Assembly (NCBI RefSeq): GCF_036971445.1
Contig: NC_091478.1
Location: 103,044,001 to 103,108,000, forward strand
Direction: 5' to 3'
Origin: Narcine bancroftii
Taxonomy: Eukaryota
Length of the DNA stretch: 64,000 bases
This document shows positions 1-64,000 of this stretch, piece by piece (position 1 is the stretch's first letter; each line of letters begins with the position of its first letter). Under the pieces are notes generated by a model. It ran no database searches. It saw nothing but the letters and a program-made list of their open reading frames with translations, and was not told the DNA's origin. The position numbers and the translations under genes are program-made.

Positions 1-3000
1 GGAATTTAAAGGCAGATCACATTTGGAAGATTAGTCTGTCTCTGACTGCCTCGTTAAATCGTTTAGTCTTGCCCTATCAGATATATTCCATTTTTTTTGT
101 TTTTTTTAATACCTTTTAAAAATTTCGTTCACAACATGGTCCTACTTCTGTAACTGAAACTGTTCTGATGAAAGGTTTTGCACATAGAAGGTAACTGTTT
201 CTTCATCAGATGCTCCCTGACGTGCTGATTGTTTCCAGCCGTTTCCGTTTTCAGTTCAGATTGACAGTACCTGCATTTTTTTCAGTTGAACATAAGTTAA
301 TGTCCATCATTGCAACAAGACTAATTCATGCAGGTTAATAGTTACTCTTGCCCAACTCAATTAAAGATCAGATTATCTCTTTAAATAAAATGAAATACCT
401 GCTCTTTTAAGACACTTGACTAATGAGCTCGATCCTCCTATTATTGCTGCAGGAGGCAGCAGGTGTAGCTTTTCTGTCATTCACTACAGCATTGGGTCTT
501 GTGTTATTCATTTACAGGAATATTTTAATCTCGTGGCCAATAGCATTGTAAAACTTGGGTTTCACAACCAGTATGTTTAAAAGTCACCACCATTTCACAT
601 GACAATGTTGTTATTTTCTACTCTATTATATCTGGCTTGTATTTTTAACAGGATAAAATGAACAAGACTTTTTTGTACCTGTATATGCAATGTAGCTGAC
701 AGACTTGAAGCAACATAATTAAACTGTGTTTAACTGTCCTCCCTGCCATAGGAAATTCTTATCTGAGGATCCAAGCATTAATGCAGCTTCCAGTTTTATT
801 AAAGTAGATCGCAATTATTCAAAAAATTTTCACCCACAATATTAATGCAAAGCACAACTTTGAAGACATAATTACATTTGGTATGTCTAATCATCCATGC
901 TTAAAGAAATGCTTCTATCTGATGCAAGTCAAGGGTGAGATACCTGTAAGTTAATGCCATCAAAGTTCATGTGCATTTGTGGAGAATATGAAGGTTGGAT
1001 AGTATGGGAAGCTTGGGTGTTCTAAATTTAGTCTTGCAGTGTATTATCATATTTAGCACCTGTTTGAATGTCATGAGGTCCTTTCAAGCCTTGCTCAAAT
1101 AATATGTATCACAATGTGCTCGCTGGATTGCTGATGGATATTTCTGATACTAATTGTAGAAGAAACCTGTTACGCTTGTTAAATCTTGTAACTAAATATT
1201 TTTTCGCCAGAATTCCAGGAAAGAGTATTTAATCTTCCAGATGTACACATGTGTATCCTACACCCTTAGATGGATGCTTCTTTCCCATTTAGAATCCTTT
1301 GAAAAGTGATATTTTCTGGTACTACCAACAAACTTAGAGCCTGAGTATAACCAGGAGCACTTCTGGAAAAGAGCATCTGCCTGAATTGATAGCTATGAAT
1401 TAGTAAAAGTCTATTTTTTCATCAGGATTGGTGAAACAAATTACCATAAAAGTATTGAATTCCCTTGGTTCAATCAGTTGAGAAGGAATCAATAAACACA
1501 ATGAAGTCGGGGATCCATTTGTGAGCTATAAAACTGGTTTCTCAGTGGAGCTGTGGTTCCATGTATTTGGTTGCCATGTCTCAATTTAAGGATTAAATTT
1601 GTTTATGTAAACACTGTCCATAAATAACGTAGCTCGACTTTGAAGGCACTTCAAAAGCCATGAGGCGTAGGAAACCTGCCAAGGGGCCATTTTGAAGTTA
1701 TATTTATGAAAGTAATGGGACGTGGAGAGTAGAGCAGTGATGGGGGAAATGATACTTAGAATTGGCCATTTACCTCTGTGGGCTAGAAGCCAGTAGCCAG
1801 GTCAATCTTGGATTACGGTCCAAATCATATTTCAAGTGGGAATGTCAGCTTAATTTTGGAAGCTTCGTCTCTTAGTTTCGTTGAAACTGTGATGATGTGC
1901 TGGCTTTCTATATTGCACTTATCCTATAATATTTTCCTTTCTGAATTTTGCTTTTTTCTCACATCATGAAGCTGTATCCGATTGATGTGAGTGCCACTTG
2001 TTACGCTAGCAAAGCATTCACACTTGGATCAAAAACCATGTAGCCCATGGTCACCATGTAGTTGTCCTACACTGCTGTGTCTCATTGTAGAGTGCATCAC
2101 TGATTGAGCTTGCCCATTTAAAATGTTAATGTTTGCTTGTGTAGCAAGGATCTTTTGATGCCCAAAACATTTTCTAAAACCACTTCCATTCTCTTGTGTC
2201 CAATTGGTGTTTTGGTTCTTCTAGACAGAACTTAGTGAAATACCCATGTCCAAGATCCAAGACCTCTGTTCATCTACTTTTTAGAGTTATGCCGCAATCA
2301 TTTAACTCTGTGTGAGAGTAATCTGTTCATCCACCTCTAATGTGTCAGTGCATCGTTCCAATGACCCTAATGATACTTTGCCTTAATTACTATCAGTGCC
2401 AGTGTTAAATGTGTAGCCACTAGTGTTAATTTTGTATAATGTGGCTGAAAATGAAGATAGCAGTCAGACTTTGATTTTCTCCCCCAGTCCAGTAATGTCT
2501 CTTTCAGCCATAATTGGTTGAAACTCCAATGCAACTAGAGAGAAATTGTTTGTTTTCCAAGTTTAGGCACATTGATCAATTACCACTCTTTGTTGCTATA
2601 GAAGCCTCATTATAATTAACAGGTAGTTCAACACAAAATACTTGGATTCATTGGTGGGGCAGACTTGATGAACTGAATCACCTATATCTGCTCCTATGTC
2701 TTATTTCATTTTATTTGACCTCTGCATTATTAGATTCCAAGACCTAATAAAAGGACTATAACTTGGCATTGTCACCTGGATTAGTCCTCACTAATATTCA
2801 CCCATTATTGAAATGGATCACTCCTATGTTAAGTTTAATGAATAGAAGAGAGATTATATGGTGTTTATTTTTTCATATTTTTGTAGCGGTCTTGCAAAAA
2901 CCATGATGGTTAAAGTAAATAGTAGTATATACTTAGTAAATGCAGCTCATTTTACTTTGTGCATTCTGTATGTATTAAGTGCCCTGTGACTACTTTTGGG

Positions 3001-6000
3001 GAGAATGTATTAGGATTCCTTGCTTGAAGGCCCTTTTTCTTTAAATGGGCAACTAAAGTGAGCTATCCTATTGACATTGACTTTCACTGTGATATTTATT
3101 TCAGGTTGATAAGTAGCTTGCTGCATGAAATTACCTTAACTTATTAACAACAAATCACTATTTCAACTTGTAACAGCCTCTGTATTGGTCCCATTCACAA
3201 TCTCTTTCTACTTGTGACAGGGCATTGAGCCAGTTCACTGTTCTTTGATGAATGGAGGTAAATGTGGTTATGTTGTAAAAAAAAATTAAACCAATCATTT
3301 GTTTAACATTTGTTAAGTTTCAAATTATGTGGCATTATAATTCTAATATTCTTTGGTTTGCTGTTTGCAGCCCAGATGCTCCAGTTGAAATGGCTTGGTA
3401 GTTAATCTTCAGATACTAACGTGTGCAACCTGGTCAAGGTTGTGGAAAGTTACTGGCATCTGTGTAATAGGGTTGATGTTCTCTGGAAGGGAAAGAGTAG
3501 TATTAGCATAAAGAACATCAGGTCATTTTTTGAATTAATTTTATCTTTAATTTGACACATCCTGGGAAAAAAAAGCATAGCTCATAACATCTGCCTGAAT
3601 TGGCCTTCAGCATAACACAAAAGGGTTGATGTGACTGAGACATTTCATGGATTAAAAACCTGCTCAATGCAGCAGTTAAATACACATTTCGATAACATCT
3701 ATTTATTTGAAAATGTAAAGAATTACAGTATTATCTTATGTATAACAACAGAAAATTGTATTAATGCATGTGAAGTCATGAAGATTTGTATATATATTTT
3801 ATTTTGTCATTGTGCGTGAGAATTTCTTTAGGTTTTGCTAGAATAATGTTAAAATGTCACAAGATTTGTACTCCAGTTAGCTGAAATTTTGCACATTAAA
3901 TTATTTGCTGGTGTATAATGTTAGTGACTATTTTGTTAAACACATGCTGGTTAGAATTTTGCAAAGTTGCACAAAATAAATTTCAATTTCTTCAATATGA
4001 ACAATGTCATTATTTGGTTAGTTTGTCTTCACATATTAAAGTGTATTTGGCAAATTGTTTCAATAATTGAATCCAGTGTCAATTACTTGCTTTCTGAAGG
4101 GAGCAAATAACTGCACATTTTGGTTAAATCCATGCAGTTTTCTGTGAACAATACTCACCGGTGAGCTGATAGAGATAATATGAGGTGTTGATTGTAATTT
4201 TTTTCTCATGGTGTATATCAAGAGCAAGAAGCGAGATCTAAGAGACTTAAAGGGCAACTTGGGTAAGTTTTGGTTTCGAGTGGTTAAAATTGGTGTTTGC
4301 TAGAGGAGATGAAATAATCCACTATAAATACTGCACGAGCAGTTAGAAAATAAAGGGAAGGTATAGAAGTATATTAATGCAGGCAAATGGGATTAATGTA
4401 AGGGAGGTGTGCTGAAGGGGCTGTTTCTACACAACTCTTGATTAGAAACACCAAATTTGCTGTAAGGCCTTTTGGCTGTTACCAAAAAAAATGGTCTTTG
4501 TCGATAGGTTGCGTGTGTTAATAAAATAAAACTAGAAAATGCCATCTGACTAGATTTTAAATACCTTTTTCTACATTTCCCCAATGACATTTGCTCTTTT
4601 CACTGAGATTTACACTTGTGCTCGAAGGTTGGGGAAAAAAAAACATGGCTCATAACATCTGCCTGAATTGGCCTTCAACTTTACACAAAAGAGTTTATAT
4701 GGACTGAGACATTGATTAAAAAGATTATGAAAATCTTTATGCAAAGTCAGCCAGAAGATTTATTTTTGAGGGATTCTACAGGTATCTCTTGCCAATATTC
4801 TTGAGGTGAAAAATTCCTTCAGACTGTGGTTCCACTTCAATCCTTCACAAGACCCTTGACACAAAATTTGGAAGTTGAGGTGCACAGGTCAGGGAGCATC
4901 CGTGGAGAGTAAAAAGTGTTTGTTTCAGGTAAATGGCTTTTAATCATCAATTTTACAATTTGTGAAGGAAACTTTTTAATAATACATATCTTACTCCAAT
5001 GTCTGGATTCCCTTCAATACATTTATAATTGTGAAGCTCACTGAAGTTACTTTTATGGTAGTAAATGTTTAAAAGTCATATCAAGACTGATGACCTTCTG
5101 AGTATGTTAAACAATCGGTGGGTGCCAGTTTTGGAGCAATAACTTTCATAAAGCAAAACTTGAGGGCTGTGAAATAATGAGAAAAGTTGACACATCCATG
5201 TTAGATAAGAGGACGGATAACTAAAAGCTTGGTCATAAAAATTATTTGTTTTTTTCCCTTCTGAGGAATGGTAAGATGCAAGAATGATAAAACATTGATA
5301 ACAGTACTTGTAAGGAGACTGGCCTAAAAGGAAGCCTCAAGGCAACAAAACCTAGGAAACTCCATCTACTGTTAGAAGAATATGTTTACAGACATGGTTT
5401 GCAGAACAATGCCACCCAATTATGGAGTACATTGACTTTGGGAAATTGGAAATATAAATACGCTAGTCCAGATTTTGAACACAAAATGAGAGCAAAACTA
5501 TTATCATTTGACATCATTATAATCAACTTTACTATTCCTACATATGCTTGTTAAAATGAGTTGGCACCTTAAAATACTACTCCACAGGCTGCAATTATGG
5601 AAAATTGGTGATTAATAAGATACTAAGATAGTTATTTAGATACCATTGCTATTGAAAATTTTTTTAAAGGCCATAGTGGCTAAGCTTTTTGGTCAAAATA
5701 AATTGTTAAACTTTGGTGTTTGGTTTGTAATTCCCAATAATTTCAAAACAATTGTAAATGTTTGTTTTGTAAACATCTACTTTATTTCACAATATATTTC
5801 ACAGACTGCAAAATTGTAATTTTTTTTTCTGGCTTTCCCTCAGATTTGACTGCTGATGCAGCTTGATGATATAGTGGCTGCTCAATGCTAAGTATTAATT
5901 TGAATAGCAAGAGAAAGAGAAGTCCATCACACCGATGGTGGGATCATTAAGTACGCACCATGGAATAAATACAGGAAGTGCCAAAAACACTGCAGATCTG

Positions 6001-7311
6001 AAAGGAAGAGGGGGAGGAGTTAATTAAAGGCCATGGAAATAGAGTCATAACACTGGACGAGGGACAAATCAGGAAATTAAAGGTGAGGGTGACAGGTAAT
6101 GTAACAATTAAGGGAGAATTCAACCTCCAGGATCATGTATTTTTTTCTTGATAAGTTAGAAGATTAATTTGTAGAATATATTTTCTAGATCTAGGTGCTG
6201 TTTTTAAAAAAAATCACCATCTGTTAATGGTTCGCTTCACAGATGCTGCTTGAGTTGCTGAGTATTCCATCATTTTCAATTTTTATTTCTGATTTCAAGC
6301 ATTACCGTGATGTCATTAATTATAAAACCCAAGCCATCAAAGAAGCTGTTGAAGGCAATTAGGGCCTCTGTGTCAGGATTGACATTTTGTGGTTGGGGGA
6401 GGCGGGAAAACAGATGTTCATTCACATTAAGCAAATATTCTCCCTATCTCACTCTTCATCTTGTAACTGCTAAAGCTTGTGTAGGAATATAGATGCACCG
6501 CTGCCTTGTAGCTTATTCCACCATTATACCAAATGGATCCTCATTCTGCTGCTGTGAACCATTAATATCCATCTAATCTTGTATGAATCTCAGCTTTGTA
6601 ATTCTAAAGTGATGTGCCATGAGCAACTTTTTGGAGCATTTCAAACAGTATGGAGAAAGGCTTCCTGCTAGTCTTTTCAGGGATACTAATACTGAGATTT
6701 TGTCCCATTATTCTGGATTCTTCCAGGTAAACAAAATTTCCTTCTCAGCCCCTTTTTACCAACTGCTTTGCATCAAGATTTGGGGTGGCTAATATCTATC
6801 ATTTCTTCTGCTCTCTTGAGATAAATGGCAATCTGTTCTGGAGAACAGAACATCTGTGAAAGGGTCAATTGAATCTGAAGGGAGATGAGAAGAATTTCAA
6901 TCAGGCTCGGACTATAAAAAAGTGAAATTTTAAAGATTCAGTTCACATCAGGCTGAAATAAAATTGCAGCAAGGACCCGTATGCATTACCAAAATCATAA
7001 TTTCAGCAATATTTAAGGTCTACAAATGAAATGTAACTGGGTTAACTTTTACAGAATTATTTATAGGAAGATTTATAACACAGGGAGATTGTACCTTGCC
7101 CAAATATATCCTTGCTGCTCTCTAATTACATTGTCATTATTGCCAGGCTGCTAATTTTCTGTAGCCAGAGACTTAGTCACACCATTACACACCCTGAAGT
7201 TTTGGTCATGCATTGGTTACTCAGTTCCAGGAAAGGGGAAGGGCTACAAAAGATCTCAGTAACTAGGGGACCTATGACAGAAAGGCAAGGAGAAGTAAAT
7301 ACTGTATAAAA

Positions 7312-8253
7312 CTATAACAGTCTCTGTGCCAATATAGAGATTGCTACTGAGGGTGGTGGTGGGCCTGGCTGAGGGAGCACAGGGAGAATATTCTGCTGCC
7401 CTGTGACTTTTTCTTGTCTTCTACTTGCCCCTTTATCAGTTGAGCCACAATGAAAGAAAGCAAATTTCCTTGTGCTATCTTGCTTTATGTTTGTTTTGTG
7501 ATGCTTTATTATTTTTGATGGCTGTACTCCTAAACTGTGGTATTCCATTAGTTTGGAGGCTGGGGCATTACTGATTGCCAAATTGTTATTGTCTTGCATT
7601 AAAGAATATTGCCAATACCAATGATTCATGATCCTTGTAATTCCAATAGGAGTAGAAACTGCTGTCTTTCCTATCTCACTGACCTGTAGCATAGCCATAT
7701 TACAAAGATGGGTCCTAAGGCAGCTGTTGTTATTATTTTCCTCACTCACCATCTTCAGATTCCTATTTTGAGTATCAAAATTGAAATTTGTTCCCGTTTT
7801 GACACCCGAAGCAGACATTTCACCACCACTGGCTATTTTTACAGGTGGAAGTAGAGAGAAATGCTTCCTAACAGGCACCTTTTTACTGGTGCTGAGGATA
7901 ATTTCATACTCTTTTTCTCTGTGTGGATTCATTTCAGGCTTGGCCTTGTCTTCGATATTAATTTCTTTACACGCTTCATTTTCTTGAGCCTGTGCAATTG
8001 TCGATTTATCTGCATGCATTTTGGTTTGTGAAATCGCAGGAGGAGTTCTCTCTGAAGAAGAGTTCAAATTATGCATCAGCGTGGTGCTCAATGATTTGGA
8101 CTGTTCAATATCTTGGCCAGTTCTACGTTCTATGAGAGGCGCCATCTCTGCACAGACCACACATTGGTTGTCATTTTTCTCTTTTCTTGATTTCTTTGTT
8201 CTTTTCCATGCAGGAATGAAGGAATGGAAGTTATCTGTCCTCCAGCCATGCAC
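7312..8253 (-). CDS. C16orf46-like protein (DUF4529-type), last coding exon
   Basis: 313-codon open frame preceded on the minus strand by a splice acceptor (ttttttcAG ending at 8254). It starts VHGWRTDNF...KRTKKSRKEKNDNQCVVC, resembling human C16orf46 VQGWGRTSP...KKARVGEGACSDCLVC (recalled). Stop TAG at 7312-7314. Confidence 0.8.
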   Translation of the reverse strand: MHGWRTDNFHSFIPAWKRTKKSRKEKNDNQCVVCAEMAPLIERRTGQDIEQSKSLSTTLMHNLNSSSERTPPAISQTKMHADKSTIAQAQENEACKEINIEDKAKPEMNPHREKEYEIILSTSKKVPVRKHFSLLPPVKIASGGEMSASGVKTGTNFNFDTQNRNLKMVSEENNNNSCLRTHLCNMAMLQVSEIGKTAVSTPIGITRIMNHWYWQYSLMQDNNNLAISNAPASKLMEYHSLGVQPSKIIKHHKTNIKQDSTRKFAFFHCGSTDKGASRRQEKVTGQQNILPVLPQPGPPPPSVAISILAQRLL

Positions 8254-9396
8254 CTGAAAAAATAAATATTTAAATTTACATTAGCTGCTTCACAGAACTA
8301 TATGTTACTCTAAGCAAATGAGCTATAAAGTAGAACGAGTGTTATTTCTTTGCGATGTGGCATGGGTAAGTAAATAAGTCATCAGGAAGCTCAAATTCAG
8401 AATTTCAATTAAAGCATCACCCTCTCTGGTGTCTGGTCCAATTCGCTGCAAGCTCCTACGTTTTGAAATAAGCCACACCTAATTTCTCATAAACCAGGTT
8501 CTTTCCATTTTATCATCACCACTGTTTGCTTTCTGTATCAGTTATTTATACAGCATTTATTACATCATGGCAGAATGTTAGAAAGCACACTGAATCAGGA
8601 TAGAATCCCTTGATTTGAGTTGATTTGTAGGCACCCTTTAAGGTGTGTTTTCCCGTTAACTCAAGGTTTAGTTGGTGAATATTGGAAACTATGTCAATTC
8701 CACATTAGAGCCATTAATTAATTCCTACTAGAATGGACTAGAATTGGAATGGGTGTCTTTAGGTTAGAGCTGTATAGTTTTCAATTCTGATCACAATCCA
8801 AGGATGGGGTTTAGCTGTGATCTCACAAACAATTTCAAAATGAATATTGATTATAATGAAGATTTTGTGTTGCAATGATATTTTTGGACTGCGTCAACTT
8901 CCTGGCTTTAATTCTTAAAACATTTACCCTCAACACAATTCCTATCTCCAAGCACATGGGGACCTTGTGAATCTTGAATCATCTGATGACCCACACAGAA
9001 AGTATTGATCAACTGATGCTGAAATAAGGTAAATGGAACTTTTTCTGTCTTTAATCAAAGGCCTGTTGGACTGGGCTTTGATCCCCTTGCTTTTCTATCT
9101 CTTGGAAGCCACTTCCTCTGCTCTTCTCGGCACAGCAGACCAGACCACAGACATAATAATTTTTAAACCTGTCTCCATCTCACCTGCTTTGTTTGCCAAA
9201 TAACTTAAATAAGCAGAAGCAAAATGCAAGTTCTTTTGGATGGACTGAATAAAAGTCAACAAAAAATTCACTCAAAAGAAGGCTCTTAGACATTAAAACA
9301 ATTTGTATTTTCCTATATTTTAAAACTTTTGTTCCTAACAGAAAAGTTTATATGCATATATAAACTATTTGTCAAAAATGTATAATCAGTGTATAA

Positions 9397-9588
9397 CAGG
9401 GGTAGCCAACCTTTTAATTTTTAATCTTTAATTTAGACATACAGCACAGTGACAGGCCATTTCAGGCCATGTGTATGAACCAGGTGTGTAGGTTAATTGG
9501 GCACCACGGACACATAGGCTGAAATGGCCTGTTACTGTGCTGGATGTCTAAATTAAAAAATGTAAAATTAAAAGGTTGGCCACCCTTA
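9397..9588. mobile_element. hAT (Charlie-like) MITE, nearly fully palindromic
   Basis: TIRs CAGGGGTAGCCAACCTTTTAATTT / AAATTAAAAGGTTGGCCACCCTTA and an 8-bp TSD GTGTATAA (9389-9396, 9589-9596). Confidence 0.8.
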
Positions 9589-11140
9589 GTGTATAACATA
9601 TGCATTCAAAGTACAGTAATATTTATGTAAAAGGTGTATAATGATAAGCCAACAAACTACAATTTTCTGCAATGTGTTAAATGGTTGATATCGTTTGTAA
9701 TAAAATAAAATACTGGAAACACTTGACAGTTTAGTCAGTATCTGGAAAAAGAAGTAGTGCATGTTTCAGGTCTGAGACTTCATCAGAACTGAGAAAGAGA
9801 GAAAGCTTCAAGCATTTGGGAGCAATACCATTATATTTCCATCGGCACTGAAGTAATGAAGTAAAAGTGATATTTCTCAAGTGCTCATGGGTATCTATAT
9901 CTCTTCCATAGTTCTGATGAAGGGTCCTAGCTAGCCCTGAATCATTTACTGTTTCTCCTCATCTGTTTTGTGCAATTCAAATGCGTTAGACTTTCTCCTG
10001 GATTTCATCTTATCTCATTCAACTCTGGGGCATTTGGGAGGCAACACCATTTTTATTTCCCTAAGTTCTGAAAGGGTTTTGAATTAATGATAAAAATGGC
10101 ACAGTGAAGCTGAGACTGAATTTCGCACTAAAATCTTATTACCTTTATAAAACACCAAACTGTGCTCCTGTGACTTAGACCATTGAGTTAAACTGGGACT
10201 CACCATCATCAAATGTAACTGTAGATGTTATAAGTTATTTTGATAAATTCATATAAGAAAAAGATATTTGCAGACTATACAGGTATGAGAGAAAAACTTT
10301 TGCAAGTCATTTATATCTTATAGAATTTTGCTCAGAAAGGATATAAAAAAATTGTAAAGCCAAAATTAGCAGACGAAATTATGATCAAAATCAAACATGA
10401 TCTCTGGATGGTTTGAAAGTATAATTTCTTCTTTTGAATACTTAAGAGATCGTCTGATACTATTTCAAAGGAGTCTCCTGGTCTACATTTATAAATTGGA
10501 CAACATCACTAAAGGCAGGCAATCTCCTTATGGAAGTTTGCGGTGTGTAAATTTGTTTATTTTCTATGTTAGCATAAGTGATTGCTTTTCAAAAAGTACT
10601 AAATTAAGGTTATGAAAATACTCTTTACATTTGCAGTAATATCTCTTGCCTTTAGGAAATTATATTGGTTGCCTCGTACAATTATTTTTTTGTAAAAACA
10701 CACTGGAGAAAGCAGGGCCCAACTGTCTTTTTTATAGCAAAGGTATAAATACACAACCGATGTTTTGGGCTTGAACCCTTTATCAAGGTATTATTATTTT
10801 TTGCCGTTGCCAGAGACAAACATCCTCTCAGCATATTTGCCCAAATGTTATTTATTTAAATGAGCCCAGCTCACATTCTTAAAACTCGAGAAAATATAGG
10901 GGTCATTCATCTTTGATTTTTGTTCAATGCATCTCTTTAAAATTCTAAATTAGAAGTATACAGAAAAAATGGTGATCTTGCCGACATCAACTGATTGTAT
11001 TATAACCATTTACGGAGCGGAAACAGGCCACGTTGGCCTTACGAGTCCGCACCAGTTCACTGATTTTGTGCGCCCTCTTCAGGCAATGGTCCCAATGGGT
11101 TTGGCCCTCGAATTCCTGTTGAGAAGATTAAAACACTTAC

Positions 11141-11350
11141 TGCATCATCCCATCCACCACCAAGGCTCAAATGATCCATTGGCTGCTTTTCTTCTTCATA
11201 GGCTTCCTCGCTTAGGGTGATAAGAATGTCAATGAGTTTTCTTTCAGATTCCCATGAATGCAGGAAATGGATGGGACTCACTGCCACATCATTGTCACAC
11301 CTGGCACTACTACTTCTACTGTCAACCATATCTTCTACTCGAAATTCCAT
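11141..11350 (-). CDS. C16orf46-like protein, first coding exon (70 codons)
   Basis: ATG at 11350 (MEFRVEDMVD...), ends ...LSLGGGWDDA, followed by GTAAGT donor (11140-11135), phase 0. It joins 8253 in frame to give GGGWDDA|VHGW (human IGTGWEEAVQGW). An upstream acceptor ttttttcatttgtcAG ending at 11393 implies a further 5'UTR exon. Spliced product is 383 aa. Confidence 0.8.
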
Positions 11351-12059
11351 TTTCCAGTCAAGATTTTTAGCAGGCAAACTCCAGCTATTTATCTGACAAA
11401 TGAAAAAAAGCATGAAGTTAATGCCCCACTAAATTCAAGTTAAAGCAATATCATTAAATATTAAATAAGGCACTGCAGTTAATATTTGATGACATTGGTT
11501 CACATATTGTTACTACCAGATCAGTTGCTTCTAAAGGAAGATGTCTTCTTGAAAAAATGCCAGACTTTCGAATGCAATCATACAAAATAACGATAGTTAA
11601 ATCACACACATCGTTAACCTTCGTTCTTCCTGGTTAAAATTACGTAGGATCAAATGCTTTCAAAATCATGTATAATGTCTCTAAAATTAAATTGTCTTCA
11701 CAAATAATACATATCACTCAAATGGGCTCCTGAGTCTGCACCAATCAGCCACGACCCGTTTACATTTGGCCTATGTTAATCTTTCAGCTCCACAGAGGTG
11801 ACCACTCACTTGAACACAAGGGGCAATTTGTGGTGGTCTTCTGTGCATCTTTAGGATGTGGGTGGAAGCCCTACAGTCACAGAGAAAAAAAATGTGCATG
11901 CCACTCTGAACACCGAGCACAGTTAGAGACTGTAACTGTACTGCTTGCCAGCTATTATAACGTAAATAATATTTGTTTAAAAATAGTGAACAGTCTAATT
12001 TAAGCAAAGTTACAGGATCTCTATCACTGAGAAATTTTGAGATCAAGATGAGTAACATC

Positions 12060-12680
12060 TAGCTCACCAAGCTTCACTCTTCGAATGGAACTGATTGTGG
12101 ACATCAGGAAGGGGAAAGCAGGAGAACACAAACCAGTCCTCATCAAGGAGTCAGGAGTGGGGAGGGCTAAGAATTTCAAATTTCTGGGTGTCACCACCTC
12201 TGAAGATCTATCCTGGGGCATTCATATTGCTACAATAATGAGGTGTTTGAGAAAATTTGTGTCACCAAAGGCTCTTGCAAATTTCTACAGGTATACCGTG
12301 GAGAGCATTCTGACTGGTTGCATCACTGTCTAGTCTGGAGGTGCCAATATGCAGGACAGGAAATGTCCAGAGAGTTATTACCTCGGCCAGTGCCATCATG
12401 GGCATCAATCTTTATTAAGGTAATCTGCAAGAGATGGTGTCTAAAGAAAGGCGCCTCTATCCTCAAGGACCCTCATCACCCAGGCCGTGCCCTTTTCTCA
12501 CTGCTACCATCAGGAAGGAGGTACAGGAGTGTGAAGACTCAGCAGCACAAGGGCAGCTTCTTCCCCTTTGCCATCATATTCCTGAATGGACAATGATTTT
12601 TTTTTCTCTTACTTTGCACTAATTTATTATTTTTTAAATAGTGTAATTACAGAAATGTAGTTTATAGCTTTTGCACCTGT
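12060..12680 (+). mobile_element. Rex1/Babar-type LINE 3' fragment
   Basis: FKFLGVTTSEDLSWGIH, LANFYRYTVESILTGCITV and ILKDPHHPGRALFSLLPSGRRYRS are the RT C-terminal motifs of this clade; frameshifted. Confidence 0.8.
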
Positions 12681-13439
12681 AATGCTCAATAATGGAGCTG
12701 GAAAACAAATGTAGAGGTCAAACATAAATTTGTGGGGGAAAAAGCACATACTTATAAAGACATTTCTAGCTTCAAGGATTTTGAGGAGGGGGGTGAGAAA
12801 GCAGGCCAGAATTTATGTTAAGAGTTCAGAGATGTAGTGAACATCCTTCTTTACAAAATGCCCAGTTGTCTCAATTTGTAGTTTAACTTCAAGGATAGAC
12901 ATTAAAGAGCAGCATTTGTGCCAGATTCACAAATAGGTGTTAATTGGACTGATGTTGTGGAGTAAATGGACTTTAAAGCAACAGATGCCCAGGAAGAAAC
13001 TGATTCTGGTGCCAGCAATCTGTCTGTCTGCAGTTTGCTGTTCTAAGAGGGGTCATGTGGTTTGGCCAACAGAAAGAGAGAGGGAGAGAGAATTCAGTTC
13101 CACAGTAGCTTTTGTGAGGCTGGAACATGGCAAGCTGGCAGGCTTATTGACTGCATTCTGAAGACTGGTTGTGAGTTCTGAATTCAGCCTGTTGAAAACC
13201 CTTGTGGTCCTAACCAGAGGAAATGACTGGCTAAAGTGTTTCTCCTGAAATAGGGGAAACTAGAGGAACTCTGTGGTGACCTGGAAGAAAAGGTGATCAT
13301 CTGGGAAAACCCACGATGGGGAAAGTCTCTTCGGCAAGACACTGAAGTGGTTGGTCGGAGGAAATAAGTTTGTGTGTGGGTCCAGCAAGGCACACGTCTC
13401 TCTCTGCAACCAACAAGCGGTTACCAACTCACCTGGTGA

Positions 13440-13645
13440 AAATTCATAAACGTTCAATTCTGTGCGCAGTTGACGAATGGCCTGAACTTGGAGGAGAGAG
13501 GTTGGACGGTGACGGTGGACATGTCTGCCTGTCCCGCATCGGACTTGTCAGCCACCAACGAGCCTGCAGCTGACGTGGACATTTACCCCCCTCCATAAAT
13601 CTTCGTCCGCGAAGCCAAGCCAAAGAAGAAAAAGAAAAAGAAGAA
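13440..13645 (+). mobile_element. RTE-clade LINE, short 3' end
   Basis: VCLSRIGLVSHQRACS* followed by the same 3'UTR and AAAGAAG tail as the copies at 13817 and 22786. Left boundary approximate. Confidence 0.75.
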
Positions 13646-13816
13646 TACACAGTACATACTTAGAATTAGAAGGGGGTTAAGTTAGGCTGACAGTGATAAG
13701 TTAAAGTTTGATCCTGTTTTCATGTTTAAAGATAATTAAAAGCCACTTTTGTTTCAGTAGCCATTTGTCTTGGTGAATATCTATTGCTGCTGGGTTTTGG
13801 GGTCCTCTGGGCCTGT

Positions 13817-14271
13817 CTTCTTCTTTCTTTGGCTTGGCTTCGCGGACGAAGATTTATGGAGGGGGTAAAAAAGTCCACGTCAGCTGCAGGCTCGTTTGTG
13901 GCTGACCAGTCCGATGCGGGACAGGCAGACACGATTGCAGCGGTTGCAAGGGAAAATTGGTTGGTTGGGGTTGGGTGTTGGGTTTTTCCTCCTTTGCCTT
14001 TTGTCAGTGAGGTGGGCTCTGTGGTCTTCTTCAAAGGAGGTTGCTGCCCGCCGAACTGTGAGGCGCCAAGATGCACGGTTGGAGGCGTTATCAGCCCACT
14101 GGCGGTGGTCAATGTGGCAGGTGCCAAGAGATTTCTTTAGGCAGTCCTTGTACCTTTTCTTTGGTGCACCTCTGTCACGGTGGCCAGTGGAGAGCTCGCC
14201 ATATAATACGATCTTGGGAAGGCGATGGTCCTCCATTCTGGAGACGTGACCCATCCAGCGCAGCTCAGCGT
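13817..14271 (-). mobile_element. RTE-clade LINE, 5'-truncated young copy
   Basis: Open frame GHVSRMEDHRLPKIVLYGELSTGHRDRGAPKKRYKDCLK...CNRCNRVCLSRIGLVSHKRACS. 12-bp TSD CTCTGGGCCTGT (13805-13816, 14272-14283). Confidence 0.88.
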
Positions 14272-14499
14272 CTCTGGGCCTGTAACAATGTGAATAATGT
14301 TCTCACACTGAGTGAGAGACAGAACTTTCATTGTTGGAGACAGTTTTACACAAAGTTTTAAAAAAATAGTCCTCGACTTGCCTGTTCGCCCATCCGTCTC
14401 CTCACATCAATCTAAAGGCTTCTATTTGGACGTTGATATGAACAAGGAAGCCATGGGAACTCCTGATGCAGGAGCAAGCCTTGGGGAGACCCAGCCGGA

Positions 14500-14548
14500 G
14501 TTACCATGGCGACGGTCTCGTCGGCCCGGCGCCCGTTACCCCGGCGAC
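14500..14548 (-). promoter_or_regulatory. Two RFX X-box motifs
   Basis: Minus strand reads GTCGCC-AT-GGTAAC (14513-14500) and GTCGCC-GG-GGTAAC (14548-14535). Both fit GTNRCC-N(0-3)-RGYAAC exactly. Confidence 0.65.
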
Positions 14549-14745
14549 GCGTCGGCATCGCCGATGACGCACGATCCTCCCCTGCGGGGCAGCCCGCGAG
14601 CGGAAACGAGGAGCGGCCGGAAGTGGGCGGGGAGGCTTCCGCGGTGGCGCACAATTCGAGAAGCTTCGACGGGGAGGGCGCCCGCCTGGAACTGGAGGGA
14701 AGAGGCGGCGGATCGGGGCCCGGAGGAGAATCGGGAGCCGCGGCG

Positions 14746-15309
14746 ATGTTCCGGCCGATGAGGCAGGGCTTCCGCAGCCCGCCGCCCGTGGGCGCATCCC
14801 CGGGCCCGTTCCCCGGCGCGGGCCAGGCCGGAGGCGGCGCCTTCCCCTGGGGGGGGCCGGGCTGCGGGGGCCGGCAGCGTCCCTTCAAGTCCCCTCAGCG
14901 CCAAGCGCCGGGCCCGGGCCTGTCGCCCTTCCAGCAGCCGCGCTACCAGAGTCCGTCCCCCGGCGGCCACCCCCACCACCACCAGCCGCCGCAGAATTTC
15001 ACGCCCCGCCACCGCGGCCGCTACTCGTCGCCGCCCTATCAGCCGCCCTCGTCCGGCCAGGCCTCCCCGGGCTCGGGGCCCCGCCGCTACACCGGCTCGC
15101 CCCGGACGTCCACCCCGTTCGGCGGAGGAGGAGGAGGCTGCGGCCTGGACCGGAAGTCGCCGGCGCCCGTGGAGCAGTACTACAAGCCGTCCATGCTGCA
15201 GGACCCGTGGGCAGAGCTGCAGCCCGTGTCCGTGTCCGACATCGAGCGGCAGTACGGCAGCGGGCAAGCGGCCCCCAGCACCACCAAGAAAGGCAGGTAC
15301 TTCAGCTAG
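14746..15309 (+). CDS. MPLKIP: M-phase-specific PLK1-interacting protein (TTDN1), single coding exon
   Basis: Gly/Pro-rich N-terminus, then [32 protein letters not shown] and terminal KKGRYFS, matching the MPLKIP C-terminus (human [39 protein letters not shown]). ATG 14746 (187 aa) is preferred over the in-frame ATG 14506, which lies within an X-box. Confidence 0.92.
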   Translation: [187 protein letters not shown]

Positions 15310-18119
15310 CAGCGTCTGCAAGGCCCCCCCCCTCCCCCCCCACAGTGACCCACAACTTCCAGAGACCAGGACTTGTTTTTAAAAAGAAACTTGCATCTTT
15401 TTGGCAGATTGAATTTTGTAACGAGACCTATTTTTTTACCCCCCCCCCCCCCCCCCCCCGTCTGGTAGTTCCTCGGATAGCTGCACCTGCTCCAAATAAC
15501 TGTTCTTTACCAATCACTCACCAGCCAGTGGACAGAGACTCATTGTTTTGCAGGTATCCTCCACTTCTATGCATTTTACCCAACAGGTTTAAAACAAAAA
15601 TGCATCATCTAATTTTTTTTTTACAGTGAGCCACCGAAATGGTCATTTTTAAAACTTTTGTCGACTTTTTTAGATTCAAGGTGGAAGGGGAAAAAAAACT
15701 TCCAATGTTTAATATCTTTTTTTTAAGCAAATTCGAATTGTGCGTTGGTCAAACCGAAGGAAGGAAAGTGATTCGTGTATGATTTCCCGGTGAGATGTGT
15801 ATCTGGGGCAAGTGTGCAGTAAAGGTGTGGTGTGTTGGTATGACATCTGGTTTCATTTTTTTTCCTGGTAATTGTCGATAAGAACTTGAGCAAACTTATT
15901 TCCCTTTTCAAAACGACTTCTGGGTGTGTGCAAGCTCATTTGGCTTGTACTTCCAACAAAGCAAAGGTGGGGAAAATTTTTATTACAGTCGTGGACAAAT
16001 ACTTCTTGGCGACATGTTGGTCTAATTGTGACTTGCTACTTATAAAGTTTGCTTGATTTTTTTTTAAGATCAGCATGTGGAAATTATGCTCTTAATTCTC
16101 ATCAACCCTTGATCACCAATTGTTTCGATTTCCAAGCAGTTGGTGGCTGTGAAGAAATGTGTGCCTCTTGAGTGACAACCACTCTATTGGCACAGTCAGA
16201 AGGATGGTCCTGCCTAGATATCCTCACTTGGAGGAGTGAGGTGTGCTAGAATATTTGATAGGGTCATTATTGTGAACCTGGATCGTATGAAAGCACTTTT
16301 TCATGATGTCTTTGGATGATGAGGGTGACAACCCCCTTTCCTCATAATAATTGCTTTAGCTTCCAGCTGAAATTGATTTACATGAAAAGCAACCGTTCAA
16401 ATTCAGGAATGTGTCAGTGCATTATTTTTTTAATTTTGAAAAGAAGAGCTCCTTCCAAAAACATTTGAAGTGTTATTAAATTTGGAGTAGACATCTATGG
16501 TTGAACTTGGTGTTTGATGAAAGGAAATATGGATTCAATATATTTTTTATTCCTGAACATTGAAATAGGTAACCTTTCTGAATTGCCCTAGTTTGGCTGT
16601 TGAAACTGTCACAATTTTGAATGGGGGGGGGGGGGTAGAAGAAGAAACGGACAAAAGAGAAATGTGCATTCAGAATCAAAACGTGTTGTGGCCTCTTTTG
16701 TGTTTTAATTGTCAAACATTGTGTTGCTTATTTAGATTTTAGTCTTGCAGGAACAAAATTCTGTACATTTGTGCTTTCTACTGTGTTCTTGTCCTTCTTT
16801 AAACAGCACATCCTCTCATTTTAACTGCAGAAATCCTTTAGTAATATTAAAAAAAACTATGTCAATGACATGTTTCCTGTCTTGTAACACTCCAGTTATG
16901 TTCAAACTGGCCCTTCAGAAGACTTGAAGAAATTCAAAAAGTGCACGTGCTTTTATCCCTATGTGTTCTTTCTGTTTGGGTCAATTTAAAAGATGATTTA
17001 TCTACCCGAGAACAAAAATATTTTTTCCTTCTAAACTTCAAGAATACATCAAATAATTTTTTTTAATAGGCAGGAAAGCATGAAAGTTTGTTGACATAAC
17101 AAACATTTTCATTTTCTTTTTTGACTTGGAGGAATGGGGGGAAAATGTAGAATTGTGTGTTAGAAAGGTTGTGACAGTGTCTTCAACTTTGCTTAGATTG
17201 TAAGGAACATGAGCGATTGTTTGCTCATAGCAAGTGGTGATTGAGTAAACAAATGACCACCTTCATTATACATCAATAGCTAAAGGGAAGGTGTTAAAGT
17301 ACTTAAATGAATTCTTTTGCACACAATCCATCCTTGATAAAGAACTTCATCATGCAAGCTGAGCACTCCACTGAAACCAGACACAGTGTGTACTATTTAT
17401 ATTTGGAGTAAACGATGTTAAAATACAGTATAGCGGGCAGGCATACACTTGACCATTCAACTTCTTTATTTTAATATTTTGTGAGAAAATCTTACTTGTT
17501 GAATGACTAAAGGAAGATTCAGTAAAGATACTGAATTAATTACTGAAGTAATTAATATGTATTTAATTCAGGCACAAATTTCTTAAATGTATCTCGAGCA
17601 CAATTCATCAAAGAGAACACAAACTACCTCCATTAAGCATAAAAAAGATATTTTCCTCCTGAAATACTATTTGTTCTAAAGATTTTTGGCCAAGTATTTT
17701 GAAAACCTCAATGGTTATTGTCACATCCACAAAAATAATAAGAATTTTAACATCTATTAATCACCATCCGTTTGAGTATTTTCAATCTAATATGCAAAAT
17801 GGAAACATTTAAACAGCATCATCCGGACAGAGCAATAAATTTTATTGTTCACTATTTGATTAACAGAGCTAGAAATATGAAATAATCTCATTTGTTCAGA
17901 CTTGCAAGTGCTTCCATAGAAGTTTTAAGATTTGGGAATTTCCAGGTAGAACTATCACAAAATAAGTTTGATTCAAGTATTTAACGGAGAATTTTTTTTG
18001 CAATGTGTTCTACTCAGTCAGACCTAAATCCCAATTATTTCTCTTTCTAATGTTAGAAGTTACTTGTGTTCAAGTTTTTGAAATCTTGCCTTTTTTATTG
18101 ACATTTGTATATGATGTGA

Positions 18120-18610
18120 GAGATTATCATTTGTACATATGTTAACATGTACCAATGCACTGAAATTCTTGCTGCAGCCACACAGATACAAAAGATAAAC
18201 CAACAACAATAGTATGAATTAAATTACTATAATGTGCCATGAGACAAAAAATAATAAATATAACATATATATTTGTTGTAGATGCAAGAAAAAAATGACA
18301 TTGTAATTGTGCAAACTTTTATTTTCTGTTCCTGGAGTAGTTTGTTGTTGGGGTAATTTGAGGAGGATCAAGATTCTGATAACTTGGAAAAAAAAGAACT
18401 GTTCTTGAATCCAGAGGTACCTTCTGCTTGAAATTATCAGTGAGAAGAAATCACGGCGAGGGTGATGATGGGATCCTTTATGATGTTGGCTGCCTTCTTG
18501 AGGAGGCACCTCATGTAGATGTCTTCACTGGATGGGAGTTGGTGCCCATGATGGACTTGGCCAGATTGCCACTTTCTTCAACCTTCTGCGTTGCTGGGCA
18601 TGTGCAAGCT
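18120..18610 (-). mobile_element. Rex1-type LINE 3' fragment, decayed
   Basis: Reverse complement resembles the 3' part of the 12060-12680 copy (CLKKAANIIKDP-type region). Confidence 0.6.
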
Positions 18611-18677
18611 TAAGCGGTGTTGTTTTAACATCTCTGATTTATTTTTAAAAATGTTAACAATTGAATAAAAAAAATTA

Positions 18678-19140
18678 CAATATCTACTCGTGTAATACCG
18701 AACTCCCCCCCCCCCTTTTTTTTGCCTCAAAAATTGTGTATTTTCTGTATGACCTGTTAAAGGTTGACCCTGCCCTTCCGAGCTCCCGATGCCCTGACTA
18801 CGGTGAACCCTCACCTCGCTGACTGCCCATCAGAGCTCCTGATGCTCGACCGCAAACCGTCACCCCGGCTGTCTGCCCACTTGATCTCCAAATGCCTCGA
18901 CCTCTGATCCTCACCTCAGCTGACTGGAATTTACTCCAGGCACCAGCCACCCACCCACCTGTACAAGCTCCAAATGCGGACTTACCACCCAGTCCTGGCC
19001 ATACGAGCTCCTGATGCCTTAAACGATACAGGTACCTACTGCAATCAAAAGTGGTATGAAAAATAGTCTACCCCCACCCCCCTAAAATTTGACCTGAAAA
19101 ATTGGTCCCTAAAACACAAATATGACACGAGTAAATATGG
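18678..19140. mobile_element. Tc1/pogo(Tigger)-like MITE with internal degenerate tandem repeats
   Basis: Imperfect TIRs CAATATCTACTCGTGTAATA / TATGACACGAGTAAATATGG, with TA on the left flank. Internal units of about 55-60 bp carry GAGCTCC(T/C)GATGC. Confidence 0.6.
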
Positions 19141-22100
19141 TTCTTGAAATTGCTTGTTTCAGATTTTAATTGAACATTACGGCACAGTTGCAGTCCTTTG
19201 GCCCATGATATTATGCTGACCTGTATAAACCTACTCAACAAAATGTCAGCCTCCCACGCGTAACACTTTATCTTGGATTTTTAGAGTTGTATTGAAGTTT
19301 TTATCATACTTCTATTGATGTGCTCTTAATGACTGAGCTTGTCGATTGCCAGTTTTACAGACACCACAGATAATTAAATGTAATTGAAGTAGTCTTTCAT
19401 AAGATGGGTATATCTGCATTTTATTTTTCCTGACGTGGAATAAAACAGTAATTATCTTGGGTTAGTAAAATTTCTCAACCTGTAGCCGTGGGTTTTCTAT
19501 AGCAGGTTCATGTTGACACAGCAAAAAATATTGATAAAATAAGCTAGTGATATATAAAACAAGCTTGTAAATTTGATCAGAAAATTAAAGATTCTCAAAA
19601 TATGTCCCAATAAAACAAAATGATATCCCGTCGGTAGTAATAGAAAGGAGCTCAAGGGTGTGAGAGCACTGACATTATACTAATCCAAGGTCCTGAATAC
19701 TTTTCATCCATCTTTGAGAAATATATTTCTGTTTGGACCTATAGCCAGTATTGGTGGTTTGGCGCAAGTTTAATTCGGTCATGATTTATAAAAAATGGGG
19801 ATCTCTGGTGTTTTCCTTCATATAGGTGGGATGAACGAGCAAAGTCATTTCTAAGAAATGTATTCAAATTTTGAATATCCTCTATAAGCCAGTAAAATCT
19901 AGAAAACGGTCAGACAGCTTTCAGCAGCGTTCAAGTTCTTTCACTTGTATCTGGCCATTCAGCCCCACCAATCCATCCCAACTCTTGTGTTCAACAAGGA
20001 GCTCCTTCCTACTTTCTTATCTAACTTACTAATCATTATCTCCCTTGATCTAGATTCTCTTCTCCCTTCCCCTGCAACATGTGCCCATGATCTTTACCTC
20101 GAGTACCTTGAAGCTTATTCAACTTTTAGGTACATCCATAACCTACAAAGACATTGATAGTAATAAATTTTGTGCATTAAAATGGTTTCACCATCTCGGA
20201 CAAAGTGACTTCAATTTGCATTATTAACTGTATCCCTTCCACAGATGCTGCCCTACTTACTGAGTGTTTCCAGCACTTTTTACTTTTATTTCCAGTTTCT
20301 GGCATCTGCAATTTTATTTTTGATTTTCATGAAATATTTTCACCACCATTATTGGTGTACTATTTTGAGAAAGCCCTGGTCTTTGAAACATTTGTCCAGG
20401 CCATTTCTGGGTTACGAGTGACCGACAAGTGTACCTACGCATTCATTTCTACGAACATCAGAACTAGTTTTCTCGTTTTCACTACTACTTTTAGTTATTG
20501 TTCTTTCTCATCAGCTTGTGTGTTTTTGATGCCACTCATTACAATACTGTGGAGGTCTGGTAACTTAATTGACTTTTTTGATTTATGTTATTTGTAAAAA
20601 TGGATCCCGTTTGTTACCCAAGAACAGCCTGATATTTCAACCCCTATGCAATAAGGATTGCTTTTCTGCAAAATGTTTGATGGGCATGGAATACTATGGG
20701 GGCAGACATAATGGTTCATATCCATCTCTCTCCAAATATCCTTTGACTGTCAAAATTTTACTTTCTGCCCAAGTAAATTGTAAAAGCTTGTTCCAGATGA
20801 GTGAAAAGGACCACCCTCTGAGTGAAAAAGGTTGTCCCTTATGTTCCTCTTAAATTTAACCCTTTTTACCTTAAATCTATGACTTCTAGTTCCAGAATCT
20901 TTAACCTGATTTTTCAGTTATATTTACAAACCTGTGAGGCACATAAAACTAGGCACTATCCTGTCCAATTTCTCGGTTATTTGTTCATTAAAATGTCCAC
21001 ATATATTTGTCCTTTGGATCCAATGATGACATCGACCACCAAAACTGGTGCAAGTACAGTTGTGTCAAAGAGTTTGCCATCTGAAGTGTTAACTGTTTCT
21101 GCCGATGCTGTCTGAACTGTTGAGCTTTTTTCTGGTGTTTTGTTTTTATTTCAGATTCCCTTCATCTGCTCCTCACCTTTGGTCCTATCTGGCCTCACTG
21201 TACCACTATTGTCACGTCTTATTCAGATTCCAGCACTGGCACCCTTTGTCTCTGCTTGTCACGCAGGTCACCGTGTATGACTGTCTTTCTCCACCTGACT
21301 CTTTTATTGCTCTTGCATGACTTTCCTCACACAACATCATCTACTTGTATCATCTATCCCTGGTCCCTGTCCAAGCCCTCCTTATCCTAGCCTCATTCAA
21401 CTAGCTACCTCTCCTTCACAATCTGCCTTGATGAAAGGTTCCAACCCAAAACGTTGACAATTCTTTTCGCCCACTGATGCTGCTCGACCTGTTGAATTCC
21501 TCCAGCAAATCCTGTTTTGCTCCAGATTCCAACATCTGCTGCTTTTGTATAATCATGTTCAATAAAAGTACCGACATTTCAGTTGAGATCGTTTGCAGAA
21601 TCTGCACCAGTTGCTGTTGCAATTTCTAACTCTCTCTGAAACTTAACATTGTTATGCTTAATTTTTCTGAAAATAGAGGTTGTTTATTTTCCTTCCTGCC
21701 CATATGTGTATTTAAAATTATAGTATCGTTTGTCACTTTGCATTCATTAGAATAATATACTCATGCTCCTCTTCACGGTTTTTGATGGGAACAGAATCAA
21801 ATAGGTTTAGGAAACTTAATTACACAAAGTTCACTTTAACAATGGTTGCATTGTGGTGCCAATTGGGGACAAGTTCTTGTTTCTGTGGAAATACCAAATA
21901 TCTGGATGACTGCCAAATCCATCACATTTTGCTACAGGTTGGTGTAAATAAGCTCCTCTCACAACCACAATCTCAAGTGTCATTTCTCGAACTAACTCCA
22001 GGGATTTTCCAACAGCCTGCTTCACATTTCTGAACATCATCACCAACTGATAATCTCAGAATCTAAAGAGTTCCTATCAAGGGAAAAGTGAATCAGTAAT

Positions 22101-22785
22101 TGGGAAATGACAAGTATGGAAAGGAATAAAAGCAAGCGACCTTTAATTAAACAGAAACGAATCCCCAAAGGGACTGCTACAATCCAGTTTCTATATTCCA
22201 TGTGAAACAAAATTGCAGACTTTGTAATCTTGAGCAGGTTTTAAAAAAAATTGCTGGAGGAACTCATCAGGTCAGACAGCATCTTTACCAGTGGTCCAGA
22301 CCCAAAAGGTAGACTGACCATCTCTACCCATGGATGCTATCTGACCTGCAGAGTTCCTCCAGCAATTCCTTAGAATAGTTTTCTTGAGGTACTCAATCCC
22401 AAAAAAAGTGTGCTTAATATTTTTATTTGCAAATGGACAAAAAAGGGAAATGTACAAAAACCTCGGTACATTTTGGAAAATTTCAATTATGAAAATGAAT
22501 GCCATGATTAACCGTGGATCTGAACTAAATATTGCTTCTCTGGTAAAGAATCATGGTTGACTGTTAAAACAAAGCATGTTGATGTTCAGCTGACATTTTG
22601 CATTCCTTTCACCACCATCTCGAAACTAGATCTAACCACTTCAAGGCAGAGTGGCATGTTCCTATATTGCTGCGCCTTATTGAGTAATACTTCCTTTTTA
22701 ATTGGTTCTTATACACATAAATGTACATGTATAATACATTTATGGAGTGCACAATAAAAATGGTAAGTTACATAGCTCAACAAAT

Positions 22786-23072
22786 TTCTTCTTTTTTCTT
22801 TGGCTTGGCTTTGCGGACGAAGATTTATGGAGGGGGTAAAAAGTCCACGTCAGCTGCAGGCTCGTTTGTGGCTGACAAGTCCGATGCGGGACAGGCAGAC
22901 ACGGTTGCAGGGGAAAATTGGTTGGTTGGGGTTGGGTGTTGGGTTTTTCCTCCTTTGCCTTTTGTCAGTGAGGTGGGCTCTGCGGTCTTCTTCAAAGGAG
23001 GTTGCTGCCTGCCAAACTGTGAGGCGCCAAGATGCACGGTTTGAGGCGTTTCAGCCCACTGGCGGTGGTCAA
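22786..23072 (-). mobile_element. RTE-clade LINE 3' end
   Basis: Near-identical to 13817-14111 apart from a small deletion and a few substitutions. Confidence 0.85.
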
Positions 23073-23899
23073 ATTATAAAGGCATATAAAGTGCATCCAT
23101 AATGTATAAAACACAGATAGTCATGTCTTGAAATCCCATCCCCTTACCATCATTGCATGACGAGAGAAGGGGAAATAAAAGAAAAATGTTATTTGTTCAT
23201 GGAGGTAAATAACAAACTACTAAAGTTTAGGATTTCTATTTTGTCTAAAGGTTGTGGAAAAGTTTGAAACCTTTGAGTTACTAATTGAAGTAACAAATCT
23301 TATTCTAAGTTTAAATGGGACATAATGTCCCTTAACCATGGAGCGGGGGTGGGCAGGGCAGCATCCTTCCATCTAAACAATAATACTCCTGGCTAAGAGA
23401 GAGGCAAAAGACAGAACTCGACATTTGATTGCAATTAAAAGAACCTCATCTTCTCCAGTTGTGCAAAAAGAGCAACCAAAGGATTTGGCTCTGGATTTAA
23501 ATTAAGGATTAAGTTTGAAACACATCTCTCCAATGTCCTTCGAGACTAGGGCACATCCAAAAGGTGGATTAGAGAAGCTTCTTTCCTCTTACATTTATCA
23601 CAGTAAGGGTCTATGTTTGAATAAGTATGAGTAATACTTCCAATCAGAAGAGTGTGGGTTCAAGTGTAGCCTGAAGATCTCAGCATGAAGATTGAGACTG
23701 TCAATGAATTGACAGAATTCTGGCTTTTTGGAGCCTTGGTTTAAAATGATCTCCCCTTCAGTTCTTAAAAGAAATCCCACCCAACTATTTTGAAGAGTAT
23801 GAGGCTTTCCCTGGTGTTTTGGCTAACTTCCCTCAATCAACATTGCTGGCTGTTATAATTTTGCTGTTTTCAAGCATTACTTGTACTCAACCTGACCAC

Positions 23900-26190
23900 T
23901 TCCATAACAAGATCACAAGAAACAGGAAAAGGCCATTTGGCCCATCGAGTCTGCACTGTGAAACCTCCCTGAACTAAACTCACATCTAGTTCCAAGATCC
24001 GGCCTTGTCCCATACAGCTGTATGTGGCAACAAATTCCACAAATCCACTACCCTCTGGCTAAAGAAATTTCTCTTCATCTCTGTTGTAAATTGGTACTTT
24101 TTAATTCTATGACTTTGCCCTCTTGTACTGGAATCACCCAACAGGGGAAACATCTTATTTGCATCTATTCTGTCCAATCCATTAATGAATGGATTAATGG
24201 ATATATTGATATGTTTCTATAAGATCCCCTCTCATTCTTCTATATTCTAATGAATAGAGTCTAAGAGCTGCAAAGTGTTCCTCATATGTTAGCCCTCTTT
24301 CCTGGAATTATTCTGGTAAACCTCTATACCCTCTCCATCCTTGCAATATTCTTTCTAAGATAATGGGGCCTAAAACTGCACACTTACCAGTGCCCCATAG
24401 ACTCATCAACTCCTCTTTATTCTCATATGTAATCTCCTTTGAAATGAATGCCAACATAGCATTTGCCTGGTTTACTGCTGATCCAACCTGCTAGTCAACT
24501 TTAATCCTGCACAAGGGCCTCCAAGTCCCTTTGTACTTCTGAGGTTTGAATTTTATCCCCACCCAAAAATAATCTGACCATTTATTTCCTCTACCAAAAT
24601 GCACAACTGTACATTTCTCATCATGGTCTCATCTGCCTTTTCTTTGCCCATTCTCCTCAGCTGTCCACATCTCTCTCTGCAAGCTTTCGATTTCTTCTAC
24701 ACCGTACTCTACCACCTATCTTGGTGTCATCTGCAAATTTTGCCACAAAACCATTTAATCCACAATCTAAATCATCAATATACATTGTAAAAAAGAAGTG
24801 GCCCCAACACTGACCCTTGTGGAACACCACTAGTAACAGGCAATCCAGAACAGGATCCCTTTATTCCTACCCTTTGCTTCCTGCCTATCAGCCAATGCTC
24901 AACCCAATCTATTTTTTAATAGTAATTCCATGTGCTCTCGTCTTATTATGCAACCTCTTATGCAGCACCTTATCAAAGGCCTTTTGAAAATCCAAATACA
25001 CAACATCCGCAGCCTCTCCCTTGTCTACCCTACTTGAGATTTCCTTAAAAAAATTCCATTAGGTTGGTCAGGCAGGGTCTTCCCTTCTTGAATCCATGGT
25101 GGCTCGGACCCATCATGCCATGCACCTCAAATTATTCCATAACCTCGTCCTTGAGGATCGATTCCAATATCCTTCCAACATCAGATGAATAGACCTATAA
25201 TTTACTTTTTTCTGCCTCCCTCCTTTCTTAAACAGCAGAACTACATTTCTGACCTTCCAATTCTCAGGAACCATGCCTGAGTCTATTGATTTCTGGAAAA
25301 TCAATTCCAATGTCTCTACAATCTCCAAGACCACCTCCTTCAGAACCAGAACTCATCTGGTCCTGGAGACTTATCTACTTTCAGACCATTCAGGTTCTGA
25401 AGGTGGTGGTCTTGGAGACCATTAAGTGCTATTTCTCTGGTAAACCTGACTGTATTTAATCCTATCCCCGGAGTCCTTTGAATATCAGGTATATTGCTAA
25501 TGTCTTCCCTCCAGAGGGAAGAATGGCACAAAATATCCATTATAATTTCCTCTGCCGACTTTATTACCCATTATAATTTCTCCAGCTTCATTTTCAATTG
25601 GCCCATTATCTACCCTTGTCTCTTTTTATATATTTGCAACTCTATCCTTTTGTATGTTATTTGCCAATTTCCTTTCATAATTCATCGTTTCTTTCGTCAT
25701 GACTTTTTTTTGTCTCATAAGTCCTCTGCTTTTCCAATAACTCTTGCTGCCCTGTCTGCCCTTCCTTTTGCTTTTGTTTTAGCTTTAACCTCGCTTGTTA
25801 GCCACATCTGCATCATTTTACCATTCATAATTTTCCTTGGAATATATCCTGTGCCTTCTTTATTTCTTGGAGAAATATCAACCAATTCTGTTCTATCTGG
25901 CTGACTTTTCCAGTCAACTTGGGCCAGTTCCTCTCTCATACCACTGTAATTCCCTTTGTTCCACTGAAATATTGACACCCCCTGCGACCATTTTTTTCCC
26001 TTTCAAAGTGGAAGCTGAACTCTATCATGTTGTGATCCGTACTTCCTCAGGGCTCCACAACCTTTAAATTCCTAATCACCCAATGCAAAACCGCCGATCC
26101 TCTCTCTGGTGGGCTGATCCAAAAAGCCATCCTTTAGGCATTCTATAAACTCTTCCTTCTGAGATCCTGTCCCTTCCTGAGTTCATTCTG
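23900..26190 (-). mobile_element. CR1-clade LINE, 5'-truncated and decayed
   Basis: Fragments KGNYSGMREELAQVDW, LKVDKSPGPD, PENWKVRNVVLLFKKGGRQKKVNYRSI and MFPLLGDSSTRGQSHRIK...RNFFSQRVVDLWNLLP occur in CR1 ORF2 order. Confidence 0.88.
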
Positions 26191-28499
26191 GGAAAAAAAA
26201 GTGAAGCGATGGAACAGCACCTGAGATTTATAACCTGGCAAGTACCAAGACGTCACTTCTTACATGAGCTGAAACTTCTAACCCTGAGCTGAAACCTCAA
26301 AAGGCGATGTATCAAACGGGTTTTTTTGTTGGAGTCGACTTGGATCGCAAGATTTTTCTTATTTCGACGTGACAGGCCCTTCTGGCTCACAAGCCCGTCC
26401 CCTGAACGTACGCGTAAGGGTGTGGAGGAACACCATGCAGACACGGGAGAACGTACAGGCACCGTGAAAAATTACGGAGAGGTTTTTTGTTTGGGCATCT
26501 CACTGAATTTGGGACTTGTTTCACACCATTTCTTAACAGGACAACAGATCCCAGTGCTCTTGATGGGATCTTGCCTTTATTTTTCAAAACACCGACCGCT
26601 TCTGAACGAGAATCCCACTGCAGTTTTATAGAGCGACATGGCAAAGCACGTTGTGATGGTTCGGATACCTGTCGAGCCGCACGTACACGCCGTGAATGGG
26701 TCCGTGGAGTGCTGTTCATTGGTTCCCCAGAAACTGGCGACGTCAGGAAACGTCGAGAGAGCAGCAGAGGTTGAGACCTCATCTGTTTGTGTGTGCGTCT
26801 GTCGCAGTCCCTCTCCCCGCACAGCCATCAACATTGTTTGCAAACGTGATTCCACTCACGATCCCATCGAGCGCCGCAGTGCCCGCGGCGGGCTCACAAA
26901 TCACGACCTCAATTCGAAATAAGCCCGGTTCCAAAAGATCAACCATCTTGATTGCTACTAGAATGGAAAGAGTACAGGTCAAAACAGCCGAGGAAAATCG
27001 TGATTGAACCTGGATTTCGCACACCAGAGGACTTGAGCCTGTGTGCACCACCCGTGGACCCAGCTGTTTTTCATCTGTGACATCGATGGCACATTCTCAC
27101 ATTCTAAACATTGATTAAGCAAATGATTGTTAAGGAGTTTTTGGTCAAAGGAAAATACAATCAGAAAGTTTTGCAGTTACTCAGAAGGGCGAGCAGCATC
27201 TGTAGAGTTTACTTTGAGGATTGATTGACATGGGGACTGAAAAGGGGGAGAGACGATCCATTTCTCTGCCATTTAATTAATACGTTATGCAGAGAGAGGG
27301 TGAAAGGTACGGCAACGACGGCGTCCAGATCTGATTGTGGTGTTTGGCCTTCCATGAGTACAGAGAAAGGCCCCATCATTTTCCAAGTGCTTGCATCATT
27401 CAGAAGCCTGATTATGATGGGAAATAAATGCCCGTGTCTCTGCCGCGCATCTTTACACTAGTGAAATTTCTTCCCTGCGGCCGGAGGATGAAAAGAGGGT
27501 AACTGGAATGGGATGAGACTTTCAAAATATTGGCCGCTTCTTCAGCGCAGCGGGGGTTTGCTTTGATGCTTTGAGCTGTGTTCACAACTCTGTAGTTTTA
27601 TTGATGGTCTTGGACAGAGCAGTTCCCAGACAGCAGATCGAAGTAGTAGGCCATTTGGCCCGTCAATCCTGCACCACATTTAACAAGATCACCCTTCAGC
27701 TGACTTTGAAATCATCTCGGCATTCCCACCTAACTCGAGTAGCGATTCACCATTGTTCATCAATGATCTTGTGGAGGTGAGTGCACGCCCACATCAGCCG
27801 TGATCTGACTGAATGCTCCACCGACCACACGGTGGATCTCTTCTCCCATTTCCTATGTTCTTAAAATACTCAAAGATTGCTTCCGCCACACTTTGTAGAA
27901 TAGTGCCAAAGATTCCAGACTTTGAGAGCAATAAATACCCCAATCGTAAATGGGCAGCCAATTATTGTTAAGCAGTGACCACCCCCCCCCCCCCCCCCCC
28001 CACCAAGTTCTGGATTCTTCCTCTCGGTTCAACCTCGGCAGACGGTCCAATCAGGAAAGATTGGTCAGGCTCAGGAAACCTTCCATGAACACATCACATT
28101 AAGGATATCCTTCGGACGGAAAGGACATAGATCCTCACACGTGTAATCAGTTCCTGAGTAATAACGTTCTATTGGATTTCCACCTGCATACTCAGTTTTT
28201 GGGATTGAGGCACCAGGTGCTTCTCCGTTTCACAGCACTACAACCTCTCACATTTAGATAGCATGCAGATACTGTTTCTTTCCCGACCAAAACGGACATT
28301 TAATCCCGTTTGCTAATATTTTTGCCCGTTCAATTTAATTGCATGTCCCCGTTTCCTCTCTTTTCATAAGGTGCTGGAAATACTCAGCAGGCCAGTCAGC
28401 GCCAGTGAGTGGAGAAACCGCTGACTGATGAAACGGAGCGTTAATTCTTTCTCTTTCCAGAGATGCACTTGGCCTGCTTTGTATTTCCACCAGCCCTTT

Positions 28500-28890
28500 T
28501 CAACCAAAGATAGTCCTCCAAGGCTACTGTAAATTAGAGGAACAACACCTTTTATTCCATATGGGCACTCACCAACCAGGCATTAACGTCGAGACTCCTC
28601 CGGCTGAATCCCCCCCCCTCTTTCCCCATCGTTTCACTTTCTTCCAACTCTCAGAGTGAACCCTTCTCTATCACTTCTCAGCTTTATTTTTCTCTTCTCC
28701 CCTCCCAACTGTATCCACTTCTTACTATGAGCCTGAGCTCCTCGCCGGTTCCTACCTCCAACCCCCTCTTTTTTATTCAGGCGCCTGTCTTTTTTTTCGC
28801 TCTTACTTTGAGAAGTGCTCAGGCCCGAAACGTTGGTTCTTCTATTTCCTGCAGATTCTGCTTGACCTGCTGAGTTTCTCCAGCACTCAA
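28500..28890 (+). mobile_element. Penelope-like element 3' end (GIY-YIG C-terminus, pyrimidine-rich UTR, hammerhead-like terminal repeat)
   Basis: 28531 onward translates KLEEQHLLFHMGTHQPGINVE, like the end of PLE GIY-YIG domains. It is followed by TTGAGAAGTGCTCAGGCCCGAAACGTT and the GACCTGCTGAGTTTCTCCAGCA tail. Confidence 0.6.
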
Positions 28891-29059
28891 TGCCTGCTGT
28901 TGACTTTCTGGTTTAACTCCTTCCATTTCTTGCCTGCCTCCCACCGCCCTGCACTCAAACACAATCCCCCTCACGCCCACCCGTCCACATCCAACCTGTT
29001 CCTGTTCATTGCACTGAACTCAACCAGAACTAACTCTCCTGTTCTTCATTGCAGCCAAT

Positions 29060-29658
29060 GCCCTTCCCCTTTCCCCCTTTTTCCTTCCCCCTCCCCCTTT
29101 CCCCCCCTCCTCCCCCTTTCCCCCCTCCTCCCCCTCCCCCTTTCCCCCCCTCCTCCCCCTTTCCCCCCTCCTCCCCCTCCCCCTTTCCCCCCCTCCTCCC
29201 CCTTCCCCCCCTCCTCCCCCTTTCCCCCCCTCCTCCCCCTTTCCCCCCCTCCTCCCCCTTTCCCCCCCTCCTCCCCCTTTCCCCCCCTCCTCCCCCTTTC
29301 CCCCCCTCCTCCCCCTTTCCCCCCCTCCTCCCCCTTTCCCCCCCTCCTCCCCCTTTCCCCCCCTCCTCCCCCTTTCCCCCCCTCCTCCCCCTTTCCCCCC
29401 CTCCTCCCCCTTTCCCCCCCTCCTCCCCCTTTCCCCCCCTCCTCCCCCTTTCCCCCCCTCCTCCCCCTTTCCCCCCCTCCTCCCCCTTTCCCCCCCTCCT
29501 CCCCCTTTCCTCCCCTTTCCCCCTCTCCTCCCCTTTCCCCCTCTCCTCCCCTTTCCCCCCCTCCCCCCTTTCCCCCCCTCCTCCCTTTCCTCCCCTCCTC
29601 CCTTTCCTCCCCTCCTCCCCTTTCCCCCCCTCCCCCCTTTCCTCCCCTTCCCCTTCCC
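29060..29658. repeat. Pure polypyrimidine/polypurine minisatellite, about 19-bp unit TTTCCCCCCCTCCTCCCCC
   Basis: About 600 bp of only C/T on the plus strand, directly visible. Confidence 0.97.
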
Positions 29659-30051
29659 AGTAATGAAACATTGTGTTTTGGCAACCCGTCCTCTTGATAT
29701 TATTGCTTCAATGCAAGCGATAATTTGTGGTCGCCACGGGGTTAAAGAGGGGCTGCCTGATGTATTTGCACCGACATTTAGCGCTTTAAATTTGAAAACA
29801 AGCCCTCCCTTCTCCCCCTGTCCTGTCACATGTCTTCTTTGGTTTGTCTATAATCCGCGTCACACCTCTTTGAGCCCAGATCTTTCGGGATTGTTCAGTG
29901 TATTCCGTTGTAACGGAGGCGTCTATCGGAACGGAAACAGCAATGAGGTGGTTTTAGAGTCTTTCCTCCCCGGGTCTTGCGCGGTGACTCGTCTCCTGCA
30001 GCTCATTCCGTCTTTGCTCGACTTGACTGTCTGTCCGTCCGTCCGTCCGTC

Positions 30052-30936
30052 ATGGAGAAGCCGGCAGTGCATTCGAGTCTGTGCATCCCCAAGAACTTCA
30101 GCTGTGTGGCCGCGCTGTACGGGAACCTGGCCGAGGAATGTTCGCGGGGTGCCGGCTGTGGAGTGGAAGAAGGGGTCGAGTATCTCCCCAAGGGCCAGCC
30201 ACAGCCGGAGGAGAGGAGCCGAGAGGGGCCCAGCAGCTGCGGTGCTCACCCCAGTCCAGGTCAACGCAGGAGAGCCAAGTCGTTGCCAGCTCCCGCGGAC
30301 CGCGGGTTGGAGAAAGCGCCCGCCTGCCGTGCGAGCCAGAAGAGCGTCCGCTTCGCAGACTCCCTGGGCTTGGAACTGACCACCATCAAGCACTATTGCG
30401 ACGCCGACATGCCCCAGATCCCCCACCGGGTCATGGCCAGGCTTCGGACCGAGCGCCTCCAGGCTACCAACGTGATGAACCTCCTGTTGGCCCCCCCGGC
30501 GCACACGCTGGAGCCCCTGTTCCGCAACCCCGCTGGCTGTCCCGGCTTCGTGGAGAGAGTCAAGACGGACAAGGTGTGCCTGGAGACCATCTCCACCGAC
30601 CACTTCAGCATCCTGGGGCTCATCAGGGTGTCCAACCTCGCCTACGAGAAGCAGGTGGCGGTCAGATATACCCTCAACCAGTGGACCTCTTACGTGGACA
30701 TCGGAGCTCACCACAGCGCCCACTCTGCCGACGACCAGACCGACACATTCTACTTCAAGCTGGTCACCCCGTTGTTCCTAGACGCCGGTGGTACTCTCCA
30801 GTTCGCCATCCGCTACTCTGTGGCAGGGCAGGAGTTCTGGGACAATAACCAAGGCCTAAACTACCAAATAGTAAGTCACAAGGTCAAAGTCACCCCACCC
30901 AAGGACTGGGAGAACGGCTGGATTCACTTCATTTGA
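30052..30936 (+). CDS. Protein phosphatase 1 regulatory subunit 3D/3E-like (glycogen-targeting, CBM21), single exon
   Basis: RRRAKSLP motif, RVxF PP1-docking motif KSVRFADSLGLEL, CBM21 motifs VCLE, GLIRVSNLAYEKQVAVRYT and FAIRYSVAGQEFWDNNQGLNY, and the C-terminal WIHFI typical of PPP1R3D/E. First ATG at 30052 gives 294 aa. D versus E cannot be resolved by eye. Confidence 0.92.
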   Translation: MEKPAVHSSLCIPKNFSCVAALYGNLAEECSRGAGCGVEEGVEYLPKGQPQPEERSREGPSSCGAHPSPGQRRRAKSLPAPADRGLEKAPACRASQKSVRFADSLGLELTTIKHYCDADMPQIPHRVMARLRTERLQATNVMNLLLAPPAHTLEPLFRNPAGCPGFVERVKTDKVCLETISTDHFSILGLIRVSNLAYEKQVAVRYTLNQWTSYVDIGAHHSAHSADDQTDTFYFKLVTPLFLDAGGTLQFAIRYSVAGQEFWDNNQGLNYQIVSHKVKVTPPKDWENGWIHFI

Positions 30937-33900
30937 GCCAAGAGGAGAGAAAAGTTCTGAACCTCGTCGGGGAATGGTGCGTTTGAAAGTCATCTCTGGT
31001 CCACTACAAGGTTTCAGTTTCTGTTTGAATCTATTGAGTGATGGGGCCACCTTGAGAACTACTTTCATTCTGTGTTGGTGGCAGGGAAAATTGGGCACAG
31101 TTGTTCGAAGCAGTGTTGAATTTTTTGGGGGGGTGGGGGGGTGGGAAATGTTAGAGTTCTTGGGATGGTCAGGTCTGCATGAGTAGAAATCATCCACCTG
31201 CCTTGTTCATGTTTGTTTTGGTCTCCACAGATGCTGCTTGACCTAATGAGGATTTCCAGCATTTTATGTTTTAATTTGCTTGAGCTGTAGCAAATGTAGG
31301 GAACCCTAAGAGATGAACAAGGTAAAACGTTGAAGCAGCTACAGAGAGAAGATGGGGTATCTTATTTTCAGAGGACTTCCAAACTTGAGCCTTTTGAATC
31401 CCTTTTTAAATGTACTTTCCATTTCCAAAATACTACTTTTTGATTGACGATATCAGAGATTTCTAAGGCTTGTACTACCTTTCGAAAAATAACTGGGTTT
31501 GGACAATTTTTTCATCCTCTTTGCAAACAAACTGTAAGCGTTGAACAAATAAATGCAGGCATCCTATCATTCCTACTCCTTCCCAGATGAAGGTTAACTA
31601 GTCTGGCAATGCTCCAATGAGGTGACCAGAATAACTTTTCAAAACTGATAAGGGTGCTGACAACATAAAGCTAGGCAGGTTACTTAATTTGGTATCTGGG
31701 AGGGTCAGGCAAAAGGAGTCAGATGGAGAAATGTCCAAGTGAAAGAGAGTGGAGGAAGCTGCCCGGGAGAGGAGTTGAAGTGTCGATTACGAGCGAGCAT
31801 CAACCTGATCAGAGATCTGACAAGAACGAGGCCAAGCATTTCAATTAACTGTTCTAAAAAAAAACTAGTGATATACTGTCAATTGTTTATTCTTAAAAAT
31901 CCTGTAACAAATGAATGTCTGTGGAAAAGTTTTAAAGTAATGTGAAGGTGAGCAGGATAAAAACACTGTGCACTTTGACCAAAATATAGATACCTTTTTC
32001 AAATTTAGATTTCATTCATATGCTCTCATAAAATATAAAATTTTGAAGCACTTGCTTAAGCCACAAAACAAAGATAGACTTGAGCAAGAGCATTAGTAAC
32101 GTGCACATACATGCATTGCAGTTTTTAAGAATTGTGATGCAACTTCCAAGGTTATGTAATTCAAAGATGTATTGTGGAAAATGCCCCATTAATTTTATTT
32201 TCACTGCTTACATATTTCTGCTTGGTAATAGGATTTGTGTATCTATTTAAATATCCTCTGTTATTGATGTGAATGAAATATTTTTTTAAAATTAAAGCAG
32301 TATCCTTGTGGTTGAAATACAAGGTCTGGAGAGATTCCTCCCAGTTCGGTATCAATGCTCTTCTTGGTTGGAAATTAAAAGCCAAAGAAAATTGGTTCGG
32401 TGAAGACCACCTTGCATGTTACCAAATTCCATCTTCAATTTTTATCCACCTCATTTTTTTTTAAATTAAAATTATGGCACAGAAGAGGTCTATTGGTTCC
32501 CAGAAGAGCCATTCCCCAAGTCTTGTAGCTCCGCAAATTATTATTTTGCAGATATTAATTTTTCCATTTGAATACACTGATTCTGTTTCCACCACTGGTG
32601 AATTTTGGTTCATTATCTTTTGCATTTGTTTCATGGTGTGCAGAATATTGCCTTGAATCATCTATCCGTCTGTTTAAAACTCCCAGCTACTAGTCCTTCA
32701 ATCGGTTTCCCTCTACCTAAATGACAGTCTGCTGCCCTTCTACTAAATCACAAGGCATCTTTGCCCAAAGCAGGACAATTACAGATTCTCTGATTTAATT
32801 CAGTATCTGAAATTCTCTATCCCTGCAATGTCATTAATAAAAGTTAAACTTGATACTTCTGACTGGCTACCCTTCTAAAAGTTATCTCTGCATATACATC
32901 ATAAGTAATTTTGTGTATTATATGTCAGAGTCACCCATGTATTGCAAATATGAGGTGAACACAGAGATCTGAATTTCCCAAAATCAATGAGTTCTTGAGA
33001 GTTTGGAATAAAGCAGAAATGGCATGGTGTAGAATAATGAAGATGTTGAGTTTTGATTAAACTCAAGGAGACTCTTGTGTCATAATTAATAGATGGAGTA
33101 TGTATACTGCTGGACTTGTCAGAATTGTTTTTGGAATTTTATAATTGTTTTTGTAAAATTTATATAAAATGAATTTTGATCAGTTTTTTGAATGAACAAT
33201 ATTAGTGTGAGCTGTGAGATTGGATAACCCAAAATTACAGTGGACAACAAATTTTTTTCCAGAGGTTTGCTTCTTGAAAAAAAAATTGTGTATGATAGAG
33301 ACTTCAAGTTGAACACAAAGATCATTTTAGTTTTGCTGTATCATATAGGAAGTTGGAGAAACATTTTAATTTTTTTTATTGAATGGAGCATATTTAATCT
33401 CAAAGTGATAGTGACACATGGAATTAGTTCAACTGTCCTAAAAGTGTTTTGCAGCTGATTTTCATTTGTACTCAGCATCTGATGCCTCTCATGTCAGTGT
33501 CCAATGATAGTCAGCCAGCATTGATGGATTCCAGTTGCCCTGGTTGAAATGCCCAAGTGAAACCTTTTCCATGGTTGAAATGCCCTGGTGAAACCTTTCA
33601 CCATGTTTGTCAGTGACTGCACCAAGATCAGCAGGGAAGACGTCCAATTAAAAATGAAGAAAATAAATTTTGAATGTCATGTTTTTTTTTACACTTGAAG
33701 TAGACTTAAAATATGACAGGAAATACAAAAGTAGGTTATATCTAAATAAAGCTTTGTGATACGAAAATCTTAAGGTTATTTTCATGATCAGCAGCCCAAA
33801 ATCCATAAAACAAACCCAAATCTTTGTTGTCCATGTAATTAGTCTTGCAACTGGGAAAGTTGAAGTGTGACTTCAAGGGTTTTAAGTTTTTGAGGAATTT

Positions 33901-34819
33901 GTTGGGAGAAACTATTTCCACTGATAGATGGGCTGGTTACCCGCAGCAAAAATGTGCAATAAGCTACACTGATCTTGAAGGCACAAAGTGAAGGGGTCAT
34001 ATGGGAGATTCAGTGATGTCCTGGGTCAGAAAACTTTCTGAGAGTTTGGAATAAAACTGAAATAGGACTAACTCTGCAGCCATCGTAGATAGGAAGGGCT
34101 GAACAGTCTCTCTCTGATTTGTATGATCTTTTCTATAAGTTGATTTAATTTTGTAATTTTAATTTTTACAGAAACTGATTTCAAAGATTCTCATCAGAGA
34201 GAATAAGTGGGTTAATTTCATTGACTTGCTTTACTTGATCTCTTTTCTTTGAAATAAATCCTTTATTTCATTAACCAGCCAATAAAAAAAGATGTACAAA
34301 TTTATCTGGGAATATATTTGATTAGGCTGACATAATCTTAACTCGTATGTGCACTGAAAGGTATTCATCTGAGTAGCTTTTACTGCTGTTCTGTTGCAGA
34401 TTAGTGTTAACATGACATTTATAAATGTGGCTTTATTTGTGCTGTGAAATGTAAATTTTTTTCAGGTTGCACTTTTGAAGTTTTTAAGGTTAGAAGAGCC
34501 GCCCTTTTTATCATGTGGACAGTAATCTATCAAACTTAATTTAATGGTGTGCCAATTTTGTGGTATTCTCCTGCTGAGTATAATGTTCCGATAAATTCAG
34601 GGAAACTTGCCCATTTGATTTGCATTGTTTCTGGCGAATGAGGAAACCTACAACTATATTGGCACTCAGGCTGCACTCTGAACTTGAAGTAATTTTCATA
34701 CCATTCCCACCTTCCCCACTGTTCACACTTCAGAGAATGCTCCCTGTTGAAGAGCGTGTTCAAACTTAAACTGTTGTTTCCTTTAAGTTCACTTTGAAAT
34801 CTCTAATTGACTCTTATTT

Positions 34820-37800
34820 TCTTTTTTTTAAAACTTCATTTATATAAAAAAATAAAAACATAACAAACAGTAGAGAAATAAAGAAAAATTTCCATTAACA
34901 CCCATCCCACCCTCCCATCCCTACAGCCAACTCCCTTAAGGGGAACAAAAAAAATTATTAAAAAAAATATATATATATATAAAAAGAAAATATAAATGTT
35001 AATAACATTTCAAAGTATATCTAAATGTGTATATTTCAAATACAGAGACCACTTACTAACAAAAAAAATAATTATCATGTAAATTATAAGTAATTTTTTT
35101 TCAATTCATTATGCCAATGTGCTATATTAATCTCAGTATCATCTTTCCAAGTACTAGCAACACATTTATGCGCTACTGATAACACCAAACGTACAAAAGC
35201 AATTTGAATTTTATCCAATCCCATTCCCCTTAACGAATACAAATTTCCCAACAAGAAAATCATTGGTAATATAAAATTATATAAAATTATATAATTTCTC
35301 CAAAACTACTTTAATTCCTTGCCAAAATGATTGAACTTTAACACAATTCCAAACAGCATGTAGAAAAGTTCCAATACATGAGCCATATCTAAAACAAGAG
35401 TCCGAATTACTAAACCCATTTTTTTTTAACTTTTCCGGGTTTAAATATAATTGATGTGAAAAATTATAATTAACCATTCCCTATCTCAATTTAATTACAT
35501 TGTCCTGACACATATTTGCCCAATCATCTTCAGGAAAAATAAATACTAAATCACTCTCCCATTTAAGTTTAGATTTCTCCCAATCTGTCTTATCCATACT
35601 ATCTTGTAACAAATTATACATAACTAAAATATAACCCTTTTCCGGTATAGAGGATATCAAAGATTCAAATCTCAACAAAGTAGGTAAAATCATCTCTCTA
35701 CCATAATTATCTTTTATCCAAGCTCTAAGTTGATAATACGCAAACAAAGAATTTACAGGTATATCAAATCTTTCTCTCAATTGATTAAAAGAAAGAAATT
35801 GCCCCGCTACAAAACAATCTTGTATTGTCTTTATACCTTTAGAATCCCAAATCTTTAAATGGTTATTAAACATTGAAAAATGTTTAATACAATGGAGTTA
35901 AAATTGATAATTTATCTTTTGACCCTAACACCCTGTTTTTTTTTAATCCAGATCTTTAACAAATGTTTCAATATCGGCATATCATATTGCTGTAACAAAA
36001 TCAAATTCCAACGGAATATAAATTAATGTATTTCAACCCTAGATATACACGGTATTTCCACTTTAGCCCAGCTGGGAGGCTGATCTAAATCCATCAATCT
36101 ACTAATAAACTTCAACTGGGCCGCTACATAATAATTTTGAAAATGTGGTAATTGTAGTCTGCCCAATGTATACTTCCATGTAATGCCATTCGGGTTAATT
36201 TACCTTTCCATAAAATCTCTTGCACTGCTTTATTCAAATCTTGAAAAAAGCCCTTAGAAAGTAAACAAGATAGTGACTGAAATAAATATTGAATTTGAGG
36301 AAAAATATTCATTTTAATACAATTAACCCGATCAACCAAAGTTAATGGAAGATCTTTCCACTTAATCAAATCTGCTTCAATCCGTCTTAATATAGGTACA
36401 TAATTTAACTGATATAATGATTGATAATTTGAATCCATAAATACACCTAAATATTTAATTTTACTTGTCCACTTTAATTTTGTAATTGTTTTAAATTCAG
36501 AATAATCTCCCACTCCAACTGGTGAAATTTCACTTTTATCACAATTAACTTTATATCCCGACAGTTCTTCAAATTTCAGTAAACACTCTTGCAATTGTTC
36601 CAACGACCATTTCGGTTCCGTCAAATATCAACACATCGTCCGCAAATGAGTTAATTTTATATTCTTCATTCTTAACCCTCATCCCTCTAATTTCCTCATT
36701 TTGTCTAATAGCCTGAGCCTGGTTCAATAACCAATGCAAATAAGGCTGGTGACAACGGGCAGCCCTGTCGAGTTGAACGAGTCAATTTAAATGGTAAAGA
36801 AATCATTTGTCACCACCCTAGCAATTGGGTTCGTATATAAAGCCTTAACCCAACCAATAAAAGAAGGGCGAAATTTAAATTTCTCTTAACACTTTCTGCA
36901 TCTAATGGTTAGGCTGCTTTCGATATGTGTTGACCAAAGTAATTAATCAAAATATATTATTTGATGCATTTCTATTCTTAATAAAACCTGTTTGATCAAT
37001 ATGTACCAATTTGTACAATGACAGTTATAGCACTTGAACATGATTCTGGTAACTTCTGATCTTCAGTAACTTGATTCAACACTTCTCCAAATACAGTAGA
37101 AAGATCATCATAAAAATTTTTATAAAATTCCACAGGGAATCCATCATCCCCTGGGGACTTTCCATTAGGCATCTCCTGAATAACTTCCTTAATTTCAAAA
37201 TCCAGAAATGAAAATTCCAATTCCTGAACCTCATTTCCATCTAATACCGGTAACTTTAATTTAGATAAGTAAGAATCAATAGAACCATTATCCTGTTTCC
37301 CCTCAGAGTACATAATTTTAAATAAAATGAATAAAACTGGTCATTAATTTCCTGAGGTTTGTAAGTAACTTTTGAATTCTTCTTAACACCATTAATAATC
37401 CGAGATGTCTGTTCAGCTTCAATTGCCAAGCAAGTACCTTATGAGCTCTTTTCCCCAACTCATAATAACATTGTTTAGATCAATTAATTAAGTGCTCAAA
37501 CTGATAAGTTTGTAAAGTATTATAACGTAATTTCAACCTCGCTCATGCAACTTGTTTTAATCTTCTGTTACCTCTTTCTGAAAATCTTTCCCTATCTCAG
37601 CAATCTTATTTTCTAACTCTAAACTTTCTGCCATGTATTGTTTCTTAATTTTCATAGAAAAACTAATAATCTGCCCCTTCAAATATGTTTTGAAAGCATC
37701 CCATATTACAAAATGACTATCCACAGACAACATTCTCGGTCAAAAATAAAGAGATATGTTCTTTAACAAAAGTAACAAACTCTGGCTTTTTCAATAACAT

Positions 37801-40624
37801 TGCATTAAACTTTCATCTAAGCGATGGACTTTCACAAGAAAAAAGTAATAATGAATGATCTGAAATAACTCTACTTTTATATTCAGCTCTTAATACTCTA
37901 CCTTATAAATGTGCTGATACCAAAACTAAATCAATTCTAGAAAATGAATCATGTCATGAAGAATAAAAAGAAAAATCTTTCTCTGTAGGATTAACTTTTC
38001 TCCAAATATCCACCAAATTTAAATCTTTCATTAACGCATTAATTTGTGTTGCCATCTTTGATTTCCTTATACTTTTTGGATTTCTATCCAATAAAGGGTC
38101 CAAAACACAGTTAAAGTCACCACCAACTAAAACATTTTCATTAGCTTGAGTTAACAATAAAAAAAACTTCTGAAATAAACCACACATCATCTATATTAAG
38201 GGCATAAAGATTCAACAGAGTCCAAGATTCAGCAAAAAATTTACAGTTCACTCTTAATACTCTGCCAGCAGACCCCTCTGAAGATTCCAATTCAAATGGT
38301 AATTTTTTATGAATCAAAATCGCTATTCCTCTTGCCTTAGAATTAAAAAAAGAAAAAAGATGACCAACCCAATCTCTTTTCAATTTCAAATGTTCTTTTT
38401 CAGTCAAATGTGTTTCTTGTTAAAAAAAAGCAATATCAATTTTCATTTTTTTAATATAAACCAATATTCTCTTTCTCTTAATTGGATTATTTAATCCCTG
38501 AACATTAAAAGTTGCAAAATTCAATTTAAACATCTTTTTAAACTACTAATATATTTACACACTATAAAATAATGCTCCCCTCTATAATTCTTCCAAGAAA
38601 AATAAAACCCCTCAAAAAAAACCAGAAAAAAAAACACCCAAAGGTAGTAATACCCTAGAAATCTGGGTCTGGTAAACCAACTAGCGGCAGATGACTATCA
38701 AAGTTTTCAGTGTCATCCACCCCCCCCCACCCCCAGCCAGATATCTATTTATTATTTAATCAAACACAATATAATATAGTCGATATATTCAGCCCAATGA
38801 TTCCAAGCCCAACGACTACTCCGGATCTTCAACATCAAGAAGACTTTGTGTCAACTCTTCTTTCTTTCCATAGTTTCCATTCCTATTTCCATTTACCCTC
38901 CTCTTAGGAGACAACGGAGGAGAAAACCCATTTCTTTGCAATTCTGGCAAAGAATTAGCAAAAACCAAAGCATCATGATCATTCTCAAAAAATTGAGATT
39001 GAAAATTTCCATAGAAAACCTTCAAAATTGCAGGATAATGAAAAGCAAACTTGTAGCCTTTTCGCCACAAAACATCTTTGGCCGTATTAAATTCTCATCG
39101 TCTTCTAATAACCTCTTGGCTTAAATCGGCATAAAAGACCACTCTGTTATTTTGAACCATTAATAGAGATCGATTTTGCCGTGTGTTCTGTACTGCCATA
39201 CATAAAATCATTTCTCTATCTTGATATTTTAAACAACAAACCAAGACTGCTCTCGGTGTTTGCCCTGGAAGTGGTTTTCTTCTCAGAGTTCTGTGAGCCC
39301 TATCCAGTTCCAAACCTTCAGGAAAAAGCTCTTTACCCAGCACCTCTGGGATCCAGTACTTAAAAAATTTTATATGGTCAGCACCTTCAATGTCCTCTGG
39401 AAGATCAACTATTTTCACATTTTTCCTCTGATTTTGATTTTCCAACAAATCAATTTTCTTCATTAAATCTCTTTTTTGAATACCCCCAATCTACAAAAGA
39501 ACCTTCCACTTTTTCCATTTTTTCTCTATTATGTTTTACCTGAGTTTGACACTCAGAAAAGGCTGTTTCAATTTTCTTAAAATTATCTTGCACAGCATCA
39601 ACTGATTTTATACATCTATTAATATCACTTTTAACAACAGTCATTTCCTGTTTCACAGTTCTCTATTACGTTCTACCTGAGTTTGACACTCAGAAAAGAC
39701 TGTTTCAATTTTCTTAAAATTATCTTGCACCGCATCAACTGATTTTATACATCTATTAATATCACTTTTAACTGTTTCACAGTTGACATTTCATTACACA
39801 AGGTATTCATTTTTATCTCCATAAATCCTTGATTCACTTGAGTTGATATTTGTTTTGACAAGCAATTCCTTTCAAAACAGTAAACACTGAATCCATTCCA
39901 GATTCCACTTCCTCTTTTTGAGATCCACCTCCTTTAACTACAGGCTCCTCCTCCTGGATGAATTCCAATAAGATAAGTTCCTCTTCTTCTTCAGTCATCA
40001 TAGGTTCTTTGGCTGAATGACTGCGGGTCTGAACACCCGACGCCGGCACCCCGACCTCTTCGGGATGCCGGCGTTTGGGCTCCCCGTCAGCCCACACTTT
40101 ATCCAGCAGTTTTCGGACCCGCAATGCCCCATGTAGGCCAGGCAAAGCCGTCAGATGCACAGGAGCGTCCTCTGATGCTACACTGTGTGCCATTGGGCCA
40201 CCCAGCGAGGTCGCGTGTCCCCTTATCGGCCGTGCCGCCTGCGTGCACGACTTCACGTGAACGCGGGTCGGCAATGGCTGAGCTCACCAATGTGTCGGCG
40301 CCATCTTGTGGGGGCAGGATCGGCACCAGAGTCAGACTCCAATGGGCTGGAGTCCTCTGAGGCTTGGAAACTCCCAACGACGACTCCGTGGATTCAGCTA
40401 TGCAGGTAGGCCTCAATTCTTCCGCACTTTTATCTGGTAGTTTTTTCTGAAGCTGAGGTTTAAATTTTTTCACATTGGATGCCATCATAAATCACTTATT
40501 TAAACAACTGTAGATATTATTTTTAACCACTTTTATGCTTTTTAAAAACCGGGTATTTAGTGATCCAGCTGGGGAAAAGTGGAATACACGACTTTCTTCT
40601 ACGCCATCTTGTCACGCCCCCACC
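34820..40624 (-). mobile_element. Full-length decayed L1-clade LINE (ORF1, APE endonuclease, RT, Cys domain)
   Basis: ORF1 LENQNQRKNVKIVDLPE...ELDRAHR, EN NSKARGIAIL / VLVGGDFNCVLDP, RT MPNGKSPGDDGFPVEFYK / IKYLGV. 5' end GGGGGCGTGACAAGATGGCG and an A-rich tail. 13-bp TSD TTGACTCTTATTT (34807-34819, 40625-40637). Many stops and frameshifts. Confidence 0.93.
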
Positions 40625-40649
40625 TTGACTCTTATTTCCATCATCCATT

Positions 40650-40860
40650 TTGGCAGTATGATTAGCGCATTGCTCTTACTGCGCTGGTGACCTGGATTTC
40701 AATCCGGCGTTGTCTATTAGTACTTTCTCCCCATGTCTGTGTGGTTTCCTCCCACTCTTCAAAAGTACAGGGGTTGTAGGTTAATTGAGATATTTGGGCT
40801 GGAAGGGCCTGTTACCGTGCTGTATGTCTAAAATTAAAAAGTAAAATTTAAATTTAAAAT
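40650..40860 (+). mobile_element. tRNA-derived SINE, decayed
   Basis: Degenerate tRNA-like head, TTCTCCCC..GTCTG.GTGG.TTTCCTC central core, and AAGGGCCTGTTACCGTGCTGTATGTCTAAA tail. Confidence 0.65.
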
Positions 40861-43800
40861 TAATTAATCCTAACAGGCTGAGAGTTGTGGATCATAACCA
40901 ATTTTCATGCTTAGAATAAATGATTTTCTTAAATTTCCTCTTTTTTTCCATTCCTTTGCATCCGTGTCCCCTGTCCTTGAACCACCTGCTATTAGGAAGA
41001 GTCTCCCTATAAATCCTCCGTGAAATTTTATTTCTTCTATCCTCTCTTCAAATAATCAAACTTGCAAGTTAAAGTATATTGCCATCTTTTTTAAAGTGGA
41101 AAATTGTACATACAAAACTGAGCGAAAAGAGAATGCTGTCAACATACAGATAAGGAGATAACAGAGGGCAACCAAGGGACATGGCCAATCTAGTGACAGC
41201 TCCTTCACAAAAAGATATTTTTGGACCAGAGCTGAGGGATGTACTTAAGAACCACTGAGCTTCTTCCAATGTCCATGGATTGAGAGGCAGCATAGACTAT
41301 CTAAAATAAACATAGACAGCAAATAAAGAAACCATGCACATGCATTTAGAAAATGTGCTTTACCTGTATTTAAATCACCCATTTATAAAATTTACTTCTC
41401 CCTATTCAGAATTTAAAGTGTGACTTGTGTTGAGATGCTTTACAGTGATAAATGTCTGTATTTTTACATGTAAAGAATCTATTTTTACAAATTAAATATC
41501 AGCATGTGTTGTAGTGAATACACAATTTCTGTCAGACTAGCCTTTGTCATTCAGGATTTGTTTTCAGTGTGTCTTGAAAAATGTAGTCTTTCAGACTCAT
41601 TTTAATTTCTGAAGACATTCTTTATTCTCCTGTCTGTAATTTAAATTTTTTCTCTGTTAGGTAATGGCAGAGTTGGCATTTGTTTCCAGATTCTAACTAA
41701 ACAAGCCACAGGTCTTCCTATCAACATGGACTTAAAGTTTCTTATCGCTCTATGCAACTGGTAATCCTTATCTGGATTTTTATTCTGTAATTCATGTAGG
41801 GAACATGTACTGTTGGGCAAAATAAAAATCAGTGAATTATCAATGCCAAGAATATGAATGAATCAGTTTGCACAGACTAGATTTCTTTGATATCAAGCAA
41901 TAGGATCTTCAAGGAGAATTATCAAATGATCATCCTCCAAGATTTTCTAGAAAAGTGTTTTGCCTGTACATGTTTTTTTCTTTATGGAATTATTTTTATG
42001 AGTTATTTTATTTAAATGTGCCAGTATTATAAATATGTTCCTTGAAACTGCTTATAAAGAATTACACATTCTCTGGATCACAGAATTCTGGATAATTCTC
42101 TGGTCTTTGTAATTTGGCCTCTAGTTGAAAGGTAGATCAAAGGTTTTTCTAGATTTTGAGATTCTACTATGCTTTGTATTAGTGCAATAGTACATCTGTG
42201 AAATATGCAATATTAACACAATTGGTTATCAGTTCTATAGGATCTGCCAAAGTATTTCAGTCAATCTGTTCAGTCTATGTAGTGCATGTCTGATCTATGT
42301 GTGCTTCAGGTGACTTCTGTTTGTATATCATGTGTTGGCATGTTGTTCCATTTCATGGAGTGAAAACGTGTTGTTTAAAATACTACAAAAAAGTCTTGTC
42401 ATCTTGTGTCGATTTGAAGGGAATTACCTTTGTATCTGTAATGTTCAGTTTATAGCAAAATATTCAGTACTTTATGCAGTAAATCTTAGCTAACCATTGA
42501 TAATGTTCAATATAGTTGGATTACAGGAACCAAACTTGTCCAGTGATCAACCCATTACTGTATAAAAGGTTAGGTACTACTGTATTTTCTATTTGTTACC
42601 CTTGCTCTGTGATAATATTGCTTTATATTTTTGTACTTTGATGTCAATAAAATTCTGTTTTCACCTAGCTATGATTATTTTCTTTAATATTGCATGTTTT
42701 TAAGTGAAGATGAAGAAGTCTTTTAATTTTAAAGGAACAATAGTCAAATGTCTCTGTCTTGAATTCCAGGAACTTGTTTAGTTCACTTCCACTTAGAGTG
42801 CCTTCAAAACTAGTTAATCATCTCAAAAATCTTACAAGGTGGTGGTGAGAACAATATTGAGGAAGGGTAAAATGTAGTTGTGTTAACTCTTGGTGATAGT
42901 TTCAGTTTGAACGGTGATGCCATCCTTCACCATCACTCTCAACCCATGATGTGCTCCAATACCCTACCAACATTCACCAGCTGGTCTTCCTGATGCCCCC
43001 TTGAGTGACATTGAAGAGCAGTATTTGACCAACAACTGGACCCTCATAAGAATGGGGCATTTAGTGTGGAAGAATCAAATACCCACACCTACCCATTAAA
43101 TTAATACAACATTTGTAAAATATGTCTGACTAATCTGTATGTTGTAATATTTGTAGATGAATCTTAATGAATTGTGCTCTGGGGTTAAAGTTTTGTGCCA
43201 GACTTGAGGGTTTAAAAAAAAATCTAGGCTATAATTCCAGTGCGAGTTGAAGGGAGTTCTGCATTGTTGAAGGTGTCTTCTTCAAATGGGATGTTCATCA
43301 AGGAGTTTTTTTTAAAACTTGGTGTTGTTGGAAAAATGTAAAATAATCAGAACATTCTGGAAATATCAGGCTGAAGAAGCATTTCACATTTAGGATCTTT
43401 TCTCAGAAGTAGGCATTTAGACCTGCTTTAAGTTACACAGTAGGGCAAAGGATGACGAGGGTAAGGATTGAAGGAGGCAACATGACACAAGTGCTGGTGC
43501 CAGATGAGAGAGGCTGGTAAAAACTTCTTGGTCAAAGCTGATCAGTTTGGTTCTGCTTTGGTGCTGTCTATGATTGTAAGGTAATTCAACCTCTTTCACA
43601 CTTGATTTTGGATGTTTTATTTTCATGGGAACTGACAGAGCTAAGTCTTTTACACAGAAATTGGTGGTTTGCCTAGAATGCAATGCCAGAGGAGGTGCAA
43701 TAAGGACAGATGGGCACATGGATGTAAAAGAAAATAGAGGGTTATGGGTGGATGGTTGTGAAGGGTTAGATTATTGTGAAGTTGGTTTATGCTGTAATGT

Positions 43801-46329
43801 TCCATGTTCTTGGGAAAAAAAGCCCCATATTCTGGTCATTCTTTGTCCTTATTGACCTCTTGTCTGACTTTCGGAGAGGTGTCTGTCTTGCCACGAAATG
43901 TGTTACCTGCTCGTGCAAAGGAGAGGCACAGAACTCCACTTTAACCGTCTGCATGGTGGCGGAATTGTTCTGTTGCTTTGCCAGGAATAATTTTAATTAC
44001 AGACGTTCAAAGCAACCTTTGTCTTTGAATGTTGCAGGCTTATCCTGATGCTTGTTATATGATTAAACAGAAGCTGTGAAATCCACATGTTCCCCCAGTT
44101 GCAAAACATAGAATATGTAAGTTGCACAGCAGTCACATTGGTGCAATTGGAGCGATTCATCATTTCACAATCAAGCCTCAAATAATTTTGAACCTTCTGT
44201 TGTCGGGTTATAATAGTACAAATGTGTAAGTGCCATTTTCCAATTATGCTGCCTGACCTGCCTGGAGTTCCTCCAGAATTTTGTGCGCTGCTCCTGTATC
44301 TCTGTAATGGCATCATTTTTATTCTCAATGATATTTTATCATTTATGTAAAATATTCTATGACTCCCCCCCCCCCCCCAAATTCTTATCCACAATCTTGC
44401 TCCATTTAAATTGGAAGTTGTTCCTTCTGTACACTTGATATCACCATCACATTTTGAGTGTTAAGGTCCAATTCCGACTCAGAAATGATCCAAACAATGA
44501 TTTGTACTGCATCTTTAGTTGCTTTTGCCCAGACTACTGGATTACATTGAAAATCGCTTGATGTTCCTTCCATTATATGTCCTTTGTTTATACTTTGAAT
44601 GTGTGCCTGCAAAATAATTTGCTGGACCTGATAGGCCGCTTGGGGATTGAATCTCAGCCAGTTGCTAACAAACTAATGAGAAAATGCAAAAGCAATGTGT
44701 TAGGAGCTTGAAGCAGATATTTTTCCTTGCTAAGTTTAAAAATGAGCTCGAGTACAGACAGATAGATATGTTACCGAGTCCCAAACTGTTGCAGAGAAGG
44801 AGGATTGATGGTGCATCCTATACCTTGTATTTTATGTTAAATTAAAAATGTCAATTCATTTGGGAAGCTTTAAAGAAGACATTTCCCAGGTTCCATGCGC
44901 CCATCACTCACAGATGACCTACTTTAGCTTATCAACACCCACTTTAATAATAACTTCTTTTCAGACCTTGGAAAGGTCTGCCTCCTCCACATTTGTAACC
45001 TCCTTCAGCCCCACAGTTTGCTGAGGCCTCTGCTGTTCTCCAATTCTAGCATCTTGCAGACCCCCAATTTTAATTGTTTCACCAATGCTGGCGCTGCTTT
45101 CAACGGCTTAGCCCCTAAGCTCTGTTTCCTTTCTAAGCCTCTCCAAGTTGTAGGCCCCTTTCTCTTCATTTTCAATCCTCATACGTAATACACAATTAGG
45201 CTGTAGAAACTCAGCAGGACACGCAGTGACCCCCGCATCTTGTTGAAATCTGTCCTAATAGCTCCTCGTGGTTCTGTTTCAGATTTCATTAACCTTCACA
45301 CGATGACATGTTTTTGCTGTGCTGAAGGACCTGTAAAGTCACTGGTAATCTCACAACAACTCACAATCCCTGTCTAACAGACTGTGCTTTTAACAGCCCT
45401 ACATAGAAATGAACATCTCAGAGTTTGGTTCATCTTTGCCAGATTTAGTTTATTATACTCAACTCATGAGTAATGAAGATAAACACCTTTAGAAATGCGA
45501 GCCGTGTTTATTAACTACACACAGTAATCTGGATGATCAGCATACTTACAATTGTTGCAAACTTTGCCCACAGCCTCCCTGCATCACCAGCAGAATGTCT
45601 AAAACAAACACAGATATTTTCCCTTTGATAACATTCTATGCTAACCTGATCCTTGGAACCTGATTACAGCCATTAACATAGAGGGTTCTGACCTTGCTGG
45701 CTGCACAGTTTGAGTACAGTCAATCAGAAAGTTGTCAGTGAGGGCAGGGTCAGCTCTTTAGGGGATTAACTTTCCTGCCCATTTACTGACCTATTTCTTT
45801 GCCTCCATGAAACAACTTGGGACATTTTACTAGATTAAAAATGATATATAAATGCAAATATGGTTTCTGTGAAACTTGATGGTTTTAAAATGGTAGAAAA
45901 TGACACTAGTCCAGATGCCTACTTGGCCAGCATGGGTGAATTGGGCTGAGTGGCATGTACTGTGCTGTGTAGCTATCGTAAACATCTGGTACAAGTCTGC
46001 CCTGCTTCTGGAACCTTCACGTATGCAGCTACAGAGTATAGTTTCTTCTAAGAGAAATGAAATAGGCCGTCAGGATCCTGGGATTCTGTTACTTGAAAAG
46101 TTTGATTCCTTCCCAACAAAGACAACAATGATCAGTGCACATCCAATGGAAGCAGAAGTTGCCTCAGGTACTCAGTTGGCAGCTTGGCATCTGACTGAAG
46201 AGAACATTCATCAGAAAGGGTGAGATGTTCAATGAAGAGCAGACAATGTTGAAAGGAGATTTCATAGTGTTTTAAAAGGCTGTGACTGATGTAGATAGAT
46301 AATTCAAGAACCTGGGGACATAGATTACA

Positions 46330-46710
46330 GATTTTTTAGATCTATTGTCAGAATACATACCCTGAGATTCTTTTTCCTGCAGGCAAGGCAAAATTACCAT
46401 TTATTGGTTGTGCAAAAAAAACTATACTCAACATGCACTGTATACAAATAAAGAAATGTAAACAAACTGTGCAATACAAAGAGAAAACAAATCAATAAAG
46501 TGGACAAATAAGAGTCCTTAAATGAGTCCCTGATTGAGTTTGTCATTGAGGAGTCTGATGGTGGAGGGGGAGTTCCTGAACCTGGTGGTATGAGTTTTGT
46601 GGCACCTACATCTCCTTCCTAATGGCAACAGCAAGGACAGACCATGTGGGTGGTGTGGATTCTTAACGATTGCTCCTTCTCTCTGATGGCAGCATTCCTT
46701 GCAGATATTC
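46330..46710 (-). mobile_element. Rex1-type LINE fragment, 3' part (split by L1 insertion)
   Basis: Continues the frame of 49132-49431 across the L1 TSD (AAIREKEQSLRIHTTH, a decayed IVKDPHHP region). Confidence 0.7.
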
Positions 46711-49131
46711 TTTTTTTTTTAATTTTTTTATTTTTCACACCATAAATCACATTAGCCATGATATACACTATTTCTTTTTCACACATATACAGTGACTTTT
46801 TCTCCCCCCCCCCCTTTCCTCCCAAACCACCCCCCCACCCCCCCCTCTCATCCATTTTAGGTATACAATCTAGGTTGCATTAAGCCAGTCAGACAATGTT
46901 GTCATTCAACAAAATTACACCAGAAATTCTACTGAGTCCATTCTTTTCTTTCCTTCTCCTTCCATCAACTTAGGTAATGTTTGTCCCCGGTAGGTTTTCG
47001 CTATTGTATTTAATGTAAGGCTCCTATACTTGTTCGAATATTTCAATATTATTTCTTAACCAATATATTATTTTTTCTAATGGAATACATTTATTCATTT
47101 AAATTTGGTAGTTTCTTCCTTTTAATTTGGTTATGTATTCCATTAATATTTAAAGACATATAGTTCAGCGAGGCCCTTTTATATTTTGTTTATCTTCTCT
47201 TTCCGTTTTTCCATCATTACCTTTCCTCCTTTTCCATTTCTGTTTTCTTATTTTCAACTCTTTATAAGACAACATTCCTACAACATCTAACATTTTCCTT
47301 ATTCTCCTATTTCTATCTTCTTTATCCCCAATCTCCCCTTCCCCTCCTGAGTTGTCCTTTATCCCTTGTCGGACAACCACATCTCCCCTCTCCATTTGGA
47401 TTTGCGAATCCACTCGCAAGCATCAACTGATTTTGCAGTGACCGCTATTTCCCCCCACCCCACCTCCCCCAGAAAAGATTTCACTTTTCATATGTCACAA
47501 AGGTCACTCTTTTAATTCCCTCCTTATTCTCTCTATTCCATTACCTTCCCTTATTAATTCTTGTCTATACTATCTATATTTTCCTCTAAGTACAGATATA
47601 TTCATGTATGCTCATTGTCTCTATTCACTCTTATACCTCTTTACCCGCATACATATCAATCGTGATCATTTTTACTCTCATTACCCGTCTTCATCCCTCA
47701 GTCTATTTTTGTCTTTACCCACATACATATCAATCGTGATCATTTTAACTCTCATTACCCGTCTTCCTCCCTCAGTCTATTTTTGTAATTGTTCTGCAAA
47801 TTTTCGTGCTTCTTCTGGATCCGAGAATAGTCTGTTTTGTTGTCCTGGAATAAATATTTTCAATACCGCTGGATGCTTTAGTATAAATTTATACCCTTTC
47901 TTCCATAAAATCGCCTTTGCTGTATTGAACTCTTTTCTCTTCTTTAGGAGTTCAAAACTTATATCTGGATAAATGAAGATTTTTTGCCCTTTATACTCCA
48001 GTGGTTTGTTGCCCTCTCTTACTTTTTCCATTGTCTTCTCCAGTACCTTTTCTCTTGTAGTATATCTTAGGAATTTTACTACAATAGATCTTGGTTTTTG
48101 TTGTGGTTGTGGTTTAGAGGCCAATACTCTATGTGCCCTTTCTATTTCCATTTCATGCTGTAGTTCTGGACATCCTAGGGTCTTAGGGATCCACTCTTTT
48201 ATAAACTCCCTCATATTCTTGCCTTCTTCATCTTCCTTAAGGCCCACTATCTTTATGTTATTTCTTCTGTTATGGTTTTCCATTGTATCTATTTTTTGAG
48301 CTAGTAGTTCTTGTGTCTCTTTAGTTTTTTTATTAGATTTCTCCAATTTCTTTTTTAAGTCTTCTACCTCCATTTCTGCTGCTACTGCCCGCTCTTCCAT
48401 CTTGTCCATTTTTTTTCCCATTTCTGTTAAGGTCATCTCCATTTTATTTATTTTCTCTTCTGTGTTGTTTATTCTTTTTCTTAAATCCTTAAATTCCTGT
48501 GTTTGCCATTCTTTAAATGACTCCATGTATCCTTTAATAAGAGCAAGTATATCCTTTACCTTGCCTATCTTTTCTTCTTCTATTTCACCATACTCTTCCT
48601 CTTCTTCTTCCTCTGGGTTGACCATCTGTTGTTTCTTTGTTGCCCTTTCCTCCTCTTCTTTCTTGTTTCTATTGTCTTCTGTGGTCTCTTCTGGCTGGGT
48701 GTTCTGCAGCTGTCGTTGCCGGCTGTGGAGATCGACTCCCCAGCTGGTCCCCCCGCCCGTCGGTGTGTTTTTTTTCATTCGCATCGCGCACGCGCGAAGT
48801 ATCGCGCATGCGCGGTTGCGCACTTTTACTCGGCTCAGCGAGCCATTTTTGTAGTCCATTATTTACCGACCTGAGGGAGCGGGTTTCTCTCTCCGCAGCG
48901 GGCCTCTTCGGACAGGTAAGGCCTTCACCTTTTTCCTCCTTTGTCTTCTCTTCCTCTCTTCTTGCCGTTGCTTTCGATTTTTCTTTTTTTGTCGCCATCT
49001 TCTTTCCACCTTTATACTCACTTTTCTGTAACTTTTATTTCTGTGCCTTTGTGTTTTCTCTTGTTTTTCTCGACTTTTCTGGAGAGGGCTGGAGTTCACC
49101 GTCTGGCCACTACTCCATCACGTCAAGCTTC
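46711..49131 (-). mobile_element. ORF1-only, internally deleted L1-type element (HAL1-like)
   Basis: 5'UTR, intact ORF1, spacer, about 25 codons of ORF2 start fused at about 47100 to the last 40 or so codons, 3'UTR and poly(A). TSD core CCTTGCAGATATTC (46697-46710, 49132-49145). Confidence 0.88.
47777..48859 (-). CDS. L1 ORF1p (coiled coil, RRM, CTD), intact, 360 aa
   Basis: Heptad coiled coil, MENHNRRNNIKIVGLKE, MEIERAHR, PRSIVVKFLRY, IFIYPDISFELLKKRKEF, KHPAVLKI; no stops. Confidence 0.92.
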   Translation of the reverse strand: MDYKNGSLSRVKVRNRACAILRACAMRMKKNTPTGGGTSWGVDLHSRQRQLQNTQPEETTEDNRNKKEEEERATKKQQMVNPEEEEEEEYGEIEEEKIGKVKDILALIKGYMESFKEWQTQEFKDLRKRINNTEEKINKMEMTLTEMGKKMDKMEERAVAAEMEVEDLKKKLEKSNKKTKETQELLAQKIDTMENHNRRNNIKIVGLKEDEEGKNMREFIKEWIPKTLGCPELQHEMEIERAHRVLASKPQPQQKPRSIVVKFLRYTTREKVLEKTMEKVREGNKPLEYKGQKIFIYPDISFELLKKRKEFNTAKAILWKKGYKFILKHPAVLKIFIPGQQNRLFSDPEEARKFAEQLQK

Positions 49132-49431
49132 CCTTGCAGATATTCTTGAGGTGAGAAGGGTTTCGTCTGTGATGTCCTGGGCTGTGTCCACTATGTTTTG
49201 CAAGGCTTTCTGTCCAGAGGCATTTGTGTCCCCATACTAGATTGTGATGCAGCTGGTCAGCACATTTTCCGCCACACCTCTGTGGAAATTTGCCAGGGTT
49301 TCCGATGCCATTCCAAACCTCCCCAAACTCCTGAGGAAGTAGAGGAGCTGATGTGCTTTCTTCATGATGCCATTAATGAGTTGGGTCCAGGAAAGATCGT
49401 CTGAGATAGTGATTCCCAAGAACTTATTCAA
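49132..49431 (-). mobile_element. Rex1-type LINE fragment, 5' part
   Basis: KFLGITISDDLSWTQLINGIMKKAHQLLYFLRSLGRFGM...LTSCITI. Confidence 0.82.
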
Positions 49432-50624
49432 AGCATATTATCACAAATTGTCTTTAATGGAATGTGAGGAGCAGCTTTTTTTTACACACAAACTGATTGA
49501 CCACACAAGTGCAGTGAAAACAACTGATCTGAGACTTCAAACAAAAAATGGCAAACTCTTGAGAGAATAAATTACAGAGCCAAGAAGAAAATGTGGGAAA
49601 TGGAACCAATGAGATTGCACTCCATGGTACTGACAGAAACCTGACTGGGTTTCCCTGACATAAACATTCAATGATTTATGTTTATTTAAGAGCCTCACAG
49701 CGATGGAAATAGATAATTTATTGAGATGTTCTTGTCAGCATTATTTTGTGCTCTTGCTTTTAACCTAGATCAAGTATTTTCCTCTAACTTGTATATTTCA
49801 GTTCCAAGTTGAATATTTTTGCCTTAAATTTAAAAGATTCACAATAATCAGCTTCCTTGGGAAAACTAGATTAATGCACAGCACCAACTGTCATCCAATC
49901 AACTATCAGGATGATTTGTAACAGGGCAATTCACCATTGAAGAATTGTTCTATTCAGCATTCACTATATTTTCTTTCTCTCTCCCCATTCTCTCCCCCTC
50001 TCTCTTTCTCCCCTCTCTATTTTTCTCTTTTATGGTTTTTAGACTGCAGGCACGATCAAGAAATTTTTCTGCTACACAGACAGTCTGAAAAGGAATGTAC
50101 AGGAATGTTGAGTCAGTTTGTGCACTGATGTATCCTACAGGACCCCTACAACTTTTGGGAGAAAGCCTGCAGTGTAAATCATACTGGAAAAATTTGTTGA
50201 CGGTCACCCGCTCCACTGTCTGTCCAACCACTGGGACTGTTGCACTCAGGTACTCGCAGTCTAAAAAGGCGCCTAGTGTGAGTGACCGCACGGGCAGTAA
50301 TTATGTAATCTGTGATTTTCCTGACATTGCTGTCTGAAAACGATAACTGTCTCTATTTCTTTTCATCTCTTTCACACACAGTATCAGTTGGCTGCCATTT
50401 ATGTGAGCTGCACGATTTGCATCCAACCTCAGATGCTGAACATGATTCAAAAAAGAATGCAGATGCTATGATTTCAGAAAAAAACCCAGCAGCTGGAGAA
50501 ACTCGGCAGGCCTTGCATACCTTGAGGAAGGGTTCAGGCCCGAAATGCCAGTAATACCTCTTTACCTTCTGTGAGACCTGCTGAGTTCCTCCCGCTTTTC
50601 TGTCCTTTTACATGATTCAGAAAG

Positions 50625-50730
50625 GTGTGACATGGGGAGAACGTTTCAATTTCTTACAGACAGCGTGGGATTCGAACCCCGGTCCTGGTTGCTGGCACTG
50701 TAACAGCTTCATGCTAGCCCTACTGTGCCA
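50625..50730 (-). mobile_element. tRNA-derived SINE head
   Basis: Minus strand TGGCACAGTAGGG (A-box-like) ... GGGTTCGAATCCC (B-box) followed by ACGCTGTCTGTAAG. Confidence 0.7.
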
Positions 50731-50929
50731 CCCATTAGCCTATTTCTCTCTGAGGATAAATAAACGTGGGCAGGATGATCTTCACACCTACAGGTTGCAA
50801 AGAAGCTGTGGGAGTGCCATCACAGTGGAAGTGCCAAGCAATGGGGACACTGGGTGAACAGCCTGACTAAGAACAAAACTCAGCAGATTCCTCCTATCCA
50901 GTGAAGAAATCAGTGTAAGGCCTGAATTC

Positions 50930-51305
50930 AAGAAGGGCAGTCAGCATTATAAAGGACTCCCAACCTCTTTTCACTCCAACCATCATGCAGAGGCCTGAAG
51001 TTCAGCACCTCTAGAACAAGAACAATTTCTTTCTGACAAATATCAGGTTCGTGAATGCCCCCTTATCACCCTAATCATAAACTACTCCAGCACCACAAAA
51101 AAACCTGTCAGCACTATTGAAAAGCCTCATTTTTATTGCACAAACTATAACTGTGAATATTTATTATATTTCTTTTATATTCATTACCTCTTTCCACTCT
51201 TGGGTAATTTAATGCATACAATTAACTTTTTTATTTTTACAGAGAGTATCTGTTTGGGTGCAGCAAGTGAGAATGTTATACTTACGTGTATGACAATAAA
51301 CTCAA
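50930..51305 (+). mobile_element. Rex1-type LINE 3' end, decayed
   Basis: Similar to 12440-12600 and ends in GACAATAAACTCAACT. Confidence 0.5.
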
Positions 51306-54300
51306 CTGGCATTATAATTATGCAGAGGGAAATGATCAGTTGATGTTTGAAGTCGATACCTGGCCTCAGGATTGGAGCAGAGCTTAGACTCGAAATGTTG
51401 ACTGTCCATTTCCTTCCACACACTACCTGACCTGTTGGGTTCTTTGAGCAATGAACAAAGAAAAGCTGGATGGACTCTGAGGGTCGGACAGCATCCACAG
51501 AGAGAAATGGTCCATTAACATTTTGGGTCGTGTTAGAAATAGAAGTACCTTTAAAGAAATTGCTCGAGACAAATATTGAGAACAAAGAACATTTATTACA
51601 TCAACAATGCAAAGTTGGGTGCTTCCCCTTACCCTGGGAATACACACATACACTGGGGCTCACCCAACTTTTATACAGTCAATTTCAGTATCAGAATACC
51701 CTCCCCCTTACATTCTTCTGCCCCCTGGATGGGTTTGGCAGAGGCAATCCTTCCTGCCTATGTGCAGTTTCAGTATACTTGGAGGACCAGGGGGTATCCT
51801 GTCGGTGTCTTCTTATGCCATTATTCTCATTGTCCTTATTCACATCCTAGCCCTTGTCCCCATTCACACCTTCCCGACTCTCAGGGCTGCAGTCCCTTCA
51901 TCTGCAGGGTTCCTTAATCTTGTCTAGGGTTTACTAGTTAAATATGCATACTTGAAAAATCTGTTGTATGGCTTACTAATTATATATGTATAACTTGCTA
52001 AAACTGTCTAAGGTCGTCTAATTATTTATGCAAGCCTTGCTAATTCTATCTGGGGCTTGGCGACCCTTATCTCATTCAGACTAACTCTACTTCTATCCTC
52101 AATTGTCTGTCCTTCTCTCCTTCATTCAGTGAACTTGCTGCTTGCTGTAGGAGATTCTTATCTTACTCAGACAGTGTCAGCTTCCTGCCTTCTAATATCC
52201 ATGTCTCATGTTGTTTGCACTGGCTTCATTCATTTACTTATGTATCAATTTTATTTTCTTCATTTCTTCATGTTCATATTGCAATGTCAGTTTTTCTCAT
52301 CTCTCACAGTCGGGACCCTGTGTCAAGACTTTAGTTTCTCTTTATATCAAGGGTCCTGACCCAAAATATTGGCAGACCATTTCTATTCACAGATGCTGCC
52401 TGATCCACTGAGTTCTTCCAGCAGTTATTTATTTTTTGCTCTAGATTCCAACATCTGCAATTTCTTGAATTTCCGCATTTCCTTGTCAACCTCTGTCTTA
52501 ATCATGTCTCAAGACCTTGTGGAAGAGATTTCCAAAGGCACTCTGAGAAAAATAAATATTGTCTCATCTCTATCTGAAACAGACAAACTCGTTTTCTTTG
52601 AACTATGGATCCTAGTTCTAAATTCTTCACAACAGGAAACTTCTCCAGACCCAAACACCCAAGACTCTTTGAGTCTCATGGAAAACTACTTTCACTCTTC
52701 GAAACTCCAGTGCCCACATGCCCAGCTGCTCCAACTTTTATACCCATTCAAGATTATTTTATTGTCATGTAATAAAACAAAAAATGTAATATATAAAATT
52801 TCCTTTAGTCATCAGTAAGGCAGACAAAGTGATGACATTAATATTGCTTGCCACCTCTTAACAGTAAGAGAAAGAGAAGCAAACGAGAATCCCTTCAGAG
52901 ACACTGAATGTCAATGGATTCACCTTCAGCGCTCCCGCAGTGTCTGTAGCCGGACAGACTCCTGATCTATCCTTGGGCAACCTGAGCTCCAGATATGATC
53001 AGGAAGCTGTCAGTGCCTTCTTGCCCTCAGCCCCTTCTTGAATCCTGGTTCCGATACCTAGTTCCCAGGATCCAGTCTCCCAAGGCCCGCAGCCTGTGTG
53101 GATCCTTTGACCCTCATGGCCAACAACCTGCACCTGTGTGCGTCCATTAGCTACTCCTCGCTGGTCTGATGCCGTAGTCACCAACCTGTAGGGTTATCTC
53201 CCTGTTGTTCTCCCCGTTTCTGATGCCCTGTGCCAGTCCGCTGCACCCCTGGAGTCTGCAGCCCATCAAGGAAGTTGCCAGCACAGGCGCAACCTTGTGT
53301 GCAGACCTCTGTGGTTGCAGGATTTTATTTTAGAGCATGCTCTGCTCCTTTAACAGGCTATTTAAAACCTGAATGGAGCTGTCCGCATGAGGACAAGGTG
53401 GTTTGTGGAGGAGCGTTGTGTCTTTGCTCCCTGCTTTCTTTGGTCAGCACCACCCTTTTTTTCTGAGACCCATTAATATTGGGTTTATAAGATGCCGTGA
53501 TGAGCACACAATGTGAAATGACGCGTCTTGGTCAGCTGCAGTCTAGTAGCTGTCAAACAATCTTTCCTTGAAACAATAATCTTGTCAGCAGGAGCTTGGC
53601 AGGTGACCTTGGTGAGGTCAAAAATAATTGTGGAATGATACTCTAGTGTGGGTGAGAGAAGGTTTGTTAAACCAGAGGCTTTCCTGCCCCCTTGGGACAG
53701 CATAAAACATCTGAGGGTATTAGTAGCAGTGATGTCACTGAGAACAACTTCAATCCTGCGCATGGAAACAGGACCTTTGTCCCACTTTGTCCACACCGAT
53801 CAAGTTGTCCATTTGAGCCTGTCACACTTGCCTGCATTTGGCCTATACTTAATACAGCAGGTAATTCAATAATAAAACAAAAGTGCACAGTATGGTTTTA
53901 AAATAAAGAGTGCAAGATCTAGTGTTAGAACTGAATGTGCAGAGAACAGAGAAAAATACAGTTAAAACAACACAAAAGCATAATTTGACCCCCAAGGACA
54001 TATCAAGTTCCTTTATATATTGTCCATTTCTTCTTGCCTCTGAATCCAGTAGTTTATCGGTCATTTCAGAAGATATTTCATAGTCAATCACATTGATTGG
54101 TCTGGGAGGGAAGGTGAATTTCCAACCTTGAAGAGGAACTCGTCACCCAATTTTTTTTCAAAAAGCATGGTCACTGCACCAGAATTCAATCTAGTCCTAA
54201 CACAAAATGCTAATAACCCAGTTCTCTCTGGATTCTGCCTGATCTGTGGAATTCTCTGCTCAAGGAAGCCGAAGAGGCTGTCTTATTATGTATATTTAAG

Positions 54301-54664
54301 ATGGAGCAGACAGATTTATTGAGTAGAAGGGTAACCAAGGATTATTGAGTTGAATCAATGGCCAACTGATTGAATGGGAGGAGCTTGATGGGCCAAATGG
54401 CCTGGCTTTGCTCATACTTCTCATATGATCTGCTATGTTCCTCCAGTTTCTCATTAACACTGGTCTTTTCTGTTTTAAGGATGGTTATTTGTCTTGAATT
54501 TAAATTCTCCAGGTGGTTTGAATGGAATCGAACCAATGTCTCCAGTTCAAAGGTTTCTGCTTCCTTGCCCTGTAAATTTACCACAAGGCCCATTTAGCCA
54601 AATGCAGAGGTGAGAAAGCCACAGGGCAGAAGGTGTGGGATAGGGCAGACCTTCATCATTTTTT

Positions 54665-54890
54665 TCCTAAAAATTAAAATTTAGATATACAGCAAGATAA
54701 GAGCCATTTTGGCCCAGGAGCCTGTGACACGCAATGAACCTACAACACCCGATACATTTTGAACCGTGGGAGGAAACCAGAGCCCCTGGAGAAAATCCAC
54801 GCAGACACAGGGAAATCATATAAATTCCTTACAGACAGCGGAGGATTTGAACCCCCGTCCTGATCACATGCTGTAGCAGGATTGTGCTAA
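54665..54890 (-). mobile_element. tRNA-derived SINE
   Basis: B-box GGGTTCAAATCC on the minus strand, with core and tail homologous to 40650-40860 and 50625-50730. Confidence 0.7.
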
Positions 54891-55039
54891 CTTGAAGGCA
54901 AAAATAAACTGCTGAGGGCTACTTAGCAGATCAGGCTGCTTCTGTGGAGGCAAAAGCATGGTTGAAATTTGGGGTCAAGATCCTGCATCTGGATCATAGG
55001 CCTATCATTACTTTGAACATTCATTTCATTGTAACTCCA

Positions 55040-55310
55040 TACCATAAGATAGAGGAGTAGGTTGGTCAATTGGCCCATCCAGTCCAACATGAGCTGATCC
55101 ATTTTCCCACAGTCCCACCTCACCCCCCTGCTTTCTCCCCATAACCTTAGATATCCTGACAATTCAGATACCTGACAATCTCTGCATGTGGCAGCAAATT
55201 CCAAAGGTTCACCACTCTCTGTCTAAAGAAATACCTCCGCATCTTGTTTTAATTGGTGCACTTTGGTCCTCTTGCATTGGACTCTCCTACCATAGGAAAT
55301 AACTTTGCCA
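55040..55310 (-). mobile_element. CR1 3' tail
   Basis: AGAGAGTGGTGAACCTTTGGAATT region and tail homologous to 23900-24130. Confidence 0.6.
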
Positions 55311-55532
55311 CTTCTGCTCTGTAAAGGCGCTCTTAACACGACTGTATGAACGTTAGAAGAACCCTTCTCCCTAATGTTGGACAAATAAACTCCACCCTTT
55401 CTTGCTCTGGATTCCAGCAGCCACAGTGTTTTAAGTAATTGAAGCCCTGTCTTAATTAAAACAATCTTTTTCACAAGGAAAGATTATTGTTGGACTGAGA
55501 GAACGTGAAAAGAATTTTTTAAAAGCCTTGCC

Positions 55533-56730
55533 TTGTTGGAGGGATCCCTGTTGGAGGGTGCCCCGTTGGAGGGGTGCCCCTTTGGAGGGTGACCCGTTGG
55601 AGGGGTGCCCCGATGGAGAGTGCCCCGTTGGAGAGTGCCCCGTTGGAGGGGTGCCCTGTTGGAGGGGTGCCCGTTGGAGGGTGTCCCGTTTGAGGGGTGC
55701 CCGTTGGAGGGTGCCCCGTTGGAGGGTGCCCCGTTGGAGGGGTGCCCCGTTGGAGGGTGCCCTGTTGGAGGGGTGCCCGTTGGAGGGGTGCCACGTTGGA
55801 GGGTGCCCCGTTTGGAGGGATCCCCGTTGGAGGGTGCCCCGTTGGAGGGGTGCCCATTGGAGGGTGCCCATTGGAGGGTGCCCCGTTGGAGGGGTGCCCC
55901 GTTGGAGGGTGCCCCGTTGGAGAGTGCCCCGTTGGAGGGTGCCCCGTTGGAGGGTGCCCCGTTGGAGGGTGCCCCGTTTGAGGGGTGCCCCGTTGGAGGG
56001 TGCCCCGTTGGAGGGGTGCCCCGTTGGAGAGTGCCCCGTTTGAGGGGTGCCCCGTTGGAGGGTGCCCCGTTGGAGGGTGCCCCGTTGGAGGGGTGCCCCG
56101 TTGGAGGGATCCCCGTTGGAGGGGTGCCCGTTGGAGGGTGCCCCGTTGGAGGGGTGCCCCGTTGGAGAGTGCCCTGTTGGAGGGTGCCCTGTTGGAGGGG
56201 TGCCCGTTGGAGGGTGTCCCGTTTGAGGGATCCCCGTTGGAGGGATCCCCGTTTGAGGGGTGCCCCGTTGGAGGGATCCCCGTTGGAGGGGTGCCCGTTG
56301 GAGGGTGCCCCGTTGGAGGGGTGCCCCGTTGGAGAGTGCCCCGTTGGAGGGGTGCCCCGTTGGAGGGGTGCCCGTTGGAGGGTGCCCCGTTGGAGGGATC
56401 CCCGTTGGAGGGGTGCCCGTTGGAGGGTGCCCCGTTTGAGGGGTGCCCGTTGGAGGGTGCCCCGTTGGAGGGGTGCCCCGTTGGAGAGGTGCCCCGTTGG
56501 AGGGATCCCCGTTGGAGGGGTGCCCGTTGGAGGGTGCCCCGTTGGAGGGGTGCCCCGTTGGAGAGTGCCCCGTTGGAGGGTGCCCTGTTGGAGGGGTGCC
56601 CGTTGGAGGGTGTCCCGTTTGAGGGATCCCCGTTGGAGGGATCCCCGTTTGAGGGGTGCCCCGTTGGAGGGATCCCCGTTGGAGGGGTGCCCGTTGGAGG
56701 GTGCCCCGTTGGAGGGATCCCCGTTGGAAG
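55533..56730. repeat. G-rich minisatellite, 15-16-bp unit GTTGGAG(G)GGTGCCCC, about 1.2 kb
   Basis: Directly visible tandem array with variant units (GGGATCCCC, GAGAGTGCCCC, GTTTGAGG). Ends about 120 bp before the TMEM67 ATG. Confidence 0.97.
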
Positions 56731-56849
56731 GGCTTCCCTCCGGACCCGCCTGCAGGGGCGGAGAAGGGGCCGAGCCTGTGGGCCGGTGCGTGTTGACGCT
56801 GCCCCAGGAGACGGCTGATACACGGATCGGGTCCCGCGGACTCTGCAAC

Positions 56850-57021
56850 ATGCTGGCGGCGGCCGCCGCGCTGTTCGCCCTGGCCCGGCTGTCCGTGGGA
56901 CAGGGCGCCGACACCTCGCTGCCCTTCGCCGAGCCGCAGTCGTGCCCCGGCGACCACTTCTACGATGCGTCCGCCCTGCAGTGTTGGCCGTGCGGCGCGG
57001 CCCGCCGGCGGAGCGCTGACG
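56850..57021 (+). CDS. TMEM67: Meckelin, coding exon 1
   Basis: Signal peptide MLAAAAALFALARLSVGQG followed by SLPFAEPQSCPGDHFYDASALQCWPCGAARRRSADG, matching the start of the meckelin Cys-rich domain (human [36 protein letters not shown]). GTAAG donor at 57022, phase 1. Lies in a CpG island. Confidence 0.9.
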
Positions 57022-57262
57022 GTAAGAAGCCGGCCGGAGCTGCCGGGGCTCCTCCCTGTCCCCGCACTCCCTTCAGGGGAGGGGGGATGCGCGGTGGCGG
57101 GGTCCTGTGCAGCCCCGAACGGAGAGAGCGGGTCGGCTCAGCTCGGACCTTGACGGAGCCATGATCCGCTGGACCAGACTGCGAGCTGAAGCCGGACCCA
57201 AGCTGGCCCCTTGTGCCCAGTGGTCGCCCTCATGTCTCTGTGTGGCTTCTGAAATAACGAAA

Positions 57263-57615
57263 GCCCCTTTCACACTTGCCTGGGACCCCAGGAATCAAAC
57301 GCCAATCGGCCTTTGAAGCAGCAAGTGTGAAAGCAAAATCTGCTCAACGCCCCTCACTCCAGACATTGCCCGCCGGACCCCCAGCACAATCCCCCGCATC
57401 TGCAGACTCCAGCGTTGAGATCAGGCAAGTGTGAGACGGGCAATGGCATTGCAGGCACTTCCAACTGAAGGCAGAACAGACCAAAGTCCGGGGATACACC
57501 CTTGGAAGAGTAAAAGTGTCCCGGCTAGGGGTGCTCCAGTGTGAAAGGCCAAACCCCCTTTCCTATCCTGGGACACTGAACGGCCAATTGACTGGGGTGC
57601 AAGTGTGAGAGGGGC
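57263..57615. mobile_element. Putative PIF/Harbinger-like MITE
   Basis: TIRs GCCCCTTTCACACTTGC / GCAAGTGTGAGAGGGGC flanked by AAA on both sides. Internal copies of GCAAGTGTGA; further TTTCACACTTGCC copies at about 57738 and 57826. Confidence 0.55.
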
Positions 57616-58599
57616 AAATAACAGAAGAGAGTTTACTCACTGAGATACCGTTCACCAGTCTCATAAGGGTTTATCCCCCCGCCCCAGTGTTTGTCTGTTC
57701 TACCTTGAATCGAAGTGCCTGCAATGCAATTGCCCGTTTCACACTTGCCTGATGTCAACGCTTTGTACTAGGGGTCAAGGGCAGCAATCCCTGGTGTGAG
57801 ATGCCAGCGTTGAACAGATTTTCCTTTCACACTTGCCACTTTAAAGGCCTATTCCTGGGATGGTAGTGATCAGCCATGATCTGTAAAATGACGGTGCTGG
57901 CTCGACGGGCCGAAGGGCCTACTCCAGCTCCTATTGTCTATTGAAAGGGGGCTATGTGTGCCCCCCTGTGGGGGGGCACGACAGTATGTGCTTTCAAGAT
58001 GGGGTGAATGCCCAGTTAGCGCCCCACTCACAAGGCAACTTGAAACAATACGGCCTGGTCAGCAGGCTCCTAAATCAACCTCCCTACCTTGGAGGTCGTC
58101 AGGGAACCCAGTTAAACTTACCAAGGTCTCGTGCACCAGCGGCTTGAAAATGAAAATGGCTTGCTTGTGTGTCGCCGGGCAGCTTGTTGGTGTCAAGTTC
58201 AAAAGTAGAGGAGGAACTCAGCAGAGCAGGTCAGGAAAGGGGATATTATAATGTGGTTTAAACGTGCCTCTCAGGAAGAGTAAGGTTAAAATCTTTTACT
58301 TCATTTCATCCGGTGAGTGGGTGGCGCATCACTCACCGCGTCATCACGGGAGCGATTCTTCCTGCAGGTTAAAAGGTGCTGGGAGCACCTTCGACCCATT
58401 AAACGCACCTGGGTCCCAGGAGGGCTACCTAGGAGCGGCAGTTTAAAAGTGCCTAGTGAGAAGGGTGTATTCTTACGCAATTACTAAATAGTTCACACTA
58501 TCCTGACTCTATAACATCCCTCCTTCTCAAGATAAAGAAAAAAATACTGGTCTTTATCACTTTCTTTCCAGTGCAACTTAAGTAACTGAACTAGTTTAT

Positions 58600-61500
58600 T
58601 TACACAATTATTTTTAAATAGTTCACACTGGCAGCAGTATGTTGCTTCACCATTTTGTGGATTTGGCTGCGACCGTTGGGCTCTGTGTTGCTGGTCCACG
58701 TGAAGGTGATGTAGTTTGTGGTGCTTTACCTGACAACTGCTGTGTTGATGTTTCGGTATTAGTGGTTGTAGTCTCTTCACTTGATACCTCACTTGCTATT
58801 GGTTTTGTGGGCTTTGCTGGTATTAAAGCTTTCTGCATCATCACATCTTGTGTATGCAGGATGTGAATTCTGTTCCTCCTTAGCTGATCGCCAGAGTCTG
58901 CCTTGACAATGTATGATTTTGATGTCTCAGCTTCTCTGATGACCTTTGCTGGGGTCCATGTTTTCAACATTGGCTCTTGAATATGCATGTGGTGCCCTCT
59001 GAAGAGTTCTGGCAGTGTTTGTGCATGTTTGTTATAACGCTGGCATCCTTGCGTGTCAGCCAGTCTTCTTCTGCCTTCCTCCTAGAATTCTGGAGGGTGT
59101 ATTTTTTTAATATATAATTTTTTTATTTTTCACACTGTGAACCATGTCAACCAAAATACAAACATTTCCCTCTTAAATATACACAGTGCCATTTTCTCCC
59201 CTTTTTTCCCCCCTACCTTCCCTCCCCCCCCTTCCCACCCCCCTCCAAAACCAATAAACGTTCAACATATACAATACAATAAAACCATGAAACAATGTCA
59301 TCACACAATGAAAAAATAAACAAGAAAAATGTGTCATCTACTTTTACACACTGGATCAGTTCATTTCGTCTTCTTCTCATTCTACCATTTTAGGGGGTGG
59401 TGATCTGCGGTAGACCCTCTCTGTTGTGTTCCATGTACGGTTCCCAAATTTGTTCAAATAATGTGACTATTTTTTTAATTATATGTTATTTTTTCCAATG
59501 GAAACATTTATTCATTTCCATGTATCATTGCTGTACTCTCAGGCTCTCTTCTGATTTCCAAGTTGACATTGTATATTTTTTTGCTACAGTAAAATCTCTT
59601 GCACTTCATCCAGTTTGAGGCCTAATTCCTTTCTTCTTGTATTACTTAGAAGAAAGATCTCTGGATTTTTTGGTATGTTGTTTTTTGTGATTTTATTTAA
59701 TACCTGATTGAGATCTTCCCAAAACTTTCTCACTTTCTCACATGCCCAAATTGCAGGTACTGTTGTTCCCATTTCCTTCTTACAGCGAAAACATCTATCT
59801 GATAATGTTGGATCCCATTTTTTTAACTTTTGGGGCGTGATATATAACCTGTGTAACCAATTATACTGCATCATGCGTAACCTTGTGTTTATTGTATTCT
59901 TCATAGTTCCAGAACATAACTTTTCCCATGTTTCATTTTTTATCTTTATGTTTAAATCTTTTTCCCACTTTTGTTTGGGTTTATAGCTTATTTCATCATT
60001 TTCCTTCTCTTGCAGCTTAATGTACATGTTCGTTATACATCTTTTAATTATCATTGTGCCTGTAATCATTTATTCAAAGCTGCTTCCTTCTGGTAACCTC
60101 AGCCTGTTTCCCAATTTATTCTTGAAGAAGGCTTTCAGTTGATGGTATGCAAACATTGTACCATGAGAAGGGTGTCTTTTTCTTGGCAGAATTGTTTTAT
60201 ATCTCCTGCCATTTTGAAGTTCTGCCAGGGACTTCATGTCAGCCCTTAAATGTGTTGCTCGTAAGGATAGAAGAGCCAGGTCTGGGTCTTCTCTTGTTTC
60301 ACAACACTTAACAAGAGTGCATTTCACAGTTTGCACTTGTCTTTCAAAGAACCCATGACCTTTGGGGTACTATGGGGACGATGTAGTGATAATAAACCCA
60401 TACTCTGCAGCCAGCTTTCTGAATTCTTCTGACGTGAACTGTGTTCCATTGTCACATATTACTTGAACAAGGTTGTTCAGCAAGGAGCACTCTCTGAGGT
60501 GATAGTTGACACTCTCAGGTCTTTCACCCTTTTGACGAATGGAAACAGAGTAGTAACAGGCGACAATTAAATGCCATTCTTGATTCTCGATGAACAAGTC
60601 CGCTCCCACTGTGTGCCATATCCTGGAAGGTACTTCAGTGGAAATAATTTTGTTGTGAGTTTCTGTACTTTTGGCATATTTGACATGTAGCCACCATATT
60701 TTTGATTTCTTTGTTTAAATCAGTCCAGTACATGGCTGACTTTGCACTGAGTTTGCATTTCTCCATTCCCATGTGACCTTTATGTATTTTCTGGAGAATC
60801 TTTTTCTGCATTGTTTCAGGTATCATCAGTTTTGATCAAGCCAGCCGAACACCATTCTCCAACGATATGTCATCTCTTATAGAGCAATATTGACACAATG
60901 AAGACTGTATCTGCTTTATCTTCTTGGGCCATCCTTGTATTACTTGTTGAGAAAGCCTTCTTACTGTTTTCTTCTCTGATCTGGTTTAATTTATTACTGG
61001 TCACACTGACGAGATGATGCATCTTGATCCCCGTGTCTACCATTTCATCTTTTTCATTCGGGGAAAGTCGTGACAAGGTATCAGCAAGCACCATCTCTTT
61101 GCCTGGTATGTATTTTAAGTCAAAGTCGTAGAAGTAATCTCTGCAGTCTTGCTGGTGCCTTGTTTAGGTTCTTTCTCTGGATGTTTTCCAGTGGGCGATA
61201 ATCACTTTCCACTATAATCTTTCTTCCATTCAAAAACTTGTGAAACTTTTTGCATCCATATACGACTGCCAACAGCTCTGTCTCAATATTGGCATATCTG
61301 GTCTCCACTGTTGTTAGTGCTTTTGAGGCAAAAGTATTGGTTTTCCTTCTTGCACTAAAGCTGCACCAAGGCCTCTTGGATGCATCTATTTGCAGAGTGG
61401 AGGGCTTTTTCTCTATCATAGTATTTCAACTCCACTTTTCTGCATATTATTTATTGAGCTGGTCAAAACTTCTCTGATGTGATAGTGACCACTGAAATTC

Positions 61501-63450
61501 CACGTCTTCCTTCAGCAACTCTCTGATGTTTGCTGTGTAGTCTGACAAATGTGGTATGAAGGAACTCGTGTATTGGACCAATCGAAGGAAACCTCTGAGT
61601 TCCCTTTTGTCCTTTGGGTGCTCCATCTCGGCAATAGCTTTAATCTTCTCTGGTCTTGGCTTTACCCCATCAGGAGTGTACACCATTCCGAAGAACTGGC
61701 ATTCCTCTCTTTTATAATGCATTTGTCTGCATTAAATTTAATTCCAGCTTCTCTTGTTCTCTCCATGGTCTTATGTCGATGAAGATCATGAGCTTTTCCA
61801 TCTCTGCCAGAAACCTGATGTTGTCCACAATGCCAACAGCACATTTATACCTTCTGTAGGTCTCATCAATCTTCTGTTGGAACATGTCCTGGCTCACCTT
61901 TAGGGTGAAAGGTAGTCACAGGAATTTGTAATGACCAAATGGAGTATTGAACATTGTTAGTAGTGTTGACTCCTCATCTAGTTTCACATTCCAGGATCCA
62001 TTCTTAGCATCTAGCTTGCTAAAGATTTTGGATCCTGTTAGTTCCACTGTGATGTCTTCTAGTGTCGATGTTGGGTAGTGACCCCTTTTTATTGCTTGAG
62101 TTAAGTCTTTAGGGTCCAGACATTTTCTCAAGTGGCCATTTGGTTTTTCTTTGACCACTATGGAATATACCCAGTCAGTCGGCTCAGTCACTTTGGCTAT
62201 CACTTTTATCCTTTCCATGTCCTTTAGTTCTTGCTCCAGCTTCTTGAGGCACGGACTACTGGTTTGCAGTTTGTATCTATAGCGATACGATATTGAAAGT
62301 CTCCAAAGCATCCAACTGAATCATTAAAGCATTCTGGGTATGAGCTCAGCCTTGTTTGTGACTGGAGGTTAGTTCTCCAATGGAGTGACTCTGTTGATCC
62401 TTTTGGATATCTTCTTCATCTGGATCTCATAATTGACAGAGATCAATTGCAACTCCCGGCAGCTATCCAGACCTAGAATTGCTGATTCATCTGTGTCTAC
62501 CACGTAGAATGTACAGAGGAATTTTTTTCCCTTGTGGCAACCATTAATCTTAACTCTCCTTAGCTGCTTGATCATGGGTCAATAATTGGTCGTTAATTTG
62601 ACATTTGCTGTTTCCAATGCACCATCGTTTGAATCCCCCTTTTATTATGTTCTCTGGGAACATCTGGCAGTAGAGTCTGAGTGGAAGGACATTGCTTTGT
62701 GGTCCAGGATCCAGTTTCACCTTTGGGTTAAATATTGTAGGCTTGTTCTGGATTGTCTTCTGTATTTGGATCTTTGTGTACAACTCCCTTCCTTCTTTCA
62801 TCTCACCTGACATCTCGTGAAGGTGTATGGATTCCATGTCCAGGATCTGGGTGTCGGAGTCGTCATTGTTGTTTCCTTTTGTGTGGTGAATCTTCTTGTC
62901 TTTTTTCTTCACTGGTATTACTGTTTTCTTTATACCAGACTTGCATATCTTGCCCACTGGTTTTGTTACCATTTGCTCTACATTCAGAACTGTATGTTTT
63001 GGTCATCGAAAGGATGTTGTCTGCCACACTTCCTGCAGGTCCTGGGGGGTTTGCACTTTTCTGATTGTGTTCTTTATAGCATCAACCCTTCCATCTCTTT
63101 GCTGTGGGTGGGTCTGCAAAGAGAGGGATTTTATTTGCATCCTCATGGCTTTGAAGGCTCTGGCTGTGTCTATAGCTTCAGTCGGCTTTGAGCTATCCTT
63201 CCCTATAAGTGACTTTTGCACTTTGGGATGGGCACTCTCCCATATTAGTTGATCAACTAATCTTTCTTCTATATCCTTAAATCTGCATTTTGCAGCAACA
63301 ACTTTTAGTCCAGTGAGGAAGTTATCAACAGTTTCATTAGTCTCTTGCATTAAGCCTTGAAATTCATAGTGTTTAATTCTGTGATTAGACCTGGGTTCAA
63401 GGTGAGAAACAAACTTTGCAAATATCTGCTCTGGATCACTTTTCTCTATA
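58600..63450 (-). mobile_element. Decayed Ty3/Gypsy LTR retrotransposon internal region in TMEM67 intron 1
   Basis: gag (ETVDNFLTGLKVVAAKCRF), protease (VKLDPGPQSNVL), RT (CLDPKDL, FSKLDAKNG, FNTPFG), RNase H (IDASK, YANIETELLAVVYG), integrase (IHKGHMGMEKCK, CDNGTQF, ITTSSP) in PR-RT-RH-IN order. Multiple frameshifts; LTRs not identified. Confidence 0.9.
59101..60165 (-). mobile_element. 5'-truncated L1 nested in the Gypsy integrase region
   Basis: KWEKDL...MQYNWLHRLYITPQKL...CFRCKKEMGT...IWACEKV (L1 ORF2 Cys domain) and an A-rich tail at 59101. Imperfect TSD around AGGGTGT (59094-59100, 60169-60175). Confidence 0.88.
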
Positions 63451-64000
63451 TAACTGACCTTCTCTTCTGGTGTTTACTACTCCCACCCTGGGGAAAAGGT
63501 GCTGGCTGTCTACCTTATCTATGCCTTTTGTAATCTTCTAAACCTTTTTCTCCCCCAACCCCCCACTGATGCTGTTTGACCTGCTGAGTTCCTCCAGCAG
63601 AATACAAGATTACACAGTGTTTCATGTACCTGACTAAGGGCTCAGGCCCGGAAAGTTGGTTACCCTTTACATCCTATGGATGCTGTGTGACCTGCTTGAT
63701 TTCTCAAGTATGCTTGGGTATTGCACTCAAACTCAGTATCTGCAGAATTTCTTGTTCCTCCAGCAGATTGTTTTCAATTCAATAAGGTGATTGGAGAGAG
63801 GGTACTTACAGCATGTAAAACCAGACACAAGGTTAAGGGTTAAATCACAAAAAAGGGTTATAGAAAGCTGATCAAAACACAAATGCTGAAGGAACTCAGC
63901 TGGTCTTGCAGCGCCCATATGAGGTAAAGATATATTACCAATGATTTGGGCCTGAGCCCTTCCTCAGGTAATCTGGAATAGCCCCCTCACTCTCTCAAAT

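What the first reader, a model, noticed from the sequence alone, without database searches (positions are those of the whole stretch)
46711..49131. ORF1-only 'half-L1' element: intact ORF1, ORF2 collapsed to a two-end remnant
Seen: a 2.4-kb TSD-flanked, poly(A)-tailed element with an uninterrupted 360-aa ORF1. After the spacer, the ORF2 start (LNYMSLNINGIHNQIKRKKL, with AGG where the start ATG is expected) is joined at about 47100 directly to the ORF2 end (MNKCIPLEKIIY..NNIEIFEQV). The independent L1 copy at about 59420-59525 has the same terminal sequence but continues into the Cys domain, confirming internally that EN and RT are missing here. Known: HAL1 elements are non-autonomous L1 derivatives encoding only ORF1. 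Inference: a clean ORF1 beside a mutated ORF2 remnant suggests the deleted form itself replicates, borrowing ORF2p in trans, as a young non-autonomous family.
Basis: partly seen in the sequence, partly recalled or inferred. Interest (0 to 1): 0.72.

Follow-up and report, generated by a model that had tools for sequence, protein, structure and literature searches.

The report
Half-L1 family trading ORF1 with helper
This is a broken copy from a family of about 3,500 jumping genes that lost their copying enzyme but kept their RNA-packaging gene; they likely borrow the enzyme from complete LINE-1 elements in the same genome and likely swap short pieces of the packaging gene with them.

Summary
Real HAL1-type family. 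The ORF2 deletion junction (47100/47099) occurs 1,232 times exactly and 3,520 times within two mismatches. 71 of 82 sampled copies have their own target-site duplication. The parent is a 6-kb L1 with an open 1,265-aa ORF2; the deletion removes 3,590 bp. One correction: family ORF1 is 407 aa from ATG 48998, and this copy is frameshifted at 48697, so the '360-aa ORF1' is a hybrid frame. Copies form one ladder-like lineage with very young tips. ORF1 stayed open along it (0 breaks against 3-7 expected), but amino-acid dN/dS is about 1. New here: 11 of 18 changes the half-L1 gained in ORF1 codons 101-200 also appear in the young complete L1, against 0 of 39 elsewhere. 34 complete L1s carry a half-L1-type tract. 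Recombination is likely; convergence is not excluded. HAL1 is a known kind, and this scan noted such elements in this genome before, mostly without copy counts.

The parts
46697..46712 (.). target-site duplication, 3' copy (16 bp)
   Evidence: identical to 49132-49147
46713..46740 (-). A-rich tail with poly(A) signal
   Evidence: sequence; same 3' end in sister copies
46741..46969 (-). L1 3' UTR with G-rich tract
   Evidence: 93% to the parent L1 3' end
46970..47099 (-). last 130 nt of ORF2, out of frame with the 5' remnant
   Evidence: matches parent ORF2 end, L106 6124-6253
47099..47100 (-). junction of the 3,590-bp ORF2 deletion (1-nt microhomology; no GT-AG ends)
   Evidence: 1,232 exact and 3,520 near-exact copies
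47100..47177 (-). first 78 nt of ORF2, start ATG changed to AGG
   Evidence: AGG context in 81 of 82 younger copies (1 truncated there); ATG kept in 1 of 40 older copies
47178..47776 (-). inter-ORF spacer, with a 74-75 bp tandem duplication at 47638-47786 that the parent also has
47777..48998 (-). ORF1 (407 aa in the family; frameshifted in this copy by a 2-nt loss at about 48697)
   Evidence: residues 195-401 of an intact sister match human L1 ORF1p chains, E 9e-13
48554..48679 (-). ORF1 codons 108-149, the tract shared between half-L1 and complete L1 subfamilies
48785..48814 (-). two CGCGCATGCGCG-type palindromes in ORF1 codons ~62-71, a deletion hotspot
   Evidence: 18-bp loss in 8 and 31-bp loss in 7 of 99 copies, scattered on the tree
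48999..49131 (-). short 5' UTR (~130 nt); first 8 nt not of family type
49132..49147 (.). target-site duplication, 5' copy (16 bp)

Best explanation
The element is a frameshifted copy of a young family of about 3,500 ORF1-only L1 derivatives that share one 3,590-bp ORF2 deletion; the family likely spreads by coating its own RNA with its own ORF1 protein and borrowing ORF2 protein from the complete 6-kb L1 in the same genome, and the two likely exchange short ORF1 tracts. Shown: one shared junction, many independent insertions, one clade, successive subfamilies with very young tips, the same target-site profile as the complete L1, an open ORF1 along the source lineage, and ORF1 mosaics. Inferred: transcription from the retained 5' end, need for ORF1p in cis, ORF2p supplied in trans, and template switching or conversion as the cause of the mosaics.
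For: Junction counts 1,232 exact and 3,520 within 2 mismatches, control 0; older variant 1,783. Distinct TSDs in 71 of 82 and 32 of 40 copies; 68 of 82 and 30 of 40 full length. Parent with an open 1,265-aa EN-RT-zf ORF2 in 7 of 20 loci and ORF2 of at least 1,260 aa in 17 of 40. 98 of 98 half-L1 copies form one clade; divergence from group mode falls from about 0.7% to 0.10%. TSD median 16 vs 15 bp, and T at -2, A at 0 and +1 in both (n = 82 and 39). No ORF1-breaking change on the trunk against 3.1-6.6 expected, P 0.001-0.047. Shared derived changes 11 of 18 in codons 101-200 vs 0 of 39 elsewhere, p 1.7e-7, about 0.5 expected by chance. 25 of 25 painted loci (of 34) are complete-type L1 with a half-L1 tract. 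In cells, ORF1mneoI RNA is mobilised in trans by ORF2p and needs functional ORF1p (PMC11260458, passages).
Against: Trunk dN/dS is about 1 (43 N to 11 S; neutral ratio 3.63), so there is no amino-acid-level purifying signal. The open-frame test weakens to P 0.047 when 1-nt indels are left out. All full-length samples come from the start of contig C1 and were chosen by exact junction match. Expression, polymorphism and mobility were not shown. The exchanged tract is A/G-rich and low in complexity, its one shared synonymous change sits at a CpG, and some shared changes (codons 184, 187) are flanked closely by unshared ones, as convergence could also give.
Confidence: 0.85

Rival explanations
1. 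ORF1 is a passenger. The family spreads because it is short and keeps the promoter, and the frame is still open only because the family is young.
For: Trunk dN/dS about 1; weakest open-frame test P 0.047; ORF1 broken in 20 of 68 younger and 23 of 30 older copies.
Against: No supported clade shares a break; the recurring 31-bp loss is scattered on the tree and the same frameshifted reading shows in complete L1s (L093, L110). Expected trunk breaks 3-7, seen 0. The ORF2 remnant lost its ATG early.
Confidence: 0.15
2. The shared ORF1 changes are convergent: both lineages face the same host pressure or mutation hotspots and reach the same residues without exchange.
For: 10 of the 11 shared changes alter residues; the synonymous one is at a CpG; codons 184 and 187 are shared while 188 is not.
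Against: The change from the sister L1 haplotype needs about five substitutions plus a 6-nt length change, all matching the half-L1. L094 differs from a half-L1 by 1-3 nt in codons 108-149 and from its sister L102 by 6, with the reverse outside the tract (34 and 70 against 7 and 5). A lost codon and a synonymous state are regained in the L098 type. Clustering permutation p 1.5e-5 to 2e-4 for three triplets chosen after inspection.
Confidence: 0.2
3. The copies come from segmental duplication or assembly error, or the junction is a splice product made afresh from complete L1 RNA each time.
For: A different deletion family shows a run of 8 copies about 17 kb apart, so DNA-level duplication does occur in this assembly.
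Against: 71 of 71 detected TSDs differ; the deleted segment has no GT-AG ends; half-L1 copies share many states absent from all sampled complete L1s and form their own clade.
Confidence: 0.01

Closest known systems
HAL1 (half-L1) of mammals, especially rat RNHAL1 (Smit 1999; Bao and Jurka 2010, not held; seen only through passages of PMC5753468, PMC2241872, PMC5786205, PMC8535693, PMC13756887)
   Same: Non-autonomous L1 derivative made by ORF2 deletion, encodes only ORF1, keeps both ends, thousands of copies, close to the active L1 (rat: about 7,500 copies, 5' part 98% identical to active L1; PMC2241872 passage); repeated origin (a second deletion family of 60 copies here).
   Different: The passages read describe HAL1 only in mammals; this genome is non-mammalian by earlier notes (electric ray; not tested here). 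It descends from this genome's own L1, so it is an independent origin. Exchange of ORF1 tracts with the helper was not in the passages or listings seen.
Recombinant mouse L1 families (PMC3600994, passages)
   Same: Transfer of ORF1 coiled-coil segments between L1 families, attributed partly to template switching between families active at the same time.
   Different: There both partners are autonomous families and tracts are long; here one partner lacks ORF2 and tracts are about 50-130 nt.
HeT-A and Ag-Sponge, ORF1-present bipartite non-autonomous LINEs (PMC5786205 passage)
   Same: ORF1-only partner of an autonomous LINE.
   Different: Jockey and CR1 clades, not L1.

Membership tests
HAL1-type element | Derived from L1, ORF2 largely deleted | tested here: met
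   3,590 of 3,798 nt of ORF2 missing relative to complete copies
HAL1-type element | Encodes an L1 ORF1 protein | tested here: met
   407-aa ORF1 open in 48 of 68 full-length younger copies; match to human ORF1p chains E 9e-13. Broken in the window copy.
HAL1-type element | Deleted form is multicopy and retrotransposed as a unit (TSD, A-tail) | tested here: met
HAL1-type element | A related autonomous L1 is present to supply ORF2p | tested here: met
   both ORFs open in 8 of 40 sampled loci; same target-site profile
HAL1-type element | ORF1 maintained by selection in the source lineage | tested here: inconclusive
   open frame kept, P 0.001-0.047; dN/dS about 1
HAL1-type element | Mobilised in trans by ORF2p | not testable with these tools
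   inferred from anatomy and from ORF1mneoI assays (PMC11260458 passages)
Mammalian HAL1 families (descent) | Common ancestry with a named mammalian HAL1 | tested here: not met
   nests among this genome's own L1 copies, about 5% from them
Catalogued Repbase/Dfam family | Entry with this junction | not testable with these tools
   no repeat library on hand

The most novel reading that the evidence does not exclude
The half-L1 is more than a parasite: it is a second ORF1 lineage from which the active complete L1 has repeatedly recruited new ORF1 segments (first a tract that restored a lost codon, then the newest half-L1 tract, now in a spreading 34-copy autonomous group), while taking segments back. 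Helper and passenger share one evolving ORF1 pool.
Probability: 0.5. Interest if true: 0.72.

Novelty: new member of a known kind. Interest (0 to 1): 0.52.

Why it matters
It turns single-copy guesses into a counted, ordered family with its helper still intact, probably outside mammals. A young lineage with the deletion scar, its ancestor and an active helper side by side lets one test directly whether ORF1 is needed in cis for trans-mobilisation. The ORF1 mosaics suggest that non-autonomous elements can feed new sequence back into the active L1, which bears on why the L1 ORF1 N-terminal region changes so fast.

Tried and rejected
Splice origin of the junction: rejected, no GT-AG ends on either strand. 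The 31-bp ORF1 loss as an inherited null allele: rejected, scattered on the tree. Purifying selection by dN/dS: not found. Positive selection on the helper's N-terminus: 36 N to 5 S, not significant against the corrected neutral ratio (p 0.18). Pfam gave only weak ORF1 hits (E 0.02-0.03); the PDB search and the Atlas identified it. Public runs: no RNA holder listed. Four runs laid as contigs covered the element but no listed piece bridged the junction, so expression and presence in other organisms stay open. Bao and Jurka 2010 is not held. Literature searches listed no paper on a non-mammalian HAL1 or on HAL1-helper ORF1 exchange; only listings and selected passages were seen, and subscription papers and Repbase reports are not searched. 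L131 (433-bp deletion) was dropped from the tree; codons 59-70 and the 3' G-tract were masked in the shared-change test.

Full report
Observation. The element lies on the minus strand at 46713-49131 between two identical 16-bp TSD copies. It interrupts an older RT-like 3' end whose frame runs on at both flanks. After the spacer, 78 nt of the ORF2 start (AGG for ATG at 47177) join the last 130 nt of ORF2 at 47100/47099. The L1 at 59360-60150 runs on into the Cys region but is another subfamily, 78% identical to the parent. The '360-aa ORF1' is wrong. The family and the parent start ORF1 at 48998 and give 407 aa; this copy lost 2 nt at about 48697. It is a dead copy.

Family. A 38-nt junction pattern occurs 1,232 times exactly and 3,520 times within two mismatches in the 3.33-Gb genome; the backward control gives 0. 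An older variant with the parental base near the junction occurs 1,783 times. I fetched the first 82 of the 1,232 matches, all on contig C1: 68 are full length, 48 of those 68 have an open ORF1, and 71 of 82 have a TSD of at least 10 bp, all different. Of the first 40 of the 1,783 older matches, 30 are full length, 7 of 30 have an open ORF1, 32 have TSDs, and one keeps the ORF2 ATG (48 of 68 vs 7 of 30, p 2e-5). The first 37 full-length younger copies differ by 1.1% on average.

Parent and helper. Degenerate ORF2-start patterns that run past the junction occur 10,812 times, the youngest type 2,635 times. These are 6-kb L1s; 7 of 20 loci have an open 1,265-aa ORF2 with endonuclease, RT and zinc-binding domains. 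In 40 more, 17 have ORF2 of at least 1,260 aa and 8 have both ORFs open. The deletion is 3,590 bp with a 1-nt microhomology and no splice ends. Target sites match: TSD median 16 (n = 82) and 15 (n = 39), T at -2 in 76% and 74%, A at 0 in 85% and 92%.

History. In a tree of 98 half-L1 copies (L131 dropped) and 16 complete L1s, the half-L1s form one clade (support 0.84) next to older complete copies, in a ladder. Divergence from the group mode falls from about 0.7% to 0.10%, and two copies are identical over the 5' arm, so copying is recent. The order is: deletion, loss of the ORF2 ATG, then the later junction-side change.

Is ORF1 needed? Terminal branches carry 65 breaks; the trunk carries none, against 3.1-6.6 expected (P 0.047-0.001, depending on the clock and on whether 22 single-base indels count). 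The recurring 31-bp loss sits at two palindromes, is scattered on the tree, and so is not inherited. Amino acids are not held still: trunk 43 N to 11 S against a neutral 3.63. I recall that Bao and Jurka reported faster ORF1 evolution in HAL1; I could not read the paper. In cells, an ORF1-only L1 RNA is mobilised by ORF2p in trans and needs functional ORF1p (PMC11260458, passages). The mechanism is therefore likely ORF1p in cis and ORF2p in trans; this is inferred.

ORF1 exchange. Of changes gained by the half-L1 after its oldest group, 11 of 18 in codons 101-200 also occur in young complete L1s, against 0 of 39 elsewhere (p 1.7e-7; about 0.5 expected). A 48-nt pattern finds 34 loci; all 25 painted continue into ORF2, carry helper states at nearly all of 79 diagnostic sites and half-L1 states at codons 129-138, and 22 have an open 407-aa ORF1. 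L094 differs from young half-L1s by 1-3 nt in codons 108-149 and from its sister L102 by 6; outside the tract the pattern reverses. An earlier helper group regained a lost codon in a tract matching mid-age half-L1s. Of 30 loci painted from 568 with the newest motif, 26 were half-L1 and 4 helper; no third lineage appeared. Six of the younger half-L1 copies carry three or more helper-type or ancestral states, some in blocks, so transfer may run both ways. Against: the tract is low in complexity, the one synonymous shared change is at a CpG, and the triplets were chosen after inspection. Direction is inferred from the stepwise rise of these states in the half-L1. The tract lies before the part that matches solved ORF1p chains (residues 195-401); its place relative to the coiled coil was not tested.

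Known systems. HAL1 is described as an ORF1-only L1 derivative with several origins in mammals (PMC5753468, PMC2241872, PMC13756887, PMC8535693, PMC5786205, PMC4859970; passages; PMC3342881, a table passage). ORF1 segment transfer among autonomous mouse L1 families is known (PMC3600994, passages), and exchange between autonomous and non-autonomous LTR elements is discussed for wheat (PMC9744471, passages). Eight searches listed nothing on a non-mammalian HAL1 or on HAL1-helper ORF1 exchange; coverage is partial. The Atlas places ORF1 among chordate L1 ORF1 clusters. The host as an electric ray comes from earlier notes and was not tested. Those notes, 8 shown of 17, already report half-L1 elements in this genome, one with a swapped 5' half.

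Verdict. A real, young HAL1-type family: a new member of a known kind. The counted lineage and the likely ORF1 exchange with its helper lift it above routine. Interest 0.52.

Noticed in passing
L225, L226, L257 (G000:C1): A second, independent ORF2-deletion family: about 3.2 kb removed in frame, leaving an open 193-aa mini-ORF2 with its ATG; 60 junction matches within 2 mismatches.
   Followed up: partly
G000:C1:384067113-384187936: Eight copies of the second deletion junction spaced about 17 kb apart, probably inside a tandem array.
   Followed up: no
window 48785-48814: Two CGCGCATGCGCG-type palindromes inside ORF1; they resemble the NRF1 site (recalled, untested) and may be part of an internal promoter, since the 5' UTR is only about 130 nt.
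   Followed up: partly
window 35096-39466: An old, broken, near-complete L1 of a distant family (ORF1 42%, ORF2 36-50% aa to the young L1).
   Followed up: no
window 59100-60260: 5'-truncated L1 of an older subfamily, inserted in what reads like an LTR-retroelement pol region (by eye).
   Followed up: partly
L022, L027, L065, L104: Another L1 or half-L1 begins right at the 3' end of a copy (head-to-tail neighbours).
   Followed up: no
L031-L070, L091-L110, L111-L150, L181-L260: Target sites of both families favour C-A-T-Y before AA, not the T-rich run recalled for human L1.
   Followed up: partly
window 56001-58000, 14001-16000, 28001-30000: GC-rich stretches (64%, 58%, 55%) in a window of 30-48% GC elsewhere; not examined.
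   Followed up: no
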